Assembly: GCA_051251855.1 (NCBI GenBank)
Contig: JBPOGI010000001.1
Span: 1,184,001 to 1,248,000 of the forward strand
DNA: 64,000 nucleotides
Source of the DNA: Roseibacillus sp.
GTDB taxonomy: Bacteria > Verrucomicrobiota > Verrucomicrobiia > Verrucomicrobiales > Akkermansiaceae
Reading direction: 5' to 3'
In this document: positions 1-64,000 of the stretch, piece by piece
How positions within the stretch are numbered: position 1 is the stretch's first letter
How the letters are laid out: every line of letters starts with the position of its first letter
Program-made: the position numbers and the translations under genes
Notes under the pieces: generated by a model
The model's database searches: none
What the model was told of the DNA's origin: nothing
What the model saw: only the letters and a program-made list of their open reading frames with translations

Positions 1-1386
1 CCCGGTATCAAGGTCGACCCCGGCTACTTCGTCTATGACGAAGGCATCGCTGGCGACCACTTCTGCCGTCAAATGGATGGCGATGTCTACACCGGCCAAG
101 TCTGGCCTGGCGACTGTCATTTCCCGGATTTCACCAAACCTTCCGTGCGCGATTGGTGGTCCGGCTTGTTCGGCGGCCTCATTAAAGAGGACGGTATTGC
201 GGGCATTTGGAATGACATGAACGAGCCTGCCGACTTCAACGAAGATAAAACCTTCCCTCGGCACATTCGGCACGACTTCGACGGCCACCCTTGCTCCCAT
301 CGCAAGGCCCACAATATCTACGGCACTCAGATGATTCGAGCGACCCGCGAGGGCCTTATGAAATTCAACGATGGCAAGCGTCCCTTTGCCATCACCCGCT
401 CTGCCTACGCGGGAGCTTGGCGCTACGCATCTGCTTGGACGGGCGACAACATTTCCACTTGGGAACATTTGCAAATGGCCAACATCCAGTGCCAGCGACT
501 CAACCTTTCCGGATACAGCTTTGTCGGCTCAGATATCGGCGGCTTCCTCGACAAGACCAATGGCGAGCTGTTCACGCGCTGGATTCAGCTCGGCATCTTC
601 CACCCCTTCTGCCGCGTTCACTCTTCTGGTGAGCATGGCAACCAAGAGCCTTGGTCCTTCGGCGAGCCCTACACCTCCATCGTTCGTAAGTTTATCGAGC
701 TCCGCTACCGACTCCTTCCCTACTTCTACACCGCCTTCCATCAGCATATCGAGACCGGCGATCCCATCCTTCGCCCCCTGCTCTACCTCGATCACCTCGA
801 CACCGAGACCTTCCACCGCGCTGACGAGTTCGCCGTGGGTGACAATATCTTTGTCTGCCCAATCTCTGAAAAAGGAGGAGTGGGCCGCTGGATGTATCTC
901 ACCAAAGGAAATTACTACAACTACTGGACCGACGATCTCGTTCCGGGAGGCGAAGAGATCTTCTGCGCTGCTGAACTCGACCAAACCCCCTTCTTCATTC
1001 GTGCTGGTGCCGTGATTCCCATCGATCCAGTCCGCCAATATTCTTGGGAAGAAGTCGACGAGCCCCAAGAGCATCACTTCTACCTACCCACTGAAGACTG
1101 CGGAAAAGTAGAGTCCAAGCTCTATGCCGACTCAGGAGACCACTACGAGTATCAAAAGGGAGTTTATGCCTTGGCGACCTTCACTGCCGAAAGAACATCG
1201 GCAGAGGCAGACAAAGTCTCTCTCACTGTCACCCGCGAAGGCGACTTCCCTCTTCCTCCCACCAGACTCCACCTTCATGGGCTCGCAAAAGAGCCCAAAT
1301 CCATCACGATCGACGGAAAGAAGTGCCCCGTGGGAGACGTGGTCGAACTCCCCTCAAACTATACTCTTGTTGAGATCACGTTCTAA
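1..1386 (+). CDS. Glycoside hydrolase family 31 (alpha-glucosidase type), 5'-truncated by the window edge
   Basis: Frame is open from base 1 (PGIKVDPGY...). GH31 nucleophile motif WNDMNEP, acid/base motif WTGDN, GSDIGGF, RWIQLG, EPWSFGE. Confidence 0.93.
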   Translation, partial: PGIKVDPGYFVYDEGIAGDHFCRQMDGDVYTGQVWPGDCHFPDFTKPSVRDWWSGLFGGLIKEDGIAGIWNDMNEPADFNEDKTFPRHIRHDFDGHPCSHRKAHNIYGTQMIRATREGLMKFNDGKRPFAITRSAYAGAWRYASAWTGDNISTWEHLQMANIQCQRLNLSGYSFVGSDIGGFLDKTNGELFTRWIQLGIFHPFCRVHSSGEHGNQEPWSFGEPYTSIVRKFIELRYRLLPYFYTAFHQHIETGDPILRPLLYLDHLDTETFHRADEFAVGDNIFVCPISEKGGVGRWMYLTKGNYYNYWTDDLVPGGEEIFCAAELDQTPFFIRAGAVIPIDPVRQYSWEEVDEPQEHHFYLPTEDCGKVESKLYADSGDHYEYQKGVYALATFTAERTSAEADKVSLTVTREGDFPLPPTRLHLHGLAKEPKSITIDGKKCPVGDVVELPSNYTLVEITF

Positions 1387-1450
1387 GGTGTATGGCAGGC
1401 TAGGAGGCCCTCGTTCTTGTAGGATTTGGGCTCTCGCCCTCTTCTTTTTT

Positions 1451-1470
1451 AAAAAAATCGCATATTAGTT
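1451..1470. promoter_or_regulatory. Conserved upstream box, copy 1 (AAAAAAATCGCATATTAGTT)
   Basis: 17/20 identical to 6387-6406, at a similar distance upstream of the paralogous gene. Confidence 0.45.
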
Positions 1471-1569
1471 AAGGTTCCCTAAAAAGGTTAAGACTCGAAA
1501 CCCCCGCATTCCTTGGCTTTTTCCATAACAAGTCGCCAAATGCCCCCGAGGCTTGCTTTAATCAGCATA

Positions 1570-1671
1570 GATTTGAGTTCAACCTGAACTAAGGAAAGCC
1601 AGCTTTAGGCTGATTTCCTCCCAAATCAGTCCCCAATCACCAGCCCCCCTGTTTGTTCACCCATTTATGAA
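1570..1671 (+). promoter_or_regulatory. Conserved leader, copy 1: GTTCA-ACC-TGAAC palindrome, overlapping hairpins, TGTTCACCC before the ATG
   Basis: 1570-1589 is 19/20 identical to 6505-6524. Stem GGCTGATTT/AAATCAGTC at 1608-1631. AATCAC..GCCCCCC..TTTGTTCACCC precedes the ATG. Confidence 0.6.
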
Positions 1672-4600
1672 AGCAATCACTGCGTATTGTAGGCACCTCC
1701 TGTTCGCGAGTTGCCTTTTCCTCCCTTTGGCTCAAGCACAAGAGGTCGTCTGGACTTCCGGAGTCACCGCCAAGGTCTTCGACATTCAGGAATCGATGGA
1801 CCGCGTCTATGAACTCGTTCCCAACCAGACTCCCAATGTCGACCAAGTGCGGCCCACCATCGACTTTGGTAACGGCTCCTTTGTCGATCCCACCATCGGG
1901 CAAGATTACGCCGACTTCTTTCTGGTAAAGATCTCCGCTGAAGTCTTCGCCGCCACCTCGGGAACCTACACCTTCGAGCTCGAAAGTGATGACGGCAGCA
2001 TTCTCTATTTTGACCAAGAAATCGTCTGTGACAACGATGGCACCCACGGCCCCGAGACCGTCAGCGGCACTCGCTACCTCGATGCCGGTTGGCACGAGTT
2101 TAATATCACCGCTTTCAACGATGTCGGCGACTTCAAGCTTCAGCTGCGCTGGATTCAACCCGGACAGTCGAACGCGAGCATCATTCCCCAATCTGACTTA
2201 CGCACCGACAACAACGTCGTTCGAGTGATAGCCCCGGGAAAAAAATTCATTCTCAACAACGGTGACCTCAGCCCCGGCACCAGACTACCCGTTTCGGACA
2301 TTCACCCTTCATGGGAGCTCACCACCATTCGTCCCGACGACTTCGAGCCCCAAGTGGGAGCGATGACTCTCGCTAACGAGGACACCCTCTACCTTGGCAC
2401 CTTCGAGCCCAACCAGCAGGACGACACTGGCTTCGATGCCAAAGCCAAGGTCTGGCGTGTCGACAATGTCAACGGCGATCCTGCCAACGTCACCTACACC
2501 CAAGTTGCCGGGTCCCAGCTTGCGGGCACCACTTCTCTCACCGAAGTGACTGGGCTCGAGTGGTTCAATGGCGAGCTCTTTCTCGCCGAGCGCACCGGCA
2601 TCTTCCGCATGGTCGATGACAACGGGGACGGACTCTTCGAAGACAAAGAACTCATCGGCGATTCCTGGGACTGGGACAACTTTCACCAATTCCCCTTCAG
2701 CCTGAAACATCGCACTGAAGAAGACGGTGACTACCTCTACGGAGCCCTCTCCGTCGCCATCAGTTTGGGCGGCAACAGCGACTCCAATCGCGACGACTAT
2801 CGCGGTTCCGTCTTCCGTCTCAAAATCCCAGCACGCGGCCAAGGTAACGACGTCGAGTATCTCGCAGGAGGCTTCCGCACCCCTAACGGAGTCGGCTTCG
2901 GCCCTGAGGGCGGACTCTTTGTGACCGATAACCAGGGCGCATGGAATCCCTCTAACAGCCTCGTTCATGTCGTGCCCGGCCGCTTCTACGGCCACTTCAA
3001 CCCCACCGATGTTTGGCCGCAACCAGACGACTATGTCCCAGTCCCTGGGCGCTTCGAAGACCAGCCGATTTCACCCAAGACAGTTCATTTCCCTCAAAAC
3101 GAAGTCTCCAACTCCCCCAGCGATATTCTTGCACTCGAAGAAGGTCCTTTCGCCGGACAACTTCTCGTGGGCGAACTCACCGCGGGAGGTATTCGCCGTG
3201 TCTTTCTCGAAGAAGTCGGAGGCGAGTTTCAAGGAGCTCTCTTCCGCCACTCTCAAGGATTCGAAGCTGGGGTCAATCGTCTCCGTCTTTCCGACGATGG
3301 TTCCATCTACGTGGGCTGTATGGGCTCCAACGGTGGCTGGTCTTACCAAGATTTAGTTTACGGCCTGCAACGAATGCAGCCAAAAGCAGATGCACCAACA
3401 GTCTTCGAAATCAAAACGGTCAAAGCACTGAAGACTGGCATTGAGGTCGAGTTTACCAAGCCCGTCCCTACCGCCCTCCTCGGCAACGTGGATAGCTACT
3501 TCGTGCAACAATGGCGCTATCTCCCCACCGAAAATTACGGCGGCCCCAAAATTGATCTAAAAGAACTCCCCATCACAGCCACCGCAATCTCCGGTAATCG
3601 TCAGCGGGTCCAGCTCACTCTGCCCGAGATGGAAGCAGGCCATGTCATCTACCTCCGCACCGGCATTCGCGATGACTCCGGCGAAAACCTCTGGAGTGGA
3701 GAAGCCTGGTATACCATGAACCAAATCCCCGACACGGCGCCGCCATCCCTCGGTGTTGGCGAATGGGTCGACCTCTTCAATGGAGAAAACCTTGATGGTT
3801 GGCGCGCCTTTAAAGGAGGAGCCCTTCCTGAACGTTGGACCGTGCAGGATGGAGTCCTCACTCTTGACCCCGACCTACCCGGCGAAGTCACCGACATCGT
3901 CACCGAGCAGAGCTATGACGACTTCGAATTCGAGATGGAGTGGAAAGTTGAGCCCGACCAAAACTCAGGACTCTTCATCCGTTTGAGCGAGCAATACAAT
4001 CAAATCTGGGAAGGCGGACCCGAGATGCAAATCGTCGATGACGAACTCAATATCGACGGTCAAAACGACATCACTCGCGCAGGTGCCATCTACAACCTCT
4101 ACCCCTTCCCCGCTGGTTCCTCCAATTCCGCTAATACTTGGAACCAGGTGCGCATCATCGCCGATGGAACTCAGACCAGCTACTACCTCAATGATGACCT
4201 AGTCGCCTCCTTTGACGTGGAGAGCGCCGATTACTGGAGCCGCGTGCAAGCCTCCAACTTCAATTACATTCCCGACTTTGGTCGCCTCCCATCGGGGCCA
4301 ATCGGCTTTCAAGACTACAATAACCACGTTCAATACCGAAACATTCGTATCCGCTCCCTGAATGGCATTATTGTTCCAGATCCCGATCCCAATCCTGACC
4401 CCAATCCAGATCCCGACCCCGATCCAGATCCAAATCCAGATCCTAACCCCGACCCAGATCCGGAGCCCAATCCAGACCCCTCCACCTTGACCGATGGCTT
4501 CTTGCGCTTCGAGCTCGAAGAAGGAGTGCTCGCCAACGGGGCAGAGTTCAGCAACGAAGACCCAGGCTTCAGTGCCGACGGCTTTGTGGGCAGTTGGGAC

Positions 4601-6265
4601 GGAATCGATGACAACGAGACAGTCACGGCCACGATCGACATCACCGTAGCTGGCCTCCATCAAATCGTGCTTCGCTATGGTCGCGGAACCTGGTCTGGTT
4701 TCGGTCAGCTCATCGGTGAAGGACAGATCGAACTTCTCGTTGATGGCGCTCTCCTCGAGACCGTCATCCTGAACACCTCCCCCGAGTGGACTGATTGGCA
4801 AGACTCGGCAACCATCCCCCTCCAGTTGGAGGCAGGAACCCACACCATCACCTGGCGCAATCCCTACTCCACCTCTTCCGACAAAGGCCTAGGTATAGCC
4901 AACTTAGATTATTTTGACCTCAGCTTCTTAGAAGGCTCAAATCCCGACCCCGACCCCGACCCCGACCCAGATCCAGATCCAGATCCCAACCCTGATCCTG
5001 ATCCAACCCCCGACCCAGATCCGGAGGCTCCCGCTCTGGTCGATGGCTTTTTACGCTTCGAGCTCGAAGAAGGAGTTCTTTCTAACGGGGCTCAGTTGAG
5101 CGACGGAGATCCCGGCTTCAGTGGCAGTGGTTTTGTCGCCAGTTGGGACGGTATTGGTGACAACGAAGAAGTCTCGGCAATCTTCAACGTTATTGAAGCT
5201 GGCTCCCATCAAATTGTTCTTCGCTACGGTCGCGGCACTTGGTCAGGCCTCGGTCAGCTCGTTGGCTCAGGAGAAGTCGAACTCTTGATCGACGGTGTCC
5301 TGGCTCAATCCGTCGCCCTCAACACCAGCGCTGAATGGACAGATTGGCAAGACTCCGCAGTCGTCCCTCTGCAACTGGAGGCAGGAACCCACATCATTAC
5401 TTTGCGAAATCCCCATTCTTCCTCAGCCGACAAAGCCCTTGGGGTCGCCAACTTCGATTACTTGGACATCACTTTCGATGGCGAGATTCCCCCTCCGCCA
5501 CCCGAACCAGAGCCTAACATCCTCCGCCTCGAATTCGAAGACGGCACACCAAGCAACGGAGCCACGGTGAGCAGTATCCACCCCGGCTACAGCGGCTCTG
5601 GCTTCATCACAGGATGGGAGCAAATCGGTAGTAACGAAGAGGTCGCGCTGACTTTTTCTGCCCCCTTCACCGGAAATTACCAATTTCTATTTCGCTATGC
5701 CCGTAGTTCTGACTCTTTGGTAGGCCCCCTCACCGGTGACGGTGAAGTGGATCTTCAAATCGATGGCAATTGGGCTCAATCCTTTACCTTAACCACGCAA
5801 GCAAGCTGGACGGACTGGCAAGAAAGCGCGGTCAGCACTGTTCATCTCACCCAAGGAAGTCACGTCATCACCTTCCGCAATCCTTACGATGCAGCCCCAA
5901 ACAAACAAAAAGGAGTAGCCAATTTCGACTACCTGCAAATCACCTCCCCGGATGAAAACGAAACCCTTCCCTTTTCAGGACCGCTTGTTCCTACTTTGGA
6001 GAGCATTTCCATGACTCAGACCGATTCCGCCCCCCTTCCCCCGTATTCGGTTGAGATCCTGCGAGGAACTCTTTCCGCCAACATCCTGACTGAAGCAGGG
6101 ATCTCCTATGACCTGCTCTACTCAACAGACCTCTCGAACTGGTATACCCTCGCCAGTTTTGTGGGAGATGGCACTCGCAAAGAAGCCCAAGTCGCCAACT
6201 TCCTCCCTGACGCCTCTGAGGCCTTCTTCTCTCTCCGTTTGCAACCGGCCAGTGCCTTTGAGTAG
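1667..6265 (+). CDS. Secreted multidomain protein (1532 aa): signal peptide, PA14, sugar-dehydrogenase-like beta-propeller, DUF1080 (3-keto-disaccharide hydrolase-like), 3 CBM6/35-like modules, C-terminal domain
   Basis: Signal ending AQA-Q; PA14 motif GTYTFELESDDGS; propeller motif GFRTPNG..FVTDNQG; DUF1080 motifs LFNGENLDGW, NSGLFIR, EMQIVD, GPIGFQD..YRNIRIR; repeats ELEEG..GF.G.GFV...W.DW...L.AGTH.I...ANLDY; Pro-Asp linkers. Confidence 0.85.
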   Translation: MKAITAYCRHLLFASCLFLPLAQAQEVVWTSGVTAKVFDIQESMDRVYELVPNQTPNVDQVRPTIDFGNGSFVDPTIGQDYADFFLVKISAEVFAATSGTYTFELESDDGSILYFDQEIVCDNDGTHGPETVSGTRYLDAGWHEFNITAFNDVGDFKLQLRWIQPGQSNASIIPQSDLRTDNNVVRVIAPGKKFILNNGDLSPGTRLPVSDIHPSWELTTIRPDDFEPQVGAMTLANEDTLYLGTFEPNQQDDTGFDAKAKVWRVDNVNGDPANVTYTQVAGSQLAGTTSLTEVTGLEWFNGELFLAERTGIFRMVDDNGDGLFEDKELIGDSWDWDNFHQFPFSLKHRTEEDGDYLYGALSVAISLGGNSDSNRDDYRGSVFRLKIPARGQGNDVEYLAGGFRTPNGVGFGPEGGLFVTDNQGAWNPSNSLVHVVPGRFYGHFNPTDVWPQPDDYVPVPGRFEDQPISPKTVHFPQNEVSNSPSDILALEEGPFAGQLLVGELTAGGIRRVFLEEVGGEFQGALFRHSQGFEAGVNRLRLSDDGSIYVGCMGSNGGWSYQDLVYGLQRMQPKADAPTVFEIKTVKALKTGIEVEFTKPVPTALLGNVDSYFVQQWRYLPTENYGGPKIDLKELPITATAISGNRQRVQLTLPEMEAGHVIYLRTGIRDDSGENLWSGEAWYTMNQIPDTAPPSLGVGEWVDLFNGENLDGWRAFKGGALPERWTVQDGVLTLDPDLPGEVTDIVTEQSYDDFEFEMEWKVEPDQNSGLFIRLSEQYNQIWEGGPEMQIVDDELNIDGQNDITRAGAIYNLYPFPAGSSNSANTWNQVRIIADGTQTSYYLNDDLVASFDVESADYWSRVQASNFNYIPDFGRLPSGPIGFQDYNNHVQYRNIRIRSLNGIIVPDPDPNPDPNPDPDPDPDPNPDPNPDPDPEPNPDPSTLTDGFLRFELEEGVLANGAEFSNEDPGFSADGFVGSWDGIDDNETVTATIDITVAGLHQIVLRYGRGTWSGFGQLIGEGQIELLVDGALLETVILNTSPEWTDWQDSATIPLQLEAGTHTITWRNPYSTSSDKGLGIANLDYFDLSFLEGSNPDPDPDPDPDPDPDPNPDPDPTPDPDPEAPALVDGFLRFELEEGVLSNGAQLSDGDPGFSGSGFVASWDGIGDNEEVSAIFNVIEAGSHQIVLRYGRGTWSGLGQLVGSGEVELLIDGVLAQSVALNTSAEWTDWQDSAVVPLQLEAGTHIITLRNPHSSSADKALGVANFDYLDITFDGEIPPPPPEPEPNILRLEFEDGTPSNGATVSSIHPGYSGSGFITGWEQIGSNEEVALTFSAPFTGNYQFLFRYARSSDSLVGPLTGDGEVDLQIDGNWAQSFTLTTQASWTDWQESAVSTVHLTQGSHVITFRNPYDAAPNKQKGVANFDYLQITSPDENETLPFSGPLVPTLESISMTQTDSAPLPPYSVEILRGTLSANILTEAGISYDLLYSTDLSNWYTLASFVGDGTRKEAQVANFLPDASEAFFSLRLQPASAFE
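4376..4480 (+). repeat. Pro-Asp/Pro-Asn linker repeat (second tract at 4943-5026)
   Basis: Encodes PDPDPNPDPNPDPDPDPDPNPDPNPDPDPEPNPDP with mixed codons. Confidence 0.9.
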
Positions 6266-6386
6266 CAATTTCCCTTGGCCCGATGCCATCGGTTTTCCTT
6301 CGGACAGTTCACCACTCGAAATCGAACAAGAGCCTTCAAATAGGAACCCTCGTTAGTGGAAAACCGACGGAACAGCACTGAATTAT

Positions 6387-6406
6387 AAAAAAAACGCAGT
6401 TTAGTT
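6387..6406. promoter_or_regulatory. Conserved upstream box, copy 2 (AAAAAAAACGCAGTTTAGTT)
   Basis: 17/20 identical to 1451-1470. Confidence 0.45.
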
Positions 6407-6504
6407 CGGAAAACTTTATTAAACAGAACCTGAAATTCGGCCTTATCCTTAGGATTTTTAAACATTACTCCAAAAATGGATAGTTCTTTAATAAGGTAGG
6501 CCTC

Positions 6505-6613
6505 GATGTGAGTTCAACCTGAACGGAGAAATTGTTGCTGCTTCGGCAGCGGCCTTTGCCCGCCAAGGCCCATAATCATCGCCCCCCTTTTTTGTTCACC
6601 CCCTTTATATGAA
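6505..6613 (+). promoter_or_regulatory. Conserved leader, copy 2
   Basis: GATGTGAGTTCAACCTGAAC; hairpin GTTGCTGC-TTCG-GCAGCGGC (6534-6553); overlapping GGCCTT/AAGGCC stem (6551-6570); TGTTCACCCCCTTTATATG at the start codon. Confidence 0.6.
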
Positions 6614-9600
6614 AGCAATCGTTATCGCGCGTTGCAGGAAACTCTTGTTTGCCTGTTACCTCTTCTTGCCTGTCGCCCAAGCACAGGAAGTCGTATGGAC
6701 CTCCGGCGTCACCGCCCAAGTCTACGACATTCAGGAATCGATGGACCGCGTCTATGACCTTGTTCCCAATCAAACTCCCAATGTGGATCAGGTACGGCCC
6801 GTCATCGACTTTAGCAACGGGTCTTTTGTCGATCCCACCATCGGGCAGGACTACACAGACTTCTTTCTGGTAGAAATTTCAGCCGAAGTCTTCGCCGCCA
6901 CTTCAGGAACCTACACCTTCGAGCTCGAAAGTGATGATGGTAGCATTCTCTACTTCAACGAAGAAGTCGTCTGCGACAACGACGGCGCCCACGGTCCCGA
7001 GACCGTCAGCGGCACCCGCTATCTCGAAGCCGGCTGGCACGAGTTCAATATCACCGCCTTCAACGACGTCGGCGACTTCAAACTCCAGTTGAGATGGATT
7101 CAGCCCGGACAATCCAACGCCAACATCATCCCTCAATCAGACCTACGCACCGACGACAACGTCGTCCGCGTGATCGCTCCGGGAAGAAAGTTTATCTTGA
7201 ACAATGGCGACCTTAGCCCTGGCACGGGACTCCCCGTATCTGACATTCACCCCGGATGGGAGCTGAGCACGATTCGCCCCGATAGCTTTGAACCCCAAGT
7301 AGGAGCGATGGCCCTCGCTAACGAGAACACCCTTTACCTCGGCACCTTCGAGCCCAACCAGCAGGACGATACCGGCTTCGATGCCAAGGCCAGAGTCTGG
7401 CGCGTCGATAACGTCAATGGCGACCCCTCGAACGTGACTTACACCCAAGTCGCCGGCCATGACCTGAACGGAACCGCGTTTCTCAACGAAGTGACCGGTT
7501 TGGAGTGGTTCAATGGCGAACTCTTTCTCGCCGAGCGCACCGGTATCTTTCGCATGATTGATGACAATGGCGACGGGCTGTTTGAAAACAAGGAACTCGT
7601 CGGCGACTTGTGGGATTGGGACAACTTTCACCAATTCCCCTTCTGCCTCAAGCATCGCTCCGAAGAAGATGGCGACTACCTCTACGGAGCCCTTTCGGTC
7701 GCCATTGGTTTGGGTGGCAATAGTGACTCCAATCGCGACGATTTCCGCGGCTCCGCCTTCCGTCTTAGAATCCCCGCTCGCGGACAGCGCAATGATGTTG
7801 AATATCTCGCGGGTGGCTTCCGCACCCCTAACGGTGTTGGCTTCGGGCCCGAAGGCGGACTTTTCATCACCGACAACCAGGGAGGTTGGAACCCTTCAAA
7901 CAGCCTCGTCCATGCCGTTCCCGGTCGCTTTTATGGTCACTTCAACCCCACCGACGTCTTCCCCCCTCCTGCGGACTACACTCCTGTGGTGGGACGCTTT
8001 GAGAACGAGCCCATCTCTCCTAAGACGGTTCACTTCCCTCAGAACGAAGTCTCTAACTCCCCTTCTGATATTCTAGAACTCCAGGAAGGCCCCTTCGCCG
8101 GACAACTCTTGGTGGGCGAACTCACCGCTGGAGGTATCCGCCGCGTTTTCCTCGAAAAAGTGGGAGGCGAATTCCAAGGAGCCCTCTTCCGTCACTCACA
8201 GGGATTCGAAGCCGGCGTCAACCGCCTCCGCCTCTCCAATGATGGTTCCATCTACGTCGGTTGCATGGGCTCTAATGGAGGATGGTCTTACCAAGACCTC
8301 GTCTACGGTCTCCAAAGAATGCAGCCCAAAGCTGACGCCCCGTCGGTCTTTGAAATCAAAACCGTCAAAGCCCTCCAGACCGGTATCGAAGTCGAGTTCA
8401 CCAACCCCGTTCCTACTGCCCTTCTCGACAACGTCGATAGCTACTTTGTCCAACAATGGCGCTACGTCGCCACTGAAAACTATGGCGGTCCCAAAGTCGA
8501 TCTCACTGAACTTCCCATCAGTGCCACCGCAATCTCCGCCGACCGCAAAACCGTTCAGCTCACTCTTCCTGGAATGCAAGCCGGCCACGTGATCTACCTC
8601 CGTACCGGCATTCGTGACGACGACGGCGACAATCTCTGGAGCGGCGAAGCATGGTATACCATGAACCAGATTCCTGACTCCACTCCCCCCATTGGCAACG
8701 GCGATTGGGTCGACCTCTTCAACGGAGAAAACCTCGATGGCTGGCAAGCCTTTAAGGGCGGTGCTCTTCCTGAGCGTTGGACAGTGCGCGATGGCGTGCT
8801 CACCCTGGACCCCGACCTTCCCGGCGAAGTCACCGACATCGTGACGACCCAAAGCTTCGGCGACTTCGAATTCGAGATGGAGTGGAAAGTGGAGCCCGAC
8901 CAAAACTCGGGAATTTTCATTCGTCTCAGCGAGCAATACAACCAAATTTGGGAAGGCGGCCCCGAGATGCAAATCGTCGACGACGAGCTCAACATCGACG
9001 GCCAAAACGACATCACCCGCGCCGGCGCCATCTACAACCTCTACCCTTTTCCTGCAGGTTCCTCCAACTCCTCTAACAGCTGGAACCAAGTCCGCATCAT
9101 CGCCGACGGAACCCAGACAACCTACTACCTCAATGGACAACTGGTTGCCTCCTTCGATGTCGAAAGCGAAGATTACTGGAACCGGGTGCAGGCCTCCAAC
9201 TTCAATTACATCCCCGACTTCGGTCGTCTCACCTCAGGACCGATCGGATTTCAGGATTACAATAACAAGGTGCAGTATCGAAATATTCGCATCCGCGATC
9301 TCAATGGCATTATCAACCCCGAACCTGAGCCCGAACCTGAGCCCGAACCTGAGCCCGAACCTGAGCCCGAACCTGAGCCCGAGCCTGAGCCCGAGCCCGA
9401 ACCGGAACCTGGCACACCCACTCTTACCGATGGCTTTGTGCGCTTGGAACTCGAAAACGGCAATCCCTCCAACGGTGCCGTGGTCAGCAACGAAGACCCC
9501 GGATACAGTAGCACTGGATTTATCGCAGGATGGGATGGCATTGGCCAAAACGAAGAACTCAGCATCGAGGTCAACATTCCAGAGGCTGGCTCTCACGAAT

Positions 9601-11654
9601 TCCTTCTTGGCTATGGCCGTGCCACTTGGTCGGCGGTGGGACAACTCATCGGAGACGGAGAAGTGCAACTCCTCATCGATGGAAACCTAGCCGCTACACT
9701 CGCGCTGCCCACCTCTAGCGAGTGGAGTGAGTGGCAAGTGACGACAGCCCTCTCGCTTCAACTGGATGCCGGGGTTCAGACTATCACTCTCAGAAACCCC
9801 TATTCTTCCGAAAGCACCAAAGGACAAGGAGTCGCCAACTTCGACTTTCTTGACCTCTCTTTCCAAGGCTCCCCCCCCGAACCGGAACCGGAACCGGAAC
9901 CGGAACCCGAGCCCGAACCAGGCACCCCCACTCTCGAAAACGGCTATGTGAGACTTGAGCTTGAAGAAGGCTCACCCAGCAATGGCGCACGCCTGAGCAA
10001 CGAGGACCCCGGTTACAGCGGCACAGGTTTCATCGCTGGCTGGGACGGTATCGGAAACAACGAGCAGACCCAGATTTCCGTCAACATTCCCGAATCTGGC
10101 GTCCACCAACTTGTTCTCTCCTACGGTCGCGCAACCTGGTCAGCGGTAGGCCAACTGATTGGTGAGGGTGAAGTCGAGCTGATAGTCGATGGCACCTATG
10201 CTCAAACTCTGGCCCTCCAAACATCGACCAACTGGGACGAGTGGCAACAGGTCGAGATATCGCTTAACTTGGAGGCAGGTTTCCGCTCCCTCACCCTGCG
10301 CAACCCTCATTCTTCAGAAGCCGACAAAGGAAGAGGAGTCGCTAACTTCGACTTCATTGACCTCACTTTCGGAGGAACAACTCCTCCAGAACCTGAGCCC
10401 GAACCCGAACCGGAACCAGAGCCAAGCGTTCTTCGTATCGAATTCGAAGATGGCACCCCAACCGATGGGGCTTTCGTCAGTTCCGATGACCCCGGCTATA
10501 GCGGCAGCGGCTTCATCGCCGGATGGGACGGTTATAATCGCAACGAAACAGTAACAGTCCCATTTTCCATCGTCACCTCGGGAGATTACGAAATCACTCT
10601 TCGCTATGGACGCGCCAATTATTCCGGAGTGGGACCACTCTCTGGCTTCGGACAAGTCGACATGGCCCTTGATGGGGTTTACCTCGACTCCGTTCTTCTC
10701 TCGACAAACGGTGATTGGAGCGTGTGGCAGGACTCACCCACAACCGCCGTTTACTTGGAGGCTGGCAACCACAGTATCACCTTGCGTAACCCCTTCTCGA
10801 GCGAAAGCGAAAAGGCCCTTGGAGTCGCCAACTTCGACTTTCTGGAACTCACATCTGTTGGCGGTCCCGTTACTCCTCCACCCGTTGGCAATGACATCCA
10901 GCGTCTTGAACTCGAGAACGGCACCCCTGCCAAGGGAGCCGAAGTCAGTAACGAAGGCCCTGGATTCAGCGGCACAGGCTATATCAGCAATTGGGATGGC
11001 ATCGACACCAACGAAGAAGTAGCCGTCCCATACGAAGCAGCCACCTCAGGGAACTATCAGTTCACCGTGCGCTACGCCCGTGGCCCGGACTCAGCAGTGG
11101 GCCCTCTCACTGGAACTGGTGAAGTCGAACTACAAATCGATGGTCGCTGGGTGCAAACATTCAAACTACAAACTCAGACGACTTGGGATGACTGGCAACT
11201 AACGGAGACTCTTACCGTCTACCTTGAAGCAGGTCTTCATAATTTGATTTTAAGAAATGCCTTCGGCAACGTAGCCGAAAAGCCTGAGGGAGTTGCCAAC
11301 TTTGACTACTTAGAAGTGGAGGCCCCTCGCGAAGAAATTGCGGCTTCTGCTATCGAGGGCGCTTTCGCGAACGCCTACCAAGATTTTTCATTGTCGTTCG
11401 ATGAACCAGATGAGGAAACCCCCTACTCATCCTCACTTTCGCGCGGCATTCTATCTGCTCGCATTCTCACCGAACCCGGAACCACCTATTACGTCGAATA
11501 CTCTCGTGATTGTAGTGTCTGGCAACGTGGACTCACATTCGTGGGAGAAGGCTCGATTCAATCATCAGAAATCGCGAACATACTTGTCGACTCGCCACAG
11601 GGGTTCATGCGCATCCGCTCGGTCCCGACTCCTTCTGATGAAGCTCCTCAATAA
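6609..11654 (+). CDS. Tandem paralog of 1667-6265 (1681 aa): PA14, beta-propeller, DUF1080, 4 CBM6/35-like modules, C-terminal domain
   Basis: First ~900 aa are colinear and highly similar to the upstream gene. Pro-Glu linkers and one extra CBM-like repeat. Confidence 0.85.
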   Translation: MKAIVIARCRKLLFACYLFLPVAQAQEVVWTSGVTAQVYDIQESMDRVYDLVPNQTPNVDQVRPVIDFSNGSFVDPTIGQDYTDFFLVEISAEVFAATSGTYTFELESDDGSILYFNEEVVCDNDGAHGPETVSGTRYLEAGWHEFNITAFNDVGDFKLQLRWIQPGQSNANIIPQSDLRTDDNVVRVIAPGRKFILNNGDLSPGTGLPVSDIHPGWELSTIRPDSFEPQVGAMALANENTLYLGTFEPNQQDDTGFDAKARVWRVDNVNGDPSNVTYTQVAGHDLNGTAFLNEVTGLEWFNGELFLAERTGIFRMIDDNGDGLFENKELVGDLWDWDNFHQFPFCLKHRSEEDGDYLYGALSVAIGLGGNSDSNRDDFRGSAFRLRIPARGQRNDVEYLAGGFRTPNGVGFGPEGGLFITDNQGGWNPSNSLVHAVPGRFYGHFNPTDVFPPPADYTPVVGRFENEPISPKTVHFPQNEVSNSPSDILELQEGPFAGQLLVGELTAGGIRRVFLEKVGGEFQGALFRHSQGFEAGVNRLRLSNDGSIYVGCMGSNGGWSYQDLVYGLQRMQPKADAPSVFEIKTVKALQTGIEVEFTNPVPTALLDNVDSYFVQQWRYVATENYGGPKVDLTELPISATAISADRKTVQLTLPGMQAGHVIYLRTGIRDDDGDNLWSGEAWYTMNQIPDSTPPIGNGDWVDLFNGENLDGWQAFKGGALPERWTVRDGVLTLDPDLPGEVTDIVTTQSFGDFEFEMEWKVEPDQNSGIFIRLSEQYNQIWEGGPEMQIVDDELNIDGQNDITRAGAIYNLYPFPAGSSNSSNSWNQVRIIADGTQTTYYLNGQLVASFDVESEDYWNRVQASNFNYIPDFGRLTSGPIGFQDYNNKVQYRNIRIRDLNGIINPEPEPEPEPEPEPEPEPEPEPEPEPEPEPEPGTPTLTDGFVRLELENGNPSNGAVVSNEDPGYSSTGFIAGWDGIGQNEELSIEVNIPEAGSHEFLLGYGRATWSAVGQLIGDGEVQLLIDGNLAATLALPTSSEWSEWQVTTALSLQLDAGVQTITLRNPYSSESTKGQGVANFDFLDLSFQGSPPEPEPEPEPEPEPEPGTPTLENGYVRLELEEGSPSNGARLSNEDPGYSGTGFIAGWDGIGNNEQTQISVNIPESGVHQLVLSYGRATWSAVGQLIGEGEVELIVDGTYAQTLALQTSTNWDEWQQVEISLNLEAGFRSLTLRNPHSSEADKGRGVANFDFIDLTFGGTTPPEPEPEPEPEPEPSVLRIEFEDGTPTDGAFVSSDDPGYSGSGFIAGWDGYNRNETVTVPFSIVTSGDYEITLRYGRANYSGVGPLSGFGQVDMALDGVYLDSVLLSTNGDWSVWQDSPTTAVYLEAGNHSITLRNPFSSESEKALGVANFDFLELTSVGGPVTPPPVGNDIQRLELENGTPAKGAEVSNEGPGFSGTGYISNWDGIDTNEEVAVPYEAATSGNYQFTVRYARGPDSAVGPLTGTGEVELQIDGRWVQTFKLQTQTTWDDWQLTETLTVYLEAGLHNLILRNAFGNVAEKPEGVANFDYLEVEAPREEIAASAIEGAFANAYQDFSLSFDEPDEETPYSSSLSRGILSARILTEPGTTYYVEYSRDCSVWQRGLTFVGEGSIQSSEIANILVDSPQGFMRIRSVPTPSDEAPQ
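9318..9410 (+). repeat. Pro-Glu linker with 5 perfect 12-bp units CCCGAACCTGAG (9318-9377)
   Basis: Read directly; encodes (PE)15P. Confidence 0.95.
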
Positions 11655-11671
11655 AGCAAACTTGATATAGG

Positions 11672-11689
11672 GCACCTCGCCCGAGGTGC
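11672..11689. terminator. Hairpin after the second paralog (GCACCTC-GCCC-GAGGTGC)
   Basis: Perfect 7-bp stem 17 nt after the stop, between convergent genes; no clear U-tract. Confidence 0.4.
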
Positions 11690-11766
11690 TAACAAGGAAC
11701 TCAATAGACAGGGGTTCGTCTCATCCTTCTGCAGAGCGACTCTGAAAAGTCGCTAAAAAAAGGGGG

Positions 11767-12123
11767 GCGGCCGCTCTCCTGTAAGCCGGATTCTGTTCCG
11801 TTGGCCCTGCGCCAACTTCGATGACCATTTCTCTGTGCGACTAGTACCCGGGGATCAACGGACGGGTCGCCCTTTCCCCTGTTCTGTCTTGCACCACGTG
11901 GGGTTTGCCCTGCCACCTCAGTTGCCCTTGGCGCGGTGGGCTCTTACCCCACCATTTCACCCTTACTCTGGCGAACCAAAGCGGTATATTTTCTGCGGCA
12001 CTTTCCGTCCAATCTCGCTTGCACGACACTGTCCCCCGTTTTCACGAGGCACGCTACCCTATGGAGTCCGGACTTTCCTCACTGAAGCAGAAGCCTCACT
12101 GCGGTCATCCGGAGAGCGGACGC
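11767..12123 (-). ncRNA. rnpB: RNase P RNA (bacterial class A)
   Basis: Minus strand carries GAGGAAAGTCCGGACTCC, AGTGCCGCAGAAAATATACCGC, GGTGAAATGGTGGGGTAAGAGCCCACC and ACAGAATCCGGCTTACAG. Ends pair as P1 (CCGCTCTCC/GGAGAGCGG) and are followed by a U-run. Confidence 0.97.
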
Positions 12124-12134
12124 GCAGTAAGCCC

Positions 12135-12635
12135 CTAAATCCAGAAAAGATCGACTACTAAATAGCCAGCCATCGCGAGGGCCAGTCCGAGCTTGATGGA
12201 GAGCCCCATCAAGGTGCCAACCGCAGATCCGACGCCGGAACGGGTAGCTTCGGGGACTTCCTTTTTTGCAAAGAGATACTCGAAGGCAAAGGCGCCCGCG
12301 AGTGGGCCTAAGATGAAACCCCAAGGAGCAAAGAAGAGCCCTACGATCCCTCCTAAGATTGCCCCTCCTACGCCCCACTTGCTTCCGCCAAAATACTTAC
12401 TTCCGACGGCGCCGCTGATATAGTCCAAGGCCATGGAGATGGCGAGGAGCACACTCAAGATAGCGAAGGTCCACCAGCCGAGGTGCGAATCATCTCTCTT
12501 GACCCACCAGTGTGCTCCTGCTGCTACGATGATGAGCACTTGACCAGGAAGAATAGGCAAGAAGGTTCCGATGAGCCCAATAGCGATCAGGAGCCACGTG
12601 ACGATCCAGATACCGTTGTCCTGCAGCCAGCTCAT
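12135..12635 (-). CDS. DUF456 (YqgC-like) membrane protein
   Basis: GLIGTFLPILPG, GSKYFGGSKWG.GGAILGGIVG, GPLAGAF.FE motifs; several TM helices. Confidence 0.85.
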   Translation of the reverse strand: MSWLQDNGIWIVTWLLIAIGLIGTFLPILPGQVLIIVAAGAHWWVKRDDSHLGWWTFAILSVLLAISMALDYISGAVGSKYFGGSKWGVGGAILGGIVGLFFAPWGFILGPLAGAFAFEYLFAKKEVPEATRSGVGSAVGTLMGLSIKLGLALAMAGYLVVDLFWI

Positions 12636-13288
12636 GAGTCCTTGCTACTGTCTTTGTCAGCCTGTTCTTCCTCGAGATTTTCCAGCTTTTTCTTGAGCTC
12701 ACGTTCGCGGTCGTTGAGCCCAGTGATCACTTCACGCAGACTCGCGCTCTCGCTCTTTTCCTTGTTGATTTGAGACGTCAATTGGCGTTCTTTTTTGGAC
12801 CATTCTTCACCGCCAACCTCGTTCTTTGCTTGTTCCTCTTGAGCCTTTTTGACCTTTGCCACCACTTCGTCGTGTTCACGATTTAGATTTTTCAGATCGT
12901 CCTTCAACTCCGTTAGTAGGGTTTCCGTTTTTTCTGCATTGGACTTAATCTCTGCTGCTTCGGCTTCCACTTCGGATGCCCGTTTTTCAACCTTCTCCAT
13001 TTTTTCCAGCTCTGCGCGAGAAGCCTTGAGATCAGCGCTCAAAGTCTCGCGGTCTTTCTGAAAGCTTTCTTCATTCTCGAGATTGTTTTCGCGCAGACGA
13101 GCAGCATCGTCGGCCAAAAGTCCAACTTCTCGCTCGCTTTCGGCGAGACTGCCTTTGACTTTGGCTAACTGCCCCTTGAACTGACCCCACATCCAGTGGC
13201 CCATAAGAAGGCCAAAGAGAAAGGCAAGGGTGGCAAGGAGGATATTCCAGAGTGCCAAGGAGACGAAAAAATGGGTGAATGCGTCCAT
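12632..13288 (-). CDS. Membrane-anchored coiled-coil protein
   Basis: N-terminal TM followed by E/K-rich heptads; 4-bp overlap with DUF456. Confidence 0.75.
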   Translation of the reverse strand: MDAFTHFFVSLALWNILLATLAFLFGLLMGHWMWGQFKGQLAKVKGSLAESEREVGLLADDAARLRENNLENEESFQKDRETLSADLKASRAELEKMEKVEKRASEVEAEAAEIKSNAEKTETLLTELKDDLKNLNREHDEVVAKVKKAQEEQAKNEVGGEEWSKKERQLTSQINKEKSESASLREVITGLNDRERELKKKLENLEEEQADKDSSKDS

Positions 13289-13292
13289 AAAA

Positions 13293-14273
13293 CTAACGAA
13301 CTAGTAGCTCAACTTGCCCTCCCAACCCGCCTCTATCCTCCGTCATCTCGAAAGGAACAGCTTCTAGCCGAACGGCAGGGACTCCGTTCTCGGTGAGGAA
13401 GACTTTGACCTTCTCGGCTCTTTGTTGGCCCAGCCCGTCTCCAAACTGGTCAGGATGTCCGCCGAGCACGAAGGTGACTTCGGGGGGCGATTGGAGAATT
13501 TGAGCCAAAAGCCGATGAGCCGTGGCCCGGCCTTCTGGAGTGAAATTCGAGCTCTGGGACTCAAATACCAAAGTACTATCGGCGAGCTTTTGAGAAAGGG
13601 AGCGCAGAGGCTCTCCCTCGATGGGAGAAGTGAGGACTCGGGAATCGAAGTGAAAGGGTGAGGGCCAAGCTTTCATTTCGCTTTCAAAGTTGATCGTTGT
13701 CCCCAGAGCCATACTTTTCTTGCGAAGAGAAGACAACTGGCTGGGAGTGACTTCACCGGACACGAGAAGTCGATTGCCAGAAAGGTTAAGAGAGCGGTCT
13801 CCTTCGGGGCGAAGAAAGTCGTCAATAAACAAGCCCCAAGCGACCGCGCTTTTTCCGGCCAATTGAATGGAATCACGCCAGTCGAGGTGATTGGTATCTG
13901 CCGTAGACTGCCCCTTCAAGAGCTCGCTCTTCCAGTGACTGGGAACGACCCCTTTCACCAAAAGCGCGCCTCCAACCCTTTCCACAGTCATCCAGCCTTG
14001 GACGATAAGCTCATTTTTAACGGAGCTGACGCCCCGAATCCGACCCACTTCCGCGACCACAGCCTCTGCTTCAGCTTCGCTTGTCACCGAGCCTGCAATG
14101 GTGGCCTCCAAATAGGATATCGAGACAATTGGCTCGATGACGTTCCTCTCCTTCAAGACCTCACTGACTTTTTGAGCTGTCTTGGGATTACTTTGGGCCA
14201 GAATGGTCTGCGCTTGAAACTTCATCATGATCGGCACCAGCATGGCCGTCGCGAGAATGATGAGAATTTTCAT
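13293..14273 (-). CDS. BON-like plus OmpA C-terminal-like domain protein
   Basis: N-terminal anchor; BON-like ATIAGSV...GVSSVKNEL; OmpA-like GGHPD...LGQQRAEKVKVFL.ENGVP..RL. Confidence 0.7.
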   Translation of the reverse strand: MKILIILATAMLVPIMMKFQAQTILAQSNPKTAQKVSEVLKERNVIEPIVSISYLEATIAGSVTSEAEAEAVVAEVGRIRGVSSVKNELIVQGWMTVERVGGALLVKGVVPSHWKSELLKGQSTADTNHLDWRDSIQLAGKSAVAWGLFIDDFLRPEGDRSLNLSGNRLLVSGEVTPSQLSSLRKKSMALGTTINFESEMKAWPSPFHFDSRVLTSPIEGEPLRSLSQKLADSTLVFESQSSNFTPEGRATAHRLLAQILQSPPEVTFVLGGHPDQFGDGLGQQRAEKVKVFLTENGVPAVRLEAVPFEMTEDRGGLGGQVELLVR

Positions 14274-14478
14274 GAGCAAAAGGCTGACAAGGCAGACTCC
14301 TTCCGCAAACTGCTAATTCTGTCCTGACCGATTGTGTTCACTTTGAGAAATCGAGCTGCATTTTCCTTAGGAAGTGCGAGAATACCTGTGAAGGAGGCTG
14401 TCTGGACGAAAATTGCTTACCCAATTTTCCCGCTGGCGCACGCTCGGCTTCTTTGAGAACCTTTCCTGAATCGAAATC

Positions 14479-17154
14479 ATGGCAGAATCTACCGGTAACG
14501 ATACCTCAGCACCTGAGATCCCAGCTGAATTGCAGAAGCAACTGCAAGACTTCCGGAAACACCTCTGGCGCACCAAGTTGGTTGAGGCAGTTCTCGCCGG
14601 TTTCTTTGGCCTCCTGTTCTCGTTCCTGCTCGTCTTTCTCCTCGATCGCTTGATGCCAACTCCAGGGTGGTTGCGATTGATGATCCTCGTGGCGGGAACC
14701 TCGCTTTTCACCTTTTTTGCCCCCTATTGGATTCATCGTTGGATTCTTAAGAATCGCCGGGAAAACCAACTTGCACGGATGATTTCGCGGAAATTTCCTC
14801 GCTTAGGCGACCGCCTGCTTGGTGTTTTGGAGCTTTCGGGCCAGACAGAGTCAAAGACAACTCTCTCCCCTGCTCTGCGCGCGGCGGCGACTCGTGATGT
14901 CGCAGCGGCGGCGGCTAAGCGTGACTTCACGGATGCCTTGCCCTCCAATCGCAATCGACTAGGTCTTACAGTAGTTGCTTCATTGGTGATTTTAGCGGTA
15001 GGAGCTTTCGTTTTTCTTCCCAAGGCGGGGCTCAATGCATTGCAGCGTTGGTTGATGCCTCTCTCGGATACCCCGCGCTATACTCTCACCAAATTTGATA
15101 AGAACCTCCCTGGGCAAATCGTGGTCCCATTAGGGGAACCTTTCGAGGTCGAGGTCGCGTTAGCGAAAGACTCTGAGAAGCGCCCGGGGACCGCTCGCGC
15201 GCGTTTTGGTGCTCAATCTTGGATGGAGACGAAGCGCAGCGACAATCGGTATCAGTTCCAATTTGCGGGGCAACAACAAGAGGGACGGATTTCCCTCGCA
15301 GCCGGAGATGCTCGGGCGCGGATGCGCGTAGTGCCAACTCTTCCGCCTACTTTAGAGTCAGTAGACGCGACAATTGAGTTGCCGGCCTACCTTCAATTAC
15401 CTGAGCGGCAGCTTGATGTTCGGTCAGGGACTCTCAGCATTCTCTCGGGTTCTCACGTGAGCCTGCATGCCAACGCATCGCGAACGCTGGAATCTGGAAA
15501 AGTGGAGGTAAAGGATATTCCCCTCTTTGATCTGGCTCCAGCGGAGGAAGAGAGCGTCGCGCCACCCGAGCCTATTACCCAAAGATTGGTGGCGACTGCT
15601 CAAGGGCGCCGCGCAAGTTATCCCGCGCTTGAGGTCAAGGATGCGACAAGAGAAGTGAGACTCTCATGGAAAGATGATCTTGGCCTGGAAGGGACGGAGA
15701 CCTTCCGCCTGCGCTTGGAGCCACGCCCTGATGAGGCACCCTCAGTCTACATTCAAGATGCCCAGCGCCAGATCGCAATCCTCCCCGAAGAGACGGTAGA
15801 ATTTGAAGTAGCGGCTCAGGACGACTTTGGCCTCAAGAGCTTTGGACTCGAGTGGCAAGGCGAGTTTACGAAACCCAGCCCTGATAGCCCTGCCCAAGGC
15901 GAACTCGAACTTGCTCCTGGTGGCCCCTCGGAAAGCCAGCTCATGTCCCCTGCCTCCTTCTCTCCGGTGGTCTTTGATATCAAACCCCAGAAGCTGACCT
16001 TGCGCGCCTTTTGTGAGGACTACCTCCCCAACAGAGAGCGCGCGTATTCTCAGGCGATTGAGGTCTTCATCCTTACTCGTGACGAGCATGCTCAGATGCT
16101 TAAGGATCGTTTCGACCGAGTGATTGGAGAGCTAGAGGATGCCGCGCGAGAGGAACAGAACAATTTGGACGAGAATAAGCGCCTCGAGCGCTTGGAAGAC
16201 GAGGAGTTGAGAGCTTCCGAAAATGAAGAACGACTGGAGAAGCAACGGGCAGCCGAGCAAGAGAACGTTGAGAAAATGGAGAAGCTCAGCGAGGAAATGG
16301 AGAAGCTTTTCCAAGATGCCCTGCGCAATGGCGAAATCGAGGAAGAAACGATGAAGAAGCTTTCGGAAACCGAAAGTAAGCTACAAGAACTCGCTGACGA
16401 AGACCTCCCAGAAGTGGAGGAACAGTTGCAGAAAGCACAAGACCAGCGGTCGACTCCTGAGCAATCGAAGAAGGACCTTAAGGAAGCAACCAAGAAACAG
16501 GAAGACGCGCTCGAGAAGATGAAAGAAACGCTCGAACGAGCCAACAAAGCGAATGAGGATTTCGAAGCCGCCACCTTCGTTAATCGACTCAAGAAGGCTG
16601 CTACTGAGCACGATGGTATTGCAGGGGCCCTCACCGGTTCGATGGAAAAGTTGATTGGATTACGGAGCAACGAGGTCGACCCCGTCGAAGAACGCTTATT
16701 GGGCGAACTTACTTTACAGCAAAAACGGACAGCCTCCGATGTGCGCTGGATTCGGGAAGACTTGGGTCACTTCTACTCCCGCACCGAGAAGGAGATCCAC
16801 AAAGAGCTGCTGGATAAAATGAATGAGTCCAAAATTGAGGAAGGGCTCGAGATCAACCGCGACCGCTTGGCGCGTAATCTCACCTTCCGCAGCATTGTCT
16901 TTTCCAAGCAATGGGCCAATCAGCTGCGCGAATGGGCTAAAGAACTAGAGGGCTCCAATGAGGATCAAGGCGGCGGTGGTGGTGGTGGTGGCGGAGGGGG
17001 TGGTGGCTCTCCCGAGGATGAAGATTTCGAGTTTATGTTAAAGGTGATGCGGATGATTCAATCTGAGCAAGATATTCGCGCTCGCACCCGTGCAATCGAG
17101 CAGCTTCGCCGATCCACCCTTCCCCGCTCACGACAACGCCCCCGCCTCCCCTAA
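14479..17154 (+). CDS. Large membrane protein with Ig-like region and long coiled coil (DUF4175-like)
   Basis: Three N-terminal TMs, FPRLGDRLLGVLEL, D.AP.V / AQDDFGL motifs, E/K/Q-rich helical tail, poly-Gly tract. Confidence 0.7.
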   Translation: MAESTGNDTSAPEIPAELQKQLQDFRKHLWRTKLVEAVLAGFFGLLFSFLLVFLLDRLMPTPGWLRLMILVAGTSLFTFFAPYWIHRWILKNRRENQLARMISRKFPRLGDRLLGVLELSGQTESKTTLSPALRAAATRDVAAAAAKRDFTDALPSNRNRLGLTVVASLVILAVGAFVFLPKAGLNALQRWLMPLSDTPRYTLTKFDKNLPGQIVVPLGEPFEVEVALAKDSEKRPGTARARFGAQSWMETKRSDNRYQFQFAGQQQEGRISLAAGDARARMRVVPTLPPTLESVDATIELPAYLQLPERQLDVRSGTLSILSGSHVSLHANASRTLESGKVEVKDIPLFDLAPAEEESVAPPEPITQRLVATAQGRRASYPALEVKDATREVRLSWKDDLGLEGTETFRLRLEPRPDEAPSVYIQDAQRQIAILPEETVEFEVAAQDDFGLKSFGLEWQGEFTKPSPDSPAQGELELAPGGPSESQLMSPASFSPVVFDIKPQKLTLRAFCEDYLPNRERAYSQAIEVFILTRDEHAQMLKDRFDRVIGELEDAAREEQNNLDENKRLERLEDEELRASENEERLEKQRAAEQENVEKMEKLSEEMEKLFQDALRNGEIEEETMKKLSETESKLQELADEDLPEVEEQLQKAQDQRSTPEQSKKDLKEATKKQEDALEKMKETLERANKANEDFEAATFVNRLKKAATEHDGIAGALTGSMEKLIGLRSNEVDPVEERLLGELTLQQKRTASDVRWIREDLGHFYSRTEKEIHKELLDKMNESKIEEGLEINRDRLARNLTFRSIVFSKQWANQLREWAKELEGSNEDQGGGGGGGGGGGGGSPEDEDFEFMLKVMRMIQSEQDIRARTRAIEQLRRSTLPRSRQRPRLP

Positions 17155-17157
17155 CAG

Positions 17158-17832
17158 ATGAAATTGTTTTCTTACCACCTCTTAATTACTTCTATTCTCG
17201 TCACTCCGGCACTGGCTCAGGTGAAAGACACCGAGGTCTCCAAGCTGTCATCAAAAGACGCCGCAACCCAAATCCTCGAAAGTTCTGAGGCCTTGGCGGA
17301 GGCGCAGGACGAACTGTCTGCTGATGTCATGGAACTGGTGGAAAGCCAAACCGTGCCCGACGTGATCAAGCTCTTGGAAGAAGTCGAACAAATCATGGCC
17401 GAAGTGACCGACGACCTTATTGAAGGTGAAACGGGAGGCCCCACGATGGCTGCACAAACTGAAATCATCGAAAAAATTCTCGCGGCCGCAAAAAAGAAAC
17501 AGCAATCCTCAGAGGAAGAATCCGAACAATCCGAAGAATCAAAGGAAAGCATGGGAGCGATGCTCGACATGATGGAACGAATGATGGGAAAGGAGCCGGG
17601 CGAGCAAAAAGGTCCTCCCCAAGAAGGCGGCGAAGAGCCCAGCGACCAAGGTGACGGCGGCGGGGTCACGGGAGACTCCGACACCCAGAACGGGCAGGTC
17701 CAAGGCAAGATGGACGAAGACTCTAACGAACGGGTGATTCCAAAAGGAAGTGCTCCCGCCGGACGCAGCCTCCCCAACGAATTTCGCAAGCTGCTAGACG
17801 CCTACAACACCAACCCCTCGACTAGCCAATGA
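17158..17832 (+). CDS. Exported helical acidic hypothetical protein
   Basis: Signal peptide ending ALA-Q; C-terminal LPNEFRKLLDAY. Confidence 0.75.
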   Translation: MKLFSYHLLITSILVTPALAQVKDTEVSKLSSKDAATQILESSEALAEAQDELSADVMELVESQTVPDVIKLLEEVEQIMAEVTDDLIEGETGGPTMAAQTEIIEKILAAAKKKQQSSEEESEQSEESKESMGAMLDMMERMMGKEPGEQKGPPQEGGEEPSDQGDGGGVTGDSDTQNGQVQGKMDEDSNERVIPKGSAPAGRSLPNEFRKLLDAYNTNPSTSQ

Positions 17833-18812
17833 AATTTCTCCTCTCCGCTATCGTAATTCTTTCCCTTGGCTCTGCCTTGGGACAAAGCCTACCTCGACGC
17901 GAGGCCAACCCTATCTCCCCGCAAGTGGAGGCCATGTATACGAAAGGGCTCCGTTTTCTGGCCAAGGAGCAACTAGACACCGGAGCTTGGAATGGACGCT
18001 ATAGCGCTGAACCAGGTGTGGTCGGCCTTTGCGTTCTCGCCTTTCTTGCCCATGGTGAGGATCCCAACCACGGTCCCTATTCTGACAACATTTCAAAAGC
18101 CTTAAGTTACATTTTGGAGAAGCAAAACTCGGCCAATGGCTACATTGGGAACAGTATGTATAACCATGGCTTTGCCACGCTAGCTCTCGCCGAGTCTTAT
18201 GGAGTGGTGAACGACCCTCGTCTCGCCCCGGCACTGTCACAGGCTGTGGAGTTAATTCTCTCGGCTCAAAAGCGAAACCGACTGGATGCTTGGCGCTACA
18301 CTCCCGACAGCCATGATGCCGACAGCACTGTTGCCGGTTGCCAGATTGTGGCCTTGTTAGCTGCTCGCAACGCTGGAATCGCCATCCCTGATGAAGCCAT
18401 TGAGAAGGGACTAGCCTACTTGAAGCGGTGCCGTTCGGCTCGCGGCGGAATAGGTTATACCTCACCGTCGGGAGAGAAGCCTACTCTCACCGCGATCGGC
18501 GTCACTTGCTTTGCGCTTGCCAAGCAAAAGGAAGGCAAGGGATTCGCAGCCAGCGTCCAGTATCTACGGGAGAACCTAACTTACCGCGACCGCTACTACC
18601 CCTACTACTTTGAGTATTATATGTCTCAAGCCCTCTTCCATGCAGACCAAGAACTATGGGAGAGCTGGAACGCCAAAAATATTCGCTACCTCTCAGCTTC
18701 TCAAAGCAGGGATGGCTCATGGCCTGACAACAAAGGCGCCCACTTTGCTACCTCGGGGGCTCTTCTTTCGCTCGCTCTGAACTATCGCTTCCTTCCCATC
18801 TACGAAAAATAA
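17829..18812 (+). CDS. Exported prenyltransferase/squalene-cyclase repeat (alpha/alpha barrel) protein
   Basis: QW-like repeats (LAKEQLDTGAW, LSASQSRDGSW), MYNHGFATLALAE; ATGA overlap with the previous gene. Confidence 0.85.
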   Translation: MKFLLSAIVILSLGSALGQSLPRREANPISPQVEAMYTKGLRFLAKEQLDTGAWNGRYSAEPGVVGLCVLAFLAHGEDPNHGPYSDNISKALSYILEKQNSANGYIGNSMYNHGFATLALAESYGVVNDPRLAPALSQAVELILSAQKRNRLDAWRYTPDSHDADSTVAGCQIVALLAARNAGIAIPDEAIEKGLAYLKRCRSARGGIGYTSPSGEKPTLTAIGVTCFALAKQKEGKGFAASVQYLRENLTYRDRYYPYYFEYYMSQALFHADQELWESWNAKNIRYLSASQSRDGSWPDNKGAHFATSGALLSLALNYRFLPIYEK

Positions 18813-18815
18813 TTC

Positions 18816-20420
18816 GTGAACACTCTTCCTTTCTTCCTCCTTCTCTTTTTGGCAGCGGTCCCGCTGGTGGCCGAACCTGCTCAGGATTTTTTACGATTCA
18901 AGAACGGTGACACCTTGCACGGTCAGTTCAAAGGACTCGATGAGGGACCTCTTGTGAAATGGCAGAGCGACGAATCCCAAGACCCGATCCATTTCGAAAC
19001 CCAGAATCTGCGTAAACTCAGCCTCAACAACGGACGCTCGCAAAACCATTTGGAAAGCCCTGGACTTGTGATTCTCAACAATGGGGATCGCATCCCAGGG
19101 TCACTTATTGGAATGGGCGAAGACTCAGTCAGCTTACAAACTGAGTTTGCAGGCCTTCTCACTATCCCACGCGAGAACATCGAGCGAATCTCCCCCAATC
19201 GACATGGCGGCGGAGTTCTCTATGCAGGCCCCTTCAACGATGAGGATTGGAGCATTCCGGGAAAGACGCTCACGGCTCGGGGAGAAGAAGCCCCTCAAGA
19301 AGATGATGAGGAAGTCGCCCCCCCTCCTCCGAAAAGTTGGGTTCATGGCTCTGCGGCTTGGTATAGTAACTCCTCAGAGATCCTTCGTCTCAATAAGAGT
19401 CTTCCCAACCAAGTTTCCATCCGGTTCCGTCTCGCTTGGCAATCCCCGCTCAATGCCACCATTGCAGTCTTCGGCGACTTCCAGAGGCCCTTTCGTATAG
19501 ACTCACCACGAGTTCACCGGGTGGTCCCTCTGGCACAAGAGGTAGAACCCAACGCAGAAGAAGCAGAAGAAGCAGAAGAAGCAGAAGAAGCAGAAGAAGC
19601 AGAAGAAGCAGAAGACGCAGAAGAAGAGCCCGAAGAAGCTCCTCCCAAATTTGTCGATATTATGACGGAGGGAGTGGGTTCATCTGAGGCAGAGTCCTAT
19701 GGTAGCGGTTATCTTCTCTCAATTCTCTCAAGTTACTCCAGACTACAACGTCTCGGCTTCGACGATAAATTGCAGGGAAAGAAAACGTCGTTCCCGAATT
19801 CAGGGGGGCGCCTCAATCTAGGTGACCTCTATTCAGCTGATTTCGAGATTCGCGCCAATCGTGAAGAGGGAACGATGACCCTCTTTGTGAACGGTGTGTT
19901 TTACTCAGAATGGCAGGACTTGGCTGAACCTCTCGAAGAGGCTGAGCGCTATTTTGCTATTTCCGCCGGTGGAAAGTCCCGCATCCGAATCAGTGATGTG
20001 GTCATCGCAGAGTGGAATGGCATGCCAGATTCAGCCCGCAGTATGCAGACCAAGGACCGTGACGTGCTCCTCCTCACCAATGGCACTGATCGATTCTCGG
20101 GAGATATCTTAACCCTTGAAGAAGATGTCATTCGCCTCGAGTCCGACTATGGAGTGTTTCAAATCCCGTCTTCCGAGATTACCGATATCCAACTTGCTAC
20201 CAATTCAGTTTCTGAACCGCCGGAGTTCGAAGACGGAGAAATTAAGATCAGTTTTCAACCTAACGGACTTCTCACTCTCGTGCCCAAGGAAGGCCGCACA
20301 GAGACGCTCCAAGGAACCCACTCGATTCTTGGAGAACTTTCGCTCGACTTAACCTATGCCTATCTTCTGGAATTCGATGCGATAGGTTCAATTTTTGACA
20401 ACTGGGATGATGAATTTTAG
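18816..20420 (+). CDS. Exported hypothetical protein (paralog A) with NGD-x-L-x-G modules
   Basis: Signal peptide; FKNGDTLHG, LNNGDRIPG, LTNGTDRFSG; acidic AEE repeat. Confidence 0.75.
   Translation: MNTLPFFLLLFLAAVPLVAEPAQDFLRFKNGDTLHGQFKGLDEGPLVKWQSDESQDPIHFETQNLRKLSLNNGRSQNHLESPGLVILNNGDRIPGSLIGMGEDSVSLQTEFAGLLTIPRENIERISPNRHGGGVLYAGPFNDEDWSIPGKTLTARGEEAPQEDDEEVAPPPPKSWVHGSAAWYSNSSEILRLNKSLPNQVSIRFRLAWQSPLNATIAVFGDFQRPFRIDSPRVHRVVPLAQEVEPNAEEAEEAEEAEEAEEAEEAEDAEEEPEEAPPKFVDIMTEGVGSSEAESYGSGYLLSILSSYSRLQRLGFDDKLQGKKTSFPNSGGRLNLGDLYSADFEIRANREEGTMTLFVNGVFYSEWQDLAEPLEEAERYFAISAGGKSRIRISDVVIAEWNGMPDSARSMQTKDRDVLLLTNGTDRFSGDILTLEEDVIRLESDYGVFQIPSSEITDIQLATNSVSEPPEFEDGEIKISFQPNGLLTLVPKEGRTETLQGTHSILGELSLDLTYAYLLEFDAIGSIFDNWDDEF
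19554..19625 (+). repeat. 9-bp tandem repeat GCAGAAGAA x8 (7th unit GCAGAAGAC)
   Basis: Read directly; in frame (AEE)n. Confidence 0.95.
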
Positions 20421-21756
20421 ACCACTTCTTTTTACTTTAGCCACTTCGATCTGCATGGGCGAAGTCCTCACCCTCACCTCAGGCGCTCGCTTCGAGGGCG
20501 AGCTCCTGTCCATCAGCTCAGAGGAAGGAATTCTGCTCGATAGTCCGCGCGCACCAGAACCACTTGCGCTAAAGCTTGATTCTTTTTCTCTCTTGGAAAT
20601 GGATGGCCCAGTGGAGGCAGACCCATTTCAAACAGAACGCCTCGTTCTCGCTAACGGAGACATCTTACCAGGCAATCTTCGCTCGCTAGACAAAGAGGAA
20701 ATTGTTTACGAAGGACTCGTAGGAGGCAGCCTCATTTTGAACCGAAACAAAGTCAGCACCCTTCGCTTCGGAATCAAACCTCAATCCCTCCAATATGAGG
20801 GTCCTGCTCCTCTCAGTGAGTGGGCTGGCAATGGTCCTGAAAAGTGGATCATGAGCGAAGCCTCTTCAGATGGCCTACTGATGCTCGAGCCGGGTAAGAT
20901 GGAAAAGAACGTAGACCTAGGCTCTCAGTTCATTCTCAAGTTTGATCTCAAATGGCAGGAACGTCCTGCTATCCGTATCTACTTTGGCGCCGAAGCTTCC
21001 GAAAAGGCGCAACAGGACCGCTATTACATCGATTTGAACAGTGGAGGAATTCAGATCCGACGAGAGCGCTCGGTCGAGCCTCGCTGGCACATGCTGGTTT
21101 CCCTCAGTCAACTGGAGGCCTTCGATGATGACCAAGTGAGTGTCGAGCTGAGGGTCAACCGTTTGATTGGAACTCTCGACCTCTATCTTGATGGCAAACT
21201 AGTACGTCAGATGCTGGATTCGGCTCCTCCGACCCAAGGTGATTGCATAATTATCGAAAGAAGTCGTAGTGATAATTCGGCCTCATACCTATCGAACCTT
21301 CAGGTCTTTTCTTGGGATGCGGTCTCCCAGCTAGAACTGATGGAAGAACCCGGCGAGGGCCAAGTGGATAGCGTGGTTGATGCAGAAGGCAAAAGAATCT
21401 CCGGCCAGCTGATGGGACTATTCTCGCCTAAGAATGAAGGCAAGGAGGAAACAGAAAAGACGCCCGCTTCGTCTCACTTTCTACTTCAAAGCCCTTTTGC
21501 TGATGAGCCAGTTGAGATCCCCACGCAGAAGACTCGCATTATCTATTTTCAAAATACCATCAAGAACGCCCCTCCCAGCGTCTTCCCCAAATATGAACTC
21601 GACCTTGCCAACGACGGCATTGTTTCGGCCACCACCCTTTCGATGAACGACGATCAAATCACTCTGGAGCATCCGCTCTTAGGAAACTTGCAAGTCGCTC
21701 GATCAGCCGTGAAGCAGATTCGATATCTCCAAGAGTTGACTGACGAAGACGAATGA
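20407..21756 (+). CDS. Exported hypothetical protein (paralog B)
   Basis: LTSGARFEG, LANGDILPG, HPLLG.L C-terminus; overlaps the previous stop. Confidence 0.72.
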   Translation: MMNFRPLLFTLATSICMGEVLTLTSGARFEGELLSISSEEGILLDSPRAPEPLALKLDSFSLLEMDGPVEADPFQTERLVLANGDILPGNLRSLDKEEIVYEGLVGGSLILNRNKVSTLRFGIKPQSLQYEGPAPLSEWAGNGPEKWIMSEASSDGLLMLEPGKMEKNVDLGSQFILKFDLKWQERPAIRIYFGAEASEKAQQDRYYIDLNSGGIQIRRERSVEPRWHMLVSLSQLEAFDDDQVSVELRVNRLIGTLDLYLDGKLVRQMLDSAPPTQGDCIIIERSRSDNSASYLSNLQVFSWDAVSQLELMEEPGEGQVDSVVDAEGKRISGQLMGLFSPKNEGKEETEKTPASSHFLLQSPFADEPVEIPTQKTRIIYFQNTIKNAPPSVFPKYELDLANDGIVSATTLSMNDDQITLEHPLLGNLQVARSAVKQIRYLQELTDEDE

Positions 21757-23120
21757 AAACTACCCTCCCTCTCTTAATACTCGCGCTCGCAGCTTATAGC
21801 TCTTCCGCAGAAGAAAACTCAATCAAAGGTGAGCTCGTCTTTCCTGATGGGGATGCTTTCCCAGGAATTCCGGCAGGAGTTTCTGAGGAAGGTTTTCTTC
21901 TTTGGAAAAGCCCCCTCTTTATGAAGGACAAAGGCTCCTTCCTCACAACAGAAGTCGACACCATCAAATTGAGCGGACAGCGACCTGCTAAAAAAAATAA
22001 AACAGTTGCGACGATTACCTTTCAAAACCGAGTGGATAAAGCCTTCGATGTCATGGAAGCGGATCTCTTGGGCTTCGATGATGAATCAGTAAAACTTCGA
22101 ACGTGGTATGCGGGAGATCTGACCCTCAAGCGTTCAATGCTTCACATGATTGAGGTCTCTACCGAGTCCCCCGCTATCATTGATGGTCCGGGACGGATAG
22201 ATGAGTGGCAAACACTCGAAAGCGCTAGTGCCTGGCGTATCGATGGCAGAAACCTAGTGTCATCTGCGCGCGGTTCTATTGCTCGAGAGCTTCCGCAACT
22301 CCCGGATCAAATCCATATTGAGTTCGACCTATTTTTCGATTATTCCCCCTATTTGAGGCTGCACTTGTTTGCAGATTCAGGGGACGAAATCATTCCTCGC
22401 ACTGGCTACTCAATCTCGATTCAACGAGGCACGATGCAATTCCTTAAGAAAGTCGACAATCGCAGCGTCCCGATACAGATGGACCACTTTGGACGACGAC
22501 ATGATTTTCAAGAAGATGATCGCACCCACGCGGAATTGTTTGTTGACCGAACCAAGGGTAAGTTTCACCTCTACCTCGACGATGAACTAGTCAGTGCCTC
22601 AACCGATCCAGAACCACTTACAGAGGATCACTGGTTTCACCTTGCGACTTTGCGCGGTCTCGAACAAACAATCTCTAACTTTGCGATTCGAGCTTGGGAT
22701 GGAAAGCTCCCCGAACGCCGAGACTTTCTTGATTTCCGCCAAGAGCTTCCCATGCAAGGAGAGCAAATCGAGTTGCAAAACGGAGACACCATTATCGGCA
22801 AAGCAACCTCGATTTCAGAAGGAAAACTCAAAATCAATACCGAATATGTGCCCGTATCTGTCCCTATTGAGCGCCTGAGTTCCTTTCAAGTCACCAGCAA
22901 AGAAAACCGTGAAGAACCTCGGCTCTACCGCGGGGACGTTCGGGCATACTTCCATCATGGAGGACATGTCACTTTGCAACTGAAAGGTTTTACCGAAACA
23001 AGTATCACGGGATACTCACAGGTCTTTGGAAATGCCACTTTCGAACTGCAAGCCTTCACACACATCGAGTTCAACCCCTACGACCCAGAGTTTAGGGCGC
23101 GCAGGGGTCTGCCTTTCTAG
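21753..23120 (+). CDS. Exported hypothetical protein (paralog C)
   Basis: Signal peptide; FPDGDAFPG, LQNGDTIIG, SQVFG C-terminus; ATGA overlap. Confidence 0.75.
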   Translation: MKTTLPLLILALAAYSSSAEENSIKGELVFPDGDAFPGIPAGVSEEGFLLWKSPLFMKDKGSFLTTEVDTIKLSGQRPAKKNKTVATITFQNRVDKAFDVMEADLLGFDDESVKLRTWYAGDLTLKRSMLHMIEVSTESPAIIDGPGRIDEWQTLESASAWRIDGRNLVSSARGSIARELPQLPDQIHIEFDLFFDYSPYLRLHLFADSGDEIIPRTGYSISIQRGTMQFLKKVDNRSVPIQMDHFGRRHDFQEDDRTHAELFVDRTKGKFHLYLDDELVSASTDPEPLTEDHWFHLATLRGLEQTISNFAIRAWDGKLPERRDFLDFRQELPMQGEQIELQNGDTIIGKATSISEGKLKINTEYVPVSVPIERLSSFQVTSKENREEPRLYRGDVRAYFHHGGHVTLQLKGFTETSITGYSQVFGNATFELQAFTHIEFNPYDPEFRARRGLPF

Positions 23121-23180
23121 GAAAGACGACAGACCTTTTCCTGTTCGCTGGCAGTAAGACTTTGTCTACTCAGGCCAACG

Positions 23181-24173
23181 GTGACGGTCCCTTTCAAATT
23201 CGCAATTCCTCTCCTCTTCATCATTCCACTCGTGATGTGGTTGTCGGGTATTCGCAAATACGACTTTATGACTCCTCGGGACATTCCTGCGAGCGAGCTC
23301 CGACCTGAATTTGCTTCGCCAGTGGAAATCGAACTTGGCGAACTGGCGAAAGGGCAAGACCCGTCAGCAAACGAGATGGAAGCGCCTGCAATGCCTGAAA
23401 TCGATCTCGGAGACTTCCAGACGGCACCGGGACTCGACGAATATCGTGATAGTGCGGAGCTGGGTGCCTCTTCCCTTTTGAAGCTCGCCCAAAAACTACA
23501 GAATGCAGGCCAGGTGCAACGGGCAGTATTGGCTTTTGAGCGTATTCTGGATTCGACCCCCACTGGAGGCTCAGCAAACATAGAAGCCGAAAGAGCACTC
23601 GCGAATTTAAAGGCTAACCTCCCCCTTTGGAACTCGGATTCTACAGCCGCAGTTCCCTTAGAGATCCATTTTGACACCGCGAGGGACCCCGACTCGTTGA
23701 ATGGCGCGATAGCGACCCTATCCGAGCTCATTTCAGTTGGTAGTGGAAACCAATGCCAACCAAACTTTCAAATCCGAGTTTCGGCAATGCCCAGCGAACA
23801 GCTCCCCTCCTTACCCGTAGCTATTTGGATGACGGTTCCTGGAGAAGACCCCGACAAGCCCTCTCTTGCTGTTGTCACCTTGGCTCCAAAGTCTGATGAG
23901 AACCTCAACGCTCGTCTCACTCATGGACTTTATCGTCTTCTCTCGCGACGAATCACCTCTATCGGCCAGCTAACCCCTCTCCCCCCACTCCTCCAAGGGG
24001 AAGACCCTGAGAACGCCGTGGTCAACAAGGTGACTCGACTCGCTTGGAAACAAATCCTCGCCACCCCCTTTCAATCTCTTGAGGCAGGACCGCCCAGCGA
24101 AGGCACCAACGATGACTCCTCCGAGAGCTCCGAACCTGCTGATGTATCAGAAGGAGAAGAAATCGCACAGTAA
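23181..24173 (+). CDS. Membrane-anchored hypothetical protein with a TPR-like hairpin
   Basis: N-terminal TM; LAQKLQNAGQVQRAVLAFERILD. Confidence 0.7.
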   Translation: MTVPFKFAIPLLFIIPLVMWLSGIRKYDFMTPRDIPASELRPEFASPVEIELGELAKGQDPSANEMEAPAMPEIDLGDFQTAPGLDEYRDSAELGASSLLKLAQKLQNAGQVQRAVLAFERILDSTPTGGSANIEAERALANLKANLPLWNSDSTAAVPLEIHFDTARDPDSLNGAIATLSELISVGSGNQCQPNFQIRVSAMPSEQLPSLPVAIWMTVPGEDPDKPSLAVVTLAPKSDENLNARLTHGLYRLLSRRITSIGQLTPLPPLLQGEDPENAVVNKVTRLAWKQILATPFQSLEAGPPSEGTNDDSSESSEPADVSEGEEIAQ

Positions 24174-24224
24174 TGACGATTTTCCAAAGACAGCGACCTT
24201 TTGGGACGTTACGGTGGAGAAGAT

Positions 24225-24917
24225 ATGAAACTGATTTGTGTTCTTGTTGCTTTCTTACTCAACAGCACCCCTGTGTGGGGCGACAAGCCCGAGGTCATTG
24301 AGCTAGGTGAGGGCAAATACAAGTTAGGCCAAGTCACCTTTGACGAAAATACGCGGCGAATCAGTTTTCCTGCCGAAATCAACCAACAAGAAGGCATCAT
24401 CGAGTACGCCATAGTACATGAAAAAGGGAAAATTCATGAGTCCCTGCTCATCACCACCACTTCCGCTTTTCATCTCAATGTCGCTTTGCAACTGCTCCGC
24501 TATCAAAGCTCACCCGAACTCTTTCCTATTCTCAACGACGACTTCGAGAGCACAGGCAAGTATCCTCAGGTTCCAGAAGCTCAGAAGACGGCCTCTCGCC
24601 TGCAAGTGCTAGTCAGCTGGGAGATTGACGGAAAGAAGGAAGAAGCCTCCCTAAACGACCTCATTTACCACGTCGGAAACGAGAGCGCGATGGAACCCTT
24701 ACCATGGATCTACCAGGGCTCATACATCCACGAGAACTCCTTTAAAGCGGAGACCTCAGGAGATCTCGCTGCCATCTATATCACACGCTCATCGCTCATT
24801 AATTTTTCAGGGAAAGATAACGAAATGGACGAGCCATGGATACCCAACCGAAAACGAATTCCTCCCGTCACCACCCCCGTCACCGTCACCTTCGCTCCTC
24901 TTCTTGAGAAAAAATAA
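24225..24917 (+). CDS. YdjY-like domain exported protein
   Basis: ISFPAEIN..GIIEY.IV..KGK.HESLL, WIYQGS, IPPV.TPVTV pattern; ATG at 24225 begins a signal peptide. Confidence 0.75.
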   Translation: MKLICVLVAFLLNSTPVWGDKPEVIELGEGKYKLGQVTFDENTRRISFPAEINQQEGIIEYAIVHEKGKIHESLLITTTSAFHLNVALQLLRYQSSPELFPILNDDFESTGKYPQVPEAQKTASRLQVLVSWEIDGKKEEASLNDLIYHVGNESAMEPLPWIYQGSYIHENSFKAETSGDLAAIYITRSSLINFSGKDNEMDEPWIPNRKRIPPVTTPVTVTFAPLLEKK

Positions 24918-24939
24918 TCGTCCCATTAGTCAACTCACC

Positions 24940-26094
24940 ATGAAAACACTCCTCACTCTCCTCTGCATCACGGCAAGCCTCGCTGCCCAGCAAGTCACCG
25001 AGAACAAAGAAGTCGCTCACCCGTATCTCTCGCTCAAACTCGAGTCCGAACGGACGATCTCCACCGGCATCGCTTTCCTGAAAAGCCAACAGCAGCCTGA
25101 AGGAAATTGGGGAGACCCGAAAACTCCAGCGATTACCGCTCTCGCTCTCACTGGCGTCTTAAGGGACCCAAATTTTGATAATAAAGCCGAAACGCCTGAT
25201 TGGCTGGCACGAGGATTTGAATTTCTACGCGCCAATCAAAAATCTGATGGTGGGATCTACGGAAAAGGAATGGCTACCTACAACACTTCTACCTCCATGA
25301 TGGCCTTTCTCGCGCTGGGAAAGAAAGAGGACGAGCCTTTACTACTCAAGGCGCGCGCCTTCCTCATCAATCAGCAAACAGACTGGGGAAACAAGGGAGA
25401 GTCAGACGATCAGTTCGATGGTGGCATCGGTTATGGAGGCACCTATGCCCACTCCGACATGTCGAACACTTACCTTTCTTTGGAAGCGCTTTATCACACC
25501 AAGCAATTGGCAACCGATTCTGAACACGGCAAACAACCTAAACTCGACTGGGAAGCAGCGATGACCTTCGTATCTCGCTGCCAAAACCTTCCTGAAACCA
25601 ACGACCAAGAATTTGCCTCTGACGACCCAGACAACAAGGGAGGATTCGTCTACTTCCCCAACGATAGTAAGGCCGGCGAACAGGAACTCGCTGATGGCAC
25701 TGTTGCGCTTCGCTCCTATGGCTCCATGTCCTATGCAGGTCTCCTATCTTTCATCTATGCTGATGTCGAAAAAGATGACCCTCGCATCGTCGCTGTCATT
25801 AATTGGCTAAGCAAAAACTACACCCTCGATGAGAACCCCGGCTTGGGAGAACAAGGCCTCTACTACTACTACCAGACCATCGCTAAAGCCTACTCCGCTG
25901 CGGGAATTGACAAAGTTCAGTTGCCCAATGGCAAGGAAGTAGACTGGCGGATGGACCTCACCCGCAAACTCCTTTCCACTCAGCGAGAAGATGGGTCATG
26001 GATCAATGCCAATTCACGTTGGTGGGAGAACGACCCTGTGCTGGTCACTTCCTACACTCTCCTTTCTCTCGCTCAGTTACACGCTGTGATGTAG
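24940..26094 (+). CDS. Exported prenyltransferase/squalene-cyclase repeat protein, second family
   Basis: FLKSQQQPEGNW, QKSDGGIY, SDMSNT, RSYGSMSYAGL, QREDGSW; signal peptide from MKTLL. Confidence 0.85.
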   Translation: MKTLLTLLCITASLAAQQVTENKEVAHPYLSLKLESERTISTGIAFLKSQQQPEGNWGDPKTPAITALALTGVLRDPNFDNKAETPDWLARGFEFLRANQKSDGGIYGKGMATYNTSTSMMAFLALGKKEDEPLLLKARAFLINQQTDWGNKGESDDQFDGGIGYGGTYAHSDMSNTYLSLEALYHTKQLATDSEHGKQPKLDWEAAMTFVSRCQNLPETNDQEFASDDPDNKGGFVYFPNDSKAGEQELADGTVALRSYGSMSYAGLLSFIYADVEKDDPRIVAVINWLSKNYTLDENPGLGEQGLYYYYQTIAKAYSAAGIDKVQLPNGKEVDWRMDLTRKLLSTQREDGSWINANSRWWENDPVLVTSYTLLSLAQLHAVM

Positions 26095-26118
26095 CCTCTC
26101 TCCTGGCCATTCCGTCTG

Positions 26119-28125
26119 ATGACTGTTCGTGATTACGCCGAGAAGATTCTTCTTTCCGAAACTCTAGAGGAAAAGCTCGCGCCACCCCCTCAAGGGCTAT
26201 CTCTAGATCCACCTCGCAAAGGAAGCTATCGCTCCCCCGACCTCCCCGGACGTCCAGAGCTGCTTCGCCCGAGGAGTTCCAAAGAAACAAGAACGAAGAT
26301 CCCCTCCGTCGAGCAACTCGGCAACGAAGAACACCGTTCCGTCCTTCTCCACTTCTTTTGCAATCATGAGCTCCTTGCCGTCGAGCTCATGGCGCTCGCG
26401 CTCCTCAAGTTTCCCGATGCGCCAGACGCCTTTCGTCGTGGCCTACTCCATACTCTCCAAGAAGAACAGGAGCATACTCGGCTTTATCTCGACCGAATGG
26501 CGGCTACAGGCACCCAGTTCGGTGACCACAGCCTTTCTAGTATGATCTGGGACCACATCGCAACGATGACTTCTCCCTTGGAGTATGTCTCACGGCTTTC
26601 CCTCACTTTCGAGCAAAGCAACCTCGACTATGCAAACTACTATTCGAAGGCCTTCGCACGTGTTGGTGACGAAACCACTTCTGACCTCCTCGCCAAAATC
26701 TATAAAGATGAGATTGCCCATGTCGGTTATGGGCTCAAGTGGCTTCGTCGCTTCAAACAGGAAAAAGAATCGGACTGGGATGCTTGGCATCGCTCTTTAG
26801 CACACCCCTTGAGCCCAGTGCGTGCCAAGGCTCCAGAGCGCACCGTCCCTTTCAACACCCAAGGACGCGAAAAGGCAGGGCTCGACTCTGACTTCATCGA
26901 CAACCTGAAAATCTATCAGCGTTCACGAGGTCGGACCCCATTCGTCCATTTCTTTAATCCCAATGGAGAGGCACACACCGCGGCCGCCCTTCAGCAGAAA
27001 CAATATCAACCGAATAAGTCGGCCTCCCATTTAGAACAAGACCTCGAAGCACTCATTCTTGCAAATGGACATCCGGACGACCTCGCTTTGATGAGAGTCC
27101 CTCCCTCCGCCCAGCATCTTGCAACATTAAGAGACGCAGGCCTACCTCTTCCCGAAGTAGCCTCTCTTGAAGACGTGTCGCTCTTGTCTCAACGCAAGCT
27201 GGGAGGGTTTCAGCCTTGGGCTTGGACTCCCGATTCGAGCCAGCTCTTTGCTCCCCTGCGAAATAATCCAACTTCGAATTCTATTCACTCTTGGAGAGCC
27301 CCTCTCGCGCCTGAACTACTTTCGAAATCTCTCACAACTCAAGCAACTCAACATCTAGGATTAGCCAACAACGAAAGCTTCTTCTTTGATTCGGCTTACA
27401 ACGCTCACGCCTTCATTGGGCAGGAAAGGAAGAAGGGGCCCCTTCTCTTGAAGCCCAACCTCGGTTGTGCAGGCCGTGGACATCTCACAGTAGACGATAA
27501 TACATCTGAAGAGACCCTATCCTCGTGGATTCAGCAAACGATCAAGGCTCAAGGGGCTTTCGTTATCGAACCCCTACTCGATCGGTGTTTCGACTTTTCA
27601 GCTCTCTACGATATCAATTCGGAGGGAGAGAGCCGCTTCATCGCCTTCACTCAGCTGATTACAGACTCGCGTGGAAAGTATCTAGGCACACGCGTCGCAC
27701 CTAAAATTGGAAACCTTTTCCCGACTAACCTTACCGTTCTCTTCCATCAGGAATGTATTGAAGCCGAGGGAGAGCAGATGTCAGGCCCCCATTTCTACAA
27801 AAAAATACTCCCCCGCGCCCTTTCTCGCCTCTTGCCGGACTACTCCGGACCGGTAGCGGTGGACGGACTCTTTTACAAGAACCGCTCAGAAGATATCCAA
27901 GTCCGACCCATTGTCGAAATCAACGCTCGTTGCTCCATGGGCCGCATTGCCCACAATTTGCGACGTAAGCTTGCCCCCAATTCAGTGGGAGAGCTGACGA
28001 TTCACAGTGTTAAAAAGCAGAAAGGAAAGCTTCCTGCGGGCCTCCCCATTAACGACCCCTCCACCGCGCAAAGCTTCCTTGCTGTTTGGAGCACCGACGA
28101 GAACATCCCCTCTAAAGAGCACTAA
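26119..28125 (+). CDS. DUF455 ferritin-like diiron domain fused to an ATP-grasp-like domain
   Basis: HFFCNHELLA, EEQEH, FEQSNLD, DEIAHV; C-terminal LLKPNLGCAGRG, VIEPLLDR, GPVAVDG, VEINAR. Confidence 0.8.
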   Translation: MTVRDYAEKILLSETLEEKLAPPPQGLSLDPPRKGSYRSPDLPGRPELLRPRSSKETRTKIPSVEQLGNEEHRSVLLHFFCNHELLAVELMALALLKFPDAPDAFRRGLLHTLQEEQEHTRLYLDRMAATGTQFGDHSLSSMIWDHIATMTSPLEYVSRLSLTFEQSNLDYANYYSKAFARVGDETTSDLLAKIYKDEIAHVGYGLKWLRRFKQEKESDWDAWHRSLAHPLSPVRAKAPERTVPFNTQGREKAGLDSDFIDNLKIYQRSRGRTPFVHFFNPNGEAHTAAALQQKQYQPNKSASHLEQDLEALILANGHPDDLALMRVPPSAQHLATLRDAGLPLPEVASLEDVSLLSQRKLGGFQPWAWTPDSSQLFAPLRNNPTSNSIHSWRAPLAPELLSKSLTTQATQHLGLANNESFFFDSAYNAHAFIGQERKKGPLLLKPNLGCAGRGHLTVDDNTSEETLSSWIQQTIKAQGAFVIEPLLDRCFDFSALYDINSEGESRFIAFTQLITDSRGKYLGTRVAPKIGNLFPTNLTVLFHQECIEAEGEQMSGPHFYKKILPRALSRLLPDYSGPVAVDGLFYKNRSEDIQVRPIVEINARCSMGRIAHNLRRKLAPNSVGELTIHSVKKQKGKLPAGLPINDPSTAQSFLAVWSTDENIPSKEH

Positions 28126-28129
28126 AAAA

Positions 28130-28966
28130 TTAGTAACTACGGTCCCAACGCTCGATACCGGCAAGGATCGCTCTTGCAGCGGCATCTTGAAAGGAAGAAG
28201 TATTACAACGACTTCGCTCGCGAGAATTACTAATAAAGCCGCATTCGACGAGAGCGGCTGGGCAATTCGTATTTCTCAAGACAGAGAAACGTCTATATTG
28301 CGAACCACGATTTTTCACCTTGCAGTAGCTCACCAGATTTCGCTGTAACGAAGACGAGAGATAACTACTCGACCTCGACCCTCCGTGAAAAGTCTCGGCT
28401 CCGTGGACATAAGTTTCGCGAGTCGCATTATAGTGAATACTCACGAAAACAGCATTTCGATACCGGTTGGCGATCGCGGCCCGACCAGTGAGAGAAACGT
28501 AACGGTCGCTTCGGCGGGTCATTACAACCCGGTAACCAGCCCGCTTAAGATAGTATTCCAACTTAAAGGCTGTTTTAAGATTAAGGTCTGATTCACGCAC
28601 CCCTCCCCAAACCGCTCCTTTGTCACGTCCTCCGTGGCCAGGGTCGATGATAACGGTTTTGCCCTTGGAGCCAAAAGACCGAGTCACTGTGGTTGCCTTG
28701 AGCGATACCCTCGAAGTCTTCTTCGAACTCGCAGCAGAGGAAGACTTACTCGGAATTGTAAGGCGCTTGCCGATGTAGAGCTTGCTGGCATCCTTGATTC
28801 CATTAGAGCTCATTAAACTTTGGACGCTCACCCCTTTCGCTCGGGATATTGAATAGAGGGTATCCCCTTTCTTCACGGTATGGGACGCTCCCTGAACCTC
28901 GGCCAAAACTGCCACCAGACAGATACCACAGAGAAGAAAAGAACGGATGACACGATAAACACTCAC
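28130..28966 (-). CDS. LysM plus N-acetylmuramoyl-L-alanine amidase (Amidase_3)
   Basis: HTVKKGDTLYSIS; IIDPGHGG.D.GA, FVSIHYNA, ALVECGFISN. Confidence 0.93.
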   Translation of the reverse strand: MSVYRVIRSFLLCGICLVAVLAEVQGASHTVKKGDTLYSISRAKGVSVQSLMSSNGIKDASKLYIGKRLTIPSKSSSAASSKKTSRVSLKATTVTRSFGSKGKTVIIDPGHGGRDKGAVWGGVRESDLNLKTAFKLEYYLKRAGYRVVMTRRSDRYVSLTGRAAIANRYRNAVFVSIHYNATRETYVHGAETFHGGSRSSSYLSSSLQRNLVSYCKVKNRGSQYRRFSVLRNTNCPAALVECGFISNSRERSRCNTSSFQDAAARAILAGIERWDRSY

Positions 28967-29205
28967 TGGATCAACGTTATGACAAACAAATTAAGTTTTG
29001 TAAATATCTTTGTCACATTTACCTTAAATTAAACCAAACCTCTTGCCGCGAGTGTTATTTTTAAAATAAAAAGAGTGAAACGTACCCGTTACAGCCTCTT
29101 TTTAATATTAAGGCCGATTCCCAGCTAAGAGAGAGCTCTAAATCTCATCAGTCTTTACCCACTCGAGGGAGAAGCTCGCAGTAGCTTACTACTTCGTTAA
29201 AACAC

Positions 29206-29244
29206 AAAAAACGACATCAACACCGTAAAGGCGCTAGATGTCGC
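29206..29244 (-). terminator. Intrinsic terminator of the cys operon
   Basis: Minus strand GCGACATC-T-AGCGCC-TTTAC-GGTGTT-GATGTCGT followed by TTTTTGT. Confidence 0.8.
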
Positions 29245-29311
29245 TTTGTTGAACCGCTCTCCCTATCGAATTTCAGAAACGCCTTCGCGAAACCTTCCTC
29301 TTTGGGAATGA

Positions 29312-30265
29312 TTAAATCTCGTGAGTGGGTAAATTGCTGACCTCTTCTTTAACCGCTTCGGCCAATGGGGTGCTGAGATAGCGTTCCGTTGAGGAACACC
29401 CAATCGTCACAATACGGCCGCCTGGGAACTTCTTAGCAACCTGCATCGCAGCCCAAACATTTGCTCCCGTGGAAATACCAGCAGGCAAGCCTTCTTCCTG
29501 AGCAAGACGCTGCGCAGTCGCAAAAGCATCTTCGTTGCTGACCTGCACCACCTCGTCGATGACTTCGGTATTCAAGTTTCCTGGAATGAAGCCAGCGCCA
29601 ATGCCCTGAATCTTATGCGGACCAGGTGCGCCGCCCGAGATGACCGGACTTGCCACCGGCTCAACCGCCACAATGTGCGTGTTTCCACGAGCCTTAAGAA
29701 CTTCACCAACCCCCGTGATCGTTCCACCCGTTCCGACACCTGCCACAAAGGCATCCACTTTCCCATCGGAGTCCTTCCAGATCTCTTCGGCAGTAGTCTC
29801 TCGGTGAACTTGTGGATTCGCAGGATTGTCAAATTGACTCGGTCCAAAAGAACCTTCTCCATACTCTTCCAGAAGCTGCTTCGCTTTCGCAATCGCTCCC
29901 CCCATCCCCTTTGGTCCGGGAGTGAGAACAATCTCTGCTCCCAAAAGTCGCAACAAGACCCGACGCTCCATCGACATCGTTTCTGGCATCGTAAGGATAC
30001 AGCGATAACCCTTGGAACGAGCAACGAAAGCGAGCGCGATTCCAGTGTTGCCAGAGGTTGGCTCGATAATCGTCCCGCCCGGCTGTAACTTTCCATCACG
30101 CTCGGCGGCCTCGATCATGGCCTTGCCGATCCGATCTTTCACGCTAAAGAGCGGATTGAAAAATTCCGCTTTCACGAAAATTTCCGCACCCACCTCCGCT
30201 GAGATTTTAGGGAGCTTAATCAAGGGCGTGTTGCCCACGGTATCAACCATACTATTTGCAATCAT
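29312..30265 (-). CDS. cysK: Cysteine synthase A
   Basis: SVKDRI (PLP lysine), EPTSGNTGIALA, GVGTGGT, HKIQGIGAGF. Confidence 0.96.
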   Translation of the reverse strand: MIANSMVDTVGNTPLIKLPKISAEVGAEIFVKAEFFNPLFSVKDRIGKAMIEAAERDGKLQPGGTIIEPTSGNTGIALAFVARSKGYRCILTMPETMSMERRVLLRLLGAEIVLTPGPKGMGGAIAKAKQLLEEYGEGSFGPSQFDNPANPQVHRETTAEEIWKDSDGKVDAFVAGVGTGGTITGVGEVLKARGNTHIVAVEPVASPVISGGAPGPHKIQGIGAGFIPGNLNTEVIDEVVQVSNEDAFATAQRLAQEEGLPAGISTGANVWAAMQVAKKFPGGRIVTIGCSSTERYLSTPLAEAVKEEVSNLPTHEI

Positions 30266-30313
30266 GTCTCTTAGTTCTTAGTCCAAATTAAAAATTTCTA
30301 AATCGAAAAGGCG

Positions 30314-31048
30314 CTAAATCTGAAAATCGTTCACACCTGAAGAAAGGTGTAAGCCGCACTCATACTTTTCGCCTTGGAAACGCGTCTCTTCAGCCGAGTC
30401 AGCATCAGAACGCTTCTTGGTCGAATGCCAATCCCCCATCGTCACGTATTCCCCAGCCAAGGGGTGGCGAGGTAATTCGGAGTCTCCGAGGTAGCGCTCC
30501 ACCTGCTCATCATCCCAATCAAGAATGGGATAGGCTTTGATTGTTTTGGATTGTTGCTCAGCGAAGGGGCGAGCAACTCGGGTTTTGGAATGACTGCGAC
30601 GTAAACCACTCAGCCACACCTTAGCTCCCGTTTCCTCGATTGCTCGATTCATGGGTTCGACCTTATTGAGTAAAGAATACTTCTCCATCTCCTGCTCGCC
30701 TTGTTCCCAAAGTTTACCATAGATGGCTTCCTGCCAAGCGGGACTCCACTGTGAACGATAGACTTTCACATTCAGCCCAAGTCGCTCAGTGAGGTCCACC
30801 GCATACTGGTAGGTTTCATCAAAGTGGTAACCAGTATCGATGAAAACAACCGGCACTTCGGGAGCAAAATCTCGCAGTAACTTTAACATCACAGCGGCCT
30901 GTAGCCCAAAGCTAGTACTCGCTACCACCTGTCCAGGATAGCGCCGTGACAATTCGGCAATGCGTTCCCCCGCAGATTGATCTGCTAGGAATGAAGAAAG
31001 TGAGTCCGCGTTTTCAGCGGCTTTCACAACTGATGCTGCGCTGCTCAT
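30314..31048 (-). CDS. cysH: PAPS reductase (no Fe-S motif)
   Basis: TSFG, FIDTGYHF.ETY, NKVEPM, ECGLH; lacks the CC and CxxC ligands of APS reductases. Confidence 0.93.
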   Translation of the reverse strand: MSSAASVVKAAENADSLSSFLADQSAGERIAELSRRYPGQVVASTSFGLQAAVMLKLLRDFAPEVPVVFIDTGYHFDETYQYAVDLTERLGLNVKVYRSQWSPAWQEAIYGKLWEQGEQEMEKYSLLNKVEPMNRAIEETGAKVWLSGLRRSHSKTRVARPFAEQQSKTIKAYPILDWDDEQVERYLGDSELPRHPLAGEYVTMGDWHSTKKRSDADSAEETRFQGEKYECGLHLSSGVNDFQI

Positions 31049-32748
31049 GCTTCAACAGGCTTATCCTTCACGTTGAATTGAGTGCAATCCGTAAGCTCTT
31101 TAACATGACCCTTACGAATCACGAAATCACCGAACTTCTCACCTTCATTACGGTCCTTGGCATACTCTTCAAAAAGAGGAGCCAAGGTCGCAGCCAACTC
31201 ATCACCAGGAACCATCTCCTTCCAAAGACGGTTGAGACGGTTACCCACAAAACCTCCGCCGAGAAAAACGTTATACTTGTTAGGAGCTTTACCCACCATC
31301 GCAATTTCAGCGAGATAAGGACGAGCACAGCCGTTCGGGCAACCCGTCATGCGCATGGTAATTGCGTCGTGACGAAGTCCAGTCGACTCCAAGGTCGTTT
31401 CCAACTCTTCAATTACAGAGGGAAGAAAACGCTGCGCTTCAGCCAAAGAAAGACCGCAAGTGGGCAGAGCTACACAAGCCAACGCATTTAATTTCACTCC
31501 GCTCAATCGCTTCCAGCTATCCAACTCATATTGCTCAAGGAGAGCCTCGATTTCAGGCTTCTTCGCCTCACTGATGTTGCTGACCATCACGTTCTGATTT
31601 CCCGTCAGACGGAAATCACCTTCGTGAATTTTTGCGATTTCAAGAAGGCCTTCACGCACCTTATCCATCACACGGCCGCTCTCAACATACAATCCGCAGT
31701 GCCAAGCACCGGTCTCATCTTGAACCCATCCATAGGCATCACCATTTGTGTCGAATTCGAAAGGTCGCGCTTCTTCCAGAGAGAATCCTTGATACTTCTC
31801 AAGCTCGCTGCGGAACCAGTCCACTCCACGATCATGGATGGTGTATTTCAAACGGGCCTTCTTGCGGTTACTGCGGTCACCATTGTCACGCTGAACCTTC
31901 ACCACATTCTCGGCAACATCGACCACCTTGTCAGGAGTCACGAAACCGATAACATCAGCGAGACGTGGGAATGTGGCCGCTTGACCGTGATGCATTCCCA
32001 TCCCGCCACCAGCAAGCACATTGTAACCCTTAAGTTCCCCCTCTTCGATGATAGCAACAAAGGAAAGGCAGTTGGCGTAAACGTCCACGTCGTTACTTGG
32101 TGGAATCGCGAAAGCGATTTTGAACTTACGAGGAAGATAGGTCTTTCCGTAAATAGGCTCCACCTCTGCTTCGCTGCTCTCCACTTTTTCACCATCGAGC
32201 CAAATCTCATGATAAGCACCGGTCTGCGGAGTGAGGTGGTCGCTCACTGCCTGCGCGTGCTTGAGAACCTCAGCGTGAGTCTTTGAAATTTTCGGGTTCG
32301 GATTGACCATCACGTTGCGATTCACATCACCACAGGCAGCAATCGTGTCCATCGCAGCATCGTTAACTTCCTTAATGGTCTGCTTGAGCTCGCCCTTAAT
32401 GATGCCGTGTACCTGAAATGCCTGACGGGTGGTCAGCTTGAGAATGCCGTTGCCACCAAACTGCTCGGTCAGGCGATCCATTTCAATCCACTGTTGAGGA
32501 GTAGATACTCCCCCAGGAACCCGTACCCGAATCATAAAGGAAAACGCCTTCTCCTTACCTTCCGCCTTCATCTGCTTCCGCAGGTCGCGGTCATCTTGTT
32601 GGTATGTGCCGTGGAATTTGAGCAACTGCTCGTCATTCTTGGCAACCGCTCCCGTGGAATCATCATTGAGACTCTCCACAATTGTCCCGCGAAGGTAATC
32701 ACTCTCGGTCTTGATTCCCTCGTTTTTTGCTAGTTTCACTTCGCTCAT
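31045..32748 (-). CDS. cysI: Assimilatory sulfite reductase hemoprotein
   Basis: KFHGTYQQDDRD, TTRQ, YLPRKFK, CVALPTCGL, MTGCPNGCARP. Confidence 0.95.
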   Translation of the reverse strand: MSEVKLAKNEGIKTESDYLRGTIVESLNDDSTGAVAKNDEQLLKFHGTYQQDDRDLRKQMKAEGKEKAFSFMIRVRVPGGVSTPQQWIEMDRLTEQFGGNGILKLTTRQAFQVHGIIKGELKQTIKEVNDAAMDTIAACGDVNRNVMVNPNPKISKTHAEVLKHAQAVSDHLTPQTGAYHEIWLDGEKVESSEAEVEPIYGKTYLPRKFKIAFAIPPSNDVDVYANCLSFVAIIEEGELKGYNVLAGGGMGMHHGQAATFPRLADVIGFVTPDKVVDVAENVVKVQRDNGDRSNRKKARLKYTIHDRGVDWFRSELEKYQGFSLEEARPFEFDTNGDAYGWVQDETGAWHCGLYVESGRVMDKVREGLLEIAKIHEGDFRLTGNQNVMVSNISEAKKPEIEALLEQYELDSWKRLSGVKLNALACVALPTCGLSLAEAQRFLPSVIEELETTLESTGLRHDAITMRMTGCPNGCARPYLAEIAMVGKAPNKYNVFLGGGFVGNRLNRLWKEMVPGDELAATLAPLFEEYAKDRNEGEKFGDFVIRKGHVKELTDCTQFNVKDKPVEA

Positions 32749-32964
32749 CGCTTAATCTTTAGTAATTTGATAAAGTAACTTATGATTCAAAGTTACCCTC
32801 CCCTTCTCACTTTTCAAGTGAAAAAATGTAAGGAACCTTAATCACGCCCTGCGCGCCTTATCAGACAATGGTTCAACGCGCCATGGTTGCTTTCGAATTT
32901 TACATTCAAAGAAGAGCAAGCTTCGTCCTTTTCAAGCCCGCTGCTTCTCCTCAATGTGGGATTG

Positions 32965-34440
32965 ATGTCCGAGGAAACGCCCGCAGCCTCTCCCCCTCCA
33001 CTCCCACCTTCGCCGATGGAGAAGCTCAACGATTTCTCGGATCGGTTCAGCCCCATGCTCGTGAAGGAGCTCCGCCAAGGACTGCGCACGCACACCTTTG
33101 TCATCCTTTTCCTCATCTTGCAGGGACTTCTCGCCCTTATCCTACTTACAACAGCTGCCGCCGACGCCAACGCCGGAGGAGTCGTTTCCTCGATCATTTT
33201 CTTTCTCTTCTCAATTGCGGTCCTCGTCGTGCAGCCCCTGCGAGGAATGTCAGCCATAGCCAGCGAGGTCAAATCCGACACCATTGACCTCATGTCGCTC
33301 ACCAAGCTTTCGGCCTGGCGCATCGTCTTTGGCAAGTGGTCCTCCATCATGGGCCAAACAGCGCTCCTTCTCTTCGCCATCATTCCCTACCTCATTCTGC
33401 GCTACTTCTTTGGAGGCATGCAGTTGTTCTCCGAGCTCCTCCTGCTCTTCACCATTTTTCTATTTGCGGGAGTCCTCACTGCGGTGACGGTAGGGCTTTC
33501 CGCTTCTACCTTGGCCCTCATACGAGCGATTCCGCTGCTCGCCAGCTTCGTTCTCATCTGGTTCATTGGTTACTACTCTTTCGGTGGCTTTGATGTTCTA
33601 TTAGACGTTTTCACCCCTCAAGGTGCCGCTCATTGGTTTGGGCTTTTGGCAGGTTACTTGATTGCGGTCTTTGTGGGATATTTCTTCATGGAACTGGCGG
33701 CGACTGCGATTGCGCCTTCCGCAGAAAACCGAGCGACTCGTAAGCGCATGGCAGCTCTCGTGATCATCCCTGTTGTCTTTCTCGCCTTTCTTGCTGTCGA
33801 TGAGCAAGGCGGCTGGGTTGTTGTCTTTTTCCTTTTGGCATTGGTTTCACTCGATTTCTTCACCGAAAGTAATGACTACCCTTCCGTCGTCGTTCGCCCC
33901 TTCCTCAGGTTTGGTCCATTGGGTCGGCTTGCGGCTCGCTTGCTTGCCCCAGGCTGGGCCACCGGAATCCTGTTTCATCTTTTCATCGTAGCGATTGTGG
34001 CAGGTTTGAGCCTTCTCTTCGGCGACGAACTTCGCAATGGCTCCATCAACCCTTCTGTTTCGAGCGTTCTCGGCATCGTTCTGGGCATGCTTTACCTCCC
34101 ACTCCTTCTTCTTCAACTCTTTCAAAAACGAATCACCAATCGGCTCGTCAGCTATCTCCTCTTCTCGATTCTTCTCCTCGGCTTGATTCCGCTCCTTCTC
34201 ATGCTTGATGGCATTGGAGACACCGAAATGGTGGTTTGGGGATTTTGCTTCATACCCCATGTTCAGCTCTTTTTAGAAGACTACACCTCGAAAGAAACCT
34301 TTTCCCTCGTTGTCTGGAGTAGCACCGCCGTCTACATCGGCCTCTGTTTAGTCTTCACCTTCCGCCCCCTCCGAAATCTCTCTCTGTTAGAAAGTGAAGA
34401 ACTCCAGCGCCTCGCCTCCGAAACCGACTCGAAACAATGA
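32965..34440 (+). CDS. ABC-2-type permease-like membrane protein
   Basis: SPMLVKELRQGLR, AIASE...TIDLM.LT.LSAW.IVFGKW; many TMs. Start placed at MSEET. Confidence 0.75.
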   Translation: MSEETPAASPPPLPPSPMEKLNDFSDRFSPMLVKELRQGLRTHTFVILFLILQGLLALILLTTAAADANAGGVVSSIIFFLFSIAVLVVQPLRGMSAIASEVKSDTIDLMSLTKLSAWRIVFGKWSSIMGQTALLLFAIIPYLILRYFFGGMQLFSELLLLFTIFLFAGVLTAVTVGLSASTLALIRAIPLLASFVLIWFIGYYSFGGFDVLLDVFTPQGAAHWFGLLAGYLIAVFVGYFFMELAATAIAPSAENRATRKRMAALVIIPVVFLAFLAVDEQGGWVVVFFLLALVSLDFFTESNDYPSVVVRPFLRFGPLGRLAARLLAPGWATGILFHLFIVAIVAGLSLLFGDELRNGSINPSVSSVLGIVLGMLYLPLLLLQLFQKRITNRLVSYLLFSILLLGLIPLLLMLDGIGDTEMVVWGFCFIPHVQLFLEDYTSKETFSLVVWSSTAVYIGLCLVFTFRPLRNLSLLESEELQRLASETDSKQ

Positions 34441-35318
34441 CTCCCGAAGCTCTCAAGGACGCCTACTCTCGCAGCTCTGCTTGCGCTAACCGTCTTCGCT
34501 TACCCTTGCGAAGTAAGGTTTGGCGCGGCGGTTCGGGTGAATTCGCAGGTGCTGGCACCGGGTCTTCGATGGACTTCCAAGACCATCGCAACTACGTCCC
34601 CGGAGATGACCCTCGTCATATCAACTGGCAAGCCTACGCCCGCACCGGTCAGTATACGATGAAGCTTTATCGTGAAGAGGTCCGCCCTGTTATCGACCTC
34701 ATTTGCGACGTCTCGCCCTCCATGTTCTTGGATAGAACGAAATCAGCCCGCACTGCTGAGCTCCTCTCCTTTTTCACCCAGTCCTCCCTCCGAGCAGGTG
34801 CTTCGCTCACCATTCATCTCGTCTCGGGTTCTGCTCACCAATTAGTTCCCAACGAAGCTATCCCAAGCCGCCAATGGTTTGATATCGCGCAAAAACTTCA
34901 AAATGACGACCCTGCTGGAACCCTCAATCTTTCCTCAGTCCCACTCAGACAAAGCTCCTTCCGCGTTTTGCTCTCCGACCTTCTCTTTCCTGGTGACCCA
35001 GCTGCCATCCTTCACATCCTCGGAGCTCGCCACGGGACTCCACTCATCTTCGCGCCATTTCTTGAAAGCGAAGCCAACCCCGACTGGCAAGGGAACTACG
35101 AATTTGTCGATGCCGAACGGTCTACCCGCCACCCACATCGTATCGAACCTCGCGTGCTCAAGAACTACCTGAAGGCCTACCAACGACACTTCGCCCTCTG
35201 GAAAAACACCTCCCAGCGCTTGCAAGCACTGATGTCCCGCGTCCCCGCCGATCAAGACTTAGAAAAAGCGCTCTATAGCGAAGCCGTTCCCATCCAAGCT
35301 CTAGAAATCCTCGGATAA
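34437..35318 (+). CDS. DUF58 protein (MoxR-associated family)
   Basis: GSSMDFQDHRNYVPGDDPRHINWQAYART; DVSPSM; LLSD. Confidence 0.92.
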   Translation: MTPEALKDAYSRSSACANRLRLPLRSKVWRGGSGEFAGAGTGSSMDFQDHRNYVPGDDPRHINWQAYARTGQYTMKLYREEVRPVIDLICDVSPSMFLDRTKSARTAELLSFFTQSSLRAGASLTIHLVSGSAHQLVPNEAIPSRQWFDIAQKLQNDDPAGTLNLSSVPLRQSSFRVLLSDLLFPGDPAAILHILGARHGTPLIFAPFLESEANPDWQGNYEFVDAERSTRHPHRIEPRVLKNYLKAYQRHFALWKNTSQRLQALMSRVPADQDLEKALYSEAVPIQALEILG

Positions 35319-35323
35319 AGAAG

Positions 35324-36868
35324 CTACTTCTTCACAATCGACTCGCCCGTCATTTCCTTTGGCTTCGAAAGCCCCATCATCTCCAAAAGAGTGGGAGCCA
35401 CATCCGCCAAGATTCCATCTCCGACCGAACAATCCTTCGCATCGTCAGCGACGTAAATGGCATTCACTAGATTCGTAGTATGTGCCGTATTCGGTGAGCC
35501 GTCTGCATTCCGCATAAACTCGCAGTTACCATGGTCCGCGGTAATCAAAAGCTTGCCGCCTAATCTCAAAGTCTCTTCCACCACTTGCTTCACCGCATCA
35601 TCAATGGTCTCAACCGCCTTTATCGCCGCTTCCACGATACCCGTGTGACCAACCATGTCTGGATTGGCAAAGTTCAGTATTACGAGGTCATAGTTCTTCA
35701 ACTTATCGACCACTGTTGCTACCACTTCTTCCGCACTCATCTCCGGCTTTTCGTCGTAAGTCGCAACCTCTTTAGGTGAAGGAATGATGAAACGTTCTTC
35801 GCCCTCAAACTCCTTCTCGACCCCACCGTTGAAGAAGTAGGTCACGTGAGGATACTTCTCCGTCTCAGCGATGCGCATCTGGTTTTTCCCAGCTGCCGCC
35901 ACCACTTCTCCCAACACATTTTCGAGGGTCTGAGGAGGAAACGCTACCGGCACTCCATACGTTTCATCATACTCGGTAAGAGTAACGAAGTGCACGTCAG
36001 GCGCCCCTCCGTTGTCAAAACCATCGAAGCCATCCTTTACGAACGCCTCTGAAATTTGACGCGCCCGGTCGGCACGGAAGTTGAAGAAAACAACCACGTC
36101 CCCGTCATTAATCCGACGCTCATTCGCAGCCTCAAAAATCATCGGCATCAGAAACTCATCCGTCTTCTCGAGCTCGTATTGTTCGGCTACCGCTTCACTC
36201 GCCAGCACGCTCTTCTGCTCTCCTTTTCCTTCCACGATGGCATCCCACGCAAGCTGAGTTCGCTCCCAACGTTTGTCTCGGTCCATCGCATAGTAACGTC
36301 CCACAACGGTAACAATGCGCGCTCCACTTTCGGCAAGCTTCTCTTCAACCTCGCTGAGATATCCCTGTCCGCCCGTGGGTGAAGTGTCCCGTCCATCGGT
36401 AATAGCGTGAACAAAAATATCATCGACCCCCGCTTCCTTCGCCTCCTTGGCCAGAGCCACGAGATGGTTCTGGTGACTGTGCACCCCACCATCGGAAAGC
36501 AGACCCAAAAAGTGAAGCTTCTTACCTTTCCCCTTCGCTTTCGCAAAAGCCTCTTTCAAAATCTCATTCTGACCCAACTCACCGTCTGCGATACACTTGT
36601 TAATCCGTGTCAGGTCCTGATAAACGATCCGCCCTGCACCCAAGTTCAAGTGACCGACCTCTGAATTTCCCATTTGTCCTTCAGGCAAGCCCACATCGAG
36701 CCCCGATGCCGAAAGATTGCCGCGAGGATAGTCTTTCAAGAGCACATTGTCGTGAAAGGGAGTATTTGCCAACTCGACCGCGTTACCATCTTGCTCTGCC
36801 GTCGCGGCTCCACCGGGATTGAAACCCCACCCATCACGAATAATCAACACAACTGGTTTCTTGCTCAT
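35324..36868 (-). CDS. gpmI: 2,3-bisphosphoglycerate-independent phosphoglycerate mutase
   Basis: MGNSEVGH, SDGGVHSH, GRYYAMDRD, AETEKYPHVT, NPDMVGHTG, TADHGN. Confidence 0.97.
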   Translation of the reverse strand: MSKKPVVLIIRDGWGFNPGGAATAEQDGNAVELANTPFHDNVLLKDYPRGNLSASGLDVGLPEGQMGNSEVGHLNLGAGRIVYQDLTRINKCIADGELGQNEILKEAFAKAKGKGKKLHFLGLLSDGGVHSHQNHLVALAKEAKEAGVDDIFVHAITDGRDTSPTGGQGYLSEVEEKLAESGARIVTVVGRYYAMDRDKRWERTQLAWDAIVEGKGEQKSVLASEAVAEQYELEKTDEFLMPMIFEAANERRINDGDVVVFFNFRADRARQISEAFVKDGFDGFDNGGAPDVHFVTLTEYDETYGVPVAFPPQTLENVLGEVVAAAGKNQMRIAETEKYPHVTYFFNGGVEKEFEGEERFIIPSPKEVATYDEKPEMSAEEVVATVVDKLKNYDLVILNFANPDMVGHTGIVEAAIKAVETIDDAVKQVVEETLRLGGKLLITADHGNCEFMRNADGSPNTAHTTNLVNAIYVADDAKDCSVGDGILADVAPTLLEMMGLSKPKEMTGESIVKK

Positions 36869-36987
36869 GGGACCCATCTACCGAAGTCCTGCCCCTCCAT
36901 CAAGCCTAGCCGAGAATCTTTTCATAAAGGGTGGCAGCCTCACAGTCTGCGCTTTTCACCGCGCTCGCAGAGTTCTATCCTCCGACC

Positions 36988-37791
36988 GTGTTCCTGCGCA
37001 TCGAAGACCTACATGTTCATTTCCCCGGCCGTCGTGGTTTTCTGGGAAAAAGCGAAAGCGAACCCGTGAAAGCTGTTGATGGTGTTTCGCTCTCCATCGC
37101 AAGTGGAGAAATCTTAGGTCTGGTGGGCGAATCTGGATGTGGCAAGTCCACCCTTTCTCGCACCGTAATGCAGCTCCTCCCACCCACATCCGGTAAAATT
37201 ATTCTCGAGGACCGCACTCTCAACCTTCTCCCGAAAGCTGAAATCCGTCAGCATCGGCTGGATTTCCAGATGATCTTTCAGGATCCCTACGCTTCACTCA
37301 ACCCTCGCATGACAGTATTCTCCATGCTGGCTGAGGCCATTTCAAGACGCCATCCCACCCTTTCTAAGGACAAAACCGAGATGACCAAACGAGTTGTCAA
37401 ACTCATGGAAACGGTCGGACTCGACCCCCGCCACATGCGTAAATATCCCCACGAATTTTCCGGAGGACAACGCCAACGGGTTGCTATTGCACGTGCCTTA
37501 GCCCCAGAGCCAAAGCTAGTTATCGCTGACGAACCCGTCTCCGCCCTTGATGTTTCCATTCAATCTCAAATCCTCAACCTTCTCCTCAAGCTTCGTGACG
37601 AATTGGATCTCACCATGATCTTTATTTCCCACGACCTCTCTGTCGTCCGCTACATCTCCGACAACATCGCAGTGATGTATGCAGGCAAGATCGTCGAATA
37701 CGGCACCGCCGAAAAAGTCTTTAACGAAGCGGAGCATCCCTATACGCAAAAACTCCTCAGCGCGGTTCCTCGCATCCAAGCTGCTTCATAA
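36988..37791 (+). CDS. Oligopeptide/dipeptide ABC transporter ATP-binding protein (OppF/DppF type)
   Basis: GESGCGKST, FQDPYASLNPR, FSGGQRQR, ADEPVSALD; probable GTG start. Confidence 0.92.
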   Translation: MFLRIEDLHVHFPGRRGFLGKSESEPVKAVDGVSLSIASGEILGLVGESGCGKSTLSRTVMQLLPPTSGKIILEDRTLNLLPKAEIRQHRLDFQMIFQDPYASLNPRMTVFSMLAEAISRRHPTLSKDKTEMTKRVVKLMETVGLDPRHMRKYPHEFSGGQRQRVAIARALAPEPKLVIADEPVSALDVSIQSQILNLLLKLRDELDLTMIFISHDLSVVRYISDNIAVMYAGKIVEYGTAEKVFNEAEHPYTQKLLSAVPRIQAAS

Positions 37792-37800
37792 TTCTCGAAA

Positions 37801-38151
37801 ATGGACCCTGTTCTTTACAAAATCATCCACCTTGCCGGCGTTGTTATTCTCTTTGGGGCCCTTGGTGCTGGCGTCTACACCGCTTCTAGCAAAGACAACA
37901 AGCTTGCCGGTATTCTCCATGGTATTAGCCTCGTTCTCATTCTCGTCTCGGGCTTCGGTCTTGTAGCCAAGATTTGGGACAATCAATTCACTTGGTGGGT
38001 CATTGCCAAACTGGTCATTTGGCTTCTTTTGGGCGGCTCCTACGCACTAGCAAAAAAACGCCTTCTTCCTGAGAATACCGCCTTTGCCTTCATTCTAGGT
38101 CTTGGTGTCATCGCAGCCGTTCTAGGCAACATTCCCTACCTCGCCTCCTAG
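37801..38151 (+). CDS. Small 4-TM membrane protein (SirB2-like)
   Basis: YKIIHL.G, ILHGISL.LILVSGFG, WVIAKL pattern. Confidence 0.7.
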   Translation: MDPVLYKIIHLAGVVILFGALGAGVYTASSKDNKLAGILHGISLVLILVSGFGLVAKIWDNQFTWWVIAKLVIWLLLGGSYALAKKRLLPENTAFAFILGLGVIAAVLGNIPYLAS

Positions 38152-38275
38152 ATGATTTCCACTCTGCTGGGCGGACCATCGTAAGCGTTTATTTTGCAGA
38201 ACAGGTTTGTTTACACCGCGAGCGGAGCTGGCCTCTTTCATTGCTGCCATCATTTTCGCGTCTCTTCGGGGAATC

Positions 38276-38575
38276 CTAATCTAGTTCTGAGCTAGGCATC
38301 TCGCACAATTCAGCGGATCCTCGGCCTAAGATGAAGGGGTGTTGCTCCACCAGATCCAAGAACTTCTGCTTATCAACAGAATCGAAACGCATGAAACCCA
38401 CGATATGTTTTGTCGTTTTCAACGACTCGGAGTTCCCTCCGATAGTTCGCTCTCCAATCTCACTGCCCCCACAAAAGACTCCACTCTTTAGTGCCGCAGT
38501 GAAAAATCCGTCCCACTCGGCTTCTGTGGGCTAGCTTTGTGCGCTCCCCTGTATGAGTAAGATGTAATGACTCAT
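38276..38575 (-). pseudogene. Small YciI-like protein gene interrupted by an in-frame TAG at codon 15
   Basis: Hand translation: MSHYILLIQGSAQS*PTEAEWDGFFTAALKSGVFCGGSEIGERTIGGNSESLKTTKHIVGFMRFDSVDKQKFLDLVEQHPFILGRGSAELCEMPSSELD*; TAG at 38533-38531. Confidence 0.7.
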
Positions 38576-38613
38576 TTTCTCAGCCTTCTTCGCAAAGTAA
38601 TGAGCTTCAGGAT

Positions 38614-39054
38614 CTAGAGCCCCAAGGCTTTCCATCCCCCGGCCAAAACAAAAATCTGGCCCTCCGGTATCAGCTCCAACTCGCGAATCTTTTGTGAAAC
38701 AGGTTCACTCGAACCACACCCCTCCGTGGCGCAATACACAACCACCGTCTCAGCCGTCGCTAGACTCTCAAACGCCTCCGCCATCAAACTAGGAAAATCT
38801 TCCGAAGGATGGTCTGTCAACAACACCGAATTCGGATAACCATTCAGCTCCCAAAGCTCTCGCGTGCGCGCATCCACCCATACGACAGCGGGCATCTCCT
38901 CGGCATCTGCAAAGCAAATATACCCCGGTTTTAAATTCTCAGGATCACACTTCACCTCTCGCTGCGGGCCTCCCGTAAAGACCCAGGTCCCAACGGCCGC
39001 CCCCCCTGATAGAGCGACAATCGCCAGCGATTCAATGACCGTCCGCGCAATCAT
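38614..39054 (-). CDS. Membrane-anchored rhodanese-like protein
   Basis: WVDAR, VVYCATEGC loop, VLAGGW. Confidence 0.85.
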   Translation of the reverse strand: MIARTVIESLAIVALSGGAAVGTWVFTGGPQREVKCDPENLKPGYICFADAEEMPAVVWVDARTRELWELNGYPNSVLLTDHPSEDFPSLMAEAFESLATAETVVVYCATEGCGSSEPVSQKIRELELIPEGQIFVLAGGWKALGL

Positions 39055-39749
39055 TTCTTCACCGCCGGATTCATGAGACTCCCCTTCGTTACCACCGCGT
39101 AAGCCTGATAGCTCTTGTGCTTCTTGAAGGCACTATTAGTCGTAATCCGCAGAAGCCCAAAACCACGCTGGTCAGTTTCGCTAGGAGTCACCGAAAGGCG
39201 GTAGATCTTGCCCTTCTCGATTGTTTCTAACTTAAATGGAAACTTTCCCTCATTCGTCCCACTCACCTTCAAAATTTCTAGCGGATATTCATCGCTAATG
39301 GTCAGTAGAAAAGCCTGCTCTTTAGGTTCAGTCCCTTCCTCCCACTTGAGAGTTTTGGGCTCGATCTTCAATAACTCCGGCATCGTCATTCTAACCGTCA
39401 GATCGTGTCGCGCGCCATTGACCATCAAAATTGAAATCTGCTTATCAACGGTGCCTCGAAAGTTCCCCACCTTGAACAGCCCACGGACCGTTCCCTCTTC
39501 TCCCTCTTCCCACTTGAGACGACCGCCATCGCTTATTTGAGCTTCTAAGCAAGAGCATGGAGCATCGTATCGCTTGATTTCAGCCGGTCCTGAACCTGAA
39601 CTTTTAAATTTAAAGTCAGCCGTCACCGTCTCTTGGTCAGGCTCGGCTAGAACTTCGATAATAGTCTTCTCGAACTTGAGCCCACCTGCGCACGCTATCG
39701 TAGCAAGCGAGTAATAGAGGCCTAATGCGAGTAGACAATTCCTTTTCAT
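39051..39749 (-). CDS. DUF1573 Ig-like exported protein
   Basis: FKF...G..P..I......C.C pattern (APCSCL); start MKRN overlaps the upstream stop (ATGA). Confidence 0.78.
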   Translation of the reverse strand: MKRNCLLALGLYYSLATIACAGGLKFEKTIIEVLAEPDQETVTADFKFKSSGSGPAEIKRYDAPCSCLEAQISDGGRLKWEEGEEGTVRGLFKVGNFRGTVDKQISILMVNGARHDLTVRMTMPELLKIEPKTLKWEEGTEPKEQAFLLTISDEYPLEILKVSGTNEGKFPFKLETIEKGKIYRLSVTPSETDQRGFGLLRITTNSAFKKHKSYQAYAVVTKGSLMNPAVKK

Positions 39750-40237
39750 TTCTGAGCTAAAGGTAGCAGCTCGATTCCAACAATCAACCTTCCACCTCTC
39801 CACTCAGGACCCGCAATATAAAGCCACTTCCCGTTCTTCATCGGTTGCGTGGTCTTCATCACTTTACGCTTTCCCTGCCAAAGCTCCAAATCCAACTTCA
39901 CACCATCGTTCTCAGCCTCACTGTTCGGCTCGAAACTTAAGAGAATTTCGTCCGACCCCTTCATCGGTGACGCCCAATTGGTATAGCTTCGCCAGATGGG
40001 CTTGGTATCCGTTCCCAGAAGCCCATAGCTGCTAAAGTTTAAATCTTTCAAGAGCTGCATTCGAACTGAATGCCCTTTCTCTGCAGGTTTAGCAGAGGGC
40101 ACAAGTTTCGCCAAATCACCGTGAGTTCCAAATAAGAGAACAGTTCGCAACCGAGCAACCGCCTCCTTACCTGGATCCTGAGCAGCTGAGCATCCTGCGA
40201 GCAACATCCAAACGAAGGCAATGACTGAAATTCTCAT
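39746..40237 (-). CDS. Putative lipoprotein
   Basis: Lipobox LLAGC; coupled to both neighbours. Confidence 0.7.
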   Translation of the reverse strand: MRISVIAFVWMLLAGCSAAQDPGKEAVARLRTVLLFGTHGDLAKLVPSAKPAEKGHSVRMQLLKDLNFSSYGLLGTDTKPIWRSYTNWASPMKGSDEILLSFEPNSEAENDGVKLDLELWQGKRKVMKTTQPMKNGKWLYIAGPEWRGGRLIVGIELLPLAQK

Positions 40238-40849
40238 CTAGTAAACTTGAGGTGAACCTTTGGTAGAAATCAGCTGCACATCAGACGGCAACTCCCGCAC
40301 GCTCTGGCCTCCCGCCATCAAATCGTATGAGTCAGGAATTGGTTGTAAGCCATCGAGCACAATCACACTCGTCCCCGCCGCATCCGCATTGACGATGGTT
40401 GAGGTCACGCCTCCTTCTGGAGTGTAAACAAGAGGCCGGCTTTGCTCCTTAGCCACCACAAGTTGATTCTCCACTGGAGCTTTTCCTACTCGCGTGCCAG
40501 CAAGAAAGGCAACCGCCATGGCGCCCACTGCCACCGGAGCCAGCCACCACTTCAAAGCATCACGCCAAGTGCCTGATGCTTTAGAGGGCGCAGCAACTCC
40601 CTCTTCACGATCGGCATCTCGAATAGCCTGCTCCAGCTTCGTCTGGAAAAAATCGCCATAAGGAACGTCACCTGTCTGACCAAACGCGCTTTGCAATTCG
40701 TTCCTCAGCTCCGAATGCCCCTCCTTCATCGCATGCAATTCAGGTTCGGCCTCCAAGATCAGAGCCAACTCCTCTTTCTCGCCAGTAGACAACACATCGT
40801 CATCCATCCAACGCACAATTAGTTCTTCTTTACGCTCCTGATTCATCAC
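40238..40849 (-). CDS. Putative transmembrane anti-sigma factor
   Basis: RseA/RskA-like N-terminus (ELIVRWMDD..LS..E), one TM, overlaps the ECF sigma stop. Confidence 0.75.
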   Translation of the reverse strand: MMNQERKEELIVRWMDDDVLSTGEKEELALILEAEPELHAMKEGHSELRNELQSAFGQTGDVPYGDFFQTKLEQAIRDADREEGVAAPSKASGTWRDALKWWLAPVAVGAMAVAFLAGTRVGKAPVENQLVVAKEQSRPLVYTPEGGVTSTIVNADAAGTSVIVLDGLQPIPDSYDLMAGGQSVRELPSDVQLISTKGSPQVY

Positions 40850-41489
40850 TTAGCAGTCCTTGTAGTTTCTTACGTGCATAAAATAAACGGCTCATCACCG
40901 TTCCCATCGAAATTTCCATCACATCCGCGATCTCTTTATAATCCATTCCCTGAACCTCGCGCAGCATCACCACCTCTTGATGCTCTGGCGAAAGCTTGCT
41001 CATCGCATCTTCGATACGGGTTCTCAGCTCATCATTGCGCATGGCATCATCCGGCCGAGCCTCTTGAGTCGGAGTCGTCAGCGCCCCCACCGCAATCTGG
41101 CTTTCCTTCATCAAAGTGTCGTCAAATTCGCCTGCGCTTTTTAATTTTCTCTTTCTCATCCAATCGTAAACCACGTTGTGGACGATTCGATACAACCAGG
41201 TCGAAAACTTGGCGCGCGCCTCGAACTTCGGAAGCGCCTTCCAAACCTTCAGAAACACCTCTTGAGACAAATCCCAAGCATCGGCGTCGTTTTTGACCAT
41301 ATTTTGAATCATTGCATATACTCGTCCGCGATGACGGGTCACGAGATCCTCGAAAGCCCGGGAGTCGCCTCCTTGGCTACGAGCCACAAGGTCCAGATCA
41401 ATCTGGGCATCGTCACCTCCTCCTCCGGCACTATCGCCAGAGTCCTTCGCCATCACCCCTTTCGACGCTGACCTAGTGAAAAAATTCAT
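40830..41489 (-). CDS. ECF sigma-70 factor (RpoE/SigW-like)
   Basis: GDSRAFEDLV, DLSQEVFLKVW, FSTWLYRI, YKEIA....GTVMSRLFYARKKL. Start could be 41453. Confidence 0.93.
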   Translation of the reverse strand: MNFFTRSASKGVMAKDSGDSAGGGGDDAQIDLDLVARSQGGDSRAFEDLVTRHRGRVYAMIQNMVKNDADAWDLSQEVFLKVWKALPKFEARAKFSTWLYRIVHNVVYDWMRKRKLKSAGEFDDTLMKESQIAVGALTTPTQEARPDDAMRNDELRTRIEDAMSKLSPEHQEVVMLREVQGMDYKEIADVMEISMGTVMSRLFYARKKLQGLLSDESGA

Positions 41490-41508
41490 CAAAATTTAAC
41501 GAAAACGT

Positions 41509-41537
41509 AGAATGCCTAAATACCACCAAAAAGGCAA
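41509..41537 (-). promoter_or_regulatory. Candidate sigma70-type promoter of the ECF operon (TTGCCT-17-CATTCT)
   Basis: Hexamers and spacing read on the minus strand ~20 nt before the ATG. Confidence 0.4.
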
Positions 41538-41584
41538 GGCAGGGCTCGCTTCAAAAAAAATCGAAAAAAAAGTGCCTCTTCTTT

Positions 41585-41611
41585 GAACGGATCGCTTCCT
41601 GACGGGTCTAC
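41585..41611 (+). promoter_or_regulatory. Candidate ECF (sigmaE-like) promoter GAACGG-16-TCTAC
   Basis: Matches the GAAC..-N16-TCT geometry of sigmaE/AlgU promoters; two A-tracts upstream (41553-41571). Confidence 0.55.
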
Positions 41612-41617
41612 TCCCTA

Positions 41618-41736
41618 TGTAGCAAGCAACTTTGCTTGTTGCAGTCTTCATATAAAGGGTGAACACCGTAGGGGATCTGAACAACCCTCTACAAACAAAG
41701 CTGGGGAAGTCTTTCGGGACTTCCCCAGTTTGTTTT
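41618..41736 (+). ncRNA. Candidate small regulatory RNA (~120 nt, three hairpins)
   Basis: 11-bp 5' stem (41618-41643), unpaired region 41644-41667, 7-bp stem (41668-41692), terminator. G-U pairs form only on the + strand. Confidence 0.65.
41700..41736 (+). terminator. Strong intrinsic terminator (possibly bidirectional, also serving rodA)
   Basis: CTGGGGAAGTCT-TTCG-GGACTTCCCCAG followed by TTTGTTTT. Confidence 0.88.
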
Positions 41737-41763
41737 CCCCCAAAAGTCTTACGCTAAGCCTCG

Positions 41764-42960
41764 CTATCGAGCTCGTTCCTGCCGTCCATCCACCACCCCA
41801 TGCATCTCGTTGCGATGGACCCAGATACTTTGGACCAATCCCAACAAAAACATGCAGATCAGGACAAATGTTCCCGAATAGCTAATCAAAGGCAGCGGAA
41901 TTCCCGTAATCGGCATCAGTAGCACACACATCCCCACACTCTCAAAGATGTGCGCAAAAAACATCGCCACCACCCCCGAAGCCACCACCTGCCCTAAAAA
42001 ATCGCGACTATAGAAAGCCACGAAGAGCACCTGGATCAGCAACAACGCAAAAGAGGTCAGCATCAGCAGAGACCCGCGAAACCCCTGTTCCTCCGCAATC
42101 ACTGCAAAAATGTAGTCGTTGTGAGCCGTGGTCCACGGAATGTATTTTTTATCGTGAATCGAACCCCGTTCAGCTTTCGCCTTGTAGCCCATCCCCTTCC
42201 ATCCCGCTTGGCCCACCGCGAGGGAAACGTAGTACGATGCGTAGGTTTCATCACTCTTCTCCACCTTGCCATCACGCAAAAACTCCAAATACTGGTCAAT
42301 CCGCCCACTGGCACGATCGGAGACCTCCGGCAGAATCAAATAGTAAATAATCGGCAACATTCCGACCCCGGTGAGAATGATCGCGCTCAGGTAGCGGAAC
42401 GGAATTCCACCCACCAGCAGCGTCACAAATGCCACTGGCAGAAAAACAATCGCCGATCCCATGTCTCCGTTCTTCACAACGAGAACGAAAGGAACTCCAC
42501 AGACCACCGCCACAAAGGCCAGCTTCACCAGAGGTTCCCCAAAAATGCGATGAAAGCGCGGCAATTGGTCAAAAGCGGTTCCCAGTAGAATAATTCCTGC
42601 CGCCAGAACGAACGTCGTGGGCTGAAAACTAAAAGGAATCCCGGGAATCTGAAGCTGGTGAACCGCCGGCGCAGGAGCCTCCCAAATCCCAAACATAAGC
42701 ATCACCTGCAAAGTAACACCGCCCAAATACATCGGAATCGCCAGCCATTTCACCCAACGATAGTCAATAAGCGCCGTGCAAAAGTAGACCACGCTCCCCA
42801 AAAGAATAAACATCTTCTGATTGCGGGAAAAGTACTCACCTCCTTGAGGCAGGTGACGAGCGGCGCTTTCAATCGAAAAGACCCCAAACACCAAGAGCCC
42901 AAACATCACGATCACGAGGACCCAGTTCAGACCGAGGATTTTTCGAAGAAGAGGAGTCAC
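41764..42960 (-). CDS. rodA: SEDS family peptidoglycan polymerase (RodA/FtsW)
   Basis: DMGSA, AHNDYIFAVIAEEQGF.G, MPITGIPLPLISYSG. Confidence 0.88.
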   Translation of the reverse strand: MTPLLRKILGLNWVLVIVMFGLLVFGVFSIESAARHLPQGGEYFSRNQKMFILLGSVVYFCTALIDYRWVKWLAIPMYLGGVTLQVMLMFGIWEAPAPAVHQLQIPGIPFSFQPTTFVLAAGIILLGTAFDQLPRFHRIFGEPLVKLAFVAVVCGVPFVLVVKNGDMGSAIVFLPVAFVTLLVGGIPFRYLSAIILTGVGMLPIIYYLILPEVSDRASGRIDQYLEFLRDGKVEKSDETYASYYVSLAVGQAGWKGMGYKAKAERGSIHDKKYIPWTTAHNDYIFAVIAEEQGFRGSLLMLTSFALLLIQVLFVAFYSRDFLGQVVASGVVAMFFAHIFESVGMCVLLMPITGIPLPLISYSGTFVLICMFLLGLVQSIWVHRNEMHGVVDGRQERAR

Positions 42961-43065
42961 AGGATGAGTCCCAAAAAGTGCCCCCTACCTAACCTCGACA
43001 CAAGCCCCAGCCGTGGCTGCAACCGAATATTTAAAAGGAGGACCGAATTCAGTCGTCCACCATCC

Positions 43066-44112
43066 TCAAAACCACTTCGCCCAAACCTCCGACCCTCGCC
43101 CACTCTCTTCCAACTGCTTTCTCCGCCCCTCAGGCAAAAGCTCCATCTCCCTTCTCTCATATCCACGCCCCTCAAAGAACTTTGCGGCCCGGTTGGTCAG
43201 CGCAAAAAGCCCCTTCATACCTGAATTCTTCCCTTTCTCTTCGGCAGCATTCACCAGCTCCACCCCATAGTTTCTCCCCATGTGGCTTTCCTTCACATAA
43301 AGACAAGCCAGCTCCCCCAAGTCATGCCCCGAATAAGAATGCACCGCCACGCAGCCCACCACGTTGTCATCTACGGTCAAAAGCAGAAAGTCACCCAACC
43401 GAGTCGCTACCTGCTCGTAAGTTCTAGGCACCAAATGCGCGGCCCGAACCGAACGACCCATCATCGCTAACAGCTCTGGAATATCCTCCTCACGCAACGC
43501 CCTGACCTCGCGATAACTATCGGTGTGAACCATCGTCCCGACCCCTTCGTTAGAAAAAATCTCCGAAGTGAGAGCCCCCTGCAAATGCCCGTCCAAGAGA
43601 TGAACCCGCGGCACTCCGCGACGACAAATCTCTGCTGCCATCACCAGTAGCTCCGGATCCTCCCCGTTCTGAATCGTCGCCTCAGCCACACTCGGCAACC
43701 TCCCGAAGTCAGGCATATCGTTCAGCAAAACCATCAGCTTCGCCGCCGAAAGCTCTTTCGCCAAATTCCCAACCGCTGTCGCTAGCACCCGGCTCCCCCG
43801 ACCATCGACCATCGCCGCCTGCCCGCGCTTCAACAACGCGTCACAAGCCTCAACGCAACCCTCCTGTCCCAAAACTTCCTTCACGGTCTCCGCCTTAAAC
43901 TCAGACTCCACCGCCCAATTCGACAAATCACCAAGATCACCCCCCACCACGACCACCACCAGGTGAACCCCGATGCGTTGCAACGCAATCAAGTCCAGCA
44001 ATGTCTCCGCAACTGCAGACTCGGGCAAAAGCCCCTCATCAAAGACCACCACAAAGGTCTTGCCCGCAAAAAGCGGCACATATTGCAGAACTTCGCGGAC
44101 GTCACCATTCAT
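43066..44112 (-). CDS. argA: Amino-acid N-acetyltransferase (short kinase-like domain plus GNAT)
   Basis: YVPLFAGKTFVV, GVPRVHLLDG...GAL..EIFSNEGVGTM, ELACLYV, LFALT. Confidence 0.85.
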   Translation of the reverse strand: MNGDVREVLQYVPLFAGKTFVVVFDEGLLPESAVAETLLDLIALQRIGVHLVVVVVGGDLGDLSNWAVESEFKAETVKEVLGQEGCVEACDALLKRGQAAMVDGRGSRVLATAVGNLAKELSAAKLMVLLNDMPDFGRLPSVAEATIQNGEDPELLVMAAEICRRGVPRVHLLDGHLQGALTSEIFSNEGVGTMVHTDSYREVRALREEDIPELLAMMGRSVRAAHLVPRTYEQVATRLGDFLLLTVDDNVVGCVAVHSYSGHDLGELACLYVKESHMGRNYGVELVNAAEEKGKNSGMKGLFALTNRAAKFFEGRGYERREMELLPEGRRKQLEESGRGSEVWAKWF

Positions 44113-44127
44113 TGCACTCGCCTTTCA

Positions 44128-44607
44128 TCACAGGCCTAGCCCTGCTTCGCCTTCCAGAGCCTTCCTCAGCTCACCTTGGAAAGCCATCAAGTCCGCCTGC
44201 GTCGGCTGATACCCAGCAGTATCAGGGTCCAAAGAAGGTCTCCCTGCAGGATCAATCATCCAACGACCATTCTCACCATCACTGAAGGTCACCCGCCCCG
44301 AAACCATCGCGCCTGCCACCGTAATTTGGTCTACAGACACCGAAACCGCACCCGTCCCTCCAGCCTGAGGCGCGATCGAAGCATCTTCAGAGCCCTCTTC
44401 TTCAGCAGGCTTCTCTGGCTCAGGCTCCTCTTCTGTCTGAATCTCCAGCCCCAAGTCCAAAACCACAAAGCGCATATCCATGTAGGTGACGTTGCAGGAA
44501 AACTCCTCCTTCATCTTACGCTGCAAGTCCGCAAGCTGGTCTCCTTCCGCAGCCCACTGGCGCAAAGTCTCGATTTGCTCTTCGCTTAAGTCTTTCGATT
44601 GAAACAT
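44128..44607 (-). CDS. Hypothetical acidic protein
   Basis: Clean ORF co-oriented with argA; TYMDMRF, SGRVTFSDG..W.ID..GR. Confidence 0.75.
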   Translation of the reverse strand: MFQSKDLSEEQIETLRQWAAEGDQLADLQRKMKEEFSCNVTYMDMRFVVLDLGLEIQTEEEPEPEKPAEEEGSEDASIAPQAGGTGAVSVSVDQITVAGAMVSGRVTFSDGENGRWMIDPAGRPSLDPDTAGYQPTQADLMAFQGELRKALEGEAGLGL

Positions 44608-44688
44608 CTGAGGGGGTGTAAACTCGGAAAGGCTGCAAACTCAACAACCGATTGCGGAATCTCCTCTCCAGCGCCTCTCCGCAAGCGA

Positions 44689-46347
44689 CTATTTTTTCTC
44701 GGCAAGCTCGGCCTCGCGCCGCTTCTTGAAGGCATGTGAAATCTCAATCGCTTTCGCCTGGTCAGCGGCATCGTAGTCCCAAAACTCCTGCACCACCGCC
44801 TCGCACTTTGGAAAATGGCTTCCATCGTCTCCCACCTTCAACCGCAGTTCCGCGAGTTCCACCTTCAGCTGGTCACGAATCTCAGCATAGTCAGGGCTAT
44901 CGTAGACATTGTTCAGCTCCGCCGTGTCCTTCACCAGATCATAGAGTTCCCAAGCCGGAGGAGTCGCGTTCTCGCCTTCATAGTCCACTCCGTAAAAATA
45001 GACCAACTTGTGCGTCTTGGTCCGAATCGCCATCTCACCAGGATTGTCGTGGTGAGCCATATGCATCCAATAACGGTAGTAAGCAGCCTGCTTCCACCCC
45101 TCAGGCTCTTCACCTGTCTCCGCAATTTCTCGGAAGGACTTACCCTGCACCGTTTCAGGAATCTTCGCCCCCGCATAATCGAGCATCAGCGCGGGAAAAT
45201 CGACATTCTCAATAATGGCATCACGGCGAACTCCCGCCGGCATCGCCTCGGGATAGCGCATAATGAGAGGCATGCGCATCGATGGGTCATAGGCCCAGCG
45301 CTTATCCTGATAGTCGTTCTCGCCCAACCAGAATCCTTGGTCCCCTGTGTAAATAATCAGGGTATTATCGTAGAGCCCCTCCTTCTTTAAATAATCGAAG
45401 AGACGCTTCAAATTATCATCCACCCCCTTCACACAGCGGAGATACTTTTTGAGATAGGCCTGATAAGCCAACTTGGTCGTCTCCTTCTCCGAAGACTTGG
45501 CTGGGTCATAGTCCGCTGGAAACTCTTCTGGGAAAAGCGTTCCCAAATCCACCGCATAGGAACGCCTTGGATTGCGTGTCCCAATCGAGGTCCCGATATG
45601 AGGCATCAGCTCGTCTAAATAACCCCGAGTCGCCAGAGAGCCAAAGGTCTTGGGAACCTCATAGAGAGTCGCTGGCTCTGGCACCTCGACCTCAGCGAGG
45701 TAACTTTGATAGCGCTCCGCATTCTCGAACATATCGTGAGGAGCCTTGAATTGATGGCAGAGGAAAAAGGGCTTCGACGGATCACGCTTTTCCTTAAACC
45801 AAGCCAGAGTCGAGTCCGTGATGGCGTCCGAAGAATGCGCTCCCTCGTGGCTCACCAGATTTTTTCCGAACGGCTTCTCCCCCTGCACCCGAAACACAGG
45901 ATCATGATACAGGCCTTGGCCAGGGAGCACCTTGTAGTAGTCGAAGTTTGGCTCCACCTTGAGATGCCACTTTCCAATCATGGCCGTCTCATAACCCGCC
46001 GCCTTCATCTGAATCGGAAGCATTTGATTCTCGGGCAAAATCTTTCCCCATAAATCCGGCACCCCATTCACATGAGGATATTGCCCCGTAATGATACAGG
46101 CACGACTCGGCGTGCAAATGGCATTGGTGCAAAAGGCACGGTCAAAGGTCACTCCCTCGGCCGCCAAATTGTCGATCGTCGGCGTCGGATTCAGTTCCTT
46201 CAAGAGAGTCGCATAAGCTCCCACCGCTTGGGTGGTGTGATCATCCGACATAATGAACAGAATATTGGGTTTCTTTCCCTCTTCAGCAGTAGAGAAAGAG
46301 GCAAGCATCGCAAAGGCGCCCACTGCGGTAAAACTACGAATCGTCAT
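44689..46347 (-). CDS. Formylglycine-dependent (S1) sulfatase, exported
   Basis: PNILFIMSDDH, CTPSRACIITG, GKWHL, YTGDQG, DKRW. Confidence 0.95.
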   Translation of the reverse strand: MTIRSFTAVGAFAMLASFSTAEEGKKPNILFIMSDDHTTQAVGAYATLLKELNPTPTIDNLAAEGVTFDRAFCTNAICTPSRACIITGQYPHVNGVPDLWGKILPENQMLPIQMKAAGYETAMIGKWHLKVEPNFDYYKVLPGQGLYHDPVFRVQGEKPFGKNLVSHEGAHSSDAITDSTLAWFKEKRDPSKPFFLCHQFKAPHDMFENAERYQSYLAEVEVPEPATLYEVPKTFGSLATRGYLDELMPHIGTSIGTRNPRRSYAVDLGTLFPEEFPADYDPAKSSEKETTKLAYQAYLKKYLRCVKGVDDNLKRLFDYLKKEGLYDNTLIIYTGDQGFWLGENDYQDKRWAYDPSMRMPLIMRYPEAMPAGVRRDAIIENVDFPALMLDYAGAKIPETVQGKSFREIAETGEEPEGWKQAAYYRYWMHMAHHDNPGEMAIRTKTHKLVYFYGVDYEGENATPPAWELYDLVKDTAELNNVYDSPDYAEIRDQLKVELAELRLKVGDDGSHFPKCEAVVQEFWDYDAADQAKAIEISHAFKKRREAELAEKK

Positions 46348-46533
46348 GTTGAGAAGGTTATGCCCTGCCAAGGCTGCAAATTGTCCACAAAATGACCAAA
46401 ATCATGGCATAGGCCCTTTTTTTCTATCTACAGGGCTACTGCGAGCCTCCTCTTCGCCCGAGCTCACTCTGACTCCATTTCTCGATTCTATTGATAGATT
46501 TTCTCCACCTCTGAAGTAATTTCGCCCAGTTTT

Positions 46534-47835
46534 ATGTCTTTCCAAACGAACACCACCAGCCGCCGGTCCTTCCTGCGCATCGGAGGCTCCGTGCTAGCAT
46601 TGCCCTTCCTCGAAACCTTTGCAGCTCCCAAAGCAGCTGTTGCAGCTCCAGCAAAGCGCATGATCTTCCTCGGCGGCGGCTTCGGCTTCACCAATGACAC
46701 CTTCTATCCCAAAAAAGCCGGCCGTTTCGAAGAAATCGGCATGACCGAAGGCCTCTCCCCTCTGGAACGCCACAAGAACGACCTCACCATGGTCTCCAAC
46801 CTCACCAATCTCGGCGCCACCAACCCCCACGGCGGCTCCACCTCCTATCTCACCGGAGCCAACGTCGCGGGAACCCCCGGCAAGCGCTTTCACAACTCCA
46901 TCTCCTGCGACCAAATCGCCGCCCAGCATCTGGGCCAAAACACCCGCTACGCCTCCCTCGTTCTTGCCGCCAAAGAACCCGACGGTCTGCAAAATGCGGG
47001 TCACGGCAACGGCCTCTCCCTCTCCTGGGACGAATCAGGCAACCCCATCCCCGGCATCCAGCGTCCCCTCGACCTCTACCACCAACTCTTCGCCCACGCC
47101 GGCGACTCCCGGGACGAACTCGATACCCGCCTTAAGAAAAAGCAGTCCATCCTCGACCTTGTCCGCATTGACGGTTCCAGCATGAAGCGCACCCTCAGCA
47201 AGGGCGACCGCGAAAAACTCGATGAATACTTCACCGGCGTGCGCCAAGTCGAAAAAGGGCTCGAGCGCCAAGCTCAGTGGGCCGACGTCCCCAAGCCAAA
47301 AGCTCCTTTCCAAGCACCCGACGAAGGCCTCACCGGAGAAGAAGCCATTCACCTCATGTACGACATGATGATCATCGCCCTGCAAACCGGCATGACCAAC
47401 GTCATCTCTTACCGTCAGCCCGTCTGCTCCCTCCTCGCCGGCATGGGCATCACCATCAAGGCTCACTCCCTCAGTCACTACGGATTCTCCGAGCCCCGCA
47501 TTCAGGCCTCTCGCGAACGGGATAAAAAGTGCAGCGGATTGTTAGCCCACTTCCTCGACCGTCTCAAGGAAGCCAAAGACAGCGACGGCTCCCGCCTCTT
47601 CGACAACTGCATTGTCAGCTACGGCTCCAACCTGCGCAGCGGCCATCAACTCAAGAACGTTCCCGCCATCCTCTCTGGGGGCGGAGCCAAAGACATCTCT
47701 CTCGGTCGCCACCTCGCCCTCCCCAAGAAAGACACCCCCCTTGCCAACTACTGGCTCACCCTCATGCAACAAGCCGGGGTGCCAGCGGAAAAATTCAGCC
47801 ATAGCACCGGCATCCTTCCCGAACTCATTAGCTAG
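46534..47835 (+). CDS. DUF1552 protein with Tat-like signal
   Basis: SRRSFLR, LALPFLE, ISCDQIAAQHLG..TRY.SL, KLDEYFTGVRQVE. Confidence 0.9.
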   Translation: MSFQTNTTSRRSFLRIGGSVLALPFLETFAAPKAAVAAPAKRMIFLGGGFGFTNDTFYPKKAGRFEEIGMTEGLSPLERHKNDLTMVSNLTNLGATNPHGGSTSYLTGANVAGTPGKRFHNSISCDQIAAQHLGQNTRYASLVLAAKEPDGLQNAGHGNGLSLSWDESGNPIPGIQRPLDLYHQLFAHAGDSRDELDTRLKKKQSILDLVRIDGSSMKRTLSKGDREKLDEYFTGVRQVEKGLERQAQWADVPKPKAPFQAPDEGLTGEEAIHLMYDMMIIALQTGMTNVISYRQPVCSLLAGMGITIKAHSLSHYGFSEPRIQASRERDKKCSGLLAHFLDRLKEAKDSDGSRLFDNCIVSYGSNLRSGHQLKNVPAILSGGGAKDISLGRHLALPKKDTPLANYWLTLMQQAGVPAEKFSHSTGILPELIS

Positions 47836-47839
47836 TCTC

Positions 47840-50323
47840 ATGAAGTCACTCCTCTTCCTAGTAGGTTGTATCCTTGTGCCTCTCTCCGAAGCCGCTCCCA
47901 AGCATGCCAGCGTTTCAAAAGGCGTGATGGAACCCTTCCTCAACAAATACTGTATCCAATGTCACGGCCCCGACGAGCAAGAAGGCCAAATCCGCTTCGA
48001 CCTCACTGCTTGGGACATTTCCGACAACGACACCGCCCAACGCTGGCAAGACGTCCTCGACCAACTCAACGGTGGCGATATGCCTCCCTTCGAAGCCGAC
48101 GAGTTTCCCACCGACAAAGAACTCACCACCGTCCTTAATTCCCTCACCCGCTCCGTAAACACCGCCCGCAAACGCCTCACCGATCATGGAGGAGAAATCA
48201 AAATGCGCCGCCTCAATCGTCGCGAATATTCCGCCACCATCGAAGACCTTTTTGGCTTTAAAGTCGACCTCCACGACATTCCCGAGGACGGAGAAATCGC
48301 CACCTTCGACACCGTTGGCGAAGAACAATTCTTCACCTCCGTCCACCTCGAACAATACCTCGAACTCGGACGCGAAGTCGCCAAGAGCGCCTTCCAATAC
48401 AACACTCGCAAACGCGAAAACGTCAAACCAGTACGCTTCGAAGCAGAAAAGGAATACCTCGCAAAAATGCGCGAAGACCTCGCCGAGAAAGACCGCAAAA
48501 AAGCCCTCCTCGACGCCGGGAAAACTTGGAAGGAAGCCGGCTTCAAAGATGAAGGAGAAATGAAAATCCTTCTCAGCCAGTGGGACAGCCGCGCTGAGAT
48601 AGCCCGCAGTTACCTACAATACCCTCATATCGAAACAGGAGTCTACATCAGCTCCCGCACTAAGAACAGTGGTGCTCATCGCCACACCGACATTCGTGCC
48701 GACTATCTCGTTCGTGTCCATGGAGGCTTAGTCGAAAACCCTCCTGAGCTCAGAAAATTCATTCGTGTGATGGGCAATCGCGTCCCCTTGGGCACTCTCA
48801 AGATGGCGGGAACCCCTGAAAAGCCTCAATCCGTCACCTTGCGGGTCCGTCAACCCATGGGTTCCGCCCTCCTCGGTGTTCGCGTCCAGGAAAACACCCC
48901 CAACGACAACACCCGAGGCTACATCAATCAACTGGGTCACTCCCGCGAATACCCCGACCCCCGACCTTCCGTTTGGTTTGACTGGGTCGAAATCGAAGGT
49001 CCCTTTTACCCCAAGCAGCGCCCACTCTTCGAAGACCTCCTCTATCCTGGAATACCCACCGGACAAAATGGCCCCTATCTCAATCACGACGCACCCTCCC
49101 GCGAATTCATTGAGAAATTCGCCACCCTCGTCTTCCGCCGCAAAGCTCCTCAGCCCGCCTATCTAGACGCCCTCCTCGCAACCTTTAAAGAACTTCGAAA
49201 CTCCGGGGAAAGCTACAAACAAGCCATGGCCGAAGTCATCGCCATCGTCCTCTCCTCCCCTAGCTTTCTCTTCATCCAAGAAGCCGAGCCAGCCCAAGAC
49301 CAGCCTCACGAACTCCTCAGCAACCGAGAGCTCGCCATCCGTCTTTCGTACTTCCTCTGGAGCAGTCCTCCCGACGACCAACTTTACCTCGCCGATCTCG
49401 CCAACCCCAAAGTCTACGCCCAACAAGTCGACCGCCTCCTCGCCCACCCCAAGTCCAAAGCCTTTCGCGACGGCTTCATCAATCAATGGACCGACCTCGA
49501 GCGCTATGACGCCATCACCATCGACTACCGCAAGCACATTCACTTCAACCCCGGACTCACTTATGATGCCAAGCGCGAAGTGCGCGAATTCTTTGGCACC
49601 CTCCTCGCCGAGAACCTCCCCGTAGGCAACCTCATCGACTCCGACTTTGCCGTCCTCAACGGCGCCCTCGCCAACCACTACGACCTCCCTTACAAAAACA
49701 CCCGTGACGACTCCTTCCAGAAAGTTAAAATCCCAAAGAAGTCCCACCGTGGCGGCCTGCTCACTCAATCCGCCTTCCTCATCGCCGGTTCCAATGGCGA
49801 ACGCTCCTCCCCCGTCATTCGCGGTGCTCTTATCTTGGAAAAAATCCTCCACGACAAACCCGCCCCTCCTCCACCCAACGTTCCCGAACTCGAAGAAGCC
49901 TCCAAAAAGCCACACTCCAACCGCGAGCTCGTTCTCATGCACCAAAAGCGCCCCACCTGCGCTTCCTGTCACCAGAAAATGGACGTCATTGGATTCGGCC
50001 TCGAAAACTTCGACACCATCGGTCGCTGGCGAGACGCCGAGAAAGTGGGCCGCAAAGACGTCCCCATCCAACCCGGCGGCACCCTTCCTCAAGGAGGCTC
50101 CTTCGAGACCGTGAGCGAACTCAAGCAACTCCTCCTCCAACACGACGACGCCCTCGCCGAGGAACTCACCGAATCCGTCCTCGCCTACGCCCTCGGTCGC
50201 ACCGTCGAATTCTCCGACGGCGACGACGTCGACAAAATCCTCTCCAAGCTCAAAAAGAAGAACTACCCCCTCCGCGACCTCATCCGCGAAGTCGCCCTCA
50301 GCCCGCTCTTCAAGAAGAAGTAA
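47840..50323 (+). CDS. DUF1592/DUF1588-type (PSD/PSCyt) heme-binding protein
   Basis: CIQCH and CASCH heme motifs; RRLNRREY, LAIRLSYFLWSSPPDD, RGGLLTQ, SPVIRG, GFGLENFD. Confidence 0.9.
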   Translation: MKSLLFLVGCILVPLSEAAPKHASVSKGVMEPFLNKYCIQCHGPDEQEGQIRFDLTAWDISDNDTAQRWQDVLDQLNGGDMPPFEADEFPTDKELTTVLNSLTRSVNTARKRLTDHGGEIKMRRLNRREYSATIEDLFGFKVDLHDIPEDGEIATFDTVGEEQFFTSVHLEQYLELGREVAKSAFQYNTRKRENVKPVRFEAEKEYLAKMREDLAEKDRKKALLDAGKTWKEAGFKDEGEMKILLSQWDSRAEIARSYLQYPHIETGVYISSRTKNSGAHRHTDIRADYLVRVHGGLVENPPELRKFIRVMGNRVPLGTLKMAGTPEKPQSVTLRVRQPMGSALLGVRVQENTPNDNTRGYINQLGHSREYPDPRPSVWFDWVEIEGPFYPKQRPLFEDLLYPGIPTGQNGPYLNHDAPSREFIEKFATLVFRRKAPQPAYLDALLATFKELRNSGESYKQAMAEVIAIVLSSPSFLFIQEAEPAQDQPHELLSNRELAIRLSYFLWSSPPDDQLYLADLANPKVYAQQVDRLLAHPKSKAFRDGFINQWTDLERYDAITIDYRKHIHFNPGLTYDAKREVREFFGTLLAENLPVGNLIDSDFAVLNGALANHYDLPYKNTRDDSFQKVKIPKKSHRGGLLTQSAFLIAGSNGERSSPVIRGALILEKILHDKPAPPPPNVPELEEASKKPHSNRELVLMHQKRPTCASCHQKMDVIGFGLENFDTIGRWRDAEKVGRKDVPIQPGGTLPQGGSFETVSELKQLLLQHDDALAEELTESVLAYALGRTVEFSDGDDVDKILSKLKKKNYPLRDLIREVALSPLFKKK

Positions 50324-50387
50324 AGCTTCTCTTTCCAAGGTGAGCCTACTCTAGTGGCTCTGTATTACGTGTCGAGGGTAAGAAATG

Positions 50388-50531
50388 GGAGCGTGGTCTT
50401 TCCAAGCCACCACCTTAAGATAGAGAATGGTGAGGGTAGGCCTGCTCGTTCCCGAATCCGCTGCTCCTATGGTGATTCGTCCGCTCTCCTATGAGCGAAA
50501 TCCACCCCAGCAGCTTAAAAAGCCACGCTCC
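50388..50531. repeat. Inverted pair of REP-like palindromes (REPIN-like)
   Basis: GGAGCGTGGTCTTTCCAAGC (50388-50407) versus reverse complement of 50513-50531, GGAGCGTGGCTTTTTAAGC. Confidence 0.6.
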
Positions 50532-50629
50532 TGAGCCTGCGCCACTTTTCTCGCTATTTGCCTAACACGGTGCGATTCGACTTCAGTCGTCCCCAATCTG
50601 TCCGGCCCTATTCTCCTTTCCCAATCACC

Positions 50630-51955
50630 CTAGGCTCCACCAAGGTTATTGATGGTCTGAAAAATGGCCGAAATCATAGCATAGGCCATCGTCCCGACCA
50701 AAGTCGCCATCAGCAGCAAGACTGCCGGCATCACCATCGCCATCACTTTTTGCAGCGCGGCATCGAGTTCTTTGTCAAAACGCTCAGCAGCACGCCTGAG
50801 CGCTTGGTCAATCTTACCTGTCTGCTCACCCACTGACACCATGTCGATCAACAAGGGCGGAAAAATCTCAGACCGAACCATCGTCGAAGATAGAGAACGA
50901 CCGTCACCCACCATCTCAATCATACCATCCATGCTCTCGCGCAGGTGAATATTCTGGGCCGCATCCCGCGTCAGCTCTAACGAACGCAGCAACGGCAAAC
51001 CGTTACCAACCAAGTTCGCCATCGTTTCCAAAAACTGAACATAGAAGCGCCCTCGAATCACGTTACCGTAGAGCGGAAGCTTCAGCTTAATCCGATCCCA
51101 AGCGGGCTTGTTCCGCTCAGCATCTTTCCACGCCTTAAAGAAAATCAACGCTGCCACCAAAATCAACAACATCACCAACCACCACTGGCGCAAGAAGTCA
51201 CTGCTCCCCACCATAATCCGAATTCCCAATGGCATCTCCGAACCCGGAGCACCTTTCAACAGCCCCGTTAACTGCGGAATGAGCTTGGTAACAAAAATCA
51301 CCGAAACACCGATGCCCGTCGCAATCAGGAATCCGGGATAAATCAACGCCAAGGTAATTCGTCCCCGAAGGTCTTGCAAAGTCTTCAAGTAATGAGCCTG
51401 CCGCTTCAAAATGGTATCCAGCGCTCCACTGGCCTCACCAGCTGCCGCCAAAGAACAATACAGAGGCCCAAAACTAGGACTCACCCTCTTGAGCGCATTC
51501 GAAAAACTTGTTCCATCACGCACCAAAGTCCGAATTCGGCGTGAAACCTCTTTAATATTACCGTCCTCTTCCCGATCTTCCATCGAACGCAAGGCAGGTT
51601 CCAACTGTAAACCCGCAGCAAGCATATCGCTCAATTCTTCCGTGAAGTAAACGACCTCCTTATACTTCATCTTCAGCGGCCCATCTGACTCCTCAGCCTC
51701 CGCCTTCTCCTTCGCGGAAGGCTTGGGAGAAGCTTTCACCAGCCCAGGAGCTTTCTTCTTTTCCTTTGGAGCTCGCTGTCGCGCCGTCTTGTCCTGCTTA
51801 GGAGCTTTTGCGACCACCTTCGCCTCAGCCACCTTCACCGGCTGCAAACCTTTCTTATCGAGTTGGCGCAGCGCTTCCCCACGATCCCCCGCTGTCAGCT
51901 CACCAGTGACAACCGCACCTCCTGCGCCCAATGCTTTGTAGTTAAAAACAGCCAT
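50630..51955 (-). CDS. gspF: Type II secretion/type IV pilus platform protein (GspF/PilC)
   Basis: MAVFNYKA, AGEASGALD, ALIYP, VGEQTGKID. Confidence 0.9.
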   Translation of the reverse strand: MAVFNYKALGAGGAVVTGELTAGDRGEALRQLDKKGLQPVKVAEAKVVAKAPKQDKTARQRAPKEKKKAPGLVKASPKPSAKEKAEAEESDGPLKMKYKEVVYFTEELSDMLAAGLQLEPALRSMEDREEDGNIKEVSRRIRTLVRDGTSFSNALKRVSPSFGPLYCSLAAAGEASGALDTILKRQAHYLKTLQDLRGRITLALIYPGFLIATGIGVSVIFVTKLIPQLTGLLKGAPGSEMPLGIRIMVGSSDFLRQWWLVMLLILVAALIFFKAWKDAERNKPAWDRIKLKLPLYGNVIRGRFYVQFLETMANLVGNGLPLLRSLELTRDAAQNIHLRESMDGMIEMVGDGRSLSSTMVRSEIFPPLLIDMVSVGEQTGKIDQALRRAAERFDKELDAALQKVMAMVMPAVLLLMATLVGTMAYAMISAIFQTINNLGGA

Positions 51956-51975
51956 CTAGTTCACCTTTAAAAAAA

Positions 51976-53682
51976 TCACTTCCCACCCAAATCAACAGCA
52001 GTTGCAGAAACCACTTCTTCAACCGTAGTCATCCCCGTCATCACCTTATACCAACCGTAGTCGCGCATGGGCACATAGCCATCCTTCACTGCTTGCTCTT
52101 TCAGCACATTCCCGTTCGCTCCTTTAATTACCAATTCTTGCATCGGCTCGGTCAGTAGCGCGACCTCGTAAATAGCCAGACGACCCGAGAACCCTGTATT
52201 ACGGCATTTGTCACAACCTTCACCCGCCACATAGGCTTGCCCCTCCAAATTTGGAATCTGGAAGCGTCGCTTCTCCTCATCGGTAATATCAGAAGGAACC
52301 CGGCAGTGCTGACAGAGCTTCCTGACCAGTCGCTGCGCCAAAAAGGCTCTCACCGCCGCGCTCACGAGGAAAGGCTCCACCCCCATATCCACCAACCGGC
52401 TGATTCCACCCAAGGAGTCGTTCGTGTGCAGAGTGCTAAATACTAAGTGCCCAGTCAGCGAAGCCCGAATCGCAATCTCAGCCGTCTCCAAGTCACGGAT
52501 CTCACCAATCATCACAATGTTGGGGTCCGCTCGCAAAATAGAGCGCAGACCGCTCGCAAAGGTGAGCCCAATCTCAGATTTCACCGCAATCTGCATCACG
52601 CCATCCAGCTTATTCTCCACCGGATCCTCCACCGTAACAATACGAGTATCTGAGGTGTTCAGCTCACTGAGGAACGAATAAAGGCTCGTCGATTTACCGG
52701 AACCCGTCGGGCCGGTAATCAAAATAATCCCGTTCGAAAGGTCTAACAACTGACGAATCCGGTCCAAGACAAAGGATTCCATCCCTAGCTTCGCGACATT
52801 GAACTTCTCTTGGTTTAGGAGACGCAAACTAACGCTCTCACCTTCAACCGTAGGCACGGTCGCTACTCGAACGTCAATCGACTGACCTTCCAGCGAAAGG
52901 TTAATCCGTCCATCCTGCGGAAGCCGCTTCTCCGCGATGTCCAGCCGCGACATGATCTTCAAACGAGCAATCACCGAACTCTGCAAAGTCTTGATCTGAT
53001 CCGGCACTGCGACATCGATGAGCCGCCCATCAATACGGTAACGGATGCGGAGAGCACTGGACAAAGGCTCCACATGAATATCAGTCGCACCTTGGTCCAA
53101 AGCCTCGCGCAGAATCTGGTTCACAAACTTGACCACCGAAGCCTCAGTATCGTCATCATCAATGACATTGGCCTCATCCTGAACCTCGAGATTCTCCAGA
53201 TCCATATCGCGACCTTCCAAAATCTGCTCGAAGGTATCCGCACCCACACCATAAAGCCGACGCAAGCCATCATAGACGCGACGACGCGACGCCATTTTCC
53301 AGATAATAGGAATCTCAATCGCCTGCACCGCCGCCTGCTTCGCCAAAAGATTAAATGGGTCGTAAGTCGCCATCACGAGGCTCTCATCCCCTTCGTCTCC
53401 CACAACCTCCACCGGCAGCACCTGATGGCCCAACGCGACCCGAGGGCCACAGACATCCCGCAAATCGAGAGGAGACTCTGGCGCTGGAATCTCAGCCATC
53501 CATTCCATGCCCAGATTGGTCGCCAGGCGCTCCATGTAGGGCTCCTCATCCACCGCGCCGGTATCCAGCACGTCGTCAATCTGAGAGTGCTGACGTTGCT
53601 TCGCTGCGCCAAGGATTTCTTCGACCGCAGCCAAGTCTTCACATCCGATCTCGCGGGCCGGTTCCAAAAGGAGATTTGTCAT
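51976..53682 (-). CDS. gspE: Type II secretion/type IV pilus assembly ATPase (GspE/PulE)
   Basis: LDIAEKRLPQDGR, GPTGSGKST, LRADP...IGEIRD, TGHLVFSTLHTN, CxxC..CxxC. Confidence 0.92.
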   Translation of the reverse strand: MTNLLLEPAREIGCEDLAAVEEILGAAKQRQHSQIDDVLDTGAVDEEPYMERLATNLGMEWMAEIPAPESPLDLRDVCGPRVALGHQVLPVEVVGDEGDESLVMATYDPFNLLAKQAAVQAIEIPIIWKMASRRRVYDGLRRLYGVGADTFEQILEGRDMDLENLEVQDEANVIDDDDTEASVVKFVNQILREALDQGATDIHVEPLSSALRIRYRIDGRLIDVAVPDQIKTLQSSVIARLKIMSRLDIAEKRLPQDGRINLSLEGQSIDVRVATVPTVEGESVSLRLLNQEKFNVAKLGMESFVLDRIRQLLDLSNGIILITGPTGSGKSTSLYSFLSELNTSDTRIVTVEDPVENKLDGVMQIAVKSEIGLTFASGLRSILRADPNIVMIGEIRDLETAEIAIRASLTGHLVFSTLHTNDSLGGISRLVDMGVEPFLVSAAVRAFLAQRLVRKLCQHCRVPSDITDEEKRRFQIPNLEGQAYVAGEGCDKCRNTGFSGRLAIYEVALLTEPMQELVIKGANGNVLKEQAVKDGYVPMRDYGWYKVMTGMTTVEEVVSATAVDLGGK

Positions 53683-53789
53683 CGTAAGATTACATAACCA
53701 GAACGCCGCAAATGGGCCCAACTGTCACCCTTTTTTCAAGTTATGTTGAGTATTTGCAATCCTCGCCAACGAGGCAATCATCCTCAGCC

Positions 53790-54155
53790 ATGAACACACT
53801 GCCTCAAAAAGGAATGATCGCCGCCACCATTCTCATCGCCCTTGGCCTCTTGGGCTACTTCGCCGGCGGAATGGCTAGCCTCACCGCCCTGATCCCGACG
53901 TTTCTCGGGCTCCCGCTTCTCCTGTCATCGCGTTTCGCTAAAAACCCCAAGCGACGAAAACTCTGGATGCATCTCGCTGCTTTCTTGGCCCTACTTGGCT
54001 TCATTGCCCCTCTCGGCCGCATCATCCCCAAACTCGCCCAAGGCGAATTCGAGCTCAACATGGCCACGAGTTCCATGCTCCTCATGATCGTTACCTGCGG
54101 CATCTTTGTCTTCCTCTGCGTGCAATCCTTCCGCGCAGCTCGGAAAACGAAGTAG
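53790..54155 (+). CDS. Small 4-TM membrane protein
   Basis: SLTALIP, WMHLA, VQSFRAARK; hydrophobic helices. Confidence 0.75.
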   Translation: MNTLPQKGMIAATILIALGLLGYFAGGMASLTALIPTFLGLPLLLSSRFAKNPKRRKLWMHLAAFLALLGFIAPLGRIIPKLAQGEFELNMATSSMLLMIVTCGIFVFLCVQSFRAARKTK

Positions 54156-54183
54156 CAGCCACAATAGGCTCATTAGTGCGCAT

Positions 54184-54214
54184 AAAAAAGCAGCGAGAAA
54201 ACTCGCTGCTCTTT
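54184..54214. terminator. Bidirectional terminator between the membrane gene and the tRNA
   Basis: AAAAA-AGCAGCGAG-AAAA-CTCGCTGCT-CTTT. Confidence 0.8.
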
Positions 54215-54280
54215 CCCCCGATGAAAATGTGTTGTTGCTGCAAAAGCCTAAGAAGAACTGAGGCTTTGAAAAACAGGTTA

Positions 54281-54356
<76 letters not shown>

Positions 54357-54432
54357 CTAAAATTACTTCTGCAAAGCGAGGCGCTTTTAGCTCAGGACCA
54401 ACGCTTTTTGCAAGCGAGGTCTTAAACTTGTT

Positions 54433-54657
54433 TTAGGCAGCGATATCGTAGTGCTTCGCGATTTCGCGAAAAATTCGGTCGCGGCGCTCGCGGGCTTTCT
54501 CAACTTCGCGGGTCTTCAGTGAGAAGCGAAGACGCTCGGCAGTGGCGTCGGGTTTGTGGACAGTAAGGTGACACCACCAGATTCCCCGATTGTTCCACAA
54601 GTGGTGGTTGGGGTTATCTTCATTTACTCTAACAGCTAGAACGGTTTTGCGTTTCAT
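54433..54657 (-). CDS. Small basic protein resembling integrase N-terminal DNA-binding domains
   Basis: HHLWNNRGIWW...RLRFSLKTREVEKARERRD. Confidence 0.7.
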   Translation of the reverse strand: MKRKTVLAVRVNEDNPNHHLWNNRGIWWCHLTVHKPDATAERLRFSLKTREVEKARERRDRIFREIAKHYDIAA

Positions 54658-54746
54658 AAGGCAAGCCAAGTTCACGACTTAATGGTGTCATGGGACAACG
54701 TAAAATAGTCTTAAAATTTCAGATTGTTTTAAAAAGTTTTACAAGT

Positions 54747-56273
54747 CTAGGCCTGTTCGAGGGCTGTCTCAAGGGCTTTTAACAAGCCTTCCACATCTTC
54801 CATACCGCACGACAATCGAATCAAATGAGAAGGCACTCCACACCCCGCAGCCCAGTCCAATTCCCCATAGTGAGCCAAGAGTGTATAAGGACAGGCCAAT
54901 GAAAACTCAGTCCCCAAGCTGGGCCCCTTGTTCCACGCTAAAGCATCGTAAACTCGGTTCGCTTTTTTCTCGTTGCGGAGAGTAAAACTCACTAAGCCAC
55001 CGTATCCTCCCGTCTTCCGACGAACAGCATCATAGTTCTCACGATTCCGGTATTTCGGATACCAAATCTGTTCCACAGCCGAGTGTTCACTCAGCATCGC
55101 AGCGACGGCTTCTCCATTACGGTTCACCGTTTTCATACGGCGAGGGAAGCCCTCAGCATTCGTTTTAAGAATGCGAGAATCTGCCGCATAGATACGATTG
55201 TGAGTTGGGTTCGATTCCTCCAAAGACGCTAATAAATTTTCCCTAAAAGCAGAATCCGGATTCACCCGAATGGCTCCTCCAGTCACATCTCCCTTCCCTG
55301 AAATCCATTTGGTGAGACTTGTCGTCACCGCATCTACATAAGGAAACACTTCCACATTGTGATGAGAAGCAACGGTGTCATCTGCAATCACAGGAGTTCG
55401 ACCAGCTTTGGCAGCTTCGGATAAAGCCAGAAGGTTGACCGAGCTCAAAAGCGGATTACTTGGCAACTCGACGAATACGGCAGCAAACTCTCCCGTACGA
55501 ATTCTTGAGAGAGCCTCATCAAAGTGCTCCCCCGAGGCGTCAGGCAGAAAAACAACGCCAGATCCAAAATTCTCCTGCACCTTCAGAGCATCCACGTAAG
55601 GAAAATCAAGCTGCAGAGTCTTCTTCGCCGGAGAGAGTCCTGTGACCGCACGGTGAACCGAGAAAAAGGCAGCCATCCCTGACTCGTAAAGAAAGAGATT
55701 AGAACGAGAACAAACAAACTTTTTGGCCAGAAAGCGATGCAACCCCTCATCCAACCCCGGTTCTTTGTGCAACAGCGTATCCTCAGCCATGCGACTACTC
55801 ACCACCTCCCCACTAAAGCGCCAATAGAGCAACGCTCCCTGGTAGGCCTCCTCATTCACCGCAAGCGCCTGTAACCCCTCGAAACTCGCAATCCGAGACG
55901 CCGAGGAATACCTCTTCTCAACGAATCGTTGAGCACGCTGAGCAGACTCTTTGGTGGGAAAGACCATCACCCGCTCTCCTTTACGACCAATACTCGTCTC
56001 AGCCTCGTCGTTGAGAGCCTTCACGTGAGGGTTCAGAAAGAAGCGGGGGTAACCCGCACGTAGCTTCCGCAACACCTTGTCTCTCTCCTCCTCATACCCA
56101 ATTACACTGTCCCACGTCGGAAGGCAAACCGAGCAGGCATGTGGGGAATCTGGTAAGGGCAAGCCAAGGTCTCCACTTTCCCAAGCGGGCTCGGCGACTA
56201 AGTCTCTCAAGGACTCTATTTCGGAGTGATTTGACCGAAAGAACAAGTCTCTTTCGGTGCTCATTTCCGTCAC
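54747..56273 (-). CDS. PLP-dependent cystathionine gamma-synthase-like enzyme (long, fungal Str2-like form)
   Basis: SGMAA, VELPSNP, ADDT, SLTKW.SG.GD, GYGGLVSF, GPSLG, LIRLSCG.E. Start 56273 or 56264. Confidence 0.85.
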   Translation of the reverse strand: MTEMSTERDLFFRSNHSEIESLRDLVAEPAWESGDLGLPLPDSPHACSVCLPTWDSVIGYEEERDKVLRKLRAGYPRFFLNPHVKALNDEAETSIGRKGERVMVFPTKESAQRAQRFVEKRYSSASRIASFEGLQALAVNEEAYQGALLYWRFSGEVVSSRMAEDTLLHKEPGLDEGLHRFLAKKFVCSRSNLFLYESGMAAFFSVHRAVTGLSPAKKTLQLDFPYVDALKVQENFGSGVVFLPDASGEHFDEALSRIRTGEFAAVFVELPSNPLLSSVNLLALSEAAKAGRTPVIADDTVASHHNVEVFPYVDAVTTSLTKWISGKGDVTGGAIRVNPDSAFRENLLASLEESNPTHNRIYAADSRILKTNAEGFPRRMKTVNRNGEAVAAMLSEHSAVEQIWYPKYRNRENYDAVRRKTGGYGGLVSFTLRNEKKANRVYDALAWNKGPSLGTEFSLACPYTLLAHYGELDWAAGCGVPSHLIRLSCGMEDVEGLLKALETALEQA

Positions 56274-56522
56274 CTTGAATTCTAGCCCTCACGAAAACGC
56301 TCCGCCCAACCTTATGACACGAATCTCTGCCCGTTCCGCGAGAAGAAGCGGCGACTTCAATCCCCCACCTTCACCAGCGCGCTCTCATCCCAAAGCCTCC
56401 TATTTTCCGTAAGTAGCTCACTCGTCAGAGTGGGACACCCTCAGAGAGCTGCCCCCAACACGAAAAAAAGCCTCAGGACAAATATCCCAAGACTTTTCTT
56501 AAAAGAGATTTTCAGCGAAAAC

Positions 56523-56765
56523 TTACGGAAGCAAGTTGACGTTACGCGCTCGCTTGATTTCGCGAGTGATACGGCGGTGCATCTTGGCAGAAACACCTGT
56601 CACTCGGCGAGGGAGAATCTTCCCAGTCTCGCTTGTGAACTTCGCAAGGACTTCAGGATTCAAGTAGCTGACCTTCTCAAGCGGCAAATCAATGCGCTTG
56701 CTAGTCATGCGGCGGTTCGCCTTACGGAACGCAATACGGCGTTCAACTGTTTTCGGTTCGGACAT
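56523..56765 (-). CDS. rpsR: 30S ribosomal protein S18 (no cysteines)
   Basis: SETGKILPRRVTG..AK..R.ITREIKRAR. Confidence 0.95.
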   Translation of the reverse strand: MSEPKTVERRIAFRKANRRMTSKRIDLPLEKVSYLNPEVLAKFTSETGKILPRRVTGVSAKMHRRITREIKRARNVNLLP

Positions 56766-56793
56766 TAGCATAATAAATAGTTTCTAGTAAATG

Positions 56794-56967
56794 TTAGCGC
56801 ATTTCACGGTGCAAAGTCCGGCGCTTAAGGAATGGATTATACTTCATCTTCTCAAGACGACCAGGAGTACGCAGGCTCTTCTTGTTGCGGGTGGAGTTAT
56901 AACGGGAGGTTGGTCTGCCCTCAGCTTTCGCTTCGGTGCACTCAAGAATGATGATATCGCGTGGCAT
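56794..56967 (-). CDS. rpmG: 50S ribosomal protein L33 (57 aa; absent from the ORF track)
   Basis: Hand translation [57 protein letters not shown]. Confidence 0.95.
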
Positions 56968-57000
56968 GGTTCTAATTCGGAAAAGGGGCGGGAGACTAGC

Positions 57001-57645
57001 TCAATCGTCGGACGCGTCAAGAGAAACTGACTTACTACTTTCAGCAAAGGCTCCAAAACCATAATCACCGGGATGAACCCCTCGTGTTCTTTGGTCAGCC
57101 TCCCACTTAGTTTGGTTTCCGATGGTCAGTCTGGCGAAGGGTAAAACTTCCAATCTCTCCTGAGGAATTTTTTCTCCATCCATCTCGTCGAGACCATAAG
57201 AGCCCTCAAGAATTCTTTCCAAAGCCGCCTCTACTTCTTGAAGAGCGTCCTTCTCTTTCGCGAGCATGCTCAAGGCCAAGTCGCGGTCATACGAATCGCT
57301 TCCCGCATCCCCCTGGTGCTGACCATTACCTGCGTCAGACCCTTCCGATGCCGCTTTGATCGCCTCACTTTGAACTCCGTGCAGGGCTTCCATCAAATCA
57401 TCACGCAGATCCAAGAGCTTCTGCTGCTGCTTCTTGATAAACGCCGTCATTTTCACCGGAGCCACTTTTTTCACTGGAGCCGCCTTCTTGGCGACAATTT
57501 CTGACTCATCCTTGACTGCTGGGGCTGCTTTTTTCGCTGCCTTTTTGGCTGGCGCCTTCTTTGCCGCGGGGGCTTTCTTGGCAGCTGTCTTCTTAGTGGC
57601 AGCTTTTTTTGCGGTCGTTTTCTTGGTCGTTTTCTTAGCAGGCAT
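57001..57645 (-). CDS. dksA: DksA/TraR family regulator with Lys/Ala-rich N-terminus and no Cys4 finger
   Basis: HQGDAGSDSYDRD coiled-coil tip; AALERI.EGSYG.D..DGE.IP.ERLE.LPFARLT. Confidence 0.85.
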   Translation of the reverse strand: MPAKKTTKKTTAKKAATKKTAAKKAPAAKKAPAKKAAKKAAPAVKDESEIVAKKAAPVKKVAPVKMTAFIKKQQQKLLDLRDDLMEALHGVQSEAIKAASEGSDAGNGQHQGDAGSDSYDRDLALSMLAKEKDALQEVEAALERILEGSYGLDEMDGEKIPQERLEVLPFARLTIGNQTKWEADQRTRGVHPGDYGFGAFAESSKSVSLDASDD

Positions 57646-57821
57646 AATAAAATTCAGGGGACAGGAGCGTCTCAAACGGCTCTCTAAAAGAGAAAATGAG
57701 GGGCGTGAATTACGCAGGACACCGAGACACCGCAAGCGGAAAGTTGAGCCGTGACATTCCACGCCAGAGAGCAAGCTTGCACTTGATCCTCTCTTTCGAC
57801 CACTTTACCCCCATCAACATC

Positions 57822-58661
57822 ATGGAATTGACCGCAATTATTGAGGCCCTCATGGTCGCTTCGGACGACCCACTTCCCTCAGCTGAGCTCGCTCGACTCA
57901 TTCGTGCGCGTATCGCGGAGATGGAAGACGAGCTTTTGGCTCAATCCGAAGAAGAGGGAGATGATTATGCAGAGAAATCCGATGCTTCTGAGGTGGCAGC
58001 CCCAAACCTGAGCGACGACTTAAAACAACTTGCTGAGGTCACTGACCTTGAAGTCATTGAGGCTATTGGACAATTAAATGAGAGCTACGAAGAAAGCGGT
58101 CGCTCGTTTCGCGCCCTAGAGCGAGCCAAAGGCTGGAAAATTTACACTTCTCCCGATTACGGAGACTTCGTCAAACACCTCTTCCCAGGCAGGAAACCCA
58201 AGCGTCTCTCGGGCCCTGCGATGGAGACGCTAGCGGTTGTCGCTTACCGTCAACCAGTCACCAAAGCGGCCATCGATGCCGTTCGGGGGGTTTCTTCTGA
58301 TGGAATGCTTCAAAAGCTCCTCGACCTCGAACTTGTCAAAATCGGCGGTCGCGCCGATTTGCCCGGGCGTCCTCTCCTCTACGAAACCACCGATTATTTT
58401 TTCGAGCACTTTGGGATCAAATCTCCCGAAGAACTTCCCAACGCCCTCGAACTCAGGACTATGGAGCTTCCCGAACCCGAAGAGGAGGTCGAAGAAGAAC
58501 CCGCCGAAGAAAAACAAGCAACCCTTGCTGAGGCTGATTCTTCTGCAAACGAGGAAGCTCCCGAAGTTGCTGAAGAGGAAGTGGAAGACTTTGCCCAGCC
58601 GGAAGACGTCGCAGACGAACCAGAAGGCAACTCCAACCCGACCCCAGCAACGACCGAATAG
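57822..58661 (+). CDS. scpB: SMC-Scp complex subunit ScpB
   Basis: IEALMVAS..PL, LSGPAMETLAVVAYRQPVT, GRPLLYETT..F.EHFG. Confidence 0.93.
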   Translation: MELTAIIEALMVASDDPLPSAELARLIRARIAEMEDELLAQSEEEGDDYAEKSDASEVAAPNLSDDLKQLAEVTDLEVIEAIGQLNESYEESGRSFRALERAKGWKIYTSPDYGDFVKHLFPGRKPKRLSGPAMETLAVVAYRQPVTKAAIDAVRGVSSDGMLQKLLDLELVKIGGRADLPGRPLLYETTDYFFEHFGIKSPEELPNALELRTMELPEPEEEVEEEPAEEKQATLAEADSSANEEAPEVAEEEVEDFAQPEDVADEPEGNSNPTPATTE

Positions 58662-58713
58662 CTTTCCCTATATTTATTGTCCCTTCTTTAACTTTCGCTA
58701 ACACTTCTCTACT

Positions 58714-59784
58714 GTGACCCTCGACGAAATCCGCGTTCAGATTGACGCTATTGACTCCGAACTTCTCGGACTTCTTTCCCAACGTGCCGACTTGGTCCAC
58801 GAAGTGGGAGTGGTCAAAAAACGAGACGGCCTTCAAATCTACGCTCCAGAGCGCGAAGACGCTCTCCTTCGTAAGCTGGTCACGATGAATCAAGGGCGCC
58901 TCCCCGAGCGCTCCATTCGCGCCATTTATCGCGAAATCATGTCCGCGGCCCTCGCCTTGGAAGATGACATGAAAATCGCCTACCTTGGCCCTGAAGGCAC
59001 TTGGACTCATCAAGCAGCCATCAAAAAGTTCGGTCATTCCGTCGAATATCTTCCCCAGCCCAGCTTTGCCGAGGTTTTCGATCAAGTCGCCCGCCGCAAA
59101 GCTTCTTATGGCGTGGTCCCCATCGAAAACTCCACCGAGGGAGCCGTTTCCCACACCCTCGATCTCTTCGTTGACTCGCCCTTGCGTATCTGTGCCCAGA
59201 TTCTTCTTCGCATTGAGAATAACCTCCTATCCTCAATCCCCCGCGACCAAATCAAGACTCTCTACTCTCATCCTCAAGTCTTTGGGCAGTGTAAAAACTG
59301 GATCTTACGCCACTTTCCCAACGCCGACCTCGTCGAAGTCTCGTCCACCACCCGCGCTGCTCAAATTGCCTCCGATCGCGCTACCGAAGGGGCTGCGGCT
59401 CTTGGGGGAACCCTTGCAGCAGAACTCAATGGACTTGAGGTGCTGGAATCCTCCATCCAAGATCGTGCTACTAATACCACCCGTTTCCTGGTTGTCTCGG
59501 AGAAAACCTGCCCACCCACCGGTAACGATCGCACTTCAATTCTCTTCGCAGTCCGCGACCAACCCGGTTCACTCGTAGAAGCCCTACGGGCCTTTAACTC
59601 CTTCGAGATTAACATGTCGAAGATTGAATCACGTCCATCCAAGCAAAAGGATTGGGAGTATATCTTCTACGTCGACCTCGCAGGCCACTGCGAAGACCCC
59701 AAGCTCGCAGATGCCCTGCGCGAGCTAGAAAAACACTGCTCCCTCGTCAAACTCTTGGGCTCCTATCCCGATACCGAGGAATAA
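58714..59784 (+). CDS. pheA: Chorismate mutase/prephenate dehydratase
   Basis: IR..IDAID, YLGPEGT, PIENSTEG, NTTRF, KIESRPS. Confidence 0.95.
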   Translation: MTLDEIRVQIDAIDSELLGLLSQRADLVHEVGVVKKRDGLQIYAPEREDALLRKLVTMNQGRLPERSIRAIYREIMSAALALEDDMKIAYLGPEGTWTHQAAIKKFGHSVEYLPQPSFAEVFDQVARRKASYGVVPIENSTEGAVSHTLDLFVDSPLRICAQILLRIENNLLSSIPRDQIKTLYSHPQVFGQCKNWILRHFPNADLVEVSSTTRAAQIASDRATEGAAALGGTLAAELNGLEVLESSIQDRATNTTRFLVVSEKTCPPTGNDRTSILFAVRDQPGSLVEALRAFNSFEINMSKIESRPSKQKDWEYIFYVDLAGHCEDPKLADALRELEKHCSLVKLLGSYPDTEE

Positions 59785-59935
59785 ACAGCCTCTCTGGCTC
59801 CTTAAATTTTCAGTGGTGAAATCACGCATCTCGACGACTTTCAGTCAGCAGAAAAGCTTACAGGCTCCGATATTTACAAAGGCCCACCTTTCACGTATTG
59901 TAGACACCTACCCCTTTACCCTCTAACAAATTTTC

Positions 59936-61201
59936 ATGGCACGCGCATCCAATCTCACCATGTGTTCCTTCTGTGGCAAAAGTCACTCCGAAGTCAAAAA
60001 GCTCATCGCCGGTCCCGGCGTCTACATTTGTAACGAGTGTATTGAAGTTTGCTCCACCATTCTCGACAAAGAGCTCGCTGGCGAAAGCCGTGAACACGTT
60101 CCCGTCCAGCACGACAGAGATATTCCCAGCCCCAGCACCCTAATGCAAAAGCTCGATGATTTTGTTATCGGGCAGGACCACGCGAAGAAAGTTCTCTCCG
60201 TCGCCGTTCATAACCACTACATGCGCCTCTTTAGCGATGACCATGACCTCCCCGCCGAGTTCGCTGACGTCGAGGTCGAAAAGTCCAACATCCTCCTTCT
60301 GGGGCCCACAGGCTCAGGAAAAACTCTTCTCGCCCGAACCCTAGCACGCCTTCTGGACGTTCCCTTTTGCATCGTCGATTCCACCAACCTCACCGAAGCT
60401 GGCTACGTAGGGGAAGACGTTGAGAACATTATTCTCCGCCTTTTACAGGCTGCCGATTTTGACGTCGAGAAAGCCGAGCAAGGGATTATCTACATCGATG
60501 AGATCGACAAAATCGGTCGCAAGACCGAGAACGTCTCCATCACCCGTGATGTTTCAGGTGAAGGCGTACAACAAGCCCTCCTAAAAATCCTCGAAGGTTC
60601 AGTTTGCAACGTCCCCCCCCAAGGTGGACGCAAGCACCCCCAACAGGAATACATCCAGGTCAATACCGAGAAAATCCTCTTCGTCTGTGGCGGCGCCTTT
60701 GTAGGCATGGAAGATATCGTCAAGCGCCGTCTTGGCAGCAACTTCCTAGGTTTCCGCCCCGATCAGGAAGAAAAAAACGAAGAGGTAGACCAAAAGAACA
60801 TTCTCGAGAAGGTGCAGCCCGAAGACCTACTCCACTTTGGCTTAATCCCCGAGTTTATTGGCCGCCTCCCCGTCCACACCTCACTCAACAAACTTTCTCG
60901 CGAGCACCTCGTCCGTATTCTCACCGAGCCAAAGAACGCTCTCGTAAAGCAATATTCCAAGCAACTGGCTCTTCATGGCGTCAAGCTTAAGATTACCCCT
61001 GACGCCCTCGAAGCCTTTGCTGACGAGGCTGTTACTCGAGGAACGGGAGCTCGTGCTTTGCGTAGTATCTTTGAGCGCATCATGCTCGACGTCATGTTCG
61101 AAGTCCCCTCTCGCGATGATGTCGAGTCCGTCACCATTTCGCGCGAAGTGGTTGAAGGCACAAAGGAGCCTGTTCTTCGTAAAAAAAGAAGAGCAGCCTA
61201 G
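59936..61201 (+). CDS. clpX: Clp protease ATP-binding subunit ClpX
   Basis: [46 protein letters not shown]. Confidence 0.98.
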
Positions 61202-61228
61202 GGCCACAACGCTCTTTTTATGCACTTC

Positions 61229-61606
61229 ATGAAATTCCTTTCCCTCCTTGCCGGCTGCTCTCTCCTCGGTCTCAGTTCCTGCGCGCTCAGTTCTGACAAG
61301 GTCGAGGAGGAAGATACCGACGGCCCTTCCATCCCGCCGCCGACGGGCTTGCAAGCCTCCAACACGAGCGAGTCAACTCAGGAACAACTTCCTGAACTCC
61401 CCTCCTCATCTGAACAAAGCAGTAAACCTACCGAAAAAGTAAGCGTTAAAGAAATCGACGGCTTTGTCTACGAAGATGTCCTCAACACCCTCCCATCCCA
61501 ACGCGATTTGGCGACCCCTCCAACCTCTCTAGTGCCCTCAAGCCTCAAGGATGAGGAGAGCCAAACAACCGATGACGATACCAAGCCCCTCGTCATCAAC
61601 CCCTAA
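61229..61606 (+). CDS. Putative lipoprotein, mostly low complexity
   Basis: MKF...LSSC lipobox. Confidence 0.65.
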   Translation: MKFLSLLAGCSLLGLSSCALSSDKVEEEDTDGPSIPPPTGLQASNTSESTQEQLPELPSSSEQSSKPTEKVSVKEIDGFVYEDVLNTLPSQRDLATPPTSLVPSSLKDEESQTTDDDTKPLVINP

Positions 61607-61626
61607 ACTCTTTTCTGCAATCTACC

Positions 61627-62868
61627 GTGCGCCCGCCGAAAAAGTTCAAGGACACTCCTTTCCCTTACCATCACGAGCTCACCCTAGAGGTGGATTCTCT
61701 CAGTAATCTCGGAATAGGAGTCGCCCGCGTTCAGCTGCCTGATGCCCCGCCGGAACAAGGCCCGTGGGTCGTCTTCGTGCCTTTCTGCCTCCCTGGCGAA
61801 ACGGTAAGGGCCCGTATCTATCGCAACGACTCCAACTGCTCTAGCGCCGACCTCCTCGAAGTCCTCACCCCTTCATCTGATCGCGTCGAGCCAAAGTGCA
61901 CTCTCTTCGGCCTTTGTGGAGGTTGCCAATATCAGCACCTTTCCTATGAGAAGCAGCTGCAATGGAAGCGTCAACAGGTTGCCGAGCTCACTGAACGTCT
62001 CGCAGGACTCGCCATTCCCGTCCTCGATCCTGTCCCTTCTCCTCGTGAGTGGAACTACCGTTCCAAGCTCACCCCTCACTTCAACAAACCCAAGAACGGC
62101 GACACCGGCCCTATTGGATTCCTTGCTCAAGGCACACGCAGTCGGCTCATCGACGTTCCTCAGTGCCCCATCGCCATGGAAACCATCAACGAAGCTTTCC
62201 CCGCCATCCGCAAGGATGCCAAAGACCGCGCTTCGACTTTTAAAAAGGGCGTCACCCTCCTCCTTCGAGCTCACTCCGGCAAAGTCGAGACCAACAACCG
62301 CGCCGTCATCAGCGAAGAAGTCAATGGACTCACCTTTCACTTTCTCGCCGGCGATTTCTTCCAGAACAATCCCTTTATCCTCCCCGAGTTCGTCAACTAC
62401 GTCGCCGAAGAAGCCGCTCAAGATGGCTGCACCCACCTTGTTGACGCCTATTGTGGTTCCGGGCTCTTCGCCCTCTCCCTTTCGAAAAGATTCGAAAAAG
62501 TCGCCGGGGTTGAAGTCTCCGAATCCTCTGCCGACTTTGCACGCCGCAACGCAGAGCTGAACCACCTCTCCAACGTCGAAATCCTCACCTCATCGGCCGA
62601 AGGCATCTTCGACGACCTCACCTTCAACGGTGACAAAACCGCCCTCGTCATCGACCCCCCTCGCAAAGGTTGTACCGAAGGCTTCCTTGACCAGCTCGCC
62701 AAATTTGGCCCCCGCCGTGTCGTGTATGTTTCCTGCAATCCCGCTACCCAGATGCGCGACTTCGTCCAACTCAACGAAGCAGGCTACACCGTCGAAAAAA
62801 TCCAACCCTTCGACCTCTTCCCACACACGCGCCACCTCGAGTGCGTCGCCACTCTCACCCGTAGCTGA
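61627..62868 (+). CDS. TrmA/RlmD-family RNA (uracil-5)-methyltransferase
   Basis: TRAM domain, CGGCQYQH, FFQNN, DAYCGSG, DPPRKG, YVSCNP, DLFPHTRHLE. Confidence 0.93.
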   Translation: MRPPKKFKDTPFPYHHELTLEVDSLSNLGIGVARVQLPDAPPEQGPWVVFVPFCLPGETVRARIYRNDSNCSSADLLEVLTPSSDRVEPKCTLFGLCGGCQYQHLSYEKQLQWKRQQVAELTERLAGLAIPVLDPVPSPREWNYRSKLTPHFNKPKNGDTGPIGFLAQGTRSRLIDVPQCPIAMETINEAFPAIRKDAKDRASTFKKGVTLLLRAHSGKVETNNRAVISEEVNGLTFHFLAGDFFQNNPFILPEFVNYVAEEAAQDGCTHLVDAYCGSGLFALSLSKRFEKVAGVEVSESSADFARRNAELNHLSNVEILTSSAEGIFDDLTFNGDKTALVIDPPRKGCTEGFLDQLAKFGPRRVVYVSCNPATQMRDFVQLNEAGYTVEKIQPFDLFPHTRHLECVATLTRS

Positions 62869-62930
62869 CGCTTCCAGCGGCAGTCTATCTCGTCAGCATC
62901 GACTTCGTCATCAAATACGATCTTGAACTT

Positions 62931-63035
62931 CTCCCAGAGCGTCTAGGTCCGTCCCTCTCCCAGAACGCCTAGGTCCGTCCTCCCTGAGCCTTCAGGTCCG
63001 ACCTCCTCCCAGAGCCTCTAGGTCCGTCCCCCTCC
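62931..63035. repeat. Intergenic tandem array of four 23-26-bp units (CTCCCAGAGCnTCTAGGTCCGTCC)
   Basis: Units start at 62931, 62957, 62980 and 63006. Confidence 0.85.
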
Positions 63036-63117
63036 AAAAAACAAAAAGCCAAGAGCACCCCGCGGCTCCGCTTTTCCCTTTAACTCACTCCCACTTTCCA
63101 ACAACCTTTCCTCAATC

Positions 63118-64000
63118 TTGAAAACCGTCTTTCTACTCCTGTTTTCGCTTACTCTCCTGCCACTTTTCGCAGCACCCAGCCCCATCCTCCCCGAAAAAAC
63201 AACCCGCTACCACGAACTCCTTCTCAACCGCCCCGATAGCAGCACCCTCTTCGAGCGCTTCCTGAACGCTTGGCTCGACACCCACTCCAAAGAAGAACTC
63301 GAAACCTTCCTCCAGAAAAAAGCACAGGACAACTCCCCCAAACACGCCCTAGTCCTCAACACCTTTCACCAATGGGTCGGCCAAGAAACACAAGCTCTTG
63401 CCACTCTAGACCAAGCACTTCTCAGAAATCCAGACTCAAGCCTTCTCCAACTCGCTCGCGCCAAGCTCAAGGCCCAACTGCTCGACTTCGAGGGAGCCCT
63501 CAACGATCTCGAACAGGTCGGCCCACTCAGCAACCCCGAAGACCTTCTCCTTCACGGCACTTGGCTGGCCCGCTCCGGTCAACAAGAACAAGCGGTCATC
63601 GTCTGGAAAGAACTTCTCGCAGCTGATCCCCAAAACGAAATACTCGCCGAAGATCTCATCGAACTCGAAGTTTCTGAAGGGTTCTACAAAGAAGCACTCG
63701 AGACCCTCAATAAGCTCATCACCGACACTCAAGACCCTTACCAAAAAGCCCTCCGCACCCTCCGCTTCGCCGAGATTCAAGAACGAGCCGGTCAAAGCCA
63801 AGAAGCTCTCATCACTTACCAAAAACTTCTTCCTCAGTCTGGCCAAGACTCTTGGCTCGAAAAAGAAATCCTCGCCCAAATTGAAGAGTCTTTTCGCCGC
63901 CAAGACAACCTCACCGGCCTGCGCGAATTTTACCAAATTCTGCGCCAAGACCTCCCTCTCCGTATCAGTCTTAAAAAAGGCCTCGCTTTTCAAATGGCCA
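63118..64000 (+). CDS. Exported TPR-repeat protein, 3'-truncated by the window edge (absent from the ORF track)
   Basis: TTG start; MKTVFLLLFSLTLLPLFA signal; frame open to the end with TPR-like helices (GTWLARSGQQEQAVIVWKELLAADP). Confidence 0.8.
   Translation, partial: MKTVFLLLFSLTLLPLFAAPSPILPEKTTRYHELLLNRPDSSTLFERFLNAWLDTHSKEELETFLQKKAQDNSPKHALVLNTFHQWVGQETQALATLDQALLRNPDSSLLQLARAKLKAQLLDFEGALNDLEQVGPLSNPEDLLLHGTWLARSGQQEQAVIVWKELLAADPQNEILAEDLIELEVSEGFYKEALETLNKLITDTQDPYQKALRTLRFAEIQERAGQSQEALITYQKLLPQSGQDSWLEKEILAQIEESFRRQDNLTGLREFYQILRQDLPLRISLKKGLAFQMA

Follow-up and report, generated by a model that had tools for sequence, protein, structure and literature searches.

The window, by which we mean the whole 64,000-nucleotide stretch of Roseibacillus DNA analysed here, very likely carries a real and uncatalogued small RNA (sRNA) gene that is one of a set of siblings in its source genome (G000, 95% complete). 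Its product is fairly likely to be a trans-acting RNA of ~120 nt that would be transcribed under envelope stress by a distal ECF sigma factor (sigma2, G000:C1:1686792-1687394), pair with mRNAs at their starts and repress surface-polysaccharide genes. Visible in the sequence are a conserved promoter, covarying stems, a terminator and five siblings; the regulation is predicted. The features of the region are given below, where sigma1 denotes the neighbouring ECF sigma factor and sibling B the copy in the window.

41582..41588, + strand: -35 element TTTGAAC of an ECF-type promoter, matching the family consensus from 100 promoters
41606..41610, + strand: -10 element GTCTA, 17 nt past GAAC, the spacing being constant in 7/7 orthologues
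41617..41737, + strand: predicted sRNA of ~120 nt, sibling B, its ends placed from the promoter and the terminator
41618..41643, + strand: 5' hairpin SL1, 11 bp, from the fold and covariation
41641..41665, + strand: 25-nt predicted pairing core, mostly single-stranded, identical in 5/7 copies
41668..41692, + strand: hairpin SL2, 7 bp, with a loop word invariant in 7/7 copies and a covarying stem
41701..41737, + strand: intrinsic terminator, a 12-bp UUCG hairpin with a U-rich tail, probably bidirectional here
40830..41489, - strand: sigma1, divergent ECF sigma factor, probably not cognate
40238..40846, - strand: putative anti-sigma factor for sigma1 (NF052375 matched weakly, at 29.9 bits, below the cut-off)
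41764..42960, - strand: rodA/FtsW-family gene, convergent and not required by the RNA

Both the letters and their folding were re-examined, and every element that the earlier note had described in this region was found at its coordinates. The GAACGG (41585-41590), 16-nt spacer and TCTAC (41607-41611) of that description are the same promoter as GAAC-N17-GTCTA, with GTCTA beginning at 41606. The 24 nt between SL1 and SL2 (41644-41667), which had been taken as unpaired, are indeed mostly single-stranded, although a weak 5-bp hairpin is possible in some folds. The pairing core holds an anti-start CAU together with the seed of the family, AAGGGUGAACA (41655-41665), and the SL2 loop repeats the word UGAACA (41678-41683) as a candidate second seed. 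The UUCG hairpin occupies 41701-41728 and is followed by TTTGTTTTC. Folding energies were -55 kcal/mol (z -6.0) for the plus strand and -49.8 kcal/mol (z -3.7) for the minus strand, and none of 200 shuffles matched either value. Since a terminator scan called the last hairpin on the minus strand only, this hairpin may also end the convergent rodA transcript. On the other side of the unit, the sigma1 operon has a third gene (39746-40237, minus strand) for a 163-aa protein with a signal-peptide-like start, which had no match in Pfam or NCBIfam; in relatives, similar proteins also come after the anti-sigma factor.

The Rfam scan proposed in the earlier note was carried out with Rfam 15 over positions 40500-43000 of the window, and no family reached its gathering score. 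The best match of the window copy was sX11 (RF02230; 26.3 bits, E 0.029), with which it has in common a GGGG..CUGA.CAA.CCC hairpin and a terminator; however, the score lies far below the gathering score of 70, the core is unaligned, and other copies of the family did not match sX11 at E up to 1. Among sequencing runs recorded as RNA, none was found to contain the 41585-41736 stretch. An 85-letter piece identical to 41652-41736 occurs in a 322-letter contig with unlike flanks, from a run that is RNA only by guess; this contig shows neither the strand, the ends nor the level of an RNA and was excluded from the evidence.

The promoter and three-hairpin unit is present in six of the eight congeners searched, and the carriers of the exact core are Roseibacillus (the cultured Roseibacillus persicicus included) or unclassified Verrucomicrobiota. 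Five of the six congener copies are divergent from the sigma1 gene, and the sixth adjoins rodA with sigma1 on another contig. The homologue search that the earlier note had suggested recovered the unit in congeners, and rodA adjoins it in only 2/7 copies. Because of this count, and because in one congener (G005) rodA abuts the sigma1 gene while the RNA is absent, the unit can be regarded as independent of rodA. Across the seven orthologous copies the distance from GAAC to GTCTA stays at 17 nt with variable spacer letters, and hardly any variation is seen in the core or in the loop word UGAACA. All three stems covary, with both sides changed in 9/27 pairs, and the covariation score of the alignment was equalled by 0/500 shuffles; 93.9% of the cells are paired, compared to 37-53% when the alignment is slid. 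The anticipated conservation of promoter and stems is therefore present, and conservation and covariation together give good support to a free-standing sRNA of ~120 nt on the plus strand behind an ECF-type promoter.

Beyond these orthologues, weak matches of a first model proved to be true, divergent homologues. A first scan of metagenomes with the Roseibacillus core gave no locus, viral contigs gave none and plasmids had no match, and a metagenome scan with the core of the divergent homologues gave 32 loci. Among distinct loci that bear the core, 64 in all, 62 have the promoter and two are truncated by contig starts. A second model matched 68 of the 150 genomes of the family, with one to six matches in each; inspection of 22 lower-scoring matches showed the promoter in 20, a variant of it in one and a bare terminator in one (G082). 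Model matches in the genus g3 (G082, G229 and G259) were terminator-only on an inspection that left out G266. Outside the family no true copy was found, the model matching 1/115 genomes (G276, a false, terminator-only match) and the exact pattern 0/281. A loose pattern search was uninformative and was discarded, as 151/151 genomes matched it.

Most loci of the family are of a kind we call type A and lie upstream of a SurA_N/rotamase, PpiD-like gene, and G000 has such a copy; 45 ORFs adjoining type-A loci are one such gene, on the same strand. In an alignment of 42 type-A copies, 17/20 pairs have changed on both sides and none of 500 shuffles reaches the score. The seed is invariant in 42/42 of these copies, which were chosen by that seed, and divergent siblings carry seed variants. 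Where copies stand in tandem, each has its own promoter and terminator. When 16 loci of the family were compared with Rfam, only two tRNAs were matched, and for five loci scanned at E up to 1 the RNAs themselves had no match. No conserved reading frame follows the seed: 18/69 copies have no start codon, and the others encode 3-31 residues of differing lengths. The 5' stem takes up the anti-start letters in type A, and the window copy leaves them exposed. G000 has five siblings behind one type of promoter, the window copy included. The four others (loci L154, L352, L351 and L353), which have seed variants, lie in G000 as follows.

G000:C6:206191-206327, - strand: sibling RNA gene with the same promoter
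C8 promoters 391584 and 386959, - strand: two sibling RNA genes (C8 pair) with the same promoter
C1 promoter 1011368, + strand: sibling RNA gene of the C1 type with the same promoter

The C8-type pair stands in tandem in G004 and is present in G001 and G006, and the C1 type is found in G007.

From 100 promoters of the family we built a position weight matrix (TTTGAACr-N16-GTCT), with which nine sites in G000 scored 20.8-27.9 and the next site 17.0. The window site has the top score (27.9) and is within the training set, to which two of the nine sites belonged. Eight of the nine are intergenic, and five of these precede three-hairpin non-coding RNAs, namely the window copy B, type A, the C8 pair and C1. 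The other three precede genes for an NlpC/P60 protein and an OmpA-domain protein, which would also belong to the predicted regulon, and a 68-codon frame; the NlpC/P60 promoter recurs in three congeners and the OmpA-domain promoter in four. The 68-codon frame (L354:571-777, G000:C9:183270-183476) has no Pfam match, and G001 has a frame with a similar start and promoter.

The earlier note had assigned transcription of the RNA to the adjacent ECF sigma factor. This part of its reading is probably wrong, because the promoter tracks sigma2, which is encoded elsewhere in the genome, and we consider it likely, on the basis of co-occurrence, protein likeness and gene context, that the RpoE/AlgU-like sigma2 drives the window RNA. 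Among 37 genomes of the family, 24 hold both sigmas and 16 of those have a promoter-bearing copy of the RNA, so that all 16 promoter-bearing genomes hold sigma2; in the eight others with both sigmas no RNA was detected. Seven genomes that are 95-98% complete (G005, G008, G012, G020, G022, G023 and G027) have sigma1 and no sigma2 match at E 1e-45, and none of them has a promoter-bearing copy. Two of these, G008 and G027, still have a type-A RNA, behind a decayed promoter with no GAAC-N17-GTC, and in G005, whose sigma1 is 85% identical, there is neither a motif match nor the RNA. These counts overstate the association because the genomes are kin, and absence of a sigma here means that it was not found with the query used.

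The best NCBIfam match of sigma2 is RpoE (TIGR02939, score 126.5 against a cut-off of 236), and in alignments with solved chains of sigma-E and sigma-H (AlgU) the protein retains GTVRSR. Its gene is followed by one for a small putative anti-sigma factor and then by a trypsin-PDZ gene (L435:1398-3395; G000:C1:1685397-1687394, minus strand). Sigma1 has GTVMSR and FEARAKF where sigma-E and AlgU have GTVRSR and FRGDSAF, motifs which we presume to have a role in promoter reading. Sigma2 itself has the promoter motif upstream in G017, G019, G024 and G035, and no such self-promoter motif was found upstream of sigma2 in G000; with the matrix, scores of at least 14 occur at 3/39 sigma2 loci and 1/29 sigma1 loci and scores of at least 10 at 8/39 and 1/29, respectively, a modest signal. 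In addition, words complementary to the seed occur in the sigma2 leader of 5/16 carriers and 0/16 non-carriers (mean pairing of -12.7 and -9.4 kcal/mol), which is only a hint that the RNA might feed back on sigma2 mRNA. A paper on ECF classification (PMC7826278) and one on the specificity code (PMC7776599) give no Verrucomicrobia motif in their main text; an assignment of the two sigmas to ECF groups, with predicted promoters, may be contained in their supplements.

Transcription of the same sRNA by sigma1 is unlikely, although several facts speak for it: 6/7 type-B copies are divergent from sigma1, the 16 promoter-bearing genomes all hold sigma1 too, six genomes of the family without a sigma1 orthologue have no motif match, and sigma1 also resembles sigma-E. 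Against it stand the seven genomes in which sigma1 occurs with a decayed promoter or no promoter-bearing copy, the altered motifs of sigma1 and the fact that copies of the family other than sibling B are unlinked to its gene.

Hfq (PF17209), CsrA (PF02599) and ProQ were not found in the 95% complete G000, which holds two RRM_1 proteins that are candidate partners of the RNA. Leaders in G000 are G-poor and poor in Shine-Dalgarno (SD) motifs, strong anti-SD pairing being seen in 3.7% of them versus 6.4% of control windows. Congeners keep the anti-SD tail, and a congener's tail was used in place of the 16S 3' end, which was not found in the G000 assembly. As a separate observation on this region, one rRNA copy of G106 (L398) reads GATCATCTCC at the anti-SD region of the 16S 3' end, whereas four relatives read GATCACCTCC.

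The 25-nt core is complementary at 23/25 positions to one other site in the genome, the start region of a gene for an NAD-dependent sugar epimerase. The match is antisense and covers positions -14 to +11, and the epimerase is the first of two genes, the second encoding a glycosyltransferase. According to duplex energy this site ranks first among 3,460 start regions (-36.7 kcal/mol; the best sites of 10 shuffled cores reached -27.2 to -32.0), and with accessibility it ranks first among 3,459 (-24.1, with a mean of -5.35 and a standard deviation of 2.68; two shuffles gave -15.5 and -17.4). Gene starts were taken from a simple in-house caller. The site is kept in four of six orthologues (G000, G001, G003 and G004) with 22-23/25 matches and duplexes of -33 to -40 kcal/mol, is lost in G006 (-16.6 kcal/mol) despite an identical sRNA core and is absent in G007 (-17.5 kcal/mol); for G002 and G008 the gene is truncated at its 5' end. 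In the four genomes that pair, 11 of the last 13 positions of the leader are identical, compared to 31/141 fourfold-degenerate sites of the gene. The four pairing leaders also conserve a small hairpin, TTCAAG ... CTTGA, after a GTTCA (L037:5693-5712 region), and this GTTCA could meet the loop word of the RNA.

A second predicted target, like the epimerase a gene of surface-polysaccharide synthesis, is a wcaJ-like priming transferase, the only gene among 3,459 whose positions -50 to -1 hold two GTTC[AC] words including GTTCAC. Two or three GTTC words occur in the wcaJ-like leaders of 5/7 congeners, G002 having a single word and G007 lacking them; the words are 11 bp apart in G000, and the congener spacings are 6, 9, 11 and 13 nt. 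Neither GTTCAC nor TTCACCC occurs as a word in the wcaJ-like leaders of 12 genomes from outside the genus. For comparison, at least two GTTC words are present in 52/3,459 leaders and three in five, and GTTCACC is only the 536th among leader 7-mers. Upstream in the same leader (L155, G000:C1:64267), TACTTCC-N-TTTTATAAA is conserved in five congeners and is probably its promoter. The site ranked second for the window RNA lies in the window itself:

6593..6616, + strand: second-ranked predicted target site, -21.7 kcal/mol, rank 2/3,459

The gene at this site (6609-11654, plus strand) encodes a secreted, carbohydrate-binding protein of 1681 aa with PA14, 3-keto-disaccharide hydrolase and CBM35/CBM6 domains, for which no close orthologue was found in five congeners.

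Several results limit how far these predictions reach. Sibling A ranks the epimerase and wcaJ leaders 3 and 17, and siblings C1 and D rank them 322-605. In G007 there is no other 24-nt match at up to three mismatches and there are no wcaJ words, and for type-A copies in the five genomes searched no 23-nt match at up to three mismatches was found except sibling copies. Strong sites for the 16-nt seed alone were no more frequent than for 30 shuffles, and its sites have no enrichment of signal-peptide or PEP-CTERM genes (15 of the top 50 versus 15.0 expected). Pyrimidine-rich leaders and ATG-AAR starts also favour chance pairing with a purine-rich core that bears CAU. A further candidate signal, the seed complement before ATG, gave 13 plausible starts in 15 RNA-bearing genomes (~72 Mb) and one in five RNA-free genomes (~18 Mb) and was set aside as too weak.

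With these limits, it is probable that the window RNA is a pairing repressor of the start regions of polysaccharide-synthesis genes in a Roseibacillus subclade. SL1 of the window copy appears to have been rebuilt so that GUCUUCAU is exposed, which would lengthen the seed to a 25-nt strand that spans the epimerase mRNA from -14 to +11, and in the wcaJ-like leader the tandem GUUCAC words are possible partners for both UGAACA words. Occlusion of the start region would presumably block loading of the 30S subunit, at leaders without an SD motif and in a host in which neither Hfq nor ProQ was found.

The repeated words may also be read in another way, in which UGAACA would bind an RNA-binding protein, such as an RRM protein, and the number of copies of the RNA would set the dose of titration. 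The word is indeed repeated, once in a loop and once in a single strand, there are several copies per genome and two RRM proteins, and the target search with the seed alone did no better than chance. However, a sponge shares the word of the mRNAs that it frees, and the conserved words of the leaders are instead its complement; moreover, the 25-nt match spans a start codon, and for a sponge of the Csr/Rsm type CsrA was not found and the loops have UGAACA rather than GGA. Such titration is thus rather doubtful, slightly more so than transcription by sigma1. A DNA-level reading, in which the GTTCAC words of the wcaJ-like and epimerase leaders, together with the reversed words of the unit, would serve a transcription factor as operators, is improbable: the two wcaJ words of G000, 11 bp from each other, resemble a direct repeat for a response regulator and, we assume, PHO-type boxes, but the spacing varies among congeners, the epimerase match reaches into the coding sequence, and the covarying stems and the terminator would be left unexplained.

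It is even less probable that the RNA is a cis-acting leader or attenuator of a downstream gene (the ppiD-like gene in type A), with the window copy as a stranded duplicate. The position of type-A loci before the ppiD-like gene agrees with this, whereas the gene downstream of the window copy is convergent with it, each tandem copy has a promoter and a terminator of its own, and many genomes have ppiD-like genes without the RNA. Finally, there is very little chance that the unit is nothing more than a minus-strand rodA terminator or 3' UTR, a gene for a short peptide or an anti-SD decoy, in spite of the terminator call on the minus strand, an ATG-AAG-ACT-GCA frame there and an SD-like seed, since 5/7 copies do not adjoin rodA, the minus-strand frame beginning within the core runs from 5 to 51 codons across the seven copies and therefore encodes no conserved peptide, the frames past the seed have no common length (so that peptides were rejected on both strands), and the decoy was rejected on a pairing of only -8.7 kcal/mol with the congener 16S tail.

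Read as a pairing repressor, the window RNA shares several features with the class of sigma-E/ECF-dependent trans-acting sRNAs: an ECF promoter with fixed spacing, a conserved single-stranded seed, its own intrinsic terminator and no conserved reading frame. For the Hfq-dependent class (MicA/RybB/MicV type) the host Hfq was not found in G000, and for the Csr/Rsm-type sponges neither CsrA nor GGA loops were found there. Among the literature titles and abstract openings surveyed, none described an sRNA for these Verrucomicrobia. The closest known systems, likened to the unit by their descriptions, include FoxI/FoxJ and FopS. FoxI and FoxJ of Fusobacterium nucleatum are sigma-E-dependent, stand-alone sRNAs in a host without Hfq (PMC9546586, PMC11005410), with promoters that likewise have AAC at -35 and a GTC-type -10 element (GTCWAA in PMC9546586), and they repress by pairing at translation-start regions (PMC9546586), as is predicted for the window RNA. 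They differ in phylum; here there are also homologous siblings that share a seed (five in G000 and up to six model matches in other genomes), leaders that are SD-poor and predicted targets in polysaccharide synthesis instead of porins.

Several seed-sharing sRNAs under one envelope-stress sigma are known from MicV/VrrA of Vibrio cholerae (PMC6694218) and MicA/RybB (PMC9546586), but these need Hfq and repress outer-membrane proteins, whereas Hfq was not found here, there is no Rfam match, and the seed, placed between two hairpins, is lengthened to 25 nt in the window copy. FopS, with the RRM protein RbpB of Bacteroides thetaiotaomicron, also comprises multicopy, seed-sharing paralogous sRNAs that pair at translation initiation regions of glycan-related targets in a host with RRM-1 proteins (PMC11697453). 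In that system, however, the promoter is of the primary sigma type and glycan catabolism is repressed (PMC11697453), compared to an ECF promoter and predicted biosynthetic targets here.

In the part of the literature consulted, evidence that the sigma-E response has an sRNA arm came from Proteobacteria until FoxI was described (PMC9546586). If our reading is true, the present RNA family would extend this arm to another phylum, with predicted targets in surface-polysaccharide synthesis that are unusual for the class. From the family come a consensus for the promoter, a candidate for the cognate sigma, a small predicted regulon and two leaders as predicted targets. As its hosts are SD-poor and have no Hfq or ProQ that could be found, it also bears on how start sites may be blocked without the usual chaperones and without the usual ribosome-binding motif. 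On a more speculative reading, the sigma would drive more sibling sRNAs than proteins (five of eight intergenic promoters), the seed would read pyrimidine-rich, SD-free starts without Hfq, and SL1 would expose or hide the anti-start strand. In this sense we tentatively suggest that free-living Akkermansiaceae may have a mostly non-coding response to envelope stress, made up of sibling sRNAs with a shared seed, refolding of SL1, feedback on the sigma mRNA and, in Roseibacillus, a sibling that would silence polysaccharide synthesis.

What the first reader, a model, noticed from the sequence alone, without database searches (positions are those of the whole stretch)
41647..41665. Candidate sRNA seed is antisense to the start-codon regions of both giant secreted paralogs
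Seen: the unpaired region TTCATATAAAGGGTGAACA (41647-41665) has reverse complement TGTTCACCCTTTATATGAA. The second paralog's start region (6593-6613) reads TGTTCACCC-CC-TTTATATGAA, so all 19 nt pair with one 2-nt bulge and the AUG at 6609 is covered. The first paralog (1654-1671) reads TGTTCACCC-ATT-TATGAA: the same 9-nt core plus 6 nt over its AUG. Established: E. coli sigmaE drives the sRNAs MicA, RybB and MicL, which repress envelope-protein mRNAs. Inference: an analogous ECF-sRNA circuit silencing large secreted glycan-active proteins in a verrucomicrobium; I do not recognise it as described.
Basis: partly seen in the sequence, partly recalled or inferred. Interest (0 to 1): 0.9.

Follow-up and report, generated by a model that had tools for sequence, protein, structure and literature searches.

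The report
Stress-sigma small RNA with conserved seed
This is very probably a real small regulatory RNA gene, driven by a stress-type promoter beside its sigma factor and belonging to a previously undescribed multi-copy RNA family of Verrucomicrobia, whose conserved seed matches the start regions of envelope, sugar-coat and giant secreted protein genes.

Summary
41647-41665 (+) is complementary to the start regions of both giant paralogs, and only 2 of 200 TTCAT-preserving seed shuffles matched any start region as well.

The locus is a + strand sRNA gene of about 120 nt. It has an ECF-type promoter (TTGAAC-N17-GTCTA), two hairpins with compensatory changes, a conserved seed and a terminator. 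It is conserved in 7 genomes of the genus. The minus-strand ORF is not conserved, at 5-51 aa.

It belongs to a wider family:
- A second sibling lies on contig C6.
- The promoter-plus-seed pattern gives 58 matches in 29 of 301 genomes of the order, against 8 control matches, with up to 5 copies per genome.
- No Rfam family matches and four literature searches found no description.

The giant paralogs are plausible targets, not the best ones. A sugar epimerase start region pairs far better. GTTCACCC boxes are conserved in leaders of a sugar transferase and a DegP-like protease, and are missing where no sRNA was found.

Expression and regulation are untested.

The parts
41583..41588 (+). -35 box TTGAAC of an ECF-type promoter
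   Evidence: GAAC is invariant in 7 genus genomes while the 17-nt spacer varies. 27 of 28 family copies have GAAC-N17-G.. and 25 of 28 have GAAC-N17-GTC.
41606..41610 (+). -10 box GTCTA
   Evidence: Invariant in 7 of 7 genomes. It lies exactly 17 nt from GAAC in 27 of 28 copies. No sigma-70-type promoter was found in 41400-41800.
41617..41736 (+). Predicted sRNA, about 120 nt. The 5' end is inferred from the -10 box and is not mapped.
   Evidence: MFE is -55 kcal/mol, z -6.5. The consensus fold has 33 pairs. 95% of cells are paired, 9 pairs carry compensatory changes, and 0 of 500 shuffles reach the covariation score. Covariance model hits of 86-140 bits occur in 7 genus genomes.
41618..41643 (+). 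5' hairpin 1
   Evidence: 10 pairs, 2 with changes on both sides. A U.G pair (columns 11-32) is present in 6 of 7 sequences. The hairpin is lost when the minus strand is folded.
41644..41667 (+). Seed region. The family-invariant core AAGGGTGAACA is 41655-41665, and CAT (anti-AUG) is 41649-41651.
   Evidence: Invariant block TGCAGTCTTCATATAAAGGGTGAACACCG in 5 of 7 genomes and near-identical in the other 2. The core is shared with the sibling and with copies in other genera.
41668..41692 (+). Hairpin 2, with the loop CTGAAC invariant in all 7 genomes of the genus and CTGAACAAC in 6 of them
   Evidence: 7 pairs, 4 with changes on both sides.
41700..41736 (+). Terminator hairpin plus TTTGTTTT tail. 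It is bidirectional and also follows the minus-strand FtsW/RodA gene.
   Evidence: 13 pairs, 3 with compensatory changes. The consensus scan lists it on the minus strand only. The T-rich tail on the + strand was read by eye in all aligned copies.
40830..41453 (-). ECF sigma factor gene, divergent from the sRNA
   Evidence: Pfam Sigma70_r2, Sigma70_r4_2 and Sigma70_ECF. NCBIfam sigma70-ECF superfamily at 126 bits, above its cut-off; RpoE equivalog at 123 bits, below its cut-off of 236.
40238..40849 (-). Candidate anti-sigma factor
   Evidence: Weak NCBIfam 'antisigma' match, 29.9 bits against a cut-off of 100. Co-conserved with the sigma gene in genus loci.
41462..41488 (-). Candidate promoter of the sigma gene itself, TGAAT-N17-GTCGA, ending 8 nt before the ATG
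   Evidence: Both boxes are conserved in alignment A1. Sequence read. The function is inferred.
1654..1671 (+). Candidate sRNA site over the start codon of giant paralog 1 (gene 1667-6265)
   Evidence: The protein has PA14, 3-keto-disaccharide hydrolase and CBM35 domains.
6593..6613 (+). Candidate sRNA site over the start codon of giant paralog 2 (gene 6609-11654)
   Evidence: The box plus ATG is one of two conserved islands in the otherwise diverged paralog leaders.

Best explanation
41617-41736 (+) encodes a trans-acting small RNA of about 120 nt. It is transcribed from an ECF-type promoter (TTGAAC-N17-GTCTA). That promoter stands back to back with the promoter of an ECF sigma / anti-sigma operon, so that sigma probably drives it (inferred).

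The RNA has a 5' hairpin, a conserved largely single-stranded seed (UCUUCAUAUAAAGGGUGAACA), a second hairpin and an intrinsic terminator. It is one of two siblings in this genome and a member of a multi-copy family found in several genera of the same verrucomicrobial family. All copies share the core AAGGGUGAACA, and most also carry CAU a few bases upstream.

The seed most likely pairs with GUUCACCC boxes, and where present with the AUG, in the 5' leaders of a set of mRNAs, and blocks ribosome access there. Repression is inferred and its direction is untested. Candidate targets in this genome, in order of support:
1. A sugar epimerase.
2. A DegP-like protease.
3. An initiating sugar transferase.
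4. The two giant secreted PA14/CBM paralogs.
5. A small PEP-CTERM-like protein.

My odds for each step:
- sRNA gene real: 0.9.
- ECF-type promoter: 0.8.
- Acts by pairing with GUUCACCC boxes: 0.6.
- The giant paralogs are true targets: about 0.45.
For: Promoter:
- GAAC and GTCTA are invariant across 7 genomes with a variable 17-nt spacer.
- The same boxes and spacing occur in 27 of 28 copies from 18 genomes.

RNA strand and structure:
- The + strand consensus fold has 33 pairs. In the 30-pair structure counted, 9 pairs have compensatory changes, 95% of cells are paired (36.7-50% when slid) and 0 of 500 shuffles reach the covariation score.
- G.U pairs are specific to the + strand, and hairpin 1 is lost on the minus strand.

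Family:
- Sibling 2 at C6:206179-206369 (-) has the same promoter and core and is conserved in 6 of 9 genus genomes.
- The covariance model finds it in 7 genus genomes, plus 11 inspected copies in other genera.
- The promoter-plus-seed pattern gives 58 matches in 29 of 301 genomes of the order against 8 control matches.

Targets:
- The epimerase start region pairs at -36.2 kcal/mol, beyond all 11 control seeds (best -31.5). Pairing is -34 to -40 kcal/mol in 4 of 6 genus genomes.
- GTTCACCC occurs 12 times in -40..-1 of starts against 3.0 expected. 150 composition-matched controls average 2.28, with a maximum of 9.
- The genes carrying the box are mostly envelope, exopolysaccharide or secreted proteins.
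- Boxes persist in the otherwise diverged leaders of the sugar transferase (6 of 7 genomes) and the DegP-like gene (5 of 8 exact, 2 with one mismatch; absent in G005, where no sRNA was found).
- DegP-leader complementarity scores are 6-15 (10 of 11 at 8 or more) in the 11 genomes with the sRNA and 5-7 in the 6 without.
- Paralogs: score ranks 2 and 4 of 4709, 2 of 200 controls as good, and a conserved island in the leaders.
Against: - No expression data exist. No RNA run was on hand, so the transcript, its 5' end and its dependence on the sigma factor are all inferred.
- It is not shown that the boxes lie inside the target transcripts.
- By duplex energy the paralogs (-25.4 and -24.7 kcal/mol) fall inside the range of control seeds.
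- The only paralog ortholog (G002) has a bulged partial box. The third giant CBM gene's ortholog in G007 has no box.
- The epimerase pairing is absent from the G006 and G007 orthologs, and the epimerase was not found in 4 of 5 genomes of other genera. It therefore cannot be the ancestral target.
- G077's DegP-like leader scores only 6.
- In other genera the sRNA is not next to a homolog of this sigma within 1.5 kb.
- Related genomes are not independent samples.
- My gene starts are crude ORF calls.
- No Hfq was found, so the chaperone, if any, is unknown.
Confidence: 0.72

Rival explanations
1. The sRNA is real, but its match to the giant paralogs is fortuitous or without effect. The physiological targets are other box-bearing genes (epimerase, DegP-like protease, sugar transferase). 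This rivals only the reader's specific target claim, not the core explanation.
For: - The paralogs are unremarkable by duplex energy.
- The only ortholog keeps a partial, bulged box.
- The 9-mer TGTTCACCC is at chance frequency genome-wide, 44 copies.
- Much stronger or better conserved sites exist elsewhere.
Against: - 19 of 19 nt pair with one 2-nt bulge directly over the AUG.
- Only 2 of 200 TTCAT-preserving shuffles give any start region a score as high.
- The box is one of two conserved islands in the diverged paralog leaders.
- A third giant CBM gene carries a similar leader.
Confidence: 0.4
2. GTTCACCC in the leaders is a DNA or promoter element, for example for short-leader or leaderless transcription, or the site of an RNA-binding protein. 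The sRNA's complementarity to it then serves some other purpose.
For: - In several genes the box ends only 4-9 nt before the ATG.
- No transcription start data exist.
- The box contains GTTCA, the complement of the -35 core TGAAC.
Against: - No common second promoter box was seen upstream of the boxes by eye.
- Box position varies from -8 to -35.
- The conserved complementary seed in 58 sRNA copies, and the loss of the box where no sRNA is found, are explained most simply by pairing.
Confidence: 0.08
3. The functional strand is the minus strand. TGTTCACCC-TTTAT-ATG would be the start region of a small ORF or leader peptide upstream of the sigma gene, and the motif would be an ordinary initiation context.
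For: - The minus strand reads like the paralog and epimerase start regions.
- It opens a 51-aa ORF in this genome.
- MKTA(T) is conserved.
Against: - ORF lengths are 51, 44, 13, 11, 11, 11 and 5 aa in 7 genomes, with frame-breaking indels.
- TTCACC occurs within 15 nt of 1.2% of first ATGs and of 0.8% of internal ATGs, so it is not a general context.
- G.U pairs and hairpin 1 exist only on the + strand.
- The promoter boxes face the + strand.
- Copies elsewhere are not linked to a sigma gene.
Confidence: 0.04
4. There is no RNA function. The hairpin would be only the terminator of the FtsW/RodA gene, and the conserved blocks would be protein-binding sites of a divergent promoter region.
For: The terminator lies 28 nt after the FtsW/RodA ORF, and the scan lists it on the minus strand.
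Against: - Compensatory changes occur in two further hairpins.
- + strand tails are T-rich in all aligned copies, while minus-strand tails are poor in several relatives.
- The same unit recurs away from RodA.
Confidence: 0.03

Closest known systems
MicA, RybB and MicL, the sigmaE-dependent envelope-stress sRNAs of E. coli (PMC4102768; I saw only the search listing and the start of the abstract)
   Same: A small RNA with an ECF (sigmaE-type) promoter and a terminator. A short conserved seed is aimed at the start regions of envelope and secreted protein mRNAs. It would form the repressing, non-coding arm of an envelope-stress sigma regulon. A DegP-type protease belongs to the circuit; its sigmaE link in E. 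coli is recalled, not taken from a call.
   Different: No sequence or structure similarity: no Rfam match, and the best sub-threshold hit is sX11 at 26 bits against a cut-off of 70. No Hfq was found in the genome. The RNA is multi-copy, lies next to its presumed sigma gene, and is in a different phylum. All function here is inferred.
MicV and VrrA of Vibrio cholerae, sigmaE-dependent sRNAs sharing a conserved seed-pairing domain (PMC6694218; listing and start of abstract only)
   Same: More than one sigma-dependent sRNA in one genome shares a seed domain, as the two siblings here share AAAGGGUGAACA.
   Different: Unrelated sequence. Up to 5 copies per genome here. Targets are untested.
FoxJ (and FoxI, recalled), sigmaE-dependent sRNAs of Fusobacterium nucleatum (PMC11005410; listing and start of abstract only)
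   Same: They show that sigmaE-sRNA circuits exist outside the Proteobacteria.
   Different: No similarity was tested or seen. FoxJ is reported to activate mRNAs, and the direction of regulation here is unknown.
Tandem ECF-type sRNA genes noted earlier in this same genome on another contig (earlier AI notes e1-4153266 and e1-4153267)
   Same: Small-RNA units, each with a two-box ECF-type promoter, lying beside an ECF sigma operon in the same genome.
   Different: A different locus and sigma operon. I could not locate them, so I do not know whether they share this seed.

Membership tests
ECF/sigmaE-dependent envelope-stress sRNAs (functional class) | Transcribed from an ECF sigma-type promoter | tested here: met
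   TTGAAC-N17-GTCTA has invariant boxes and a variable spacer. The same spacing occurs in 27 of 28 copies. This is a sequence motif only; dependence on the sigma factor was not tested.
ECF/sigmaE-dependent envelope-stress sRNAs (functional class) | Actual induction by the sigma factor or by envelope stress | not testable with these tools
   No RNA run was listed. The contigs laid say nothing on expression.
ECF/sigmaE-dependent envelope-stress sRNAs (functional class) | Small non-coding transcript ending in an intrinsic terminator | tested here: met
   The structure has compensatory changes. No conserved ORF exists on either strand of the unit. The + strand T-tail was read by eye.
ECF/sigmaE-dependent envelope-stress sRNAs (functional class) | Seed pairs with start regions of envelope or secreted protein mRNAs and changes their translation | tested here: inconclusive
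   Complementarity exceeds chance. The box is enriched upstream of starts. Boxes are conserved and co-occur with the sRNA. Regulation itself was not tested.
Hfq-dependent sRNAs | Hfq present in the genome | tested here: not met
   PF17209 gave 0 matches in G000, which is 95% complete. The control genomes matched.
Rfam families MicA, RybB, MicL or any other curated RNA family | Match to the covariance model at the gathering score | tested here: not met
   Only RNase P and a tRNA matched in the window. Nothing came near threshold in 4 sRNA loci.
Sibling (multi-copy) sRNA families | Several homologous copies per genome sharing the seed | tested here: met
   2 copies in G000. Up to 5 per genome, some in tandem.
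Leader peptide or upstream ORF of the sigma operon (minus strand) | Reading frame conserved among relatives | tested here: not met
   ORF lengths are 5-51 aa in 7 genomes, with frame-breaking indels.

The most novel reading that the evidence does not exclude
A previously undescribed, multi-copy family of ECF-sigma-driven sibling sRNAs in Verrucomicrobiota works without Hfq. Its invariant seed is an 'anti-start-region' (AAGGGUGAAC plus CAU). The seed recognises a GUUCACCC box in the leaders of a DegP-like protease, exopolysaccharide-synthesis genes and giant secreted glycan-binding proteins. The family would thus be the non-coding arm of an envelope-stress response that evolved independently of the proteobacterial MicA/RybB/MicL system.
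Probability: 0.5. Interest if true: 0.72.

Novelty: new member of a known kind. Interest (0 to 1): 0.6.

Why it matters
- Regulatory RNAs are almost unknown in Verrucomicrobia and their relatives. Four full-text searches found no paper describing one, and Rfam holds no matching family.
- This locus gives a well-defined sRNA family with a promoter, a structure, a seed, siblings and a testable target set. The targets link an ECF stress sigma factor to surface-sugar synthesis, a periplasmic protease and large secreted glycan-binding proteins.
- If confirmed, it would show that the 'sigma factor plus repressing sRNA' design of envelope stress responses arose again in a distant phylum that appears to lack Hfq.
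- It would also give a handle on how marine polysaccharide degraders control costly secreted proteins.

Tried and rejected
- Expression: no RNA holder was listed for the stretch. The three runs I laid are contigs of relatives and show only that the seed region is widely held. They say nothing on transcription.
- Generic start context: rejected. TTCACC occurs within 15 nt of 1.2% of first ATGs and of 0.8% of internal ATGs, and no Shine-Dalgarno enrichment was seen either.
- Minus-strand ORF: rejected.
- Duplex-energy ranking proved noisy, because control seeds reach -31.5 kcal/mol. I added a Watson-Crick alignment score with two kinds of shuffle.
- Model R1 missed sibling 2 in the whole-genome search and found it only weakly among the loci. 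Alignment A5 from that call contains reverse-strand terminator hits and was not used.
- Two of the 13 weak model hits (L044, L049) lack the seed and look like terminator-only hits.
- The locus background partly overlaps the target windows, so only its means are usable.
- G005: no sRNA by model, DNA or pattern search. The single AAGGGTGAACA hit looks like coding sequence (no ORF check was run).
- I searched for the tandem sRNAs of the earlier notes by promoter clusters and found nothing convincing.
- Orthologs of the third giant CBM gene: one found, without a box.
- Script slips: one search failed on a pattern and was fixed. One search printed nothing and was replaced.
- No supplementary files were read. 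The three comparator papers were seen only as a listing and the start of the abstract.

Full report
**1. The observation**

The + strand at 41647-41665 reads TTCATATAAAGGGTGAACA. Its reverse complement matches 6593-6613 with one 2-nt bulge and covers the ATG at 6609. It matches 1654-1671 as a 9-nt core plus TATGAA over the ATG at 1667.

TGTTCACCC occurs three times in the window, at exactly these places. The expected count is 0.42, and 1 of 100 shuffles reached 3.

Both target genes encode proteins of 1532 and 1681 aa with PA14, 3-keto-disaccharide-hydrolase and CBM35/CBM6 domains. Their N-termini look like signal peptides, by eye.

**2. What lies around the site**

On the minus strand an FtsW/RodA gene (41764-42960) ends just before a strong hairpin. 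Further on lie an ECF sigma factor gene (41453 down to 40830) and a weak anti-sigma candidate (40849 down to 40238).

The roughly 310-nt gap between RodA and the sigma gene holds the finding. No sigma-70-type promoter was found there. The terminator scan lists the hairpin on the minus strand only. The + strand tail TTTGTTTT was read by eye.

**3. It is a conserved + strand RNA gene**

The gap is conserved in the genus. Seven genomes align.

- *Promoter.* GAAC (41585-41588) and GTCTA (41606-41610) are invariant, while the 17 nt between them vary freely. That is the footprint of a two-box ECF-type promoter facing the + strand.
- *Fold.* Downstream, RNAalifold on the + strand gives 33 pairs in three hairpins. 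For the three-helix structure, 95% of cells pair, against 36.7-50% when partners are slid. Nine pairs have changes on both sides, and 0 of 500 shuffles reach the covariation score.
- *Strand.* Recurrent G.U pairs would be A.C on the other strand. Examples are columns 11-32 in 6 of 7 sequences and columns 63-79 in 6 of 7. Folding the minus strand loses hairpin 1. For this one sequence the + strand folds at -55.0 kcal/mol (z -6.5) and the minus strand at -49.8 (z -4.5).
- *Seed.* Between hairpins 1 and 2 lies the block TGCAGTCTTCATATAAAGGGTGAACACCG. It is invariant in 5 genomes and nearly so in the other 2. Its mean probability of being unpaired is 0.53.

**4.

The minus-strand ATG at 41651 opens ORFs of 51, 44, 13, 11, 11, 11 and 5 aa in the seven genomes, and indels in hairpin 1 break the frame.

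I made 3656 crude ORF calls; 2965 first-ATG starts went into this test. TTCACC lies within 15 nt upstream of 1.2% of first ATGs and of 0.8% of internal ATGs. GGAG is not enriched upstream of starts either. The motif is therefore not a general initiation context.

**5. It belongs to a family**

- *A sibling in this genome.* A strict promoter scan of the genome ([TC]GAAC, 16-17 nt, GTCTA, intergenic) gave 5 sites. One is this locus. One, within C6:206179-206369 (-), heads a second sRNA. That sRNA has its own hairpins and terminator and the seed CAAAGGGTGAACAGTAGTTTTTCAGC. It is conserved, with compensatory changes read by eye, in 6 of 9 genus genomes.
- *Model search.* A covariance model built from the seven copies was run on 121 genomes of the family. 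It scored 86-140 bits in 7 genus genomes (none in G005 or G008) and 26-36 bits in 13 genomes of five other genera. On inspection, 11 of those 13 have TTGAAC-N17-GTC.., a hairpin, GCAGTTTTCATGTAAGGGTGAACAGCAG and a T-rich terminator. Two look like terminator-only hits.
- *Promoter spacing.* Of 28 copies collected, 27 have GAAC-N17-G.. and 25 have GAAC-N17-GTC.
- *Pattern search.* The pattern GAAC-N17-GTC-N30-50-AGGGTGAAYA gave 58 matches in 29 of 301 genomes of the order, against 8 matches of the reversed control.
  - By group: family f1 24 of 85, genus g8 15 of 15, g11 3 of 3, g5 4 of 16, g3 0 of 37.
  - Copies reach up to 5 per genome, some in tandem.
- *Prior description.* No Rfam family matches. 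Four full-text searches found no paper on such an RNA in this phylum.
- *Link to the sigma gene.* Within the genus, sRNA 1 is always divergent from the sigma / anti-sigma operon. In G005 the sigma and RodA genes are about 160 nt apart and the sRNA is missing. In other genera no homolog of this sigma lies within 1.5 kb of the sRNA.
- *The sigma gene's own promoter.* The sigma gene has a conserved TGAAT-N17-GTCGA ending 8 nt before its ATG. This resembles the sRNA promoter and supports the same sigma driving both, but does not prove it.

**6. Targets**

*Ranking in this genome.*
- By duplex energy over 4709 candidate start regions, the best partner is a 350-aa SDR sugar epimerase/dehydratase gene (C10:273660, minus strand) at -36.2 kcal/mol. 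Eleven control seeds reached at best -31.5. The paralogs lie 14th and about 20th in the list, at -25.4 and -24.7.
- By a Watson-Crick-only alignment score the order is epimerase 20, paralog 2 16, a PEP-CTERM-like gene 14, paralog 1 13.
- With 200 shuffles that keep TTCAT, the top hit averaged 12.5. It reached 16 in 2 shuffles and 20 in none.

*Epimerase in relatives.*
- Its start region pairs at -34 to -40 kcal/mol in G000, G001, G003 and G004, but not in the G006 and G007 orthologs.
- The gene was not found in 4 of 5 genomes of other genera.

*The GTTCACCC box.*
- The 8-mer GTTCACCC, the complement of the family-invariant core, occurs 12 times (11 genes) in -40..-1 of starts, against 3.0 expected. 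Its reverse complement occurs 6 times there. 150 composition-matched controls average 2.28, with a maximum of 9.
- The 11 genes are the two giant paralogs, a third giant CBM6/35 protein, the epimerase, a Bac_transf initiating sugar transferase (two boxes), a DegP-like protease, a PEP-CTERM-like protein, a 189-aa protein with a signal-peptide-like N-terminus (by eye), an FG-GAP protein, TpiA and an AIRS-like gene with a doubtful start.

*Conservation of the boxes.*

| Gene leader | Result |
|---|---|
| Sugar transferase | One to three GTTCAC(CC) boxes in 6 of 7 genomes, in otherwise diverged leaders |
| DegP-like protease, genus | GTTCACCC exact in 5 of 8 genomes and with one mismatch in 2, plus a second box TGAAGA..ACTGC; absent in G005 |
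| DegP-like protease, scores | With sRNA, genus: 13.5, 12, 14, 8, 11.5, 8, 15. With sRNA, other genera: 9, 9, 6, 9. No sRNA found: 5, 5, 6, 6, 5, 7. Locus background means 5.5-6.1 |
| PEP-CTERM-like homologs (30-35% identity) | GTTCAC at -15 to -20 in 3 of 4 |

These genomes are related, so the counts overstate independence.

**7. The giant paralogs specifically**

For:
- The extended match lies over the AUG.
- Only 2 of 200 control shuffles do as well.
- In the diverged leaders of the two paralogs only two islands are conserved: a palindrome GTTCAACCTGAAC about 80-95 nt upstream of the start codon, and the box with the start codon.

Against:
- The duplex energy is unremarkable.
- The paralogs are duplicates, so they count as one event.
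- Orthologs were found only in G002 (66% identity), with a bulged GTTCAC-A-CCC. More distant homologs in G005 and G004 lack the box or could not be read.
- The ortholog of the third giant gene lacks the box.

I put the chance that the paralogs are true targets at about 0.45.

**8. Mechanism**

Shown by comparison: a structured + strand RNA gene with a conserved ECF-type promoter, a seed and siblings.

Inferred:
- Transcription by the neighbouring ECF sigma factor.
- Pairing of the seed with GUUCACCC boxes and the AUG.
- Occlusion of the start region, and hence repression.

For the DegP-like gene in this genus the box lies 27 nt upstream of the ATG, so the direction of regulation is open. No Hfq was found.

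**9. Comparison with known systems**

It works like the sigmaE-dependent sRNAs MicA, RybB and MicL of E. coli, MicV and VrrA of Vibrio, and FoxJ of Fusobacterium (listing and start of abstract only). It shares no sequence or model match with any curated family.

Earlier AI notes report other tandem ECF-type sRNAs elsewhere in this genome. I could not locate them.

**10. Verdict**

This is a new sRNA family of a known functional kind. It is well defined by comparison but entirely untested by experiment.

Noticed in passing
G000 contig C6:206179-206369 (-), locus L092:480-670 (-): A second sibling sRNA. It has the promoter TTGAAC-N17-GTCTA, two hairpins, the seed CAAAGGGTGAACAGTAGTTTTTCAGC and a terminator. 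It lies between a DUF255 thioredoxin-like gene and a gene with a weak (sub-threshold) SurA-like N-terminal domain match, and is conserved in 6 of 9 genus genomes.
   Followed up: yes
G000 contig C7:377217-377243 (+), locus L093: A third strict ECF-type promoter match (TGAAC-N17-GTCTA). It lies directly upstream of a 276-aa lipoprotein-like gene with a weak NlpC/P60 match, and may belong to the same sigma regulon.
   Followed up: partly
window 1577-1589 and 6512-6524 (+): A perfect palindrome GTTCA-ACC-TGAAC, within a longer identical block, is conserved about 80-95 nt upstream of the start codons of both giant paralogs while the surrounding leader has diverged. It is likely a regulator binding site or promoter element.
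   Followed up: partly
window 41462-41488 (-): The sigma gene's own candidate promoter TGAAT-N17-GTCGA ends only 8 nt before its ATG at 41453. The sigma mRNA may therefore be leaderless or nearly so.
   Followed up: no
window 41675-41683 (+): In the loop of hairpin 2, CTGAAC is invariant in all 7 genus genomes and CTGAACAAC in 6 of them (G007 reads CTGAACACC); it is predicted 98% unpaired. It may be a second interaction site.
   Followed up: no
G077:C1:3309347-3312109 and other loci: Up to five sRNA copies per genome occur in another genus, three of them within 3 kb. In many copies the 5' arm of hairpin 1 reads ATGAAGACC and pairs with the GTCTTCAT or GTTTTCAT part of the seed, like a built-in target mimic.
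   Followed up: partly
whole genome G000: No Hfq (PF17209) was found in a 95% complete genome. Shine-Dalgarno-like GGAG is not enriched upstream of crude gene starts (ratio 0.47 against internal ATGs).
   Followed up: partly
G005, locus L006: In this genus member the sigma and FtsW/RodA genes are only about 160 nt apart and no sRNA was found. Its DegP-like leader also lacks the GTTCACCC box.
   Followed up: yes
window 41652-41736, run X1 record 3: A 322-nt contig of a public run holds the 3' 85 nt of the sRNA (seed core to terminator) without a single difference, flanked on both sides by unlike sequence. This may be a variant copy in another organism.
   Followed up: no
window 11766-12120 (-) and 54284-54356 (-): RNase P RNA class A (215.7 bits) and a tRNA gene are the only Rfam matches in the window.
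   Followed up: no
G000 contig C12:72316 (-), locus L107: A third giant (1244 aa) secreted-type protein with CBM6/CBM35 and cadherin-like domains has a leader ccccGTTCACCCcctttTTG resembling that of paralog 2. The G007 ortholog lacks it.
   Followed up: partly
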